Positions 1 to 64,000 of a DNA stretch of 64,000 nt are shown here, piece after piece (position 1 is the first letter of the stretch; each line of letters starts with the position of its first letter). Source of the DNA: Styela clava (taxonomy: Eukaryota); NCBI RefSeq assembly GCF_964204865.1, contig NC_135261.1, positions 19,778,001-19,842,000 of the forward strand, given 5' to 3'. A model generated the notes under the pieces. It made no database searches, was not told the origin of the DNA, and saw nothing but the letters and a program-made list of their open reading frames with translations. Made by a program: the position numbers and the translations under genes.

Positions 1-95
1 GTCAAAATATGGATTCGAAAAAGAATAAGAACCAAAACGAGGTAGCAACAGCGGCCCTATTGTTTTGTAATAGTGTCTACATAGTGGTATATCGC

Positions 96-710
96 AGCAA
101 TGTTCAACCCTAATGCTTTCAGGGGCCGCACATATATTTTAGTTTTTCCGCGGGCCGCAGACTAAATAACATGCTATAATCACGAAACGCAGTTTCATTT
201 TTGCGAAATATGACAAATGTGAAGAATGAATGATGATTTCAAGCAGTAATAAGATATAGACAGCATAGTAGTTCACTTCGGAATCTAGTGCGAAACCTAT
301 TTTTAAATGTTCTCCAACTTTTTAAATTTTAATATCGACGGGCATCTTGAACACTGAGCAAGGTAGTGTTAGTCATAGGTGTTCTTGTGCCTGCTCATAT
401 TTGACAATTTTTTTGTTTCTATATTTTCTCTGGAGATTAATGAATTCAAGTTGCTTAAATTCCACAGCCTCTTCCACTGGAATGTGACACGAACACATAA
501 AATTTTAAATAAAGTGTGGCCATATTTCAAATTAAATTGACATTCCACACATGCATCCGTAATATTACGTCACAATTGTACAATGCACAAGAATGATTTT
601 ATCTGATTGATAACGTTGTGAGTTTTACTGTGAACAGCTAGCTAAAGATCTGCGGCGAAAACTTCTCGATTGCCGCACAAATGTGCCCGCGGCCGCGGGT
701 TGGACACCGA
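96..710. mobile_element. hAT-type non-autonomous element (MITE), intronic
   Basis: Degenerate ends cagcaatgttcaacc...gcgggccgca (left) and gtgcccgcggccgcgggttggacacc (right) resemble Charlie/SPIN-like hAT termini. No clear TSD. Confidence 0.45.
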
Positions 711-878
711 TTGTTTACCGGATCTACCTATATAGTATTGTTTGATTGAATACGCGACTGGCACTTTTTCGAGACAGTGCAATCACATAGGCGCCAACAT
801 TGCCTACTTTCCAATGAATCCCATCTCTATGTTAAGTTACGTATCTTTAAGACAATCGCTACTAATATTCCCACTCAC

Positions 879-3800
879 CTCTATGGCAGTTGGATCTCTG
901 CAGCCTTCTTTTAATATGCGATGATGACTAACCAGTTCGACATCGCCAATACGCATCGGATTATCCGTCGAAAGCCAGTCTCCCCATCCAGCATTACCAT
1001 CGTCACAGTTACCGATGACAGTACGACCTTGCAACAAACAATTGGAAACAAATCAAGTACGTATAAAAGCAGTGTAGGAGTATATCATTGATTTGAATGT
1101 CTGTTTTGCATAAAAAAAAATACAAATCCAAACGCTTCTAATTCAGAGTTGAAAGAAAAGCATAACTTTCATAAACTCTGATATATGCATGTGCGGCATA
1201 AAAATTAAAAAAACGTAAAATTAATCACCTGGAACTTCACAACGATACTGGACATGGATGTACTTATGATGTGAGTCACGGATATAACTTTTCAAGCAAC
1301 GAGTACTTGCCATTGAGGAATCGGTTGCGGACAGAACGCACTGGTTCATTCCTTCACAACTCTCCCATATTAGCCTATACGACTGACTTTCGGGATTGCA
1401 ATTCCGTACCTTGGTGTCGGGCGCACATCTAAATTGAAATTGTTATGATTGTAATTGATAAGATGTTTTAAAAGTTGTAAACAAAGGAATAAAACGTTTT
1501 AAAAATTAGTAACAGGGGTTTGATTTGCGTTTGGAACCTGAACTTCAAGCCTTGTGTACTGGAATCACTCACATCGTCTGCTAAGCATTAAAAACAAATT
1601 AGCTTCTAATTTGTACAGGATCATACTTGAACCGGAAGAACCGGAATTGCACTTATTTTGTAACGAGCCGTTAAAACTTATTATTTTGCCGTATGGCGAA
1701 ACGCGAAACGCGACCCTTTTCTTAATTCATTCGAGCGGGAGCGACCGACTACCTGTTAGCTTCACTAACTAATCCAATGATAAGATTTGTTTACATGACT
1801 CTATCTCTCATTGACCCAATTGTTATGTTATAATTAGTTCGCCCATCACCCAAGTGACTACGCCATCTGCGTATGCTCTTTGAAATCATTGTGCTAGCAG
1901 GCCGGCTACACAAGACTGTTCTATGCAGCAACGTGGTTGACTTTACATCAGCGATGCTGCCGATTTGAACTGCAATGATTCTGCTTTGGAGTAAAGAAAC
2001 AACATACGAATCGTGATTATGAAACGATAATTGTAGAGATGCGCATTGACTTTCTTGTTCATCTCCGTAACAACTGATACTCAGCAATAACCTTGCGGCT
2101 ACGTGACAATTTGAGCATCAGCTCAGACTCTTTCAAAGCCCAGACATAGTTTCAAACATGGTCGTAAACACTGTCAATTGGAGACAGTTGCATTTTCCAT
2201 AACTTTGCACAAAATTGGATTCCTCTTATAAATTTCTGGTTGTGCCCCCTAGTTTTAACTGTTCAAAACACAGCACGGTTTTTCGATGACAGCGTGCGCT
2301 CTTCGAAAAAAGACAAAAGAGGGCATTGTAAGCCCGGTTCTTGCATTCCCAGAAATACCCAATTAATAACCGCAGCAGAAACCGTTTTATAGGTTGCGAG
2401 GGGGCCCATTTTCAAAATAGAGTTTTATTGATTAATCAAATGATTAACATGATTTTTTGCCGCTGGACACTATTAAAGAAAATGAATGTGGGATTTGAAC
2501 CAAAAACATTCAAGAATTTCTGTAAAAGTTCATAGATTTGAATTAGATAATAGTTGGAACCATTGGATGTACGTAATTTAAGTAACGGTAAGAGTTGTTT
2601 TAGCACTCGCAGTGTCAACATCTCAACTGATAGATTAGTTAAGGCAATATGAGACAGTTCAGCAGTTGGCAAAGTTTTCTTTCCAGTAGGCCAATTTGTA
2701 AAATTCAATGTCAGAATATACGTTTGCGTACCGTAACGAACGTAATAAAAAAAAAGAACTTTTTTATTGAAATCACCATCGGTGAAAGGCTTCCCGCAAA
2801 CACAAAATCTGGTATAAACAACTCTTGAAATTGGCTCACATCTGATTTTGACCTCTTGGCTATAGGCATCGCGTTTATCACCACGGTTAAAAACGAAATG
2901 AACGCAAATACCGGCATGCGAGCGAACAATAATGACGTAAAAATAAAAAACGATAATGATGAATCAATAAGTAAAAACAGCAAATCTAACCACGTGTTTC
3001 GCACCGAATGTACGGGAATTGATTTTTATTATTTTAACATTTTAAAAGCCTGTTTTTGGAAAAAATTTCGCGACGCCGCGTGCCGTATAAAATCACCTCA
3101 CGTCCCATGATTGGCACGCGTGTCGGGAGTTGCCCACCCCTGCTAGGAAAGGGCGCTACCATGTGGCATTCCGCCAAGCTCAATTCACCGATCATAACGT
3201 CGAACCTGATGCCCAGCTAACTCTTTACCGGTACCGATGGGCATGTGAAAAACCACAGCAATAGGCTTCAATATTAGTTTACAGCATTTCGGGTAGACGA
3301 GCGCGTAAAATGCATTTTGAGAAACACTAATTTTGAAATCGAAAAATATGGCACGGACGTGTATACAAGTTGGCCACATATTGGCGTTGAAGCGATGCTT
3401 CTGGATGAAAAAATTTCAACCTATATACCTTGACAAAATGCATCGTTTTTTATTTCCGTCAGTTTTCCCAAAGCGCAAAAACGTACCAAAGTACTAAATA
3501 AATGTCTCAGTGAGCAAATCTGATGTCGCATGTTATACATATAGTACTTAAAGTAATCAAGTAAAGACTTGATTAATCTTCTGATCGGCAAGGAAAAATA
3601 CTTAATTGTTAGTCTCTATGATACAGTACAGTAGTAGATCTCAACTATGTAAGTCAGTAGCTTCAGTAATCAGTAGTTTTTTCATCATAATAAAAATAAT
3701 ATTACATATAAAATGAAGTGGAAACGTTGCATTTCAGCGTGAAAGGAGACGCGATAAACCATTAGGCAGCAGCAAAACATGTGAGAATATCCAATTTCAA

Positions 3801-6800
3801 ATTATACTAGGGTAAAAAGTTGAACACAGCATAATAACAAAAATGTGGCCGATGAAAACTTTGAAGCGACTAGATATTTTCACTATTAACTCTATATTTT
3901 GGTGTGACTATTATTACATTGCAGAAATTGTTGGACGCGGAATCGCCCCGAATAATTTGTTGCTGCATTGTTGTTTTTTCTGTACCTCTGCATCTAATGG
4001 TCGAATCGATTTCAAATGAAATTTCGGAAATATGAGAACACTTCAGGTTTTCGCTCTCGCCCATCGATCTGTTTAGCAAACTCTATGTTCAGACGGCCCA
4101 CCAATTTTTGCACGAGCATGTCAGCTTTTCGACGTTTGTTCAGTGTGTTTCCGTTATTTTATCAAGTATTGCCTCTATTCTTGATAAACTGTTCGGTTGC
4201 CAATGGGCTTGTAAATTTGGGTCTCGAAACAGATGTAATAGTGGTGCTCAATGTATAGATATATGCCCATCCATTAAATATTTTTTGAGGTTGTGGGAGT
4301 ACACTTAAAAAATTGTAGAGAAGTTTTTATTTCTATGTTTTAATTGCGGCAACATCTGTCCTACTCCTAACGTAACAAGTAGTGGATAGCTTCTGTTGAC
4401 TAAAACGATTGGTTGCAAACTAGAAGTTTAGTAAGAGGCATACGGGGAAATCGTTTTTGTGATAGATTGTAATCCCAACCAATTTTTTTGCATGTTGTGC
4501 TAAAAATAAAGGAATAGTTATGATATCACTGTTCATGCGCATGACTTAATTTTATTTTTCAATCTTTGAAAGTAGTAACAAGATGCGCATGCTATGAGGA
4601 TATTAAATTTTATGAAGTGAAATCATTCACATGTTTTTTTTACATCCAGACAATACAAATATCGATACACAATTTCATAGAAATTTTAATCACCAAAATG
4701 TTATTTATTGATGTATTTTCATTTCTGTTTACTATTTGAGTCTAGTAAATCGTTCAAATTGTCACAGATCAAACGCCTGGACACTCCATGGTTACCACTT
4801 ACCAGTGATGAAATTTTTGCTTTTAAAAAAATGACAATAAATGATTTAGTCTAGTCCTCGGCTCGGCTCGATTAAACCTAATATATATCTAGATGACATT
4901 TATACCGATTAATCTTCTGTATACATAACAGCTTATTGATGCGAAAGTTAAATTTCAAAGTGTATCTGGCATATCAACTTTATTATCCTTTGTATAATAA
5001 ACACAATAAGCAGCTCCTTATGACCTGGAATACGGGCGATATAACAGTTGTTAGTGATATATATATATATATATTGACGCAAGCTTATCGCATTTATGCG
5101 GGATTATAGCAAGTAGTTTTTATTATATGAATAAAGGGGTTGATAATATCCACAATCGTATAAAAACCGGTTTGATATAAGGTAATATTTTAGATGGTAA
5201 ATCATAGCAACAAATTTATTATAAAATGAACTTTTTCCATAATATAAAGATATTCAAAATCGACGAGATTCAAATAAGGTTTTAGCACCAAAAGAATTGG
5301 TTGTAGTTGAAGTTTAAAATAGAGAATTACAAAATGGATGCATTCTCGCCATTATATTTCCCGAATTGTTAATAACCTAAGTAAATTTTTTTCATAAACT
5401 GTTTGATGTACACATTTGAGTTGATGTTGCTTGGAAAGCAATTTCGTGTATTTGTGTAAAATTTTATATGGTACTTTCTTGCTTTTTACAAAATAAACAA
5501 CATCTCATGACCTGGAATCCGACGATACACAGTAAGCGATTTAATGAAGATAAGCCTATCGTCGGTGTCAAATACTTGCGCTTATACGAGATTATGTTTG
5601 GTATCGTTTATTATGTGAACAAAGAGAAGAATAACTACTACAATCTTTTGAAGCATCTGAAAGCATGTTGTTGAACAAGTTGATATACGGAAACATTTTA
5701 GTTGGTAAAGTCATAATAAAAATTGGGTGCTCCCGAAGTATGCGAACCAAGATGGCGGACATCGGAACGTAACATGGGTAACAGGTTAGGGTTAGGCGAT
5801 AATTTTTTTCCAATTTACCTTATTTTAGTCCTATTATCAGTTCGAAGACTAGCCAAGATCCTCCCGTAGTATTTATACCTAAAATTATGGCCTAAACCTA
5901 ACCTAGTACACATATTACATTCCGATGTCCGCCATCTTGGTTCGCATACTTCGGGAGCCCCAAAAATTGTGATATTAATGTTCACTCTGTTGCTTTAAGA
6001 GATTGTTGATTTCGTCAAAAGATATCGACAAGATTCCCATCTTTATTAATTAAATAATAAAAATATTTTATCAGAACAATTCGCACATTTACTTTTATCC
6101 GAAGGGCATCGATTACTTTCCATATTATTGGGAACTTTTGCATCCAATATTTTGTTTTATATGTTACCATTCATGGTTAATCTTAACCCGATTACTCTCG
6201 CCAGTTGCCGAACAAGATATAGCAAAGGCCCTCAAATGTAGATACGCAGATATCGAATACACTTTTGTATTACATTCAATACAATTACCTCAACTATAGA
6301 TTCCGAACGCCTAATTCCAAAAGCGCAAAGGGGGTTAAACCGCCTAAGATTTTTGCGCCAGAAGCATATGCGATAAGAGTACAATTTGGAAAAATTAATT
6401 TACTTCTCAGTTGGACACATTGAAGTTTTTTATGTAACAAACTCACATCGTCCCTCTCCTCCGTCCATAGTAACCTTTCTGTAAATAAATAACTTTTCCT
6501 TCTTCGCATCGTATCACCATCTGTTCTCCTTGGCAGATGTATTCGTCATAGACATTGTCTTAATACAAATATGAGACTTTTTTAGAATTCGTGAGTTATG
6601 CAGAAGTAGTTAAAGAACAAAACCCGGTCGCTCCATCCCATCAAGAAATTAGGACACGGAAAAGGGCAAACATTATACCAGATAAACTATTTATTATTGA
6701 ACAGTAGAATGAGTAAATTCTCTCTGTTACTTCTACGTAAAATTTCCATTCGAGGTTTTCTAGTTGTATATTTTGTTTTGGTGAAGTGTGCTAGTTTCAA

Positions 6801-6989
6801 TTCAACTGCATTACTGCAAAGCCATTATCGCGCATTAGCGCAAGATTTTTCAATATATCGTCCGCATACTAGCTATGTATAATTGACGCACGTAAAAAAA
6901 TTTGTTGACTTACCATTCTGAGCACATAAACCCCATGTAACAAGAAAGAAGATAACTGCGTATTGCAGATATCTTGATACTTCCTCCAT
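879..6989 (-). CDS. Secreted SUEL (galactose/rhamnose-binding lectin) + mucin WxxW-domain protein, 3'-incomplete; exons 6914-6989, 6447-6558, 1229-1428, 879-1027
   Basis: GT-AG exons join in phase to give MEEVSRYLQYAVIFFLVTWGLCAQN-DNVYDEYICQGEQMVIRCEEGKVIYLQKGYYGRRRGTI-CAPDTKVRNCNPESQSYRLIWESCEGMNQCVLSATDSSMASTRCLKSYIRDSHHKYIHVQYRCEVP-GRTVIGNCDDGNAGWGDWLSTDNPMRIGDVELVSHHRILKEGCRDPTAIE. This has a signal peptide, the 8-Cys SUEL pattern with YGR and KY.VQY.C, then W..W...D.P...GD.E...C..P..I of the WxxW domain. The next exon was not found in the window. Confidence 0.85.
2430..3143 (-). mobile_element. Internally deleted hAT (SPIN/Buster/GTF2IRD2-like) transposon remnant
   Basis: Terminus CAGGGGTGGGCAAC on the minus strand at ~3143, with fragments GKPFTDGDF and KFLNVFGS (hAT dimerisation-like). 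Left end not defined. Confidence 0.55.
3870..4520 (-). mobile_element. Highly decayed hAT (Buster/Charlie-like) transposase fragments
   Basis: Minus-strand pieces such as NDFPVCLL and a KP...EQFIK-like stretch resemble the N-terminal region of these transposases. Many stops and frameshifts. Confidence 0.3.
5725..5961. mobile_element. Fold-back MITE with ~40-bp perfect terminal inverted repeats
   Basis: gctcccgaagtatgcgaaccaagatggcggacatcggaa and its exact reverse complement form the two ends. Mirrored ggttagggttagg / cctaaacctaacc lie inside, and aaaaatt flanks both sides (possible TSD). Confidence 0.85.
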
Positions 6990-8254
6990 TTTCAAACTAT
7001 TGATACCCCCGACTTCCCGAGAGCATTTATTGTACAAATCACAATATTTCTCTATTTATAGCGTTTGGGAGCAATCACCATTTCTGATTTGCAATTGGGC
7101 GATGTAGCCTCAGGCCGACACGTGAAACGAATAGGCGTTTTAGCATTTTTTTTTGTTATTCTCGACACATTAAATCTCAGATCAACTTTCACGCGAAATG
7201 AAACAAGTCACTTACATAAAACAATCATTTAAAACGAGATAATTTTTGTTCGAATAGTTTTATTTAAAATCTATAACCCGTTTCGCTTGTAGTCGTCTGC
7301 GATATACGCCAGACGTCGAAACTTACCTTCAACTTAACGATTTTATGAATATACTGCCTTATTGGCTGAATAGCACATCGATTTTGTCCTTAAGATCAAT
7401 TAACTGATCACTTATAATAACAATTAAACACTGAACGAGTTAAATCACAATTAATCAAAAAAATTGTATTTTGATCATCAATGATTTATATATAATACGA
7501 ATTGATTTTTTTGTATACATATATATATATATATATATGAAGTCCTTAGTAGAATATATTTTTACTCTGGTTCATGATCGCTTTTCGTTATGCTGGCTAT
7601 GTGACACTTGAGTGCGTTATGACCATTCGTATGCAGACAATTGAAATGAAGAAAGTCACGATAAACGAACTTTTTACAGAAGGCCAACTCAGGCTAACCT
7701 CCGTGTGGGATGGCAAGCTAAAATATTGTAGCCTAATATATAAGAAGTAATACTGACCTGATGCAATTTGGTGGGACTGCGTATTCATTTTAAATAGCCA
7801 AGGCTGATTTTGGACAAGGATAGAGAGTCCGAACGTGTGGTCGTACTTACATGCTTTTTGCTGGCGTTGGAATAAAAAACACGGGGATTTGTAATAGAAG
7901 TTTAAATCAATTCATTGGATTCAGGAGTCGCAGCGTGTTTTTCAAACTGCCACAATCAGCAATTGCAATCTAGCATTTCAACTGCAGCGTTAAACAGCTC
8001 ACGAACAAGTAAGTTTCCTAATCATAATTTTCACATCCCGAGATCAAAGAAAAAGCTGAATTTGTAACGTCGTGAGGCCAGTATAGATGTTTCGTTTATC
8101 CGTAGCCATGAGCAGAAGCATAAAGCCGGCCTAAATCGAAGCCGGCCATGAGTGATTTTGTTATTCGTAAACACTTCCGCTGCAGGAGATGATCAAATCT
8201 CGGGAAATATTTCAAATCACCGCAAATATATAATTACAGTTATTCACGAGCGAA

Positions 8255-8590
8255 CATGACTGTGGGTACAAATGTATGCAGGTGGAATTGTAACCGGTAA
8301 AGATGTTAATGGGAGAATGCATATACGTGTAAACGCGCGTGATGCAAATGTGGATTGGTACCAATGCATGTGCAAATGTGCGTGGGTACAAATGTTCATG
8401 GGTACAAATGTACGTGAGTGCAAATGCAGATGGGTGCAAAGGTACGCGGGTGCAGTGTACGTGAGTGCAAATGTAGATGGGTGCAAAAGTACGCGGGTGC
8501 AGTGTACGTGAGTGCAAATATACGGGGGAGCAAATGTTCAGAGTGAAAATATCCGTGGAGGCAAATTCACGGGGTTGCAAATAATTGGGG
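8255..8590. repeat. Tandem array of ~16-bp GGGTGCAAATGTACGT-like units
   Basis: Repeated g(g/a)gt(g/a)caaatgt motifs, related to the gggttcaaatgtac subrepeats of the MITE family at 11357, 23229 and 48552. Confidence 0.75.
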
Positions 8591-9639
8591 AAGCATGTTG
8601 TATATCATTCGGCAAATAAGTTAACAGACATACGTCAAAAAGAGAAACCTGAACTAGGTCACTCAGATATGGAAAGTGCGCAGTCCAACAATGATATACC
8701 GGTATATGCAATTTGGCTCGCAGAAAAACAATTTGATCTTAAATGGTTTGAAAATCACTACAAATTGAAGAATTTTTGTTCGATTTTCGATTGAACTTCC
8801 ATGATGTTTCGTTCTCTATCTAGCTACGGGTTCTCAACACATGACTCGACATCATCAACTTATATTATCAGTAAACATAAAAAGCACCGCGTAGTAGATC
8901 AGTTACAATGCGACAACCACGTTTTACAGGGTCAACCAAGGACATTGAACACAGGGGGCGCTACAGGGCATATTACGTCATATCGTAACACATGATATCT
9001 ACGGGTTGTCAACGTATTCCCGATAAGAGATAACGGGCAACCCAGTGTGAAATTCCGAAAATCGATTTTGCAGGAGAATCTCATATTCAGATGAAAACGC
9101 AAACAAGTCTGAGATGATGCCCTACAAATTGTTGCGATCGCTAACAAGATAGAAATGCTCAAAGATATGAACACGAAAGTCATATGATTACGTGATGGGG
9201 CTAAATACATGCTGTGTTGAATTGGTACCGTTAAGTAGTAAGGCCGAACATCAAGTCCGCAATACAAAACGAAGCACAGCAATAACGGGGGCGATCATGC
9301 TTAACGCAGTAAACACAATGTTGTCATGATTTAAAGTAAAATATAGAGTTTTTGGGTGAAATATCGGAACTCATGGGACTCAGAGACGAATATAAAAATG
9401 AAAAAAAAGTAATAGAATTACGGTGACTACATCTACCAAAACGTGCTGGTAATTTGTAATCGATGGTTCCATCAGTCATGGGGAAAGCGACTTTTTGCTT
9501 TTGTTCTGTTACAATAATAAACCCTGGTAATATACTATTGCAAACTGGAAGGGAACTCAACTTCTGATACTCGGATGCTACAGTTACACGTTTGCTGTTT
9601 TCAAGTACACGACTTTGCGAATGTTGCCATTTCTTACTA

Positions 9640-10684
9640 CAGTGGTCTTCAACCTTCGATCGAACCCCTGGGGTTCGGTGGAGCTGTTCCAGAGAATCGA
9701 CGGAGGTCCTATAAAACAGCTACATATTATGATACTTTTCTATTACCTATAGCCTACTAACTGTGAAAAAAATAACTATGGTTCATCACAGATCTTCAAA
9801 CTTATACGTTCGGGAACTAATAAATTAGCTTAGTTGTGTGTATAGCTTGCCACAGATATAAATTTTATTGGATCTGTCGATATTACTCCTTAGATTCCAG
9901 TACATTTTTTCGAAAACTCGTATCTCCACAGATGTCGCACGCTATAGGGTGTGTATACCTAAATATGATAGCACTTTTAGATGCTTTCTGCTTTTGGCTT
10001 GCGAATATCTTAGGTTGTCATGGCAAACCAAGGAGTATATTGGCGACCCTTATTCACATTCTACCGTACTAATAAAATTTACACCAGTTTTACAGATAAA
10101 TTGAAGATAGGCCGTAAATGTACATAAATGAATTCAAAATCAGAGTGTGTTTGAATTTTCTATGTAATAAATTAGCGACAAAGAATAATTAGTTGCAGAG
10201 TTTTGCCCGAAGTTATTATCATTTGTTCCGGACAACTCGATATGTCGCCGAGTCATATCCTATCTTTATTTCTTTAATATGAAACAATTGGCAAACGCAT
10301 TTATCCTTATTTTCAATGCAGTTTGAGGTTTGAGCAACAAATGACTTGAACTACCAACGTTTTTGAGGCATATTATCATTTTTCAAAGTTGCTATTTTGT
10401 ATCAGTTTTTTTCGTCTTTTCACCCGCATAACTTGAACAGCAAAAAAACACCTTCTTCCCATGCGTCGACACTATTGTGACAAAACGATAGCTATTTCCA
10501 AACGGGATATTGGTATCTGAGGTTACACCACAATTTTCATTTTCATAACCTTGCACGAGATTAGCTTTCTCTTTATAGAGTTAGGATTGGACTCTTAATT
10601 TCAACCGTTAAGTACCATGGGTTCGACGGGAGCTTGCAGAGTAGCGCAGGGTTTCGGCAGGCTCACAACGATTAAGAATCACTG
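9640..10684. mobile_element. hAT non-autonomous element
   Basis: Ends cagtggtcttcaacc / gattaagaatcactg, with subterminal cgaacccctggggttcg motifs. 8-bp flanks tcttacta / gcttaata (6/8 match). Confidence 0.65.
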
Positions 10685-11091
10685 GCTTAATACGACATTC
10701 GTTGTATAGGTCTGTATATATTCGTGTTATTTTTGAAGAAAGTTTACAAAATCTCACTATATCTCCATAATTATAGGCATGTCAATACATAAAACCAATT
10801 AAGTGATGTAATTTATTTGAAATATATTCCAATAGATATCAACATACGCGGAAATTATACGCATAATTTGAATACATGATTTCTTGAAGTTGGATAACTA
10901 AGCCAGTAATTTTGAATTTCAAAATGCATCTTTCTAACTAAGTTGAAAAAGATATTCGTTTAAAAGCAGATGAATTGTCGGCAAGATTTTATGATGAAAC
11001 TGAAAAAGTTTTCTAAGTCTATTTGAATAACGATATTATTTAATGTTCATCACGGGGGGTTATTGTCGGAGTTTGTGATCAATTTATGTGA

Positions 11092-14000
11092 TCACTTCCT
11101 ACATTGGGTCAAATCGACGCATGTTTTCTCCGATGAACTCTTCAGGACTTTTCCTTGTGGACATTGGCATTTGTTGCTCTGATCACAGCTTTTGTCACAA
11201 ACTGGTGACGGGTTATCGCATGTTGCGGGACACTTAGAAGCGCAGTTGTTGTAGACCTGACCTCCTTCACAAGCTTGATGAAAATAAAATAAATGTGTTG
11301 ATTAACATTGCCATAATTTGGTGGAACGTGATAAAAATTCTAGCGAAGAAAATTTTGGTGACAGCACATTTGAACCCACGTACATTTGAACCCATAGATT
11401 TGCACCCGTATATTCGCGGGTTCTATTTATATGCGGGTGCTTAAATACATGGGTTAGGGTTAGTATGGGTTCAAATATTCGTATGTGCAAATTTCCATAG
11501 GTGCAATAGTATGCAGGTGCAATTGTCGTGGGTTCAAATCTACGTGGGTTCAAATGTAATGGAACCGAAAATTTTATTTCCCGTTATTAAAAAAATGTGA
11601 AATTTTCTACTTTTTTTACCTCTGCAATTAAATCCGTCACCAAAATATTGATCTCTGCATTGACATTTACCCTGATTATTTTCTACTCTGCAATCCGCTT
11701 TATCATGACATCGATTTTGACATTTGTCTTTCGGACGACGTTGAATTTCTGAAAATGGATATTTATTTAACACAGACACCTTATACAGTACATCATAGTA
11801 TACATATAGATTACCACAATTTATAAAAATAATTAAAAAGTTCAATTTGTTGGAAAATTTCCTGCACACCTAATAACCTATGGTGTTGCATAATTGAGAC
11901 GGGCATTTATTATCAAGAATATCAGATAGGTTTACGCAGACTGCAAATGGATTTCTATAAAACTTACTGTCACATCTAGGCTGTGAACCAGACCATTTTC
12001 CATTATTTTGACAAGTACGTTGAGATGGTCCAGTGATTTTGTGCCCTTTGAAGCAAGTATATGTTACGACAGTTCCAACTTTGTATTGTTTGTCACTTGT
12101 CGTCACCTTCCCTTTCGAAAGTCTCGGTGGTTTTTCACAATTTTTCTTCTTTGGGGGACCTGATATACATGAAAATTTATATTTCATTTACTTATATCAT
12201 TTATACGTATATCATTTACTTATACAGTAATATGATGAATTATATCAAATTAGAATATTAAGACAAATATTAGAATGCTGACCATCTGTTGAACATAAAT
12301 CTGCGTACCGTTTCTCGGAGAGAAAAATTGGATTTTGTGTTGTTTCTTCATAAAATTACCCAGAAAAATCTTTTGACATATTGTTACATCACTAATGTCA
12401 CTGAATTTCTAGTGTTATGACTAGCTGAGGCAAAGTTGAATGATGTGCTTGCAGTCTAAATTGTTACCTGGCACTCTATCTTTTTGTTCGGGAATATGTG
12501 CTAACAATTTTGGCATCATAGAAAACTAAAAATCGAATGTGGATTCTACTAGCCTAGGTTCGATATGCCTGATAACTATATATTAATAACAATATAATTT
12601 ATGCCGGGTGTTTTTGCAACCAGCCTAAACAGTATCAAAATAATGCCGCTTATATGTCAGAAAATTTAGTAATTTCCCTCTTTTACCTTACATTTGGTAA
12701 TCAATCAATCTGCAGTTATTTGTACAAGGTTATTTTGTAAACATGAGTTCGAAAAGAAAGCTGACAAATTCAAACAGATTTTTAATTGGATGTGGGAGGG
12801 AAAATATCAAAATGCTTGCTTGATATGCCAGCAAGTTGTGTCGGTAATAAAAGAATATAATTTAAAACGGCATTTTAGAATCTTGTGAGCAATTAGCATT
12901 TTTCAAAGTTAGGATTTTGCTTTAAAAATCTTATCGATGTTCAAAAGCACCTACATTTGCGCAAGCACTTTCCCGTTATGTTTGAAATCTTACACTAAAT
13001 GTAAATATAGAAAGATTCTTGCAGGTTCTAGTAAGTTTTTTGGTGCTTTTTGCATATTTTAGCTTAATAAATACTGATCAATGTGTTTGCACAATAAAAG
13101 TGTTTGTTTTGTTTTGCACTATTTGCCTATTCTTGGCACTATCGTGGCCCGAGAACAATGCAAAAATAGTTTTGTGGCCCCCGTAGCCGACAACCTTGGA
13201 CTAATCTGCTCTAGTTCTAGATGATTACGATTGGTTGTCCAACTTGGTTTCTTATCAATATATATATATATATATATGTTATTGCGAATGAGGAACACTT
13301 ATTATGGCTTAGTCGTCAATATATGCCTTTAACTAAATACCCTAAACCCACCTTCACATCTAGGCACTTGGCCGCTCCATTTCCCATTTGGCTGACATGT
13401 TATCTGGGAATTCCCTATCAGCATGTAAGGATCCCTGCATCGATACGTCACAGTAGTTCTCGGTTTAAAATTCCAATCGCTCGTCTGCATGTTTGCATGA
13501 GGAATATCTTGTGGTCTTTGACATTTTCGAGTGCGCTTTTGCCCTATATACCGATATTGGAATATCATTAGTCCAACTAATATAATGTCATATCAAACTG
13601 GAGCCATAAAATCCCTTTAATACTATAGCGACCATGCAACCTGCGACCCACTGGCCAAATGCGGCCCACAAGAAAAAAATTGTGCGTCCCGCGGAGAAGT
13701 GCCAATTTTGAATTGTGTGCGGCTCGCAAAACGAATTTTTAATTTAGTTTAATCTAGTTAGTATGTGCGAGTAGTTCCAATCCCTTCGCTTTGCAAAGCC
13801 TATAATTTGGTCCAAATTATCATCTACGCCTATGACGGTTATGCAGCTATTGCTTGTGCAAAGCGATCAACGTATGTCATAAGATCAATTTGTGCCTGTA
13901 ACTACTAGAAAGAGTGGCCCGCGGTTTCACCCGGTTATCTGTATTTGGCACTTCTGATGTTGCACACCCGTGCTGTAGGAGATCGCGATCTATTATAATA

Positions 14001-17000
14001 ACATTAAATGGTAAAAGATTTGGACACGCTACATATATATAACACCATGCAGTAGGCTACGTCATTCAACAGCAAAATAAATGGGACAAGATGGAATAAA
14101 ATGTTTCAATATTTAAAGATAATATTAATAAGTTTTACCTACTCGGGTCTTGTCGACCTGAGACAATCAAAATATTTATCCAATTTTGTTCGCCTATTGT
14201 ACATTTTTTTTGTGTAACGGAACTGAAACCTATGGGCAGGGTGTATATTTACTTGGATAACACAGACAGTCTCCGAATTCGTTATAAAACTAAAAAACGG
14301 AAAATCGTAATAAAATTATGCCATAACCCTTATCTGATAGCCTACACATATATATACTATACGGGAGTAACCTGTAAGATACCATACTTCAACGTTTTCC
14401 AACCGGAGTGGAATTACGCCGTTTTGGACGAGTAATTTTGTTTTATATTTGCTGTCGTATTACTAATATTTTTATCTTTTATTTTTTTTTACTAAAATAC
14501 CCTACTTATTCATATGAACACTTGATAAATTACTTAAACTATACAAAAACGAGAGTGCGACTTGCACATAAAACTAGCAAGCTAACATCCATCAATTAAA
14601 GATTGAACAAATAAAGTAAATTTATGCATAGTGAGAAAGGATTAAATAGTCCTAAAATAGGCAAAGTACGAATTTAACTTCAAATTCGGAACCACTGTCA
14701 TACTTAAACGTAGATCAAAACTTGTTTTATACCTTTAGGTCTTTGACATGTTGGAGAGCTTCCAGACCATCTTCCGTTTTCTTGACACGTTCGTTGCGAG
14801 TTGCCGATCAGTTTAAACGGTTTTCTACACTCATATGTAACGGTACTCCCTGTCTTAAATGTCCAATCACTTGCAGTAAGAGTACCGTCCTGTATGTCCT
14901 GAGGACGGGTACAAGTTTTTTTCATTGGTTGCATAGCTTGTCTTTCTAAAACATAATGTAAAAATCGTAATTTTAAAGAAAGAAACATATTGAAAGATCT
15001 CATATTTTAAAGAATCATATTGAGAAAATATAAATTATATTTTTTAGCGGAACATGTACACTTACTCTCGCATCGTGGCTGAGTTCCAGACCACCGTCCG
15101 TTATCTCCACAAGTTCTTTGCTCATTCCCCATTAACTTATAACCTCTTATGCACTGATATGTCACGACATTGCCTCGAACGTAACTTTGTTGATCAGATA
15201 ATAGTTTGCCATTTGTTAAACCGGTAGGCCGCTCACAACCTTTGCCTGCAATTTGAGATTTAACTTATGGAAGTATAGTTTATGTTAAACTTTATTGCCT
15301 ACATGCTTTACACCTTCCAATTTATCATAAACGAACTTAGCGCCACGCAACAGTTAAAGTACGGTATTTAAGTATGTAACAACTTTGTTAGAGTATACTG
15401 CTGAAAAAAATATTTGCTGTTATTTTTGCAAATAATTTGACTTCGGAGTCAAGACTGGTTTGTTAAATAATTCCAAGGTCTTCAAATTACAACCCAATCG
15501 AAATTTACTGTTGTTTTGCGTCAGGATATTTTTTCGGCAAAGTCTACACCAATGAAGCATTTGTTTGTTACCAAGCCTATAAAGCTAAAATAGCTTACTC
15601 TGACAAAATGTTCCATCGCCGGTGTATCCATCTCTACATTTGCAATCGTACTTCTTGTCTGTTATTCTGACGCAATCGGCATGTTTGTGACATCGATGAT
15701 GATTTCGTTTTTCACATTCGTCTCTTGGTCGTTCTAAATGATAAAGGTTCTGTAATCGCGGGGCTGGTTGCGAGACAAAGTCACTAAGTGGGACTAGACG
15801 TGCTGTAACAACCGAATGTAAGCATATATTTTAGGTTTAATTTGGTGGCAACAACACAGCGCGGCACTAAGTATACTAACGAAAATGCCTGGGGCTTAGC
15901 TCTGAACCAATTAGAGTTTTATCCAAACCAAAAAATGTTATACGGTGGTGAGTTTATTTATTTGAGTCGTGATGTTTTTATTTTCGAGTCAAGATATATA
16001 AACAATTCCATAAGATTCATCGCCTCACGTGAGGTTCGGTTTTTCACGCCATATTTTGACACTTACGATGGCAATTATACCCGTCTCCATCATATCCTGG
16101 CGAACAGTAGCAACGTGGTTTTTTATCTTCTTGTCTTCTTTCGCACTGTGCCCATCTATGGCAGTGTTTTCCGTGTTCTCGTTCGCAGTCAGTTGCTTCT
16201 GTATGTTGACATTTTTATCAAAATTAGAATTATATTTTAAAATTGCTTTCCCGATTTCGATACCAAAAAAGGGTGATTATCATTTGGCTACAGAAAGTAC
16301 ATACAGACAAAAAAACTCCGACATTTTAAATACTTACTATATGACAATGCTGTTACATCTATTCTTCTTATTTTAGTTTAATTTATGTTGATAATGTACT
16401 GCCATTTTGTTTTTAGTTATCTACAGATTTCAATAGCGAGAGATTTATTACAAATTTTAGAAAATTTTTTGATGCCTAAATATTGCTTGGACAGGTAAGC
16501 GCCGTGCATTTATTATGGAATATTTTTACACTAACAAAGAATCTGTAGCCAAAATGCTTTTGTTTATGATATTCTAATTACCAGTGAATAAGCTCACTTT
16601 AACTTATTTGGTGTATTGATATAGTTGGCACAAAGTAACCCCAGAGAAGTACATCAAACGCCTCTTCCTTGCGAACGAGTAACAGTGTGGTTGAAGTTGG
16701 AGTCCTTACTTTTTGAGCAAGAGGAAAACGCGGTTGCGATTACTTCAGCTCGTTATGTGCAGATGCTGCGTGATGTTTTGCAAGGACCCTTGCTGACGCA
16801 ATTGATTTCTATGAATGTTTATATGCGATGGCCATCACGTTTGATCTTTCACTTAGTAATTATTTTCTGTGAGGTTGTCTCAAGGTTTAGGACGCACCGA
16901 CCAAGACCTGAAGCTTTGACGGGCTGAAGCTGCGTTCTTTACAAAAAATAGTTTAAAAAATGACAATCATGAGCCTTGTTAAAATGTGACAGATATTTTT

Positions 17001-18516
17001 GCCTCACCCTGTACGTACTGCAAATAGGGTGATAGAAATATTACAATTTTGTTTCCTTGAGAAAAATACAAATAATAATTTACTTTCACATCTTGGGTGT
17101 GTTCCGGACCATTGGGCACTGGGCAGGCAAGTTCGTTCTGAATCTCCTACTAATCTCAATCCCTCGTTGCACCTGTACGAAACCCTGCTGTTGATCCCAT
17201 AGTTTCCACCGCCGGACATTGTACCTTGCTCAAGATTTTGTGGTCTTTGGCATTTTCTCCCGCCGCCTGTTCGTCCCTGAGTGCCTGAATAAATAAGAGT
17301 TTTGATCAAGTTATTTCAATTGACGAATAAATAAGTTAGACGACCGCAATTTGCATTCACATAAGTTGAAGTTTTTGTGTAGTTTAGTTTTTCGATATTA
17401 TGACTATTTGCTTGCGCTGAACATCAAGATTAATAAAAAACGGACCTACGCATTGAGGAGGAGTTCCTGACCATTGACCATGTTGCTGGCAAGTGCGTTT
17501 ATCATTTCCCTGCAGTTTGTATTGACCATGACATTCATACGTTATCACTGTCCCCGATTTCAGTGATCCGTCACTTAATCTATAACTTCCATGCTCTATG
17601 TTACCAGGTTGGCTGCACTTCCCTCCTTGACCTCCTTGTTGGTTTTCAACTTAATGAATTAGTATGTGGTGACATGCATTCTTTTAATATTAAAAACAAA
17701 TTAAAATATAGATGTATGTGTTTTATTACTTTCTTGAATGAAAGGAATATTTGCTCAGAACTGCACGTAGCTTAGGGATTTCATACGAATTACATATAAA
17801 GTGCATATTTTTTACGCAAACCCGTATATATATATATATATATATGACCTTCTTACTATTTGCCAAATGTGCTAACGACATCGCAGTTTTCGACACACCA
17901 TAAAAGCTTGTTTCAAATTGCTGTCAATAAATTCAACATACTGTTATCGCGATGACAGTTTTGTCCATCTCCGCGGAAGCCAGGTGAACAATAACATCGA
18001 GGTCGAGGATCTTCTTGTCTCCTTTCACATTGGGCCCATTTATGACAATGTTGACCTCGTTCTCTTGCGCATTCGTCAGCTTCTATGGAGAAAAAAAAAA
18101 CATTTGATGAGTGAAGTTTGTTGATTCTCCACGTGAATAACATAATAAATGAAATAAGTTGTGCCGTAGTCTCTTTTTCCACCCATTAGCGTACCGTTGT
18201 ATTATTTAAGGTTGTCTCGTCTCTGTATGTCTCTGTATATCTGTATGTAATGTTTGCTGTATAATTTGCAGTGACCCTTCACATTTCGGAATTGCTTCTT
18301 AAATCTGGTATTACACTTTTCTGAATGATCTCGAAATACTACGATATTTATCAATGTACTTTTGAGAGTAAATTCTATGCAAATATAACGAAACGACTCA
18401 TTTTTCTGAATTACCCTAAATAGTATAATCATTTTTCACTTACGTGCCGAAGCGTCTTGGAATGTTATAGCAAGATGCAGCAGTAAGCAAAGCAATGACG
18501 ATCCACAAAGTTGCAT
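11092..18516 (-). CDS. Secreted mosaic protein SP-EGF-CCP-CCP-EGF-EGF-CCP-CCP-CCP-CCP-EGF-TIL; exons 18444-18516, 17942-18082, 17446-17649, 17084-17284, 16067-16198, 15599-15733, 15066-15245, 14733-14945, (14143-14157 possible micro-exon), 13352-13543, 11968-12159, 11620-11748, 11092-11273
   Basis: All introns are phase 1 GT-AG, one domain per exon. Signal MQLCGSSLLCLLLHLAITFQDASA; six Sushi exons (C..P...G/A...V.Y.C...L.G....TC...G.WSG..P.C); four EGF exons (CH..A.C...C.C...GDG..C); terminal 10-Cys TIL exon CEGGQVYNNCASKCPATCDNPSPVCDKSCDQSNKCQCPQGKVLKSSSEKTCVDLTQCRK-stop. Confidence 0.9.
11357..11566 (+). mobile_element. MITE-like repeat with central GGGTTAGGGTTAG, copy 1 (intronic)
   Basis: catttgaaccc subrepeats inverted to gggttcaaatg; ends ggtgac.../...gtaatggaacc. 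Homologous to 23229-23383 and 48552-48753. Confidence 0.8.
12700..13207 (+). mobile_element. Internally deleted hAT (SPIN/GTF2IRD2-like) transposon, intronic
   Basis: Fragments MSSKRKL..., CLICQQVVSVIKEYNLKRHF (zinc-finger region) and DFALKILSMFKSTYIC (hATC), with a right end tgtggccccc...ttggac. Confidence 0.75.
13627..13972. mobile_element. hAT-type MITE, intronic
   Basis: Degenerate termini (gcaacctgcgaccc...tgcggccc; gtggcccgcgg...gttgcacacccgtg). Confidence 0.5.
16610..16900 (+). mobile_element. Tc1/mariner (DD41D/rosa-like) transposase fragment, intronic
   Basis: WAQSNPREVHQTPLPCERVTVW, PYFFEQEENAVAITSARYVQML and WPSR..DLS...YFL*GCLK match the conserved W..NP/PLH..VTVW, GPYFF and WPPRSPDL..DFFLWG motifs. 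Deleted and frameshifted. Confidence 0.75.
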
Positions 18517-18577
18517 TTCTACGATTGAAATTCAGGTTTTTCATACAGCTCAAAAGTACGCAATATAAATTGCTCAA

Positions 18578-18587
18578 GTTTATATAG
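18578..18587 (-). promoter_or_regulatory. Candidate TATA box of the EGF/CCP/TIL gene
   Basis: TATATAAA on the minus strand ~65 bp upstream of the signal-peptide ATG. Confidence 0.4.
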
Positions 18588-20546
18588 CTAAGCGACGTCT
18601 GAGTTTTTAAGTTCAAATGCCAATGACTAGGTTGCCTCTGGCTGCAAAAAAAACTTGCTGCTTGCTAATCGTGTAGAATAAAATTCAACTATAATAAATG
18701 CTTGGACAAAATTTGTTAAATTTCTATCGAGAAAATATTCGTACTCATCAATTATCATGCGATTAACAACATTTTTTTTCGGATGGTTAGCATTATAAGT
18801 ACGCACATCATTACTTATCTAGAATCTCGCAAACGCTGCACACATTTACGCATGTACGCGTATTTGACGTTGATTGGATGATGTGTTTCAACCATAATCG
18901 TATTTTTTCCTACAGTAAAGTCTATAGAACAAAGTTTGAAATTCTGTAAAATTAACTTCTGTTAACGCAGAGTTATTGACTATTTTGCATGCCTATGCAT
19001 CAATTTGAAATACTGTAGGCCTACAGTACTACAATATCATGAACAACGAGGGGTTGATTGGGCGGAAAGTTTAACTTCGTTTTATTTACATGCAAATATA
19101 CTTGAACTTGTACAATTGTGGCGAATAGGTGTCGATTTAAAAATGAAAGACTAAGCGATATTCTGTAGTTTCACATTTTTGATCATTTTTTTTTTCTAAA
19201 ATGACGTACATCATAGTCACTAGACCCACTGTTTTATCAATCATGAGCTACATACCAAATTTGACGCTGTACAACTGTCACAATTTGTGACGTTTTGAAA
19301 AAGTTATGAATAAACATTGCGTATATTACTACCTTATTGCATATTAGATGATTTTGGTGGTTTACTGGTTTTGTGCTTTTTGTTGAACACCAAGCGAGGT
19401 CTGATCACATCTGATTGCGTCAAAACTAAAAAAAAATCCATAATACTTAAAGTCACAACACTTAATGCTAATGAAGACAGCTCAGTAAATACCTACCGGC
19501 ATATACTATATCGCAGTTTGGTCGCAAAATCTGCGTCATTATAGCCATCGGCGTAATTTATATATATCTATATAAAAACCATTTGGATATATTACACCTC
19601 TGGTATTTTGTACATGTACTGATGACGTACCAATTTGGGAAAATTTACGTTAATGACGCGGGTGTCCTGGATTATAATATTATTTATCCGTCATTAAACT
19701 GCGTATTGCGTTCTGATAAGGTTATGAACATTATGAATGGATAAGGTAATTATAGACATTATGTTATTCAGACACATCGTTATTCGCACATCGTAAGCGA
19801 TTTCAAGATCCGATACGATTGTCAAAATTGCGCCTAAATCATGCTGTAAGTATGACCAATCAAGTATATGCACAAGGCCGTAAAACATCTACAATAATAG
19901 CTCCCAGCCAGGGCTAGATTCAAATGATATAAGTGCCAGCTGGGCCAGGGGTGCACAACTAAAAAGGGGATACGTGCCCATTTTAGTTTACAAAATAATC
20001 TATTAGAGTGTCACGCTACGTTCAAATATTTGTTGGTGTTGAAAACGAACTTTCGTAAAACACATGGAAAAATACTTCAATAAAATCGTAATAACGAATA
20101 ATCCTTTGCCGAAACAATATGATCCCCTAACAAACTACTGATTAAAGGCGTTTTTGATGGACCAAATTTGAAATGTTGGACTACAAAGAATCGCTGAATT
20201 CAAATACTAGGCATGCGCCAATATACCCTCCAAGTTTATTGCGATTTGCACAATAATTTTTCAATAGAAAAAGCACGTTTATCGACATAAACGCTCTATA
20301 CTGCACCTAGCTTACTTACTGATTCCCAGCTACCAACCTCTGATAACAAGGCCACGAGCTAGATATGTTGCGTGAATAAGCATGTTGATTTAAGTATATG
20401 AGGTATGTATTATAAATACAATAATTACTTTTCACCAAACCATTCTCGTACAACATTCGTGCTCATGGCATGTCCCATTGAGCACGCGCGCCCCCTGTTG
20501 TGCGCCCCTACACTAGAGGCCAGCCTTAGCCTATGCCATTCGCGAG

Positions 20547-21431
20547 CAGGGTTGCCATATCCCAGTGATAAAAAAATAAGGTCAGGACACAAAAAAACGA
20601 AAAAAAACGACAATTTTACTATGTACAAAAGTGCCCCATGTTTTGTCAGATTTAAAACTCTTGGCACAATAGTGGATTTGCGCAGTGTACAATATGCCGA
20701 TTTAAAGCCAGCAGTTTATTTAGTGAGCCACACAAAAGCCTTTTTCCATTTCGGTTGCTATCAAGATGATTTCCACTTCAGCATGATGCGGGGTTTAAAA
20801 GTGAGAAGTAATTATCACTAATAAATGTCAGAACCAGATTATGTTCATCCAGACTTGTCCATGGGACATATTTTTCTGCCCGATTCGAATCCCATCCCAT
20901 AGAAATTATGCCTGTCCCATCCCATTCCATGCGATTCCCGTTGGGATAAAATTCAATAAAAAGTGTTAAACATGTACGAAGAGACATGCAAAACAGCAAA
21001 ATTTACGGACTCTGTTAACTTTATATTCATAACTATTATACATGTGTTTGTTCATCAGCTCCTTCACGAAGTATATTGTTAATGCTGAATATATTTTGCT
21101 CTTTATAACTAACAAGAGAGCTGTACTCAAATATATGGACACAAAGTTCATAACAAATTGTTTTACCATCATTTCCACGAAAATCATAGAATTTTCGTGA
21201 TCCATGGGAAATACAAATGTGTGCTGTCCTATCCCATGGACAAGCCTGTGTTCATCACAGCGTTCGCGAGACTAAATTTTAATTACTGCAACGTTGCTCA
21301 CTAAATATTGTGTTTCATATAATTTTAATAATAGACATCAAAAAGCCCAAACGGAAATTTTGACGCCAAACGTGTTTTAAAAAAGATAAAATTGTTAAAT
21401 TTGACTTTGAAAATCCAATATGGCAACCCTG
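20547..21431. mobile_element. hAT MITE (outer element of a nest)
   Basis: 14-bp TIR CAGGGTTGCCATAT / ATATGGCAACCCTG; 8-bp TSD ttcgcgag / ttcacgag. Confidence 0.85.
20850..21248 (+). mobile_element. hAT MITE family B, copy 1 (nested)
   Basis: TIR cagacttgtcca / tggacaagcctg; perfect 8-bp TSD tgttcatc; homologous to 46347-46782. Confidence 0.9.
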
Positions 21432-23228
21432 TTCACGAGGCCTCGGTTTAACAAGGACGCCATAAGCATCGGCGGAATCACAATGACGTCGTATCATAAC
21501 GGTGATGTATTATGACAGGGATAGCAAACCATTAACCCATGAATCAAAAGGTGACCCACTGTCTTTTTTCATTGACTCACCCACCAAGTTGCGAATTGAC
21601 GCAAAAATCATATATACTAACATTTAAGTGATAAAAATTGATATTAAAATAAACCCGGCCTAGTACGCAAACTACTACAGCAGTGGTTTCAACCAGTGGT
21701 GGCACGTGGCCATCCAAGAAAGTTAGGAGCAGTTGGAAGAGACCACAATGCTAGGCGCAAAACTGGTCACTTTTCCCTATGCAAAAAACTCCTCGTTCTT
21801 CCTAGTATCATTGCTTGATAAGGTTATTTCCCAGGGTGTTTCCACTTGTTTTTGAGAATGAATTTTTTTTTTTAACATACTGGAATTTGGGATCTACCAA
21901 ATAAAATAACACTATAAATACTACTGTAATGATAAACAAGGGGGCCATGAGTGCTAAAGGCCTCCGGAAGAAGGCCGCGCGCCATAAAAGAATGGGAACC
22001 ACTAAACTACAGCATACCGGTATGCTGCTTCTTGCCACAATGCTGTTACAACGTGTAAATGTAACAATACAATTGATCTGTTGACTTCATGCAATTTGTG
22101 TTGCTACAGTGTATTTCGGGGGTGCAGGAAATTTTGGAGGCAATATAATGTTTTTTATGGCATTGGAAAGCTTGATGCTACTTCGCAATTTATGCTGCAC
22201 CCGCATACAAAGCTGTTTGGGAAAGAGGAAACATTATTTTTTTTTTTTGGAATTTAATTGACGACAACAAAAATCCGATATAACATTGGAGCAGGACTTA
22301 ATGTGATTGAAAGTCGAACTAAAAATATAATTCACTCAAATATTTGACGTCGCATTATAAACGTTTACTATAATCAATATGCATGCGAATCCGTGTTTCC
22401 GATCATGAATTTTATAGAAATCGATTAGGTGAAATCGTCTCAGTCCCGCTATAGTGGGTGCATGTGTTAAGCTTATATTACACAATACCAACCAAGGATT
22501 ATCAGACTTTCAGAATGCAAGATGCAGATGCAGATGCAACAGAAAGTTTGTTATTGGTGTATATATACTGATTAAATATCTATGACTAACTTCTTCTTTT
22601 CAATAATAAAAATATAATTTTTCACTCATTCATCAAAAAAGATTCGCCATCCCTATATAATGGCGTAATCGTAATAAATAAATTTTGAAATGCGTAAAAT
22701 ACGAAATTTTAGTTACAGGCAAAATACCTATTCTGAATACTCAAGTAGATTGGATAGTGGGTTTAATTAAAAAAAACATCTTGAAAAACTCAAGACTATA
22801 AGAAAATGCCGTGGCACCCTAACAATTCTTAGATTCGTTCTATTTCCCGATAGTTTCTAAATGGTTTTCTAAGATAAAGGCAATATTAGGGTCAAACCTG
22901 GTCCATTAAATATAATTAGTATATTTTGTTTTTTAATTTAAAGGGCTAGAGTTTTTGAATTTAGACAAATTAATATATTCGACTGTAAACGGTAAATATT
23001 TGTGACAAGAATTATTAACCCGAATAAAAAATTAAACGAATGTTAGTTTTATTAAACCAACAGGTACACTCTCTCGAAATCCTACGCACGATCGTTGTTG
23101 AACAAAATTCATTGTGTGATCAATCATCCGGAGCACTTGTCATCGTCAGCTGGCCGAGCCGATTTTACAACGACCTGCCGGCTTGCTCTGCCTTACTTTT
23201 TGTTTCCTGTGTTTTTGAATTTGAATCG

Positions 23229-23383
23229 GGGACCGTACATTTGAACCCATGTGTATATCCGCGGGTTCAATCTATAAGCGGTTGCTAAAACCCATGGGTT
23301 AGGGTTAGTATGGGTTCAAATATCCGTAAAACAAAAAAAATTTCCATAGGTGCAATTGTCGTGGGTTCAAATGTAATGGAACC
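23229..23383 (+). mobile_element. MITE-like repeat with GGGTTAGGGTTAG, copy 2
   Basis: Same body and ...gggttcaaatgtaatggaacc end as copy 1. Confidence 0.8.
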
Positions 23384-25192
23384 TTTGAATCACGTAACAG
23401 TAATCTATTGATACATGAGATACCCAAGCTACGTTTTGTAACTACCCGTGTAACAGCAACAGACAGTGGAATGAGTGATTTGCCAAAAATTACAATTGAT
23501 GTCTTATTATCGTTATTGCTTTAGATTAATTAATACGGTAATATATTTTCGATACCAGTTCGTATGTACACTATAGCTGTCTTCCAGTGAAGTAGTTTCT
23601 GTTTTCATCAAAATAGGCATATATGGCTATCAACTTTTTACCGTTGCAGTTTGCAGGATCGTGTAGCTAGTCTCTTATAATAACGGAATTTTTCACGAGG
23701 TAAGCAAACACCAAAGCGAGAATAGTTCAACTAAAATCCCTGTTAAGAACAGACCCGACTGATAACGATGGAGATTTTTAGCATCGTTAGCTTACAAAGC
23801 TCCAGAGTGAAGAAGTCAATTTCTTGAGAATACGAGAAGTCTGATTTGAAGCGAAAAAAACTTTTTCGAAAAATTTCCCTCAAATATTCACGATATTTTA
23901 TGAGTGCCAATGTCTCGTTATACGACAAAGTTGATGCTTTACTAAAACGTCAAATATAAACGAAGTTTGGCAAATGGACCACAGAATTGAATGCTGAGGC
24001 CCCTTGGCTTCGGCCTACCTTACCTAACGATAAAGCTGGCCCTGTTTCCAGCTCATATTTGCTATTCTCGCGTCCCGTCCTTCACACGCGAGACCAAGTC
24101 GGTCACGTGTATCAATTGCTGTAATGGCGGATAAAAAGCGAACATATAGTTTAAGACACTATTGTATGAATAGAGAGGATTATACCTGATTTGAAGAAAT
24201 TGCAAAGCAACAATAAAGGCCGGGATAAGATATATTTAAGAACTACAAATAATATATATATCAATATATATATATTTTTGAAACTTATTTTGCAGAAAAT
24301 TGCTATCATTCGAGTTGCATTTTCACTTTGTTTGAGAATATATACTATGCAATGAAAGTCTTTTTTAATCAAACATGTTCGTTTTTGACGTTCATTGAAT
24401 CTCCAGTCTCCAGTGCTTAGCCAAGATTAGGAATTTGCATTTTGTAATGCGCTTTTGTGTGTGCGTTATTATATTATTCCGATAAATGACTATAGCAGTA
24501 ACTGTTAATATAAAATCAGATAATTGTGAAACAGGCTGTAAATTGGCATTCAGGCGACGCGGATGTTTTTGAAAAAGTATGCGTATTGAGACGTCTTTAG
24601 TGCAGAAATATATTTGCAAAACTGTTTTGATAACTATACCGGCCTCTTTACCTCAAAAATAATCAAGAATCGCTTATTCAACACTTTTATTGCAGTCATA
24701 CTAGTAACTATAGTCACTTTATTCAATAGCACATAGAACATAAACCTTGAATCAACAACATTTTTGCTTGCAAACTTTGTATACTTCAAAACTATTGCAT
24801 TTCTTTTATTATTAGCGATCTTGGTGTATTTCATTGTTAGAAACCTTCTCCTTTATATAGATTTACATTATATTATTTTGTTGAGCGTTAACATACAAAC
24901 TAATCGCAATTTCTGTGATGATCTAGTTGATTCACATTTGATTAAACTTACAGCGGCAATATACAATAAAATAGTATGAAGATATAAATCTGCAATTCGA
25001 TGTAAACTCTTTTTCTTAATCTGGTTGACCTCTTACCATTTCTAATATATTCTTCTGATTCATCCTGATTTTACTTTATTTTGAATCATTTCGCGTAGAT
25101 TACCTCAATTACAAAATATATATAAGAAATTTCAATTTAAATTTTTGCGAACAATTTTCCAACAAAATGCAATTTCTTCCCAACGTTTCGAC

Positions 25193-27372
25193 TTACGCAA
25201 AACGATCTTCACAGGGCTTCTTTTCCACACATGTAGAGTTTTCATGGCTTTGTTCGATGTATCCTTCGGGACATACGCAAAATATGTCTTTGTCACAATC
25301 GAAAGAATCGTTCTCATCTGTGACTTGCTCAAAATCACAAATAGGAAATGGATTTTCGCATGTCGGTCTGCATGTTGGTCCACAGCTCATAAATACCTTA
25401 GGACCAAGGCATATATGGAATAATCCTGTACGAAGATGAGATTTATATTACATAATACATTCCTAGTAGCAATATAATTATTATTTCACAGTACCATTGC
25501 CTTAGACCAATTTTGTCGAGCACCTGATAATTTTGGTAAAAATCCAATATTTTGCAATATTGTTCTTTAAATAATAATAATAATATATATTCAGAATATA
25601 GCATACTTTGGAAAAACCTTTTATGCCAAGATACCTCACGTGAAATCATCTTTCCAAGTTGCTCAAAAAATCCTGAAATAAAGATTGCAGAAATTGATAA
25701 CAGAACCACGAATATGATTTAGTTGATCATTTTCTATTGTGGGAAAGATATGCATCAAAACTTATAGTATATCACAATAAAAGCATTTGTAAATTAAAAC
25801 TAATGATGCCAGATGCAGCTGGAAGTAACCGAGTCAAGGTTGGTGCGGTAATTATCAAGTCAAAAGACACCTCTTTCTGGACAGGATGCTATTTCAACAC
25901 AAGTGTTGTTTTCTTTGGATTGAAATACTGTTCCTTCTTTACAAGCGCATGAGACATCTTTTTCACATCTGTCTTCGCAAATAGGAGAGAGATCATCGCA
26001 GGAAGCAGGACAACTGGATGCACAGCTGGTGTACTCCATACCACTGGGACAATTTGTCATCAAATCTATAAATATTATAAATAAAATGCTCATTCATTCA
26101 TAACTATTGAAAATAGCAGAATTAAATTTGTTGCCACTTACTTCCAATGAAATTTTTCGACCCCTGCAACACTGATCCAAAATTGATGAACCTCTTTTGC
26201 CGACTGAAATTATCTAGAAAATCAACCAAGGGAATGTAAGCAACATTTTCATATCATCATTTTCACTCAAACACGTTTATTTGTGATATTTATTTGCAAA
26301 TACTTAAACTCTCTGTTTGGACAGTCATTAACGTGTATGCAAGAGTCGTTTGTGTAACTAATTTGAACATATCCTGGAGGACATGCGCAATATTTTGAGG
26401 TATCTGGAGTTTAAATAAATCGTAAATAAATCGCAAGAATTTAAATGTTTGTTTTGACCTCTATTTTTACATTTTAAAATGTTTAGATGTTGAATTGGCA
26501 ATCTTTAATACTCGAAATATTTTGTCCCACTCTGGATTCTGAGCAAATAATGACGTCGACTTTTTGTGTGCTCGATTGCGGGTTACGTTCTATTCTGTCA
26601 AGTCACCCAGTGATTAAATTACAGTTAAATTGTTCCAAGACATTTTTGACAAATTGGAATAACAATAAACCAAGCGGAACCAATGCAAAAAACATCTTCA
26701 ATGGGAAACTTATCAGGAGTACATGTAATATTATTATCTTAATGTGGTTTCGATAAAAAAAAGGAAAATCAGCGTTAAGAAACGATGTAAAGAAAACATC
26801 TCCGGTCTCTTTTGTTAAAATATCTACACAGACAAGATAAACCCAAATGATGCGTTTTATTTACGTAACATGCGCTAAAAAATTCGTCCAAATCGAGTCA
26901 AAATCATGATCATGATCACGCACTGAAAATTGTCGATTAATAAAACAAATTTATTATGAAGAATTCCGCGAAAGCTTACGCAATAGATGGAAACTAACAG
27001 GTGTAGGAGTGGAATAGTCCAACAGTCTTTGTACCGCGTAGTTAAATTATTATATGGCTATGTTATAACAAAATGGAAAGATTGGAATAAGTTATGTTAT
27101 GAATTTATTATAATATTTGATTCCTGGTTTTCAAATCCTAATCTACAATATTGAAATAGTATTAAAGGTTTTTTTTTCTCACCATCTAGTGACCTTTTTA
27201 ACTTAGTCGAAGAACCCCCTGTTAAATTAAAAGAGACATTGATTACTTTCAGTCTTTTTTGTTTCAAAACAAACGACATAAATATTATGTATTCAAATTA
27301 GTGAAAAATACAAAAAATACCTTGAACGATAAAGCCACAAATGCACATTAAAACAACTACTAAACGCAACAT
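25193..27372 (-). CDS. Secreted multi-TIL (trypsin-inhibitor-like cysteine-rich) precursor; exons 27321-27372, 27183-27218, [unresolved 26410-27170], 26304-26403, 26142-26203, 25871-26065, 25640-25672, 25193-25425
   Basis: Signal MLRLVVVLMCICGFIVQG; pro-segment GSSTKLKRSLD; TIL C-half TSKYCACPPGYVQISYTNDSCIHVNDCPNREF; linker NRQKRFINFGSVLQGSKNFIG; full TIL NCPSGMEYTSCASSCPASC...CVEIASCPER; linker GFFEQLGKMISR; full TIL ICLGPKVFMSCGPTCRPTC...CVEKKPCEDRFA-stop. Phases are consistent from 26403 down. The donor at 25870 is weak and the first TIL half was not resolved. Confidence 0.75.
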
Positions 27373-28994
27373 GATGTCGTCCAGCACAGGCTTTCAGAGG
27401 AATACGAGTACACGAGTGAGAAGTCTAAAATGACTCCAGAAACTTTTGAGCATTCGCTTTATTTTGTGCGGGTACTATTGTACCTAACACACCAACGGAA
27501 ATATCTGGAACGCGGAGAGGAAACAATTACATTACACTTAAGACTACTTTTTCGACGTATTTCCGCAATTTCCGTTTAACTATACACTCAAATTACCACA
27601 TCGTTCCATTGATGGAATTCTATTTTAAAACCAATATTTTAATGGGAAGAGTATTTTGTTAGAATTTTTATCCGAAAACGTTATACAATCACAATTTCGG
27701 TGAAATTGCAGGCAAATTTATGTTCGTATATGAATTCTTCAAATAGAGACAAAACTTAATGAATTGAATGGAGTTTATTACAATAGCCAATAGGCAGCCA
27801 ACAATAATGTATTTTCTCGAAAATATATTGCCAAAATACTTTGGATAATCCTAAAGTTGTTCGCGGAAACTTTATTCGTAACTTTATTTCAATTGAAGCA
27901 ATATTTTGTTTGAATCATGTCATTTAATGATAGGTTCTTTTCAAATAGTACAAATTCGGTGTCCATTATTTGATGCCTTACTTCATATACAGTTCGATAT
28001 ATGCAATTGATGATCATTACATGAAACGATCTTTTTCACACACAAGTAAGCTAATAGTACACTATAAAAAGAAAATGACAAAAACGAAAAGCGATTAATC
28101 ACATGTAATATTAATTTTAAACTAATGAAACTCTTATTGATGAACAAATGGAAAGTTAACTTGAGGTTGAATCATTCATCTTTCATTGGTTCAAAAAAAA
28201 ATTTGGCGCGTATGAACATTCTTTGTAGATTCTAATAACTTAACTCGCAAAAGGAGCCTACTGTTATCCAATACACGTTTTTATATCCCTGATCTTATGT
28301 ACTGACCCTCCGTTTATAATACACATGGAAGTTTTCTTTTCTTTTTTTCTTTACTATTTATGCGTTGTATTGTCCAACTAACTGTTATATCTTGGTATTT
28401 GATGATGATTTTTTTTTGCAAAATGGTGACGCACAACGTACAGAGACGGTATGTGTATGTGATGTGGTATGTGTATGTGATGATACGTAAGAGTTTGTGC
28501 AGGTCTGGCTTTAGAGGCTATGGATAACTACTGACACCGTTTTGAAGGCAGATACAGTTATATCAAATAAGGCTGCATGTTATTAAGTTGAGCAGTGTGA
28601 GATCCTATTGCGCGATTCTTATAAATAGCATGGTCACAAAATTTGAATAAAATCATATAAAAAACTTTAAAAAAACGCATACTACCTGTTACGAGATGAC
28701 GTAATATACCCTATAGCGCTGTTCAATGTTCTTGGTTGTCCTTGTTGAACGTGGTATAGTTGTATTGTAATTATTCTACTGTGCGTGCATTTTATATTTA
28801 CTGAAATTATAGGTTGGCGATGTCGAGTCAAGTGTCGAGTCAACCCGTAAAGCTAGATAAAGAACGAACATAGTGTCAAAAGCGGTGACGGATCGACAAT
28901 ATGCTTCAGACTCGACAAAAAGCTGTGGTACATATGAGAATGAAGAGTAATAGTTAGTCTTACTTCGAGAAGGTACGTTTATATTTCATGTTCA

Positions 28995-30600
28995 ATGGCG
29001 ACAAATATTATTCCCGCACCTTTGGCTGTGGAAATCGACTAAAATGCAGCAGTCAATTGGTCTTTCTTCCGATCACAATCGGCAAATTATAAAATAGGAA
29101 CTGGCGTAGAAAAAAAGTCGGTTAGAATTCGTGTCGCCACATTGCTCGAGGTAATGGGTAACGATTGCTACAAAATTTATCAACATGTTGACATTTCTGA
29201 AGAAGATAGAAAAAGTTTGAAATCTATATTGAGCGTTTTAGATAAACACTTCGAACCTACTAGAAATGTTGTATACAGAAGTCATGTTTTTATACGTGCG
29301 ACCAGAGACTAGATGAATCAATTGATGATTATGTCACTAAACTCAATGAACTAACGTCGACGTGTAAATTTGGAACTGGCCGTTGGAGTGACTGACGAGC
29401 TAATAAGGGACAAAATTATGTTGGATGGCAAAGATAAAAATGTGGAAGCTGCATTGCTTGGAAAAAAGTGAACAAACTTTGGATTTTGCAAAAGATATTT
29501 GTCGCAGTAATGGGATGGCCGATGAGCAAATGAAAAAAAGTCGACAGGACGGAAGACCATGAAGAGGTGGAAGCATTTGATGGAGAGAAAAAATCGAAGC
29601 ATGGATACGAACAGAAAAGATTAATTACTGGTAACAACACAGCTGATATATCGGGTAAATTTTGTGGCAGAAATCACAAAAGAGGGGCTAGATTCTGCGC
29701 ATCATATGGCGCTTTGTGTAACGCTTGCCATAAGAAAAATTAGTTTGCTGTTGTTTTTAAGCAAAGTAATCGAAAACCTTATTCTGCTAATAATTATGCC
29801 AACATAACGAGCGACTCAGCTTATAATTTTGAGACTGTTGGAAGTATTCAGTCTAGAGGTGTACGCTGGTTTGTTAATTTAAAATTGCATGCGAAACGCA
29901 GTCGGAAACCAGTTTTGTTTAAATGTATGCTCTATAGTGGCTGAACCAATAATGTGATAAGCTTCAATGATTGTTGTATAGACCTAGATTCAAAGAATCC
30001 AGCCTTACAAGAAAGCAGAGTGACACTGAAGTTTCATGATGGTCGCTTGCGGAAGCCGATTGGGCAATGCGACCTGCTATGCCAACACAACGGTAAGAGT
30101 TACAGTTTGTCTCTCATAGTTGTGGAAAGATGCCCACATCCTTCGATTTCCGATCAGACGTAGGAAGAGTTGGAACTTCTCCAAGAGGCACCATGTACCC
30201 AAGAGTCAAGGCACTGTACAGTCTATCGTGGCTGAACATCACTAGAATCTGTTGATGATATTTTAAAAAGTACGCTAATGTCTTTGAAGGTCTAGGTCGT
30301 TTTCTGGGGGAATATCATTTAGAAATAGTTAGCAAAGTTCTTCTGTTAAAGCATCAACCTCGTAGAATTGTCTTTGCAATGCGCAATGATCTTCTGAAGA
30401 AACTTACAGAATTAGAGAATAGAGAGGTAATTGCTAAAGCTACCACACCTACCGACTGGATTAGCAATATGGTAGGAGTTTAAAACCCTAGCCGGATTTG
30501 TTTGGACCCAAAAGACCTAAATAATGCTTTAAGACTTTCTCATTATCCTATTCCAAATATTGGAGATGTTTTATCTGATTTGGCTAATGTAAAAGACGAG
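28995..30600 (+). mobile_element. Decayed, 3'-truncated Ty3/Gypsy LTR retrotransposon (gag, protease, start of RT)
   Basis: Gag-like NWSFFRSQ...GTGVEKKSVRIRVATLLEVMG; CCHC knuckles FCGRNH...C..YGALCNACHKKN*FA; degenerate protease site MLYSG*TNNVI; RT start YANVFEGLG, DWISNMV, RICLDPKDLNNALRLSHYPIP. Many stops; LTR limits not confidently placed. Confidence 0.9.
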
Positions 30601-30744
30601 TAAAACAAGAAAAGTAGTATTAACTGCATTTTCTAAATATTTGATTTTTTGTGGGAAGTTGCGCTCCATGCAATACTATTTTTCTAGGGTTTCTTAGAAT
30701 TGAATCGTTTGACCAATGTCAACAAAACATCGCCGACAGATTTT

Positions 30745-31000
30745 CTCAACCTCATCCTGCGTGTCCAACACTTGTATTAATTGCAAAAAAGTTGTCCAGT
30801 CGGCCCCACACTTGTCCTGTTTGTCCCAAATTTAGGAATTTTTGTTTACAAAAACAGTTTTTCTTTCGGGAAGATAAAAAATTCCATAATCATCATTCCA
30901 TTCCATGATCTTGGTAAACTTTGTTATAACAATACTGCAAAACAAAGAATGGGTCATAATAAAGTGACATATGAAAAAAATAGTAGGACTACAAGACATT
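30745..31000 (+). repeat. Short piece of the 20-bp satellite fused to an inverted copy of the gene-family 3' flank
   Basis: cacacttgtcctgtttgtccca at ~30807-30828, followed by sequence that is the reverse complement of ~33140-33290 (also similar to 50585-50715). Confidence 0.7.
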
Positions 31001-31442
31001 TAAATAGCAGAACGGATTTGTGGAAAAACCATAATTCTCTATTTTCCTAAATACTCATGGTAATTTAATAGAATTTTAACAAACAATGTGGACTGAGTAA
31101 TTATTATAAAATATGATAAGATGTGAAAGACAATTACAATAATATGAGTATTTTATTCAGTTTTAATAATTTGTTCTGTGTGATTTCTGTGTGATGTATA
31201 GTATATATAGTCATTTTCTCAGTATTACCTGGCCACGAAGAATAAAACAAGCATATGATGATTGGTGGGATAATATGGTTCTTAGCTCTAAATTCTTCAT
31301 TCTAATTTCAATTTTTTGTTCAATATAATTATTCATATCGAGAGAATTATGTATTCACATCGGCTCGCATTATTTATAAGAATGATTATAATGGTCTTGA
31401 GTTATATATCACGAACATTAAATTATTTATTCTTATTTAACT

Positions 31443-32290
31443 TCCTAGCATCCAACTGCAGCGTGAGGGAAAGGCTCGTATAAAAGAAATTTTTCTTGCA
31501 TTTCGTTGAGCCGTAGAAAGATTTCTGAATACATTTTCTTTCCTTGCAATCCGAAACCAAGTAACCTCTGTCGCTGATATCTCTTGGGACATGATATATT
31601 ATCCTTCTAGCCAGGGAATGCTCTGTGTTTAAATAACTGAATATTCAGACATGGAATCGTTTCAATATCTGGTTTAAAAATGGTTTATAGCAATCCGAAA
31701 ATCGTTGCTTCAAATGAAATACTGGATATGGGTTTATCTCTCTTGCACGCATCCACACGGTGTCTGAAAATAAGTTAATATTTGGTCACTTCGGTATTGC
31801 TAAATTAGAATACTCAAGACAAGTTGGAATCTGACATGGGTATCTACTGCTCGGTTAAAAAAACAATGTTATGGGCAACCTGAGAACCATTGCTTCAAAT
31901 GGAATACTGGACACGGGTTTATCATTCTTGCACGTGACTAACACGATCCCAATTTCTGGTTCCAAACGTGCATGAAAAAGCTGAAACTAAATTGGAGGCT
32001 TTTATAACTCGAATAATTTAGATTAAGTGTATATTGATGTAAAATCGGATATGCTTGTGAAAAAGCGGGAAGTTCATTTGCATACTAATTACATACCGCT
32101 TTTGGAAACTATATTCTCATTCCAAACTATGGAAAACTGAAAGCACTGAACAATACAACATTGAACTAATCAGTTACAATAACAACGAACATTTTAAGAA
32201 CATTTCCTTCGTATAGCTTTCCATATTCTTCGTAGATTGTCTGTTGGTCATGGAAACACTAAATAGCGAAACACTGAATTGACACGGACA
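31443..32290 (-). pseudogene. Scrambled fragments of the cystine-knot-like family (exon-4 remnant 32170-32290, exon-3 remnant 31443-31623)
   Basis: CFAI*CFHDQQTIYEEYGKLYEGNV...VRCYCN* and LVSDCKERKCIQKSFYGSTKCKK...PFPHAAVGC, with stops, frameshifts and a lost donor. Confidence 0.8.
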
Positions 32291-34020
32291 AGAAAAATTG
32301 AATAATTTTTAACAACACTAAGGTAATAAAAAACGTTCATAGCTTTCCACTACAAATATTAAGAAAAAACAATCGTGTTTACTATTTTACGAATTGAGTG
32401 AAATTGTAAAAAATGAGATTTTTTCACTGTTTTGTCACCGTTATTTGCGACTTGCAATATCACGGACACATATTCTTGGTGATAATGCAATTCTAATACC
32501 TGTATAATTAACAAATTTGCGGGTAGAAAAACATAAATTCGACTTGTACTGTGTATCACAGAACTCTCTCTCTGGTTTGAGACATTTCGATATGAGACAA
32601 CCATCAGTGTATACCATTTATTTGTCCTACGATAGATAGATACTGATTGACCCTAGACTTACATAACTCCTGGTTAATAACGTTGGAAACACACATTGCC
32701 AGAATGGTGAATCAAAATAATGATGCGTTGACCCACCAGGGCTTACGAATGCCGTATACATTGGTTCAAATATTACCTGTAAAGTATTGTGCGGCTATGC
32801 CCAACATTAGCACGTTATTGAAGGTTCAAATTATTTGAGGTTTTTGCGCATTCCAATTAAACTACCTGCCTTTAAATTATCTTCGCGAGCTGTCTATGCT
32901 TGGCTGCAAGCCTGTGCGCATAACTTTTTAACAATTTTATTTATGAATGAAATCATTACTCATCAGCTTGATCAACCGACATTTCTAACTCCATAGGAGC
33001 ACACCCACCTAACTTGTGCACATTTTTTGCGGCAAATGCTACAATTTCTCTAGTATTTCCTTACGTATCGAAGCACCAAGTAAAAACCTTTCCGCTACTA
33101 ACATCGTTTTTTTTTTTACAAATTCGTTCTGCTATTCAAATACCTTGTACTATTTTTTTCATATGTCACTTTATTATGACCCATTCTTTCTTTTGCAGTA
33201 TTGTTATAAAAAGTTCTTCAAGATCATGATTAAGGAATTTTTCATCTTTCCTAAAAGATATCTATTTTTGTAAACAAAAAGTCTTAAGTTTAATTCCTAC
33301 TGCATTGATAGTACACATTTTGTAAGCTGTTCCAAAATTATGACATCACTTCGAAGCAGGTTGGAATGTCGAGATATTGCGCCCACGGCACTGTATATAA
33401 TCTTTTACGTTGCTTCCAAATTTTTGTTTTTAAATATTTTGACATGAAACCATGCGTTCTTCATTAGCTGGTCTTCAATATTTTTCTCTGACAGCGCCAC
33501 AACAAGGTTACGTTATTGATTTTCTGCCTATCATCTTACATAAAAATGACGAGAAAAATCAGTACATTAATTGTAATTCACATATATTTCAAATCATTTC
33601 AGTAATCATTCATGTACAAGAAATATTTATAAAAATCGTCTATTTCTTTGAAAAATTCATCTTTTTCCCGGCGGGTATCGGGAATAACAATTGTATGCAT
33701 TCATGCAGTCGCATCCACACGGTGTCTGAAAACATTTTATATTTGGTCACTGTGGTATTATTATTTCAAATAGAATACTCAAGAACAGCTGGCACTGGAC
33801 AAGCGTAGTTACATCTCGGATAAAAACACATAAAAGCAAACGATTTTAACATTTATTAGCAACGTGAACAAAATTTTCGTCATGCTCTTTAGCTTATTGA
33901 TAATTAAATCTTTGATATCACTTTGAAATCAACGTGTTGATATGTTGGCATAACATCATGTAAACAATTGTGGGTTTTGACTTGTAAACTGGAGGGATTC
34001 ATTATATTCAACGATCTATA

Positions 34021-34861
34021 TCGAGGCAATTACCGGGGTTCGGTCATTCCAAAAAATCTATTTTAACTATGCATATAAAGTTTCAAATGCATCGTTTGAC
34101 AAAATACACGAGCAATTCTCAATATCGCGCTTCGGTGCTGGTATAACAAGGTTGCAGTTATATAGCCGAGCGCCGACGTTGCTGAGAAGATCTGAAATGT
34201 GCGCCCCCATAACACCCGTAATATAATTATATTTTCGAAAGTCTTCAAGCGACTTGAATTATCTTTAAGACTGAAAAATTGGAATATATTAGTTGCTGAG
34301 AAAAGCGATTTTTTCCAACCAATATTAAGAAAAACTACAACGTCCACGAGAATTTTAGCAAAACAATTCATTAGTCGACTTCGTGTACAATAGTAACGTA
34401 TTTTTCAGTCGTTAGTCTGAGAAAATACATTTCTTCGTTTTTGACAATTTTTTTAATCTTGGTTGTAGGAAGTTAGAGTATACTGTTTTGCAAAATCGAG
34501 TTATTTGATCTATTTTTAAGTTTCGAAAATAAAACTAAAAACTGAGAAATAGCATGCAAAGTCACATAAACAAGCTAATGTTTACCACCATGTTATAAAA
34601 TATATGAAAAATGTATCCAAACGACCGCAAAAATCTATAATTTTTTACGCCACTATTGACATCTTGCTGATCGGTGAATACTAAGACAATAAACAAGTAT
34701 GATATATTGCTATGACAATTTTTATTCTCAGTGGTTTAGCGAAAAATGCATTACATCACGATTGTGAAATACAAAAGAAACGATACATTCAAATTTACGG
34801 TTCAAATTTATTACTCAAAAAATTCGGATTCGGACCGCGGTCCGCAAGATAAGTAGGCTTG
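34021..34861. mobile_element. hAT-like insertion downstream of family copy A
   Basis: Right end cggaccgcggtccgcaagataagtaggcttg; gatcta duplicated on both sides. The paralogous region at ~51440-51485 shows the uninterrupted site. Confidence 0.55.
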
Positions 34862-35060
34862 ATCTAGGTTACGTGTATATTTATATGAGATCGGATATTT
34901 TTATCAAAGTTCATTCGGGAAGGTTCATTCGCATACTAATAACATACCACTTTTGGAAACTTCATTTCTAATCCAAACTATAGAAACTGGACGCACTGAA
35001 TTATACAGATTAGAATTTTCGACAATACGACCTATTTTGGTATTAAAAATCGACAACTTA

Positions 35061-36309
35061 TCAGTTACAATAACAACGCACCTTTATAACAACATCTCCT
35101 TTGTATAGCTTTCTGTTTTCTTCGTAGATTGTGTGTATGTCACGGAAGCACCAAATAGTGTAGCATTTACAAGAGATTTGTTCAGAATCTTCATCTTCTG
35201 GCGTAGGATACATTTGTGGTTCTTCATCTTTCATGGGTTCCGGATACAAATGTGGTTTCCCATCTTTTGGTGGTTCATTGTGATTTTGGGGTTTTACCAA
35301 CTTACAGTTTGCATGCATTTTTCTTAAAATTTGATTTTGTATAAAAATTCAAAAAGTTAATACGACTTTATTTTCAAAATACGAAAATCTACATAAACGA
35401 ATTTCAAGATGGAAAATACAATCACGACGAACTGGGCGTTTTCTTCTTTTAATGCTCCGTAATACTGTTGAATCATACATTACAAAATTCTCATTTGTTA
35501 AAGTACCAAGCAACTTACTTGCATTCAACTGCAGTGTGAGGGAAAGGCTTAAATAATCGAACCACTTTTCTGCATTTTGTTGAACCGTAAAAGGATTTCT
35601 GAATACATTCCCTCTCATCGCAACCAGAAACCAAGTCACCGATGTAGCCGATACCTTTTGGGACGGAACATGAATCTTTCGTTTTGGGAAATTTTCTGTG
35701 CATGAAATCGTTTCATTATCGTCATATTGATTTATTAGTATATAAGGTAATAAACACATAACATGTTTAGTATACAAAATATGTTGTTCTTTAAATCATA
35801 AGATTTTGATGATAGTATACTGATCTATACTTGCATTCCAAGATGAGAAAATATTCAACTTAATTGGGTTTGCATTTGGGATTAAAACCAATACGCATGA
35901 ATAAAATTGTTTTCGGTTCAGTAGGGAATTAAAATAAATTCAGATCAAAAATACAACTTACTTAAAACCTCTGCAGTCTGGAGTGTTTTTGAAATCAAGT
36001 CCTGTTTCTTTTGGAAAATCAAACTTTTTTGCAGAGTAGACAGATATCTGAAAATGGCATTTCAATGTAAAATTGGCCATTGGTAGATTATAGAGCTACT
36101 TTTCTGAGAGTGGAATATGAATAATCGTCGTAATATACTCAGTATTTTATTTTACGCAATATAGCACTTGAGTATGAGTGCAAAACATATACATCATGCC
36201 AGCATACCTCAGGATCAAATTTAGCAAAGAAATCTTCAAGATTGACTTCTTTCTTCTTTTCGTATCCACAGGCTCCAACAATCATGATAACCAAGATTAC
36301 AATCTTCAT
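35061..36309 (-). CDS. Secreted cysteine-rich protein, putative cystine-knot (noggin/trunk-like) family copy A; exons 36208-36309, 35962-36047, 35519-35695, 35061-35322
   Basis: In-phase GT-AG joins (0,2,2) give MKIVILVIMIVGACGYEKKKEVNLEDFFAKFDPEISVYSAKKFDFPKETGLDFKNTPDCRGFKKFPKTKDSCSVPKGIGYIGDLVSGCDERECIQKSFYGSTKCRKVVRLFKPFPHTAVECKKMHANCKLVKPQNHNEPPKDGKPHLYPEPMKDEEPQMYPTPEDEDSEQISCKCYTIWCFRDIHTIYEENRKLYKGDVVIKVRCYCN. The gene model is supported by the paralog at 40618-42119; the family name is inference. Confidence 0.85.
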
Positions 36310-37198
36310 TGTTTGATATATTTTTTACAAGTTTTCTGAAACATAAGTGTAAAATTACATAACCAAGTTCTTTAAATTTCAAACATACACATTATGAGTC
36401 AAATAAGAATAAAACCTAATGTTGAAACACAATCCAAAATAAATTTGATATCTTCTTCAAATCTCGATAGCTAAATATCAGCAACTTTTTATAGTCAACC
36501 TGAACTAACAGGATGACTGGCGTTTCTTATCATAAAAATACGAGGGAAAGATTTAATATAGAAGAGAAAATATCCGCACATATTCGTGGGCCAATCAGAG
36601 ACTGCCAATTTCTCATATTTAATTAAAAATGGAAAAAAGGGTTGATTGTCGTTGGAAGGTTCACGACGTAGTTTTTGATCATAAGCTTTTGTTATCCTGT
36701 TGTCGAGCATCTAACATCGTTATTTTGGTTCTGAGGTTTCCTAATCTTACACAACCCATCCTTTATTGAAAATATTTAAAGTGGTGATTATGGCATAATA
36801 AACAGGATTGTCATGAAACAGTAAATTTATTTATTGATATCTGCATTCATAACATAACAAAAATAAACCGTACATTGAGGTAGTTCGCTTCTTTCTATTT
36901 ACTTGATATTTTATCAGAATGCCATAGATATCCTAATATATTTGATAAAATAAAGAGCATTAGTTTTTCTGTACAATTTTCTCGTTTTTTCACTGAATTA
37001 CTTCGTTAAAATATACACGTTTTTTTTTTCTATAAACACTGGAATTGCTGAACATTTTCAACAGGTTCACCAAGAATTTAACACGACAAAAATCAATTTC
37101 GATGCTACAGAAAGGGGAGTTGTTCGCTCGGATTCGCCCCATGGTTTAAATGAACGTCATTTTAATATAAACAAATAAGACGTTTAATACGATGTATG

Positions 37199-37527
37199 CA
37201 GTGGTGGGATTCAAATTTTGCGTCAGCCGGTTCTGTTTCAAAAAGTCATTTTTTTAGCAAATAAACTGATTGTTTCTAATTACTTCCTAATTAACATTTC
37301 GAAATAATGGTTAAGTACGCATCAATATGTAAAATTAGCATCGAAATTTTTGATGATGTTGTGGATTGTCTATATTGCTGAGTGTAATATATACTCGTTG
37401 ATAATGAACTTGAAATCCATTGACAGCAACCAGCAATGCTAGCCGGTTTGTGGATCTCACAAAATTCCGTGAGACGGTTCTATGGAACCGGTGGGAAACG
37501 GTGGGAACCGGCTGAATCCCGTCACTG
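37199..37527. mobile_element. hAT MITE
   Basis: TIR cagtggtgggattca / tgaatcccgtcactg; aaccgg subrepeats; flanks gatgtatg / aatatatg (6/8). Confidence 0.8.
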
Positions 37528-37719
37528 AATATATGTAGTTATTTATATCTATAAATGTCTAGGATAATGATAGTGATTTATTCATGCTTTTCTAAAATGA
37601 ATAAAATCGAGTTATTGAGAATTTTAATAAGTAAATGTACGTGCGATTAGAACTAATATTCAGGAATAAAATTTCGCGCGTTTTAGTATGAGAATAAAAC
37701 ACTGAAAAATAAAAATTAC

Positions 37720-38074
37720 CTGAAATATATATCTACATTTTGAAGAGATTTTTAAATCACGTCCTTTTTCTTCCGGGAAATCAAACTTCCTTGCCAAATC
37801 TCTGTGAATTGAAAAAGATATTTAAAGTAATAGATTGATGTAGATTGATATAGAATGATTTCTTTGGAGCAGAAATAAAATAATCGTCGTAACGACCTAT
37901 GTTTTTCAGTCGGCACTATACCGCACGAGAATACATGAGTGCAAAAGTATTACATCATACTAACATACTTCACGGTCGAATGAATCCAACAACTTTTTGA
38001 GATTAATTATTTTTTCTTCTTCTTTCTGTTTCCGCACACTCAAACAACCTGGGAACGAAGATTGCTATCTTCAT
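37720..38074 (-). pseudogene. Family copy B: frameshifted exon 1 plus exon 2 only
   Basis: ATG AAG ATA GCA ATC... shifts frame and hits a stop before ...FDRE|gtatgt. Exon 2 reads DLARKFDFPEEKGRDLKISSKCRY; exons 3-4 are absent. Confidence 0.8.
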
Positions 38075-40048
38075 TGTTTAATATATCTTCATTACACAAA
38101 CTTTCTGAAACTTAGGCAAAACGACATATGACTTTTAAATTCACACAGTATGAATCAAATCCTAATGTTAAAGATAAAACCAGAATAAACCTGATATTTT
38201 GTAAAATTTCTAATGGTAAAGTATTATCAACCAAAAGTTAAATGTGGGCGTTCTATTATACAAAAATGTGTTGTTAGGTTGATCCCATATGTCTAATCCA
38301 GACAGAGAAGGCAAGATATAATAAATACAAAAAATAACGCATATTTTCGTGGTCCAGAGGCTGTATCAATTTCTCATATTTAACTAGAGATTGAAAAAAG
38401 GTTGAATGTTCGATGTACGTTTAATTACGTATAGGTAAAAAACACCAACTAGCATCGTAGCTGCGGTTCAGTGGTCTCCTAAGTTTATGAGATGAAACTC
38501 ATTCTGTATTTAAAACATTACAAACATTACTGTATTAAAACAACAAGAAGTGACACAATAAACAGTTCTTATAAAAATGTCAAAAGAGTTTATTGAGATT
38601 CTGTCCTCATAATCGCACAGAAGACAGTGCACTAAAACTAAAGTAATTAAATGTTGTTCCTAGATTTATTCATAGTTGAAATATATGAATATATTGAAAC
38701 ATATATACTATAAAATAAGATAAAATATCGTATATGTTTTTGATGTTTTTCAAACGTCTTGTACGTTTCATTGCATTTGATAAAACGAAGAGCATAACTT
38801 GTATTTCGCAAGATTTTGAGGTTTTTTTTTCATTAAGGGGCTTTGTTACAATGTACATCATGTGACATATGGACATTTCTATTATGGCTAAATATTTTTA
38901 TCAGTTTCAGAAGATTATATTACATAATGAGAAAATGTAATAGCATCATTTCAATTATAATCATGCGTTACATTAAAATGGTGTGCAGTCTCAATCACAG
39001 TGAGTTGTACATGTTCAAACCATTGTGTTTTCTATATTGTTGCAGGATATCCACTAGAATTTTTTTTGAGCAAAGAAGTCAGTAATCTGTTTCATTTTTG
39101 TCTTCATTTTATGCGAGAGAGTGAAAACAACAATTTTTTTGCAACGAATTTGATTTTTCCTAATGTCAATTATTTTGCATGCCTAAAGTATTCCGTTTAT
39201 AACTAAAATATATAGTTGGGGGTATGTTCATCCATATCATGAAACGTTATGGAATTTTGAATGTGATCTAAGTTTCTTGCGCATTTCAGTTAGACAACCT
39301 ACCCTCAAACTATCCCTATATGCTGTGTATGCCTAGCTACAAGAGGGCGCGCATAACTTCGACTTTCATTATCAAAGAAATTATCGCTAGTTAGCTTAGG
39401 CAGTGGATGTTTCTAAATGTATATTAGCACATCTGCCTAATTTGTAATCGTTTTTTTTTTCTTACTTCAGCCATACTTTCAGTAATTTTGATAGGTATGG
39501 AAAAATATTGATCTCGCGACTTGTGGCACTGCCCCCAATATTTTGTGTTGTTACAAAAAAATTTGCGAAAACGTCATACGTCCTTGCAATCTTCCACAAA
39601 GAAACATTTTCTCTCCTAGTTCTACGTGCAAAGTTAAGTTATTGATCCTGATTAATCATTCATATGGCGTAAATATGACAAGACTCATTGCTGCATTTAA
39701 TTGTAATTCAAAAATAATTCAAATTCAAGTCATTTACGGACATAAATGATCAACTGTACATGATACAATATCTGTACAGTTATTCCATATCTCTAAAAAG
39801 TTTCATTTTCTTTTTTTATAGTAGTCATAACCAGGGTAAGCCATCCTGCAGTCACATCCACATGGGGTCTGAAAAAAGGTAATAAGATTACTTTGGTTTT
39901 ACTGTTATAAACGAATGGGGTGGGCAGTTACAACCGCGTTTTTACAACAGCTTTGATAAAGACAAGCAGGCACGAGAAAATGCGCAGTGACAGTCAGCTC
40001 ATAGAAGTACATTAAAATTCAAATGATCCAAAACCGTCTATGCAACTT

Positions 40049-40270
40049 AAGAGTCCTGCTGCACACCAACACAAATGTATTTTCTTGTCATTGTTGTAAA
40101 CGGCTTATCTGAGGAAGTCTGATTTTGGTCAGACGAAACGTTATAGAAATACAAGAAATTTGTGTTAGTGTGCAGCAGGACTCTTGAACTGGATAGAATG
40201 GTATTTTTATTCCTACTACATCATCCTTGCATTATACGCATACGGATCCACTAACGCAAAGGCATTGAGG
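40049..40270 (+). mobile_element. Penelope-like terminal repeat (pLTR) fragment with short inverted 5' piece
   Basis: Homologous to 61860-62045. aagagtcctgctgcacaccaacacaaat is inverted relative to atttgtgttagtgtgcagcaggactctt. Contains a hammerhead core. Confidence 0.7.
40105..40146 (+). ncRNA. Minimal type I hammerhead ribozyme motif (Penelope-type), copy 1
   Basis: TTAT-CTGAGGA-A-GTCTGAT-TTTG-GTCAGAC-GAAACGTT-ATAG: core CUGANGA/GAAA, 7-bp stem II, palindromic stem III, stem I TTAT/ATAG. Confidence 0.75.
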
Positions 40271-40617
40271 ATGGGAGTGAGTCTCGACCAACTTCTACTG
40301 ATAGTCATAATCCTGTTTGCATTCTCAACAAAATGGCGGCCATTTTTGACTTATTAGTAACTAAATCATCGACATCAATGTGTTAATTTTTTACATATCG
40401 TATGTTACCTTTGCTTACAATATGAAAATGTTAAACGTTGTAAGTTAGTAGGGTAATAATAATTTGAAATAATTAATTTCAGACTACATTTATCTTTCAC
40501 GATTAGGCGGTAATATTATTGCATTGCTCATGCTATTAAATTAATGTTGTGTCCACAGCATCCTTTTCAATTTAGGAAAATCTGAAATTAGTAGATTATA
40601 AAACAATATTCAATTCG

Positions 40618-42119
40618 TTAATTACAATAACAACGCACCTTTATAACAACATCTCCTTCGTATAGCTTCCCGTTTTCTTCGTAGATTGTGTGTATGTCAC
40701 GAAAGCACCAAATAGTGAAGCATTTGCAAGAGACTTCTTCAGCGTCATCATCTTTTTCTGGTTCAGGATTAAAATTTTTGCTTTTTGAGGGATCCGGATA
40801 CAAATGTGGTTTTCCATCGGTTGAAGGTTTCGGGTACAACTCTTTGTCATCATGAGGTTTTGCAAACTTACAGCTTTGATTCTTGGTTCTATTAAATTCA
40901 TTTTGATGAACACTCATGTTAACACAAGTATATCTATCTTGAATGACAAACATTATCAATTTTAAACGTAACAAGTTGTTGTAGTTTAAGAAGACAAATA
41001 CGGCAAACTGAGCTTTCTTTTTCCTCAGTTTTAATAATGTAGTGCCAATTTTTTTTCTTACAAATGCGTATCAGAGTTCATGATCATTAGTGACGATGGT
41101 GTTAAATGCTACTTTCTTCTTTTTAGTTTTTTATTGTCAAAAAAATGTTGTTTGAGATACTTGTTTTTCTATAAATAATATTGCGTATTCCCATTGACCA
41201 GATTTTTTATAGAAATGATCATAATGGACTCTAATTATATAGTAGAAAATTGGGTATTTAAATCATTTTTAAATAACAAAGCAACTTACTTGCATTCGAC
41301 TGCAGCGTGGGGGAAAAACTTATATAATCGAACTATTTTTCTGCATTTTGTTGAGCCGTAGTAGGATTTCTGAATACATATTCTCTCCTTGCAACCAGAA
41401 ACCAAGTCACCGATGTTGTCGATGCCCTTTGGGACAGGACATGTTTTATTCGAGCGGGGGTATTTTCTGTATATGAAATCATTTCATTATCTGCTACAAA
41501 TATTAAAAGCGGCTATAAACGAAGTAGTCAATCGTTTTGATAGATGTTGATTTTACAATCGACGTAAAATTTAGTATACGATTGGGGTTGTTGTTTAATG
41601 ATATTTCGATGACAATATTCTAAAATGTACTTGTTTTTCTAAGATGAAACAATCGAGTTGTTAGCAATTTTAATTAAATCGGTGATTCGTTTGTGATAGA
41701 ACCAATGAACAGAAATAAAATCTCAATTGGTTTGGCAGAGAAAAAAAATAATTTCAAAATAAAAAAAACTAATATATACCCGAAATTTCTGCATTCTGGA
41801 GTGTTTTTGAGATCAAGTGCTTTTTCTTTCGGGAAATCGAAGAGCTTTGCAAAGTCGTCAGAGATCTGAAAAAATGTAATTCCAATGTGAAATAGAATAA
41901 TGTTAAATTTTCGAGAGTAGAATTAGAATAAATCTCTAAATGACCTCAGTATTTTGCTTGTCACAATGCCACACGAGAGGATCAGTGATAAACTCATACA
42001 TAATATTAACATACTTCAAGATCGAATGTGGCATAGAAATCTTCGATATTAACTTCTTTGCTATATTTTCTTCCGCACGCTCCAGCAATCAGGAAAACGA
42101 AGATTACTACTATCTTCAT
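40618..42119 (-). CDS. Secreted cysteine-rich protein, putative cystine-knot family copy C; exons 42015-42119, 41780-41865, 41290-41466, 40618-40888
   Basis: Exon 2 (86 nt) and exon 3 (177 nt) have the same sizes and phases as copy A: MKIVVIFVFLIAGACGRKYSKEVNIEDFYATFDLEISDDFAKLFDFPKEKALDLKNTPECRNFGKYPRSNKTCPVPKGIDNIGDLVSGCKERICIQKSYYGSTKCRKIVRLYKFFPHAAVECKTKNQSCKFAKP...EEVSCKCFTIWCFRDIHTIYEENGKLYEGDVVIKVRCYCN. All cysteines are conserved. Confidence 0.85.
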
Positions 42120-44789
42120 TGTTTAATATGCTTTTTTACTCAAGTTTTCTGAAACATAGGTAAACCTTTAGCTAACAAAGTTCTATCTTGTTATTTTGAA
42201 TTTGTACTTTACCCTGCATTAGCTAAATGACGGGAAAAAAATGTTCTAGAAAAATACATGATACAATTGGAATCTTTGTTCAAATTTTGATAGCAAACTT
42301 TTATTAAATAACATGTAAATTTTATACTTTGAATATGTTTTATAAACATATTTTATTTTCTCTGTTGAGTTGATTTCTCGAGCATCTACTTCTCAGTTCG
42401 AAGTGAAATGTCTTGATTGATATTCAAACGACTGGGCTATTTATACATTAATTCATTACGTGGATGTCATATGTCTTATGTAGATAAACAAACGGAAGAA
42501 TAAATATAGACCAACCACACCCACATTTTTCGTTGTTCAATCGCGGGCTTTATAATCAGGGGTATTACGTAAGTCACGAACATCACATTTTGTTAACTTG
42601 TTTTTGTTTGTGATTTCACGAGCTTATAAGATAAAATCTATCTCGTATTTTTGTCTTCTATAACATTCCAATAACATAACATCTAGCAATTGTAACATTA
42701 TAAACAGTTCCCATAAAAACATTGAATTTGGTTATGAACATGTTAAAGATGGCATTTAAGACTTTCCTTTTTTGTAGTTTATTTTCAAAAATAACTATTC
42801 TTGAATATGTTATCAGAATGTCTTAGATGTTGCTCTATATTTGTTAAAAGAAAAAGCATTTTTTATGCAGAATTTTCACGTGTTTTTCCACTGAAAGGCT
42901 TTGTTTGAATAAAGGCTTTGATTAAATTTACGCCATGTAGCCATTGAAATATTCGAACCTAAAAACGACTATATATGTTCATAAGTTTTATGAAAATTAT
43001 ATCACTTTTTGACCAAATTTCATAAATCGCATGATTCATCTTTTCATATGATCATATAACTTAAAAACATATTCGCACCCACGCAACGCTTTGAATTTGT
43101 GTGTTGTAGTTATTTAGATTAGACGCTATGTATGGATTTGATGGACAATGAAAAAAAAAACGGCAAATACGGTTTTGATATTCTCGTCCATGTTGCGATA
43201 ATAAATCTTTAATCTGCAAACAAAACAAAAGAATATATTTTGAAAAATTTATTCTGAATACTTAATTCAAAATGTGTTTTATAAATATATTTAACCATTT
43301 TAGTTGAAAACCTAAAAAAAAACTAAAATCCAAGTGCTAAAAGCTTCCTACGCTATATATAAATACTAGGCAATAGTAAGTAGCCTACAAAGATAAATAG
43401 ATTTGTCGATGTGAATGTTCAAGTAGATATAACCTAGTAAAACCAATCACAAAAAGTTCACACAGCCACTCAGTTGGCATCAAACACTTACTCAGACTTT
43501 TTCTAAATCAGTTTGTGACTCAAATAAAATGAGCCTACCTTACATTTTCTTCTTATTGATATAAGAATTTGTTAATATATCTTTCCCCTGCATGTTTATG
43601 CCTTTGTTTGTGAGAGTAATACTCGCACCCAGTTGATATATAAAACATAGTTAAAATTGATTCTGTTTATAAAATTTTGAAAACACGCTATGTTGGTCAG
43701 TTACTAGCCCAAGTCACTCTTCCGTGAGCATTGATGTAAATTGCAAATAACTTAAAGGCTGCGAAACATTTAAGATTTTTATTAATTTGTGATTAATACT
43801 AATTAATAACTAAACAAGAAGAAAATAAATATGAATACCATATATTAAAAAAAAAATCGAATTGACATAACTATACAAAGATAATTTACTATTCAGAGTA
43901 AAGTACTGAAAATCTGGGGTCTTGTTGAGTCTGATAGAAGAAAAGGATTGAAAACCACAAAAAGAGAAATAAAAAACTATGGCTGTGGTAAAAGAGCCAA
44001 AATCGCATTACCCACAAAATCTGTAAACCAACCAAATCAAATATATTGTGTCTTATATTTTTGCAATATTGTGCTGATTTGTGACTCATATTCTAGAAAC
44101 TTCATGAACAATCACAATTCACGACATTTGACCTTGTGGCATGTACTGATCGTTCATTGGTTTCATTGGTAAAAGCGTGTTTCTCAATCTTGTTTTAATT
44201 TATTTGAATACTTCATATTAGCATCGTCTATTTCATCGATTATAATCTCCAAGTAAAATTTTATCATAACTTGAATATAAACAAAAGAAACTAAGGAGTC
44301 AGAATTTAGTGTTTAAGACGTATTGTATGAAATTAACTATTAAAATATAACTGGCAATTCCTTCGAAGTTCTGAGTTTGATATGTGCAAATTTAGAAATA
44401 ATCTGAAATAGCAAGCAATTTAATTAAAAATTATTTATCACAATTTTGTTGGATTTGTGCATATCGGGCAAAACCGTTATAGAAATAACGTGTAATCTAA
44501 CAAAGCACATCAGCGAAAACAAACAAAAAAATTCTTGGTGTCATTGAGTGAACTAAAACATGGGAGATATTCTGATAAAATATATTTATATACTACCTAT
44601 ATATATCTTGAGAATGTCGGTAAACACATGTGACATTTTATCTTTGAAAAATGAAGTAAACAGGATGTTAAAAAAGACTTTTACTTTATTGTTTATCATG
44701 TTTATGAATAAGGAGGCGGAATATAAATAAATAATTTTAACTTTTCACAGAAGCTCTGTTTATTATTATTAGATCAATAAATAAAGTGT

Positions 44790-45110
44790 TTTTATTGGAC
44801 ACGAATTGTACATATGTATCGTTTTGTTATTATTATGTTGTTATTTTTGTTGTTCCTGTTAGAACTTCTTTCTTCTTGTTGTTTTAAAAAAATCGATTTC
44901 CTCATAAACTACCTTCAAAATTGCTTTAACTTTTCAGTAGCAAAAAACTGTATTTTCGCTAGAAGGCTATAAGTTTCATTTTTTTTCATAGATCTATGTG
45001 GGCACTGTGGGAGTGTGCAATGACGTCATCAAAGTTGAAATTGCGCACCCTGTGGCGGTTCCGCGTTCGCGACTTCGCATTGGTGGTCAGGCGAAGTCGC
45101 GAAGACTGCA
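44790..45110 (+). mobile_element. Helentron-like non-autonomous repeat, copy with terminal hairpin
   Basis: ggacacgaa start, (ttg/tta)n tract, core ctagaaggctat, tgacgtcatc, and a perfect 13-bp hairpin at 45066-45103. The class assignment is tentative. Confidence 0.5.
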
Positions 45111-46346
45111 CTACCGGGAGTCAAAACTCTGAATGAAAAAAGAGGGAATTCCCACCGAAATATTTGGTTCACAAGGTTTTCTACTTCTTCCACCCTTTGG
45201 GTAGGCGTTTAACATTTCTACCCTAACAACCCCACCCTAATCGATGCGAAGATCAACCTTCTTGCAAGCCTGCAAACGTACTATAACCACCCAAAGGAAG
45301 CATGAAAACACGACAGGTTTTCAAGATTTAACTAATTTATTAAAACAGTAAATATTCGGCGAAATTGACTACTAAAGGTCGCAAATAAATACAGTCGTAA
45401 TGAGAAAGTCAAGTTACGCCTTTTTTGTTTTTTGAATGGGAATTCTTCATTTGGCAGGAGCATAGGCATGCTGTGATGAATGTCAAGCTTTTCTGCTACC
45501 CAATGGTATTTGTAGATTGAAAAGCCTGCAACAAGAGTCCATCACTGCCATTGCTTTTGTGTAATTAAAGCTTCCATTCGAACTGTGATCTAGTGATAAT
45601 CCAGAGTTCATCATTGGAATGGACTTACAATCTAAAAATACAACAAAAAAAAAAGATTAGATGAGTATGTCTTTTGCAGTAGAGAAAAGGGTCGCGTGTT
45701 AATTTTGAACATATTCAATGAAAATGTTTCCAACTGAATTGGAGACCTTGTACTGAGCAAGGAATTTATGATAGTAATTTATAAAAGTGGTGAACAACAC
45801 AGACTAGCTATTTTTTCAGTTTGTCTTCTTACCTAGGTCATATTGAAATAGACGAATTTTACTAATCTAAGTTATATCCCAATCCACTAGGGCTTACTTT
45901 TTTTATATGATCCAGAATGTTTTATAAGATTAATTAAAACTCTACTTTTTAATTTAATTTTGTCCGGAGAGAACACAGCCCAGAAAAATGAGCAACTAGG
46001 CGCCCAGTTTTAAATCATACAGTTGAATAGGAGTTCTTGTTTACAGCACATGCACTTTTTGGCACGGCTATGAGTTCTGACTATTTATCGTCAAGCGCGA
46101 GTGTCATTTAGTCTGTCGACGTCGTTAAACTAAACCCAGCAAGATTATTCCCCCACGCAGCTATTAAATATTGTGATTTTAGTAATTTTAATTTCGTTTA
46201 AAACACGATTTCTCCATAGATTTATTGGCGTGGCCGCCTAAACTGTCTCAAAATAAACGATAGTAATTGTGAAATATTATAAAATAGTAAAATAAAAAAC
46301 ATTCTCGACGTTTTATAGGTACTTCTAGTCGGTGCTGATTGATATC

Positions 46347-46782
46347 CAGGCTTGTCCACTGGACATATTTTTCTGTCCCATTCCCATTCCATAGCAATTA
46401 TGCCTGTTTCATCCCATCCAATCCCATGGATTCATTGGAATAAAATTCAATAAAAATTGTTAAATTTAGGTTTAGCGTCTACTAAATAGGACTACATGTA
46501 CGAAGGGACATGCAAAACAACAAAATTTGCGGACAATATTAACTTTATATTCATAACTATCATAGATGTGTCCATCAGCCTCTTCACGAAATGTGTTGTT
46601 AATGCTAAATATATTTTGCTCTTCATAACTAACAAGATAGCTATGCTCAAATATAAGGACACGAAGTCCATAACTAAATGTTCTACCATCATTTCCCCGA
46701 AAATTATACAGTTTTCGTGTTCCACGGGGAAAAAAGTGTGCTGTTTCATTCCATGGGAATCCTATTCCCATGGACAAGCCTG
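46347..46782 (+). mobile_element. hAT MITE family B, copy 2
   Basis: TIR caggcttgtcca / tggacaagcctg; TSD ttgatatc / ttgatatg; homologous to 20850-21248. Confidence 0.9.
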
Positions 46783-47189
46783 TTGATATGCTTTTATTTC
46801 GACTGTAATATATTGACGCGGCGATTACGATTAAACACAAAATATTTTAAAAATGCTTTAAACTAAAACGTAAGGCGGCGGCGCTAGAATGCGTGGGCGA
46901 TATTCGTTATTCTTTTAAACATGAAAAACGATATTCGAAGCTCGCGATATTAATATTAAATTGGAACTGCACATCCCGGCCTATAAGTTTTCTAATTCAA
47001 CACGGAAATTACTAACGTCTGTGCACACAATGCATCTGAATCAATTAATGCATGTGGATACCAGACATCAATTTCATATTATGTGCTATATTTATTTTTC
47101 AATCTAAAATAATGTGTACTATGAATAACGCTAAAAGACCATTGTTTTAACCCGTCTGCCCTACACAGCACACTTAATTAAGGTAATAA

Positions 47190-47303
47190 TTACATAGTAT
47201 CGGTATCGGCAATGCCGGAATTTTTGTAATATCAGCATATCGGTATTTTTAGTTGGTATCGGATCGTTATCGGCGACAAAAAGTGGTATAGGTACATCTC
47301 TAG
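47190..47303. mobile_element. hAT-like MITE end fragment
   Basis: atcggtatcgg subrepeats ending in ...ggtacatctctag. Confidence 0.4.
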
Positions 47304-48169
47304 TTAAAACAAAACTGCTCAATCTTATATTCCGACAATCTCAGTCTTTTATTGAAACAAATCTGTGAAGCAAATCTACTTTTCTGATTGCATGAAGCAG
47401 TTGTGAAAAAAAAGTAATATATTATCTAAACTCAAGAAATTTAACATTTTCACAAGCACCTTGTATAATGTATTGATCATTACATGAAGTAATTTTAATA
47501 TAGAATTTATTTTCTTCAAAATGTGTATCGGGTTAGCAACCACATGTAAGCCGCCAGCAACATAACAAATGATAACAGAATATTGCGATTATGAACTGCA
47601 TAATTACCGTAATCAAAAAAAATCCATTGCTATTAGTTTTACACTAAATATCAAAATTGGATGACTGGTTAGTCCACGAATTCCAATGATATTTTTCCTC
47701 TTATGTTCATCTACATCTACACGTTCTTTTATCTAGGATCTAGATGACGTTCCGTACTTAATGTGATGCCCCAACAGGGCCTTGGAACGCTGTGCGTTGC
47801 TGCTCCAAATGTTCAATTGTCTCATATGCCAGAACTATTTTCTCCTTTTTTTGACTAAAATATATTGTGGGGTATGTACGATAGTTGCATGAAACGTGTT
47901 TGTAATCTTTGGAGCGATCTTGAGATTTTTCGCATTTCAGTTGGGCAATCTGATTTGTATCGTAAGTAAACTTGGTCAACCGACGTATCTCTAACTCCTA
48001 TAGGCACATTCGCCTAACGTGTGTATTTATATTCATTTGGACAAATTCTCCGATTTCTGCTCACAAATGTTGACACTTCCACATTGCTCAGTGCTTGTTT
48101 TGCAGTATTTTCATAACAAATATCGCTAAGATCAGAATTCTAACATTTTATATTTAGGCTAGGAAACAT

Positions 48170-50500
48170 CTGTTTTCGGACACGAAATGGACCTATAGAT
48201 CGTTTTTGGACACTTCAATGGACCTAACGATCGTTTCAATATTAGGTTGTTGTTGTTCTTGTTGTTATTATTATTATCCTTGTTCTTCAATACGTTATGA
48301 AAAAGTAGCTTTTCTCTTTGATTACTGAACCAATTACCTTGAAATTTCCAGTAATTAAAGATATAGTTTTTTTTCTAGAAGGCTATTACTTTTATTAACT
48401 TAAAATATTCCTCTGAGTTTTATGAAATTCGTTTTTTTTTTGTGAGCTATGACGTCATCAAAATTTCCCACCATGTGGCGACAAGTCTGCTGGTGAGTTA
48501 CCGTACCGAACAAAAGTGAATTCCAGCGTATTGTGTACATATATTGGAGCAGGTTCCATTACATTTGAACCCACGTACATTTGAACCCATGACAATTGTA
48601 CCTGTATGCTATTGCACCTATGGATTTTTTTTTGTTTCACGGATAGTTAAACCCATACTAACCCTAACCCATGGGTTTTAGCACCCGCATATAGATTGAA
48701 CCCGTGGATATACGCATGGGTTCAAATGTACATGGGTTCAAATGTACGGTCACCATTGGAGCATAGCTCTTTTGTTATGCTGGCACCCTTCTTCTCTTAT
48801 TGTTCCTTGTCACAGAAAAAATCGCTTTTCTCTTTGATTACTGCACTAATCTCTTTGAAATTTTCAGTGCTCAAAGAATAAATTTTTCGCTAGAAGGCTA
48901 TTACTTTTATTCATTTCAAATATTCCGGTGAGCTGTATGGGATTCGTTTTTTTTGTGTGCTATGACGTCATCGTCTGAATAAAAATAGCGGCACCTTGTG
49001 GCGATTGCGGCGTAAGCATATCAGCTGAGAAGCGAACGTAATTCTTGCTTAGCTAAGATTTGTTCAAGGGGGATGGTGAACTGCGCGGTACCTATTGTTA
49101 TAATACAGTAGTGACTCAGAAAGCTGGTGTTACCACAGTTGTGAGTCGGATCATCTTGCAATTTAATTTCACGCTGGCACAGGATAGGAACTGGTGAAGA
49201 TAGGGCAGTTCCGATATCGTAACATGGCACGGTGACACTAAACTAACCTTCTCATAAAAGCGGGGCTAGCACACACTTTTATAATTAATGTCTTTTAATG
49301 TGGGGGCTTTTTCTGGAATCGGTAAACTATGCAGTGCTGGGTGAGTCACCGCATTGTAACCCTGTAGCTGTTTTACAGTTCAGCTTCGTTCTGGATACCC
49401 TATAATTTTAGGTGAATTGATAATAAAATATTTCGTTTTGTCCTACGTTCCATATATTTTATCATAGCTATCTTGTAATGTTTTTGTTTTCAGAATTTCT
49501 TGTAATGTTCCTGTTTTTGTTGTTACGAAAAAATCTCTTTTCTCTTTTTCTACTGGACCAATTTCCTAGAAAATTTCAGTGATTAAAGATGTTTGTTGTT
49601 GCTAGAAGACTATTACTTTTAATTATTCCTAAATTTTCTTCGAATACCTAGAAGATCTGATATTCCATCCAAAATTTTGCTGTAATATTTTTTATTCATG
49701 GGAACACGATTTGTAATCCGCCAAGCGTGACGGCCATGCGGTAAGTTACTGAAAAAAGTAAAGTATTGTTAATGATTTAATATCACAGTTGGGAGTCCAA
49801 TAATTTGCATTTTAATTCACGTTGTTACAAGACGAGAGATTAATCATTGTCACAGTACCTGGTATAGCTTACCTGTACTAGTAAGTTATGATGGTCCACA
49901 GTTTCAACTTCGTCCAAGATGTGGTTTTAGAGAAGATTGTGGATGAAATGTTTCGTTTTTGCCATCGTGTTCAAATATTTGACGCATTGATCTCTTGTTT
50001 TAAAAGAAAAATCGTTTATACAATTCTTACATTACAGAAAGGACCCCTCTTGTAATGGTATTTCTGATTAAGCCATACTCTCTATAAATGATGGCAATCT
50101 TTTCTTGAAAAAGCTATTACTTTCATTTATTTCAAATATTCCTGATAGCTCTGTGGGATTCGTTTTTTCGACACGTGAAGGATTTGTTTTTATTCTGGCA
50201 CTCTTCTTGTTTTTTTGATCACGTGCTCATCGAACGTCGGTGGTCTGTAACGAAATGCTTGCTTTGCTAAGTCGTAGGTACCGGTGGTTATCGGTAGCGT
50301 CAAAGGTGAAGACTGCTTCGCTCTAATTAACGTGTCCATATATTTGAGCGTTGCTTTCTTGTTTTTATATGAAGTCAAGTTTATTTTTCCAACCAGTGAA
50401 ATCAACAACAATCGAACACGAATTACGAGAAAATAATAAAGACACAGTTTTACTGGTGAAGGGAAGTCGCGGGGAAACAAAGCTGGTCATCTAGCGACAC
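48170..50500 (+). repeat. Cluster of at least four partial copies of the Helentron-like repeat
   Basis: Core (ctagaa)ggctattactttt at ~48375, 48890, 49602 and 50110, with shared upstream cttttctctttgattactg...gaaattttcagt. Same family as 44790-45110. Confidence 0.65.
48552..48753 (-). mobile_element. MITE-like repeat with CTAACCCTAACCC, copy 3 (inverted)
   Basis: Reverse complement of copies 1 and 2; flanked by attggagca on both sides (possible 9-bp TSD). Confidence 0.8.
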
Positions 50501-50574
50501 CAGAGCTTCAATGAATAATTTAGGAGAAGGTTGAAATTTTAAAGTTTGGAATCTATTGTCTTTTACGCTGGCTT

Positions 50575-51630
50575 TCAACGTTTTATGCCACTTTTATTAT
50601 GGCCCATTTTTTGTTTTGCAGTAATGTTATATAAAATTTTACCAAGATCATGATTATGAAATTTTTCATCTTCCGTGAAAGATATTTGTTTTTGTGAAGA
50701 AAAAGTCCTAAACTTAATTCCTTCAGCATTGATAGTATAAATTTTGTGAAGCTGAAATTCTGCCATACCCTCGAAGCTGGTGGGATTGGACAATTATTGC
50801 GCCCACGGCTAGTGGCACTGTATATAACCTTTTACGCTGCTTCATTTTTTTTTTAAATATTTTTTGCGACAAAATCATGCGTTTTCCAACCGACAAATCT
50901 TTTTCTCTGACAACGCCACAGGCAAGGTTACGTTATTGATTTTCTGAATAATCATCTAACATAAACAAGAGGAGACTCATTAGTACATTTATTGTAGTCC
51001 ATATATATTTCAAATCATTTATGGACATAAAGGACTATCTGTACACGAAGGAATATTAATAAACACCGTCTATTTCTTTGAAAAATTCATCTTTCTCATC
51101 GCAATAACCGGCACTACAATATGCACCCCTGCAGTCGCATCCACACGATATCTGAAAAAAAGTTAATATATATATGGCCACTTCTGTATTATTATTGCAA
51201 ATTTAATACTCGAGACAAGCTGACAAAGGACAAACGTAGTTACAGCTGGGATCAAAATACAATTAAAGCAAACGATTCGAACTTTAGATAGGACTCTGAA
51301 TATAATGTCCGCCATGCTTTAATTCTTTGGCTTATTGATAATTAAATCTTCGATATTTAATTTGAAATCAACTTGTTGATATGTTGACATAACATCATGT
51401 AAACAATCGTGGGGTTTAGACTTCGAAATAAGGAGATTTATTACATTCAATGATCTTGATTACGTGGGTATTGATATGAGATCGGTAATTCATATAAAAG
51501 TATACAGTAAGTTCATTTACATACTATTGACATACCACTTTTGGAAACACTATTTCTATTCCAAACTCTAGAAAACGGGGAGCACTGGATTATACAACAT
51601 TGAGCTAGTCAATTACGATAACAACACACT
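50575..51630 (-). pseudogene. 3' remnant of another family copy (E): last codons plus ~1 kb of 3' flank, cut by the satellite
   Basis: VCCYRN* at ~51609-51629 corresponds to VRCYCN*. 50575-51600 aligns by eye with 33160-34020 and 34860-35010. Confidence 0.7.
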
Positions 51631-54600
51631 ATGTCCTATTTCTCGCAATTTGTCCTTCTTGTCTAACACTTGTCCTGCTTTTTAAACTTTTCTCACACTT
51701 GTATTCCTACAGCTAAATTGCTCTGTTTGTATCACACTAATGCTGCTTCTCCCACTCTTGAGCTGTTTGTCCCACACTGGTCTTGCTTTTAACATATTTG
51801 TCACGTTTCTCGCACTTTCTATGCGTGTCTCACCGTTGAACTGATTGCCTCACAGTTGCTCTGTTTGTCCCCCACTTGTCCAGCTTTCTCAAACTTGTAC
51901 AATATTTGTACCTACATTTTTCCCGTTTGTCACTTCTTAGTACTGCTCTTAACACTCCTGCCCAACTTGTCCTGCTGTTCACACACATTTCCAGTTTGTC
52001 CAACTTTTTTCCAGTTTGTCTCACGCTTATTTTGCGTGTCACAACACTGTCCAGATTATCTCACACTTGATCTTCTTGCCTAGCTTGTCTCACACTTGTC
52101 TTGCTTGTCCCACATTTGTCACACTTGCCTTGTTTGTACCACACTTGTCCTGTTTGCCCCACACTTGTCATGCCTGTATCACACTTTGTCCTGTTTGTCT
52201 TTTCACGCTTTTTTCATAGCTTTCCTATTGGTCCCACACTTGTACAACTTCATTCTAACTTGTTATGAATGTCCCGCATTTATGGTGTTTGACCCATTCT
52301 CGTACAGTTAGTATCATACTTGTATAGCGTTTTACAATCTTGCCCAGCTTGTCTCACACTTGTCTTTGTGTATTAAACTTGCCCAGCTTGTTTCACATTT
52401 ATCTCTCTTGTATTGTACATGTTTTACTTTCTCTACAATTACCCAGCTTGTCAAAAAAGTGGGCTGTTTGTCTCCCACTTGTCTTGCTCGTATCACACAT
52501 GTCCTGATTTTTGCAACTTGTCCTGCTTTCTCTATAATTACACAGCCCGTCAAAAACCTGTGCTGTTTGTCCCCCGCCCCCTGTCTTGCCCGTATCAAAC
52601 ATGTCCTGATTTTTGCAACTTGTCCTGCTTGTCTTGATTTCCAAACTTTTTTCTCACTTGTAATGCTTTCCGCTAATTTACTATGCTTGTCCCGCACTTG
52701 TCTTGCTTGTCCTACACCTATCTAATTTAGCTCACACTTATTTCTAGTGTAACACCCCTGTCTAGATTATCTCACACTTGATCTGCTTGTCTTACACTTG
52801 TGTTGCTTGCTTGCATTCGCCACACTAGTATTGCTTGTACCACACTTGTCCCGTTTGCCCCACACATGTCTTGATTGTACTACACTTATTCTGTTTTTCA
52901 CCCATTGGCCATACTTTTCTCCAAGCTGTCCTGATGGTCCCAAACTTGTCCAGCATTTCTCAAACTTGTACTTCATATCCCACAATTATGATTGTTGTCC
53001 CACACTCGTCTAGCTTGTCTCATCTTCTATATCCTTTTCCAAACTTACCCTCGTTTTTCTTGTATCACACATGCCTCATACCTGTTCGATATTTTTCACA
53101 CCTGTCCAACTTATCTCACATCTGTCCTGCTTGTCTCACACCTGTCCTGCTTGTTACACGCATGCCCGATTTGTCCCACACTTGTACAGATTGTCTCACA
53201 CCTGTCCTGCTTATCCCATGGATATCCGTTTTCTCACTCTTGTCCATCTTGACTCACAACTATCCTGCTTTTTTCACACTTGTCTGGTTTGTTTCACACT
53301 TGTATCACACATGTCCTTCTCTGTCCCACACATGTCCTGTTTGTTCCACACTATTCCGGCTTGTCCCACACTTGTCAAGCTTGTCCCACACTTATCTTGC
53401 TTGTACCACACTTGCCCTGTTTGCCTCATAATTGTATTGCTTGTCGCACCTTTGCCCTGCTTGTCCCATACTTGTCTTGCTTGTATCACACTTGTCCTAC
53501 TTGTTCCACGATTTTCCAACTAGTCTTACACTTGTCTTTTTTGTTCTACCCTGTCTGGTGTGTCCTACACTTATCTTGCTTGCACCACACTTGCCCTGCT
53601 TGCCTCATAATTGTATTGCTTGTCGCACCTTTGCCCAGCTTTTCTCACACTTGTCTTGCTTGTACCACACTTGCCCTACTTGTATATTACTTGTCCTGCT
53701 TATAGCACACTTGAACTGCTAATACCAAACCTTTGCTCTTTTTACCACACTTATCTTGATTGTATCACACATGTCCTGATTCTTGCAACTTGTCCTAATT
53801 ATCTCACACTTGTCCTTCTTTCCAAACTTTTATCACACTAGTATTGCTTTCCGCTAATTTGCTCTGCTTGTCGCACACTTGTCTTGTTTGTACCACATAA
53901 ATGCTGGTTTTCCCAAACTTGAGCTGTTTGTCTCACACATGTCTTGCTTGTAACATGTTCGTCATGTTCTCGCACTTTTCATGCGTGTTTCCCAGTTGAC
54001 CTAATTGTCCCACAGCTGTGCTGTTCCTCCCACTTTTGTGTAGCTTTCTCAAACTTATACTACATTTGTACCTACATCTTTTCTGTTTTTCACTTCTTTG
54101 TACTGCTTGTAACACACTTGTCCAGCATGTCTCAAACTTGTATTTTTTGCTCTGCTTGTCCAACACTTGTCTTGCTTATCTAACACATGTCTTGATTGTC
54201 CAGCATGGCCAACACTTATCCTATTTGTCACACACTAGTACCATCTGTCTCAAACTTGTCCTGCTTGTCTCGAATCTGTCTATTGTGTCCCACACCTGTC
54301 CGGCGTGTCTCACACATGTCCAGCGTTTCAAACACTTGTTTTGCATGTCACACAGTTGCGCTGCTTGTCCTACACTTGCTTTGCTTGTGCCACACTTGCC
54401 CTGCTATACACACACTTATTCAGATGTCGCACACTTGTCCTGCTCGTCTAACACTTGTCTGCCTTGTCCCACACTTGTCGTTCCAGTCTCAAACTTGCCC
54501 CCGTTTCTCGAGGTCGACCTACCAGTCTGATACCAGTCCAGATTGTTCTGCTTGTCCCACATTTATCATGCTCGCACCACACTTGTCCGTTTTTTCCCAA

Positions 54601-56950
54601 ACTCGTTCTGCTTTTTCCACATTTGTTCTGATTGTCCTACGCTTTTTTCTGTTCGACCAACACTTGTTTTGCTAGTCTCACACTTCTGCAACTTGTCCCA
54701 CACTGGTCTTGTTTGTTTAACCCCTGTCCAGCATGTCAAACACCTGTAGTGTTTTCCCACACAGTCCTGTTTATCCCATTATTGTCCTGCTCGTCCCACA
54801 CTTGTCCAGCTTTACTCACACTTGTTTTGCTCGTCTCACATTTACTCTTTTTATCCACACTTGTCTTGCTTGTACCATACTTGCCCTGCTTTTCTGATGT
54901 TTGTCTTGCTTTTAGAACATTTGAAATACTCATCCCAACCCAGTACTGTTTGTCCCAAACTTTGCTTACTCGTATCACACGTGTCCTGTATCTTGAAACT
55001 CGTCCTGCTTGTCTCACACCAGTACTGTTTTCAGAACTTTTCCCGCACGTAAATTGTTTGCCGCTAATTCGCTATCCTTGTCGCAGTCTTTCTTGTACCA
55101 CACTAATCCTGCTTCTCCCACACTTGATTTGTTTGTGCTTACTTGTCTTGTTTGTATCGCATTTTTACTGACTCTCGCACTTTTCATGCTTGTCACACAC
55201 TTATCTTAACACATTTGTTTTTTGTCTTACTATTGACCAGATTGCCCCACACTTGTTTTGTTGGCCTCGCACTTATCCTGCTTGTCCCACACTTTCCCAA
55301 CTTGGCTCGCACTTATTTTGCGTGTCACACACCTGCACAAATAGTCTCACACTTGATCTCTTTCCATAACTTGGGTCACATTTATCTTGCTTGTCTCACT
55401 TGCTTTGCTTGTACTACACTTGTCCTGTTTGCCCCCACACATTTCTTGCTTGTATCACACTTGTCCCGTTTGTCCCTCACTTGTGATGATTTTCTCAAAT
55501 CTGTTCTGATGGTCCCACACTTGTCCAGGTTTTCTGAACCTTGTACTGAATGTCCCGCACTTATGTTTGTCCTACGCTCGTCCAGTTTGTCTCATTCTTG
55601 TATAGCCTTTTCCAAACTTGCCCAGCTTGTCTCACAATTTTCATTTTTGTTTAACACTGTCACAGCCTGTTTCACACTTAACTTTCTTGTCTCATACCTG
55701 TTCTATTTTCCCTACAATTGTTCAGCTTGTCTCATACCTGTCCTGCCTGTCCTACACATGTTTGGTTTGTCCCACACTTGTTTTGATTTGTCCACATTTA
55801 CACGGCTTGTTTCATTCTTGTCTTGCTTGTATCGTACTTACCCTGCTTGTTCCACGATTATCCAACTAAATTTACACTTGTCTTGTTTGTCCCTCCTTGT
55901 CTGGTTCTTCCCACACTTGTCCAGCTTCTTTCATATTTGTCTTGCTTGTCTCACATTAGCCCTTCTTGTCCACACTTATCGTGTTTGGACCACATTTGTC
56001 AGGCTTGTCTCATACTTTTCTTGCTTGTATCACGCTTGTCCTGCTTCTTTCACGATTCCCCAACCAGTTTTACACTTTTCTTTATTGTTTCACCCTGTCT
56101 GGTTTGTCTTACACTTGTCCATCTTTTTTCGCACCTGTCTTGCTTATCCCAAACATGTGCTGTGTGTCCCACACTTATCTAGCTCGTATCTCATTTGTCC
56201 TGTTTCTTGCAACTTGTCCTGCTTTTAAAGCTTTTCTCGCACTCGTATTCCTGCCGCTAATTTTCTCTGCTTATCACTCACTTGTCTTGCTCGTACCACA
56301 CACTAATGCTGCTTCTCCCTCATTTGAGCTGTTGTATTCTTGTCTTGCTTGTAACAAATTTGTCCTGTTTCTCGCACTTTTCATGCTGACCTGATTGCCT
56401 CACAGTTGCTCTGTTTGTCCCACACTTGCCCAGCATGTCTCACACTTGTCTTTGTTTTTTCACTCTTGTCCAGCTTGTCCCACACTTGCCTTGCTTTTTC
56501 CTAATTTCCTGCTTGTCCCACACTTATTTTCCGAGTCACACCACAATCCAGATTGTATTACACTTGATCTGCTTACCTAGCTTGTCTCACACTTGAACTG
56601 CTTGTCCCACATTTGCCACACTTGCCTTGCTTGTACCAAATTTGTTCTGTTTGCCACACACATGTCTTGCTTATATCACACTTATTCTCTATGTCCCACA
56701 CTTGGCATAATTTTCTCAAAGCTGTCCTGATGGTCCCACATTTGTCAAGCTTTTTTCAAACTTGTACTACATGTCCCGCACTTATGATGTTTGTCCCAGC
56801 CTCGTCCAGTTGGTCTCATACTTGTGTAGCCTTTTTCAAACTTTCCCAGATCGTCCCACACTTGTCTTACACTTGACTAGCATTTCTCACACTTGACTTG
56901 CTTGTCCCATATTTGCCACACTTGCCTTGCTTGTACCACACTTGCCCTGT
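51630..56950. repeat. Diverged satellite, ~20-bp unit CACACTTGTC(C/T)TGCTTGT(C/A)(C/T), ~5.3 kb, with ~1.2-kb higher-order repeat
   Basis: cacacttgtc recurs about every 20 bp throughout. The marker ccgctaatt falls at 52670, 53851, 55061 and 56254. Strong pyrimidine bias on the + strand. Confidence 0.95.
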
Positions 56951-58104
56951 TGTTGTTGGTATAGATTCGCAGTAGTAGTGTAAAAAATAGAAAATATAAA
57001 AAAAAAATCTAAAATATTTGGGCTTGCACCAATCTAATGTTACTATCCAAGTTAACTTTAATCTGCTAATCACGTAAAAAATGCGAGATCGTTTGTCGAA
57101 ATATTTTCTATTCCTTGAGATAAAACTACTTCTTATATTCGAACAAACCTTATGTTTGGTTGGCTGTCATATGAAAATGTTTACATTTTCGCCTATAATG
57201 GTGATGATGACTAGATGAGTCAATGAAATAATTTTTCTATTAGACCCAAAGTTGAACCAAAACATGAACCATAATATTTAAATTTTGAACTGTACGCTGT
57301 ACTTATGGTATTCAAAATCGATTTAATCTCAACTATTCTCTTTCTTATACTGATAACAAACACAACAATTCTATTCAACACCGCACATTAGCAGAGAATT
57401 GTAAGATAAACCAATATCTTGGAATTTCTGTAGTTGTGCGACTTAATTTCGTTAGAAGCATTATGATAATTTTATACTCACCCATAAACTCTCCTGTTCC
57501 AACCGAAGTTCATATAAGGTACAAGATTAAAGTGTTTTGAAAAAAAAAAATTTTGTTTGTTTTGTATTTAGAAGAATATCTCGTTATCGATTTCTCCTGC
57601 TTTTAATAAATAATTAAGGCAATAAATATCACGTGCACCAATATTAGTAGAGAAATAATCTTCTTTGCCAAAAAATGAAAAAAATATTTCCCATTGTGGT
57701 GAGGGGTAAATACAAGCGTTACATGATTTACCAAAATGTTCCCGAATGGAACAAAACATCCCCACTTTCAAGCCAACTAGTTTTTATATTCAAAACCAGA
57801 GCCAAATCATTTTTTTAACTTTGCAGACAAAGATACAATATAATCAAAACTTAAAGCTCTCCAGGATTCGTATTTTCTTAATATGTCATGTTTGACACCC
57901 TAACTGCTGTGCAAATATTTTATGCCGATTGTGCCTTGAAGGTTTGGAGTTCCTTGCCTCTGTCATCTTGAGCACGGTTTGAGCACAGCATCAACTTACC
58001 AGCACATTTATTTGGTGAGTTTGTTGGATCATCACGCTATACATTTGCAGGTTGGAATTATATGTACATTTAATAATTATATATATATATATATATATAT
58101 ATAA

Positions 58105-58176
58105 CGAGAATTTTCTCTGTATTATTGGAATATATATATATATATATATATTCCAATATTACAGAGAAAATTCTCG
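58105..58176. repeat. TA-centred palindrome
   Basis: 26-bp arms (1 mismatch) around (TA)10; a second (TA)n tract is adjacent at ~58078-58103. Confidence 0.9.
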
Positions 58177-60998
58177 CTTCGACAGTCAGGAACAGGAGTT
58201 TATTAAATGTATATGCTAATATCATAATATTGTTGTAATGTGAGAATGTAGGATTTAAGATAGATATCTATACTTAAAAAAACAACTCGTTATAACGGTG
58301 CATCGCAAGATGTTTATTAAAAATGTCCAGCAATAGTTGATAACATAGAGCTTTAAAGCAATAAATAGATCAAAATAAAATATTTGTTCATTATTTTCAA
58401 GTGCTTCAAATCTTGTGAAAAAACATTTGGTATTGTCGAAGTAGAACCTTACCCCTGGATGAGTGTGTAAAAAATGAACTTCACTGTTATGCCCTTATAT
58501 CTTGACACCTTATTTTTGCTAGAGTACTGTACCTGTTAAAATAATTAAAAAAATAATACCAAATATGATTGACGTTCAATTGGCGTCGAAAAACACTTTC
58601 TTATCAACGAAATGTTTCGTTACTGTTTTAACTTACGTATGTATTGGGGGAATATGTTCTTCTTAATCTTCGGAACTTGTACATCACAAAAGTTTTCAGC
58701 GGTCATACTAGGTCCGTTCATAGTCAACGTTCCAGCAAGACAAAATCCTTTTGTTGTTGATGTTTGATATTTTTCTCTTACCCAATTATATGGAATTTTG
58801 TCGGAAATTCAATTAAATGGCATTTAACACATAATAGTTGAAAATGGAAAATAACGTATATCTATTTTGTGAGCATGCATTTCCAATAAGTTTTTATATC
58901 TCTACTTATAGTGTGAGACAAAATCGAAAAAGTGGTAAAATATGATTGATTTTTTACTGCATACAAATTCACCAAATATACTAAAATCTACCAAGCTAAT
59001 TTATTTGTGAGTGACAACTAAGTCTGGTTATTGGATGTATGATTACAAAGGGATTATTTTGCTAAAGTACTTTCAAATTTTATAATTTGAATTTTATTTT
59101 TAACTGTGTGCGCGTATATGGCCGAAAATAATATGATGAATTTAGTTCACGATAAATATGTTTGTTTGGGTGGTCGTTTTTTGTTATTTACTTGAAATAT
59201 GGATCATTGCATTTGGCAAACTGCATAACACAATCACTTGTTATTACCCTTTTGATAAATGAATCAGGCAATTGTTATTCGTTTTGCAGAATTCGGTTGT
59301 ATAGCGTTACAAAAGCGCTTTGATTGTAGATACACAAAATAATCTATACGGATATGGCAAAATAGCGATAATAATAACACTGATTCCAGGAAATATTTCA
59401 ATTTACTATTTTCAAATTTCAGATTTGTATCAATCTACTTATCAGATGTAGAAAGCATCATGATTGCATCCAGGTGCATTTGTTTTTATTTATAGAAACC
59501 TCGCGCATTTTCCCTGATTCAGTTGCAGTGTGTGTTTATCAATGAAGTCCGGACCATGCCTGAGTGCTTTTACATGATGTAGTTTTGCAATAGCATCAGA
59601 TGTCATCAGTGGCGTTTTTACTGTGCGATTGTTTCATAGAAGAAATAAAAAAAATTTTTAACGAAAATAATTCTACAGTTAATTCCACATATTTTAGCTT
59701 CCTCGAAATTAAAACTTTTCGTGAACAAAAGCAAAACTATTTGTATTTACGCCGTGCATTGGACATATAACGCAAATTAGAGCCACAAAAGTTGAAGAAT
59801 TCTTGAAAGTATTACATTGTGGTATGTCGCAGAAATTCGCTGAATAAGAAATATGTAATGTAACTGAGAAATGCAGTCAAATTTATTAACCACGGGGAAT
59901 TATCGGAGAAAATAATAAAATAAAGTATCTGACAAGCCGGATGGGTGAATAAAGAGAATACAAACATAGTATGTGTAGAAAGTAGGTATATTACAAAGAA
60001 TGTAATTTCATAGGAATTTTGTGCAAAGAATCTAAAGTAAAATTAAAAAATGTCGCAAATATAAATGTGATTTATTTCTGATTAATTTAACATAAATGCC
60101 CGTGTGACTTTTGCCCTATGACTGACTACATATAATGATCCAATGACTTACTGCTTGTATGTGTTTCAACTTAAATACGTGAGAAATCAAACGAATATTG
60201 GAATTCTATCTCAACGCACTACGGATGTTGAATATGCGCGTGATCTTGTAACTATGAATCATTCTTGGTTAAATTTATCGTCATGTCAACGACAGATAAC
60301 GTTTTTACGTCAGAGTCTTCATGGTCACGGTTGATTGAGAGACAATGCAGTATGGTAGATTAATGGTGCCTAATGTTTTCTTGCTACTAAAAGCCATTTG
60401 TACAATGAATGTATCACTGATAACGTTCGATACTTTTACCAAACATGTAATAAAACTCAAATATGTTGCGAGCTTTACATAAAAAACAGAACGCAAATTG
60501 AAAATTGGACTAGAGAAAATGAATATTTCTCGAATCCTACTATATTAAAGAAAAATATTCAATGAATGATAATGAAGACCCTTCCTTCCTGCTTATAAAT
60601 CGTTATTTGGATAGTTCACGGGCTTGTTTAAACTTTCGGCGATGTACTCAGATCTGGCATATCTTGCTATCTTATTTTTAGATTAGATATCACGTCTTGA
60701 TAGTTGATCTCGCCATATTTATATATATATACAAACTGGATTCTTTACCATATCATGCCCTGATGAAGCTTGTCCGAATAGAAAACCAAAACGTTGAAAA
60801 GCACTTCGTTTCTATAACACCGGTTGGGTTGTATATGTCCTTAACAAAAACAGAATTTTTTCGATAAACTAAATAGAACTTTGTGACAATAGCAAATTTG
60901 CAATATCAATACCACTAGGAAACAATTTGATAAATAACAACTAAAATGTTAGTCTATTCAATTAAAGAGTCCAGCTGCACACTAACACAAATGTATTT

Positions 60999-61040
60999 CT
61001 GTAACGTTTCGTCTGACCAGAGTCAGACTTCCTCAGACAA
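60999..61040 (-). ncRNA. Minimal hammerhead ribozyme motif, copy 2
   Basis: Minus strand TTGT-CTGAGGA-A-GTCTGAC-TCTG-GTCAGAC-GAAACGTT-ACAG, with a perfect 7-bp stem II. Confidence 0.8.
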
Positions 61041-61884
61041 GCAGTTTACAACAATGGCAAGAAATAAATTTGGTAAATGAATTTGAAATATCAAATCAAG
61101 TATGACGTAACAATGCATAAACATTTAATTTGCATTTAGCCGTAGAAGTAATGATGGGAAGATTAGAACCACAAATATCAGTGGAGCTCAAATTCGGAAC
61201 ATTGGAACCCCAAGGACTCAATTCACGGGAGAAATAGACTGTAGACTCATCTAAGAATTATTATTTAATAATAATTTTCATTTCAACGTCATATAATATT
61301 TAAATTTAACAATCACCCTTTTTCTTAAGTTTATATTATTACTCGCCCCTTGATTGGCGTTTTATTTTACTATTATTTTCAAGTGTCCCAAGTTTAATTT
61401 TAATTATAATTCAAAGCCTTGGATTTATGTGCTTGCGATAGTTTTTTAATTTTTTTTTGTCCTACTCGAAATATGCTAGATGGTTAATTCAATCATTTAT
61501 TATTATGAATTATTATTATATTTTAACGCTATTTAAGATCAAAATTCAGCAATAACTTTTAACCTTTTTTAATTTTGAAATTGGTCCTCACCAGACTAAG
61601 CCTTGATTTATGTTTAAATGTTGGTTTACTTCCTCGTGGTTCTCTAAGTGCCCATAATTTTAATTACATTTAGTTACCCATCATTTTCGTAAATGCAATA
61701 ATAAATTTTTTTTTTTTTTCAATTACATCTGAAATGAGCTCCACTGATATTTGTGGTTCTAATCTTCCCATCATTACTTCTACGGCTAAATGCAAATTAA
61801 ATGTTTATGCATTGTTACGTCATACTTGATTTGATATTTTAAATTCATTTACCAAATTTATTTCTTGCCATTGTTGTAAACTGC

Positions 61885-61926
61885 TTGTCTGAGGAAGTCT
61901 GACTCTGGTGAGGCGAAACGTTACAG
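61885..61926 (+). ncRNA. Minimal hammerhead ribozyme motif, copy 3 (stem II weakened)
   Basis: TTGT-CTGAGGA-A-GTCTGAC-TCTG-GTGAGGC-GAAACGTT-ACAG; one mismatch and one wobble in stem II. Confidence 0.65.
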
Positions 61927-63269
61927 AAATACATTTGTGTTAGTGTGCAGCTGGACTCTTTAATTGAATAGAATAGTCATGTTTATTCCAGCTACAGTAT
62001 CCTTGCAGTATACGCATACGGATCCACTAGCATAAAGGCATAGAGAAAAGATAGGAAGTTAGTCTCGCGCAACCCAACTCAAATTTAAAATGTTAGTAAT
62101 TGCATAATTCAGTTTTCATTTTGGCGCCAATCATACGATAAAAGTTTGGTTATGACGTAATGTTCAGTGATTCAGTTTGATTTATTCCACCAAGTTTGTG
62201 TCTGACAAAATATAACTTTATCTAAATATCTACATTCCGCTTGACTATTATAATCATGTACTCAAACTCCTATGCACAGTTTAGCACAAAAATTGAAAAT
62301 CTAAGACCTTCTTAATATATCCTGTATTGTTACCAAACATTCGTCACACCAGCATTTCCTGCAAAACACCAGTGTCATCTGCCAAGACGACGATCTCTAT
62401 TAGTTGACTGATTGAATTAAAACGATAATCAGTGATTGAATATATATAATTTGCAATCAAGAGTAATTACAAAATTGACTTCGAATACGTCCGATGCAGA
62501 ACCACGATAACACAAATGCAAACAACAATAACAACATAGATAGTATCATGTTTGAGTATTGAACTCGCATCCAGATTTTTGTTTGGGACAAGAATTTTCT
62601 ATTTCAATATTGAAGATGTCATTGATTCATCAAACTGGTGAACATGAGCAGAAATTTAACCTTTCATAAATTTATTATGAATCAAGGACGACTAGTGTTT
62701 TGACATGAATAGCCACAAAAAGGTAAATATTGTACGATTTATTATTTTTTAAGATACGTTTACGTATGTAAGTGCTATGAACAATATCGACAGTATTTCT
62801 CAATGCATTTTCTAATTTAATCGGACTTGATTAGATTGAAAATTTGCCGAAACGACATTATTCTTTATGTCTTAGGACGATCAATTTTTCTTTTTGACTT
62901 TTTTTTTTGAAATTGTATTATATATTTTATTGAAAATTAAACGTTTTGAACATATGCATGTATAGCTCGGCTCATAGAATAGTTTCATGTTTCTATTGAC
63001 GGTAAATGGAGGAATTCAAAAACAATTAAAAAAACTAGTAGTTTGAATCTATGTTCGTAAAATAGATGCCGATACCAAAAGCTGTATCTGTACCTTAATG
63101 ACTATTTATCTTCACCCCAGTAGAAGCACTACAACTACTATAACTACCAAGCCTACATTCGCAGTCAACATGACTTTGCACAACCACAGCACGCGAGAAA
63201 AACAGCTGATTGATCGATGCGAGGAAAGCTAGAAAGTAAAGTAAAATCGTCTTCGCCTTTTAAACAACA

Positions 63270-63797
63270 TTAACGTATTTTTGCCATTTTAGAGTTTGAA
63301 TGATTTTTGGTTTACGATGAGCAAGTCGTACTAAAGCATTGCGGAACCTGCTATTCAAGCATTGTTGTTGCTTCCATCAACATTGTTGTGCGACTCTGCA
63401 TTTTCAGTGCTGCTTGATATCAAATCGAAATAAAAGTCCGCTGAGCATGATTTACGTTGTTATGTTGCTAATGTTTCACCTCGTATCAATGAGCTGTAAT
63501 GATGCTGTAAATCAGGCTCATCCATCAAACTATCTAGGATTGCTTGGTTCAACCTGTCGATGAATTGTTAGTTTGATTGTAGTGTTTGTTTAAGCTCAGA
63601 TTACATCGTTATGGCATTGGTTAGTACTGATCACGCAGTATTTTCATAATAATTAGCAAATTTAGAGAAAATGTAATGAATTGCGCCGCTATAGAGAATA
63701 TTAGAGCCAAGAATAAGAAAATATTTTGGGGTTATACAAGCGATCTATAAATTGTCTGAAGGGGAACCTATGATCAGAAAGTTTGGGGAACCCTGTA
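63270..63797 (+). mobile_element. hAT (Buster/Charlie, ZBED8/FAM200-like) transposase C-terminal remnant and right end
   Basis: FWFTMSKSY..IAEPAIQALLLLPST.LCDSAFSVLLDIKSK...EHDLRCYVANVSPRINEL...QAHPS; terminus aaagtttggggaaccctg. Confidence 0.8.
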
Positions 63798-64000
63798 TTA
63801 GAGTAAATAGAAAATGTTATCTTTTCCAGTGATTTATACATAAAACTTTTTTCGGCTCTATCTTTAATGTACAACATATTTTATCCTGTGTGATATGTGG
63901 ACAGGGAAATTGGATCGTACATCCGCGGCCGGCGCCTACGAACGCTCTAAAACAGGCCATTGCAACCGCAAACTTGGTTTCTGTAAATCAGCATAAAGCG

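Follow-up and report, generated by a model that had tools for sequence, protein, structure and literature searches.

Gene structure of two tandem paralogues

The analyzed window comprises 64,000 nucleotides of the Styela clava genome (contig NC_135261.1, positions 19,778,001 to 19,842,000) and contains two intact tandem paralogues on its minus strand, gene A (36309-33657) and gene B (42119-39803). Both genes consist of five exons, and the spliced reading frames of 224 aa (A) and 227 aa (B) are open throughout. All four introns of each gene are of the GT-AG type and interrupt the frame in the phases 0, 2, 2 and 0. A preliminary description of this region had proposed two intact paralogues with signal peptides and identical intron phases; the two genes are confirmed, the phases agree for the three introns then recognized (0, 2, 2) as well as for the fourth (0), and the N-termini of both proteins are hydrophobic and signal-peptide-like.

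Exon 1 of gene A (36208-36309) starts with an ATG and encodes the signal-peptide-like sequence MKIVILVIMIVGACG and a following stretch with FDPE, ahead of the phase-0 donor gtatgc. Exon 2 (35962-36047) specifies ISVYSAKKFDFPKETGLDFKNTPDCRGF plus two bases, carries the first conserved cysteine and ends at the donor AA/gtaagt. Exon 3 (35519-35695), flanked by the acceptor cacag and a second AA/gtaagt donor, provides 58 codons with the conserved cysteines 2 to 6. Cysteine 7, a linker rich in proline, tyrosine and acidic residues (KPHLYPEP...) and the segment CKCYTIWC...GDVVIK are located on exon 4 (35082-35322; donor AAG/gtgcgt). Gene B is organized in the same way: exon 1 (42015-42119) with the ATG and a signal-peptide-like N-terminus, exon 2 (41780-41865) with ISDDFAKLFDFPKEKALDLKNTPECRNF plus two bases and the donor GG/gtatat, exon 3 (41290-41466) with cysteines 2 to 6, and exon 4 (40639-40888) with cysteine 7, the linker and CKCFTIWC...GDVVIK in front of an identical donor AAG/gtgcgt.

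Reading the genes with four exons, as had been done before, results in a wrong C-terminus. The supposedly near-invariant end VRCYCN, including the terminal C-x-C seen in CYCN, corresponds together with its stop codon to the first 21 bases of intron 4 (35061-35081 on the minus strand in gene A) and originates from reading through the donor. In other paralogues the same codons yield VRYYRN, VSCYRT, VCSYRN, VSKLCS, VRISDI and further variants, so this peptide is not conserved. The real end of both proteins is encoded by exon 5, which follows the acceptor ttttcag in gene A (33725-33657, beyond the range 35061-42119 originally considered; TPCGCDCMNAYNCYSRYPPGKR and stop) and ttttttcag in gene B (39868-39803; TPCGCDCRMAYPGYDYYKKRK and stop). 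Exon 5 encodes TPCGCDC and a short tail. TPCGCDC is unchanged between A and B despite four synonymous changes, and the C-x-C-x-C pattern is present in 38 exon-5 pieces from 33 paralogous loci. The splice from exon 4 to exon 5 is likewise used by the RefSeq models of paralogues; P0003, for example, combines exons 4 and 5 of locus L008 of the same assembly. Comparison of A with B gave a dN/dS of 0.39, which indicates constraint on both genes since the duplication.

Decayed copies adjoin the two genes. A truncated pseudogene, copy C (37735-38074, minus strand), is located between A and B and consists of an exon-1-like part with frameshift and stop codon (37969-38074) and an exon-2-like part (37735-37794); exons 3 to 5 are missing. 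The region upstream of copy C (38367-38431) is similar to the upstream region of gene A. On the same strand, two further fragments (31432-32276) comprise a frameshifted exon-3-like sequence (31432-31624) and an exon-4-like sequence with a stop codon (32196-32276). These do not form one gene, because the order of the exons is wrong.

Size, distribution and cysteine pattern of the family

Searching the S. clava genome revealed 61 matches to exon 4 and 54 matches to exon 3, clustered on C16, C19, C4, C5, C6 and C1; the family has about 55 copies. When 1.84e9 proteins were searched with a profile in HMMER, 13 representatives were obtained; 12 of them belong to S. clava, and the remaining one, with just 41-53% identity to any S. 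clava locus, derives from a Logan assembly. As judged from these searches, the family is known so far from S. clava and one other organism, with no detectable sequence relatives outside it. RefSeq lists paralogues as 'uncharacterized protein LOC...', and the former designation as unannotated therefore holds for A and B and not for the family: word searches of proteins found no model with the sequence of A or B, and the two loci seem to lack a protein model of their own. Literature searches found no paper naming the LOC/XP identifiers of the family and no description of a cystine-knot, neurotrophin or coagulogen-like family in Styela.

The mature proteins have 13 conserved cysteines instead of the 11 counted initially. 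All 13 are retained in both A and B; the mature protein of gene A contains 14 cysteines and that of gene B 13. The odd count is compatible with a disulfide-linked dimer, as had been pointed out earlier. Cysteine 10 is separated from the final C-x-C by 26 residues, and the comparable spacing in NGF is 27 residues. Paired losses, of cysteines 2 and 8 in P0011 and of cysteines 10 and 11 in P0007, are a hint at two disulfide pairs. Several paralogues lose cysteine 10 alone, which fits poorly with the simplest NGF-like mapping. Most of the difference between family members lies in an insert rich in Tyr and Pro; at this position P0015 contains a stretch of about 200 residues of SGSYEPSSVPHGSN repeats, and P0014 is very rich in tyrosine, lysine and glycine. 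Inspection of the translations of A and B revealed no R-x-x-R in the part that follows the signal peptide and precedes the first hairpin of the predicted fold (see below); where exon 2 meets exon 3, conservation is limited to one K or R.

Searches against known families

Pfam searches with the exons of A and B and with 11 full-length paralogues produced no family match, only chance matches below the cut-off (CMC4, EF-hand_9, SAM_TNK and others). Sequence and profile searches of the PDB with the family returned nothing at E<=10. The preliminary description had interpreted the proteins as divergent noggin/trunk-type ligands and had lined up several motifs with vertebrate noggin. The searches do not support this assignment. 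The Noggin HMM (PF05806, membership threshold 24.1 bits) is silent on every member at E<=10, whereas a canonical noggin elsewhere in the genome (C14:16602752-16603390) scores 248 bits; in addition, no alignment tool reproduces the motif line-up, part of which rested on the intronic peptide.

The NGF HMM (PF00243) found no match on the family proteins. It found none in the whole genome either, but the control of the genome search was silent too, so this second null alone cannot show absence. No match to the Spaetzle HMM (PF16077) was obtained in the family proteins or in the genome. The IL17 HMM (PF06083) detected 32 canonical genomic matches, all at loci other than those of the family, and when the family was aligned with 14 IL-17s of S. 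clava by hhalign, the probability was 1%. On the level of sequence, the family is without a link to any cystine-knot family.

Predicted fold

An earlier AlphaFold model of P0002, the full-length protein that best approximates A and B, was based on a shallow alignment of 24 rows and unusable (pLDDT 40.6). The fold was modeled with paralogue P0008, which is about 40% identical to P0002 and stands in for A and B. Five AlphaFold2 models of P0008 reached pLDDT values from 65.7 to 77.6, with inter-exon contacts in the alignment resting on just 15 full-length rows. The model with a pLDDT of 77.6 (pTM 0.64) shows two long beta-hairpins (residues 93-124 and 137-173) with a pLDDT of about 90 and ends in C-x-C. 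The first hairpin is the part encoded by exon 3 with the conserved cysteines 2 to 6.

Using this model, Foldseek listed neurotrophins as top matches and also coagulogen, with E values of 1.5e-3 or weaker and target TM scores of 0.45-0.63. A separate scan, which did not depend on Foldseek and covered 48,161 chains, produced 32 matches with Z>=2, of which 26 were cystine-knot growth factors. The highest structural scores, by VIA-align, were those of the neurotrophins NGF, NT-3, BDNF and NT-4 (Z 4.4-5.2, 81-94 residues aligned; NGF Z 4.7-5.2, NT-3 Z 5.1 over 81 residues with an rmsd of 3.9), followed by coagulogen (Z 4.1-4.4, 98-102 aligned), IL-17 (Z 3.7-3.9), PTTH (Z 3.5), noggin (7ag0_A, Z 2.7) and Spaetzle (Z 2.1-2.4); Z values up to 5.2 are low, and the tool warns that values below 8 can reflect a common arrangement. 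ESM features placed two members with 40% identity next to clusters of Spaetzle, NGF, IL-17 and Noggin (0.91-0.93), the nearest clusters being those of Spaetzle and IL-17 (0.91), but ten neighbors of one clan also arise for one third of shuffled proteins. A homodimer prediction with two copies of the knot domain of P0008 (residues 60-180), run without the family alignment, gave a score of 0.00 and is evidence neither way.

The two hairpins with the C-terminal C-x-C and the structural neighbors consisting mostly of knot factors support the cystine-knot reading at the fold level only. The family is thus predicted to be of the cystine-knot cytokine type, closest to neurotrophins and coagulogen and not to noggin. 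Of the original proposal, the cystine-knot fold is supported as a prediction for the modeled paralogue and the noggin/trunk assignment is not supported.

Interpretation and comparison with known systems

We interpret A and B as five-exon members of a fast-evolving tandem family of secreted proteins with a predicted cystine-knot fold and a presumed role as ligands, and assign this reading a probability of roughly 0.6. It builds on the gene structure, the size and spread of the family, the failure of its sequences to match any known family, and the fold model. A family protein of about 225 aa would start with a signal peptide, followed by a short ordered segment at the N-terminus (exons 1 and 2) and a disulfide-rich domain encoded by exons 3 to 5, for which the model predicts the cystine-knot cytokine fold. 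In this domain, two long twisted beta-hairpins, with a Pro/Tyr/acidic insert between them that varies in length (xLYPxP repeats), would be closed by the C-terminal C-x-C-x-C. The short tail often ends with glycine and basic residues and may be trimmed and amidated. The proteins would be exported, locked by disulfides and possibly dimerized via the odd cysteine. From the fold and the behavior of the gene family, and by analogy with Spaetzle, IL-17 and NGF, we infer that they act as extracellular ligands, most plausibly as cytokine-like factors of the immune system or haemocytes.

The neurotrophins share with the family secretion and the two long beta-hairpins (both predicted for the latter) as well as the C-terminal C-x-C with a similar preceding spacing. 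They have no sequence similarity to the family and contain 6 instead of 13 conserved cysteines, and the R-x-[KR]-R furin site, which removes their pro-domain, has no counterpart in A or B. Unlike neurotrophins, the family has the long Pro/Tyr/acidic insert between the hairpins, a domain divided over three exons and about 55 copies. Large tandem arrays are common to the family and to the IL-17s of this genome; the family is rich in cysteines, whereas the knot of tunicate IL-17s is only incomplete (PMC11087794).

The same fold could also do a structural job, with the family representing matrix proteins of the haemolymph or tunic that clot in the manner of coagulogen, cross-link or adhere, and the Tyr/Pro/Lys-rich inserts acting as cross-linking or adhesive modules. 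We consider this a realistic but minor possibility. Horseshoe-crab coagulogen (PDB 1AOC) ranks with the best structural matches and has the longest coverage of the model (residues 41-175, which includes the N-terminal segment and the knot domain), yet its Z is level with that of the neurotrophins. Both are invertebrate secreted proteins with many extra disulfides (predicted for the family), but sequence similarity is nil, and neither a clotting-enzyme cleavage motif nor any clip-protease site was seen conserved across the family. The variability of the Tyr/Pro-rich insert, as in P0014 and P0015, would suit cross-linking, and dozens of copies suit bulk material as well as signaling; literature searches found no expression or proteomic data for the family. 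It is rather unlikely that these two copies, A and B, are silenced or decaying while the family functions elsewhere. The decayed copies in their neighborhood and the apparent lack of protein models are in line with such a loss, and none of the exon junctions of A or B was found when four RNA-labeled contig sets were compared with 35000-40999. In this interval the contigs matched only repeats at 37.2-37.6 kb and 40.0-40.3 kb, apart from some short pieces with 92-95% likeness, which probably derive from paralogues, and a search of sequencing runs listed no RNA run containing the sequence. Since the sets are assembled contigs from unknown tissues, the absence of junctions cannot show silence, and the intact five-exon frames with canonical splice sites, the dN/dS and the full set of family cysteines argue against decay.

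The remaining alternatives concern the fold and its origin. That AlphaFold produced the hairpins as an artefact of a thin alignment while the protein really adopts another disulfide-rich fold appears improbable to us. The 15 full-length rows, the spread of pLDDT values, the marginal Foldseek E values and the behavior of shuffled proteins in the language-model atlas speak for such an artefact; however, nearly all matches returned by both aligners, of which one does not rely on Foldseek, are cystine-knot factors, the hairpins themselves are modeled with high pLDDT, the language-model neighbors agree for two divergent members, and all 38 exon-5 pieces retain the C-x-C that follows a long hairpin. 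A true but highly divergent homology to noggin or trunk/PTTH, which would make the proteins BMP antagonists or Torso-type ligands, is very improbable. These factors have the superfamily fold in common with the model and appear among its weak matches (noggin with 98 residues aligned over model residues 40-174), and one atlas cluster contains Noggin in 53% of its members; against this stand the silent Noggin HMM and a Z about 2.5 units under that of the neurotrophins.

If the fold holds, a large and fast-diversifying chordate cystine-knot family has gone unrecognized by the domain databases. It would occur in an animal group with incomplete-knot IL-17s and a loss of Trk-family receptors proposed for Ciona (PMC13663574), and could fill a gap in the account of how neurotrophin, Spaetzle and IL-17 ligands evolved around the boundary between invertebrates and vertebrates. 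Speculatively, and with considerable doubt, styelids may have a system of their own, in which about 55 ligands with an NGF/Spaetzle/coagulogen fold that their sequences do not reveal, and with a hypervariable Tyr/Pro insert as expanded knot loop, serve as a diversified haemocyte cytokine repertoire or in clotting, possibly via receptors for which no link to such ligands has yet been made in chordates. For research on immunity and wound healing in sea squirts, the family would provide candidate ligands or clotting proteins.

Genes A and B comprise five exons

The window (G000:C16:19778001-19842000 within the 377-Mb assembly) was modelled by translating the minus strand in three frames and then checking every splice site. 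Gene A consists of the exons 36309-36208, 36047-35962, 35695-35519, 35322-35082 and 33725-33657, and its neighbouring paralogue gene B of the exons 42119-42015, 41865-41780, 41466-41290, 40888-40639 and 39868-39803 (all minus strand). The splice-site check revealed only canonical GT-AG introns, with the identical phases 0, 2, 2, 0 in both genes. Joined by a local script, the five-exon frames are open over 224 (A) and 227 (B) amino acids and contain 14 and 13 cysteines, respectively, past a signal-peptide-like N-terminus. The dN/dS of A versus B is 0.39 overall. The joined sequences were used for frame, length, cysteine count and dN/dS only; database searches were performed exon by exon, with RefSeq paralogues as full-length proxies. 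Two of these, P0002 and P0004, share 69-84% identity with A and B when each exon is compared separately.

The preliminary description had reported two intact paralogues with signal-peptide-like N-termini and matching intron phases, which the splice sites and open frames confirm, and four exons with a near-invariant C-terminus VRCYCN, which they do not. The VRCYCN peptide begins precisely at the exon-4 donor AAG/gtgcgt, and the first four RefSeq paralogue proteins obtained (P0001-P0004) all go on with K-TPCGC[DE]CR... instead. An acceptor followed by TPCGCDC... was found 1.36 kb (gene A) and 0.77 kb (gene B) downstream of exon 4, and the exon-5 motif [TKIS]PC-x-C-x-C is present at 33 of 33 paralogous loci. 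P0003 (LOC144430503) corresponds exactly to exon 4 plus exon 5 of a paralogue at C16:17.82 Mb. Across the paralogous loci the six codons of the read-through are freely variable (VRYYRN, VSCYRT, VCSYRN, VSKLCS..., VRISDI..., VDQYPN..., VCVFFSF), with GT as the sole constant part. Over codons 1-10 of exon 5, A and B differ by 4 synonymous and 3 non-synonymous changes, and TPCGCDC is unchanged. As far as genomic sequence and protein models go, the donor at its start, the RefSeq continuation, the downstream exon 5 and the free codon variation show that the VRCYCN ending is intron read-through. An intron-retention isoform ending in VRCYCN is possible; it is the exon-5 motif, and not these codons, that is constant among the paralogues. 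The original observation is thus real but was mis-modelled: the genes have five exons and, with exon 5 in place of the read-through, a different C-terminus. By inspection, the tails of many members end in Gly followed by basic residues (PPGKR, SGRRR, GGGRR, WxGKK). Endings of this kind commonly mark a protein for carboxypeptidase trimming and amidation, and the family tails may be processed in this way.

At the 5' end, gtttcag followed by AAA(A/G)(C/T)TTG is located 26-30 nt upstream of the ATG and is kept in A, B and the truncated copy C (36310-36345, 42120-42160 and 38075-38115, minus strand). Such an acceptor would be expected for a 5'UTR intron or for trans-splicing of a spliced leader, a frequent process in tunicates.

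A large family with a narrow distribution

Exon 4 of gene A has 61 matches in the genome, and its exon 3 has 54. Family clusters are located on C16, the contig of the window, at 6.7-6.9, 7.6-7.8, 9.3-9.5, 12.3, 17.8, 19.8 and 20.4 Mb, and additionally on C19 (0.93-1.06 Mb), C4, C5, C6, C1, C8 and C13. Word-based searches of 5.8e9 proteins retrieved exclusively S. clava entries named "uncharacterized protein". A profile HMMER search of 1.84e9 cluster representatives yielded 13 proteins, 12 from S. clava and one, P0016, from a Logan assembly. P0016 is at most 41-53% identical to the S. clava loci, and the family therefore occurs in at least one organism besides S. clava. Neither type of protein search surfaced an exact match to gene A or B, so both genes appear to be without protein models. 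The earlier label "unannotated" consequently holds for these two copies but not for the family, which is represented by RefSeq paralogue entries. In the literature, the family is named in no paper. One RefSeq entry, the "ferroxidase HEPHL1-like" protein P0009 (XP_039248989.2, 967 aa; C4), includes a full family member in its residues 783-960; it is probably a gene-model fusion with an adjoining family gene of the C4 17.9-18.0 Mb cluster.

Pfam, including the Noggin, Spaetzle and IL17 HMMs, gave no match for the exons of A and B nor for 11 full-length members, and the PDB gave none for the family by sequence or by profile. Searched against the genome, the Noggin HMM detected one canonical noggin, a single-exon gene at C14:16602752-16603390 (248 bits to PF05806), and the IL17 HMM at least 32 canonical IL-17 exons above the Pfam cut-off, none of them at family loci. 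An hhalign comparison of the family with 14 of this genome's own IL-17s gave 1%. The NGF and Spaetzle HMMs had no match in the genome, and the control of the NGF search was likewise silent. The family most likely has no detectable sequence relatives and is so far restricted to Styela and one further organism. The IL-17 exons lie in tandem arrays (C3 2.19-2.23 and 14.84-14.87 Mb, C5 14.7-15.08 Mb, C2, C10) and represent another cystine-knot cytokine family that has expanded separately in the S. clava genome.

The predicted fold resembles neurotrophins and coagulogen

A first AlphaFold model had a pLDDT of 40.6. We then used a clean 79-row alignment of in-frame exon-3/exon-4 pieces from about 35 paralogous loci together with 15 full-length RefSeq members. 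With this alignment the paralogue P0008 (186 aa, short insert) was folded with a mean pLDDT of 77.6 and a pTM of 0.64. The model shows two long hairpins (93-124 and 137-173, pLDDT about 90) and a small ordered N-terminal segment. The best approximately 30 PDB matches in Foldseek were neurotrophins and coagulogen (E from 1.5e-3, target TM 0.45-0.63), followed by sclerostin, AMH, PDGF, IL-17 and Spz. VIA-align, which is independent of Foldseek, found just 32 of 48,161 representative chains with Z >= 2, and 26 of these are cystine-knot factors. The Z scores were 4.7 for NGF, 4.1 for coagulogen, 4.0 for proNGF, 3.7 for IL-17A, 3.5 for both PTTH and gremlin, 3.4 for SOST, 2.7 for noggin and 2.4 for Spz. 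Re-alignment of the Foldseek list gave Z 5.2 for NGF, 5.1 for NT-3 (rmsd 3.9 over 81 aligned residues, with model 88-174 matched to chain 11-112) and 4.4 for coagulogen (model residues 41-175). In the ESM atlas, two members that are mutually 40% identical lie beside Spaetzle/NGF/IL-17/Noggin clusters at 0.91-0.93.

AlphaFold/Foldseek, VIA-align and the ESM atlas concur in pointing to a cystine-knot cytokine fold closest to neurotrophin/coagulogen, although the Z scores are modest and the model is a prediction for the paralogue P0008. At this level the earlier proposal of a cystine knot is supported. Its assignment to noggin/trunk-type ligands is not, as the Noggin HMM matches another locus and noggin and PTTH score below NGF. 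Most likely, the family members are secreted NGF/coagulogen-like cystine-knot proteins with a predicted extracellular action, which would be either that of ligands or that of clot or matrix material.

Thirteen cysteines, and not 11 as first counted, are conserved in the family. The aligned ranges would place Cys 3 near CI of NGF and Cys 6, as CII, where hairpin 1 ends. Hairpin 2 would start around Cys 8 and Cys 9, and Cys 12-x-Cys 13 would fall on CV-x-CVI of NGF. Cys 2 and Cys 8 are both absent from P0011, as are Cys 10 and Cys 11 from P0007; these joint losses hint at the pairs Cys 2/Cys 8 and Cys 10/Cys 11. Cys 10 could also be the odd, possibly inter-chain cysteine, because several copies (P0006, L031, L032, L037) lack it alone and keep 12. 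Between Cys 7 and Cys 8 lies an insert that by inspection carries xLYPxP repeats with acidic flanks in A and B. It is almost missing in P0008 and comprises about 200 repeat residues in P0015; it is a variable loop and not part of the core. Inspection of the translations revealed one conserved K or R at the exon 2/3 junction and no furin site.

Transcript search and further elements of the window

The search for RNA runs covering the locus listed none. Over positions 35000-40999, four RNA-labelled contig sets matched interspersed repeats only, apart from a few short pieces of 92-95% likeness. Of the repeats, one is a MITE-like 50-nt inverted-repeat element at 40037-40197, within intron 4 of gene B, and the other lies at 37200-37600 between gene A and copy C; both occur at very high depth and 90-95% likeness in contigs of all four runs.

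Copy C (37735-38074) is truncated and frameshifted, and an exon-3-like (31432-31624) and an exon-4-like fragment (32196-32276) are decayed. An isolated exon-5-like piece (ISCGCDCRGAYCSAGYCDEKDEFFKEIDGVY plus stop) follows an acceptor ttttcag at 51059-51202 (minus strand); no exons 1-4 were found upstream of it, and the family HMM gave only E = 10. An exon-3-like piece ...CNQKSRFASQICFNKRLRL at 47333-47398 (E 9.5) and an exon-5-like piece ...ACLCSCQMKN... at 45424-45483 (E 3.3), both on the minus strand, are not significant. The pieces in 45412-47425 (minus strand) may at best represent a very divergent or decayed relative.

Between 52000 and 57500, about 5 kb are strongly strand-biased (GC skew about -0.36, AT skew about -0.38). 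This region may be a minisatellite or a repeat-protein gene. TRF detected local 102-nt and 179-nt units only. The degenerate tandem units keep long frames free of stops on either strand, and the minus strand carries peptide-like repeats ...DKCGTSKTSVGQAGQVW.KQ...
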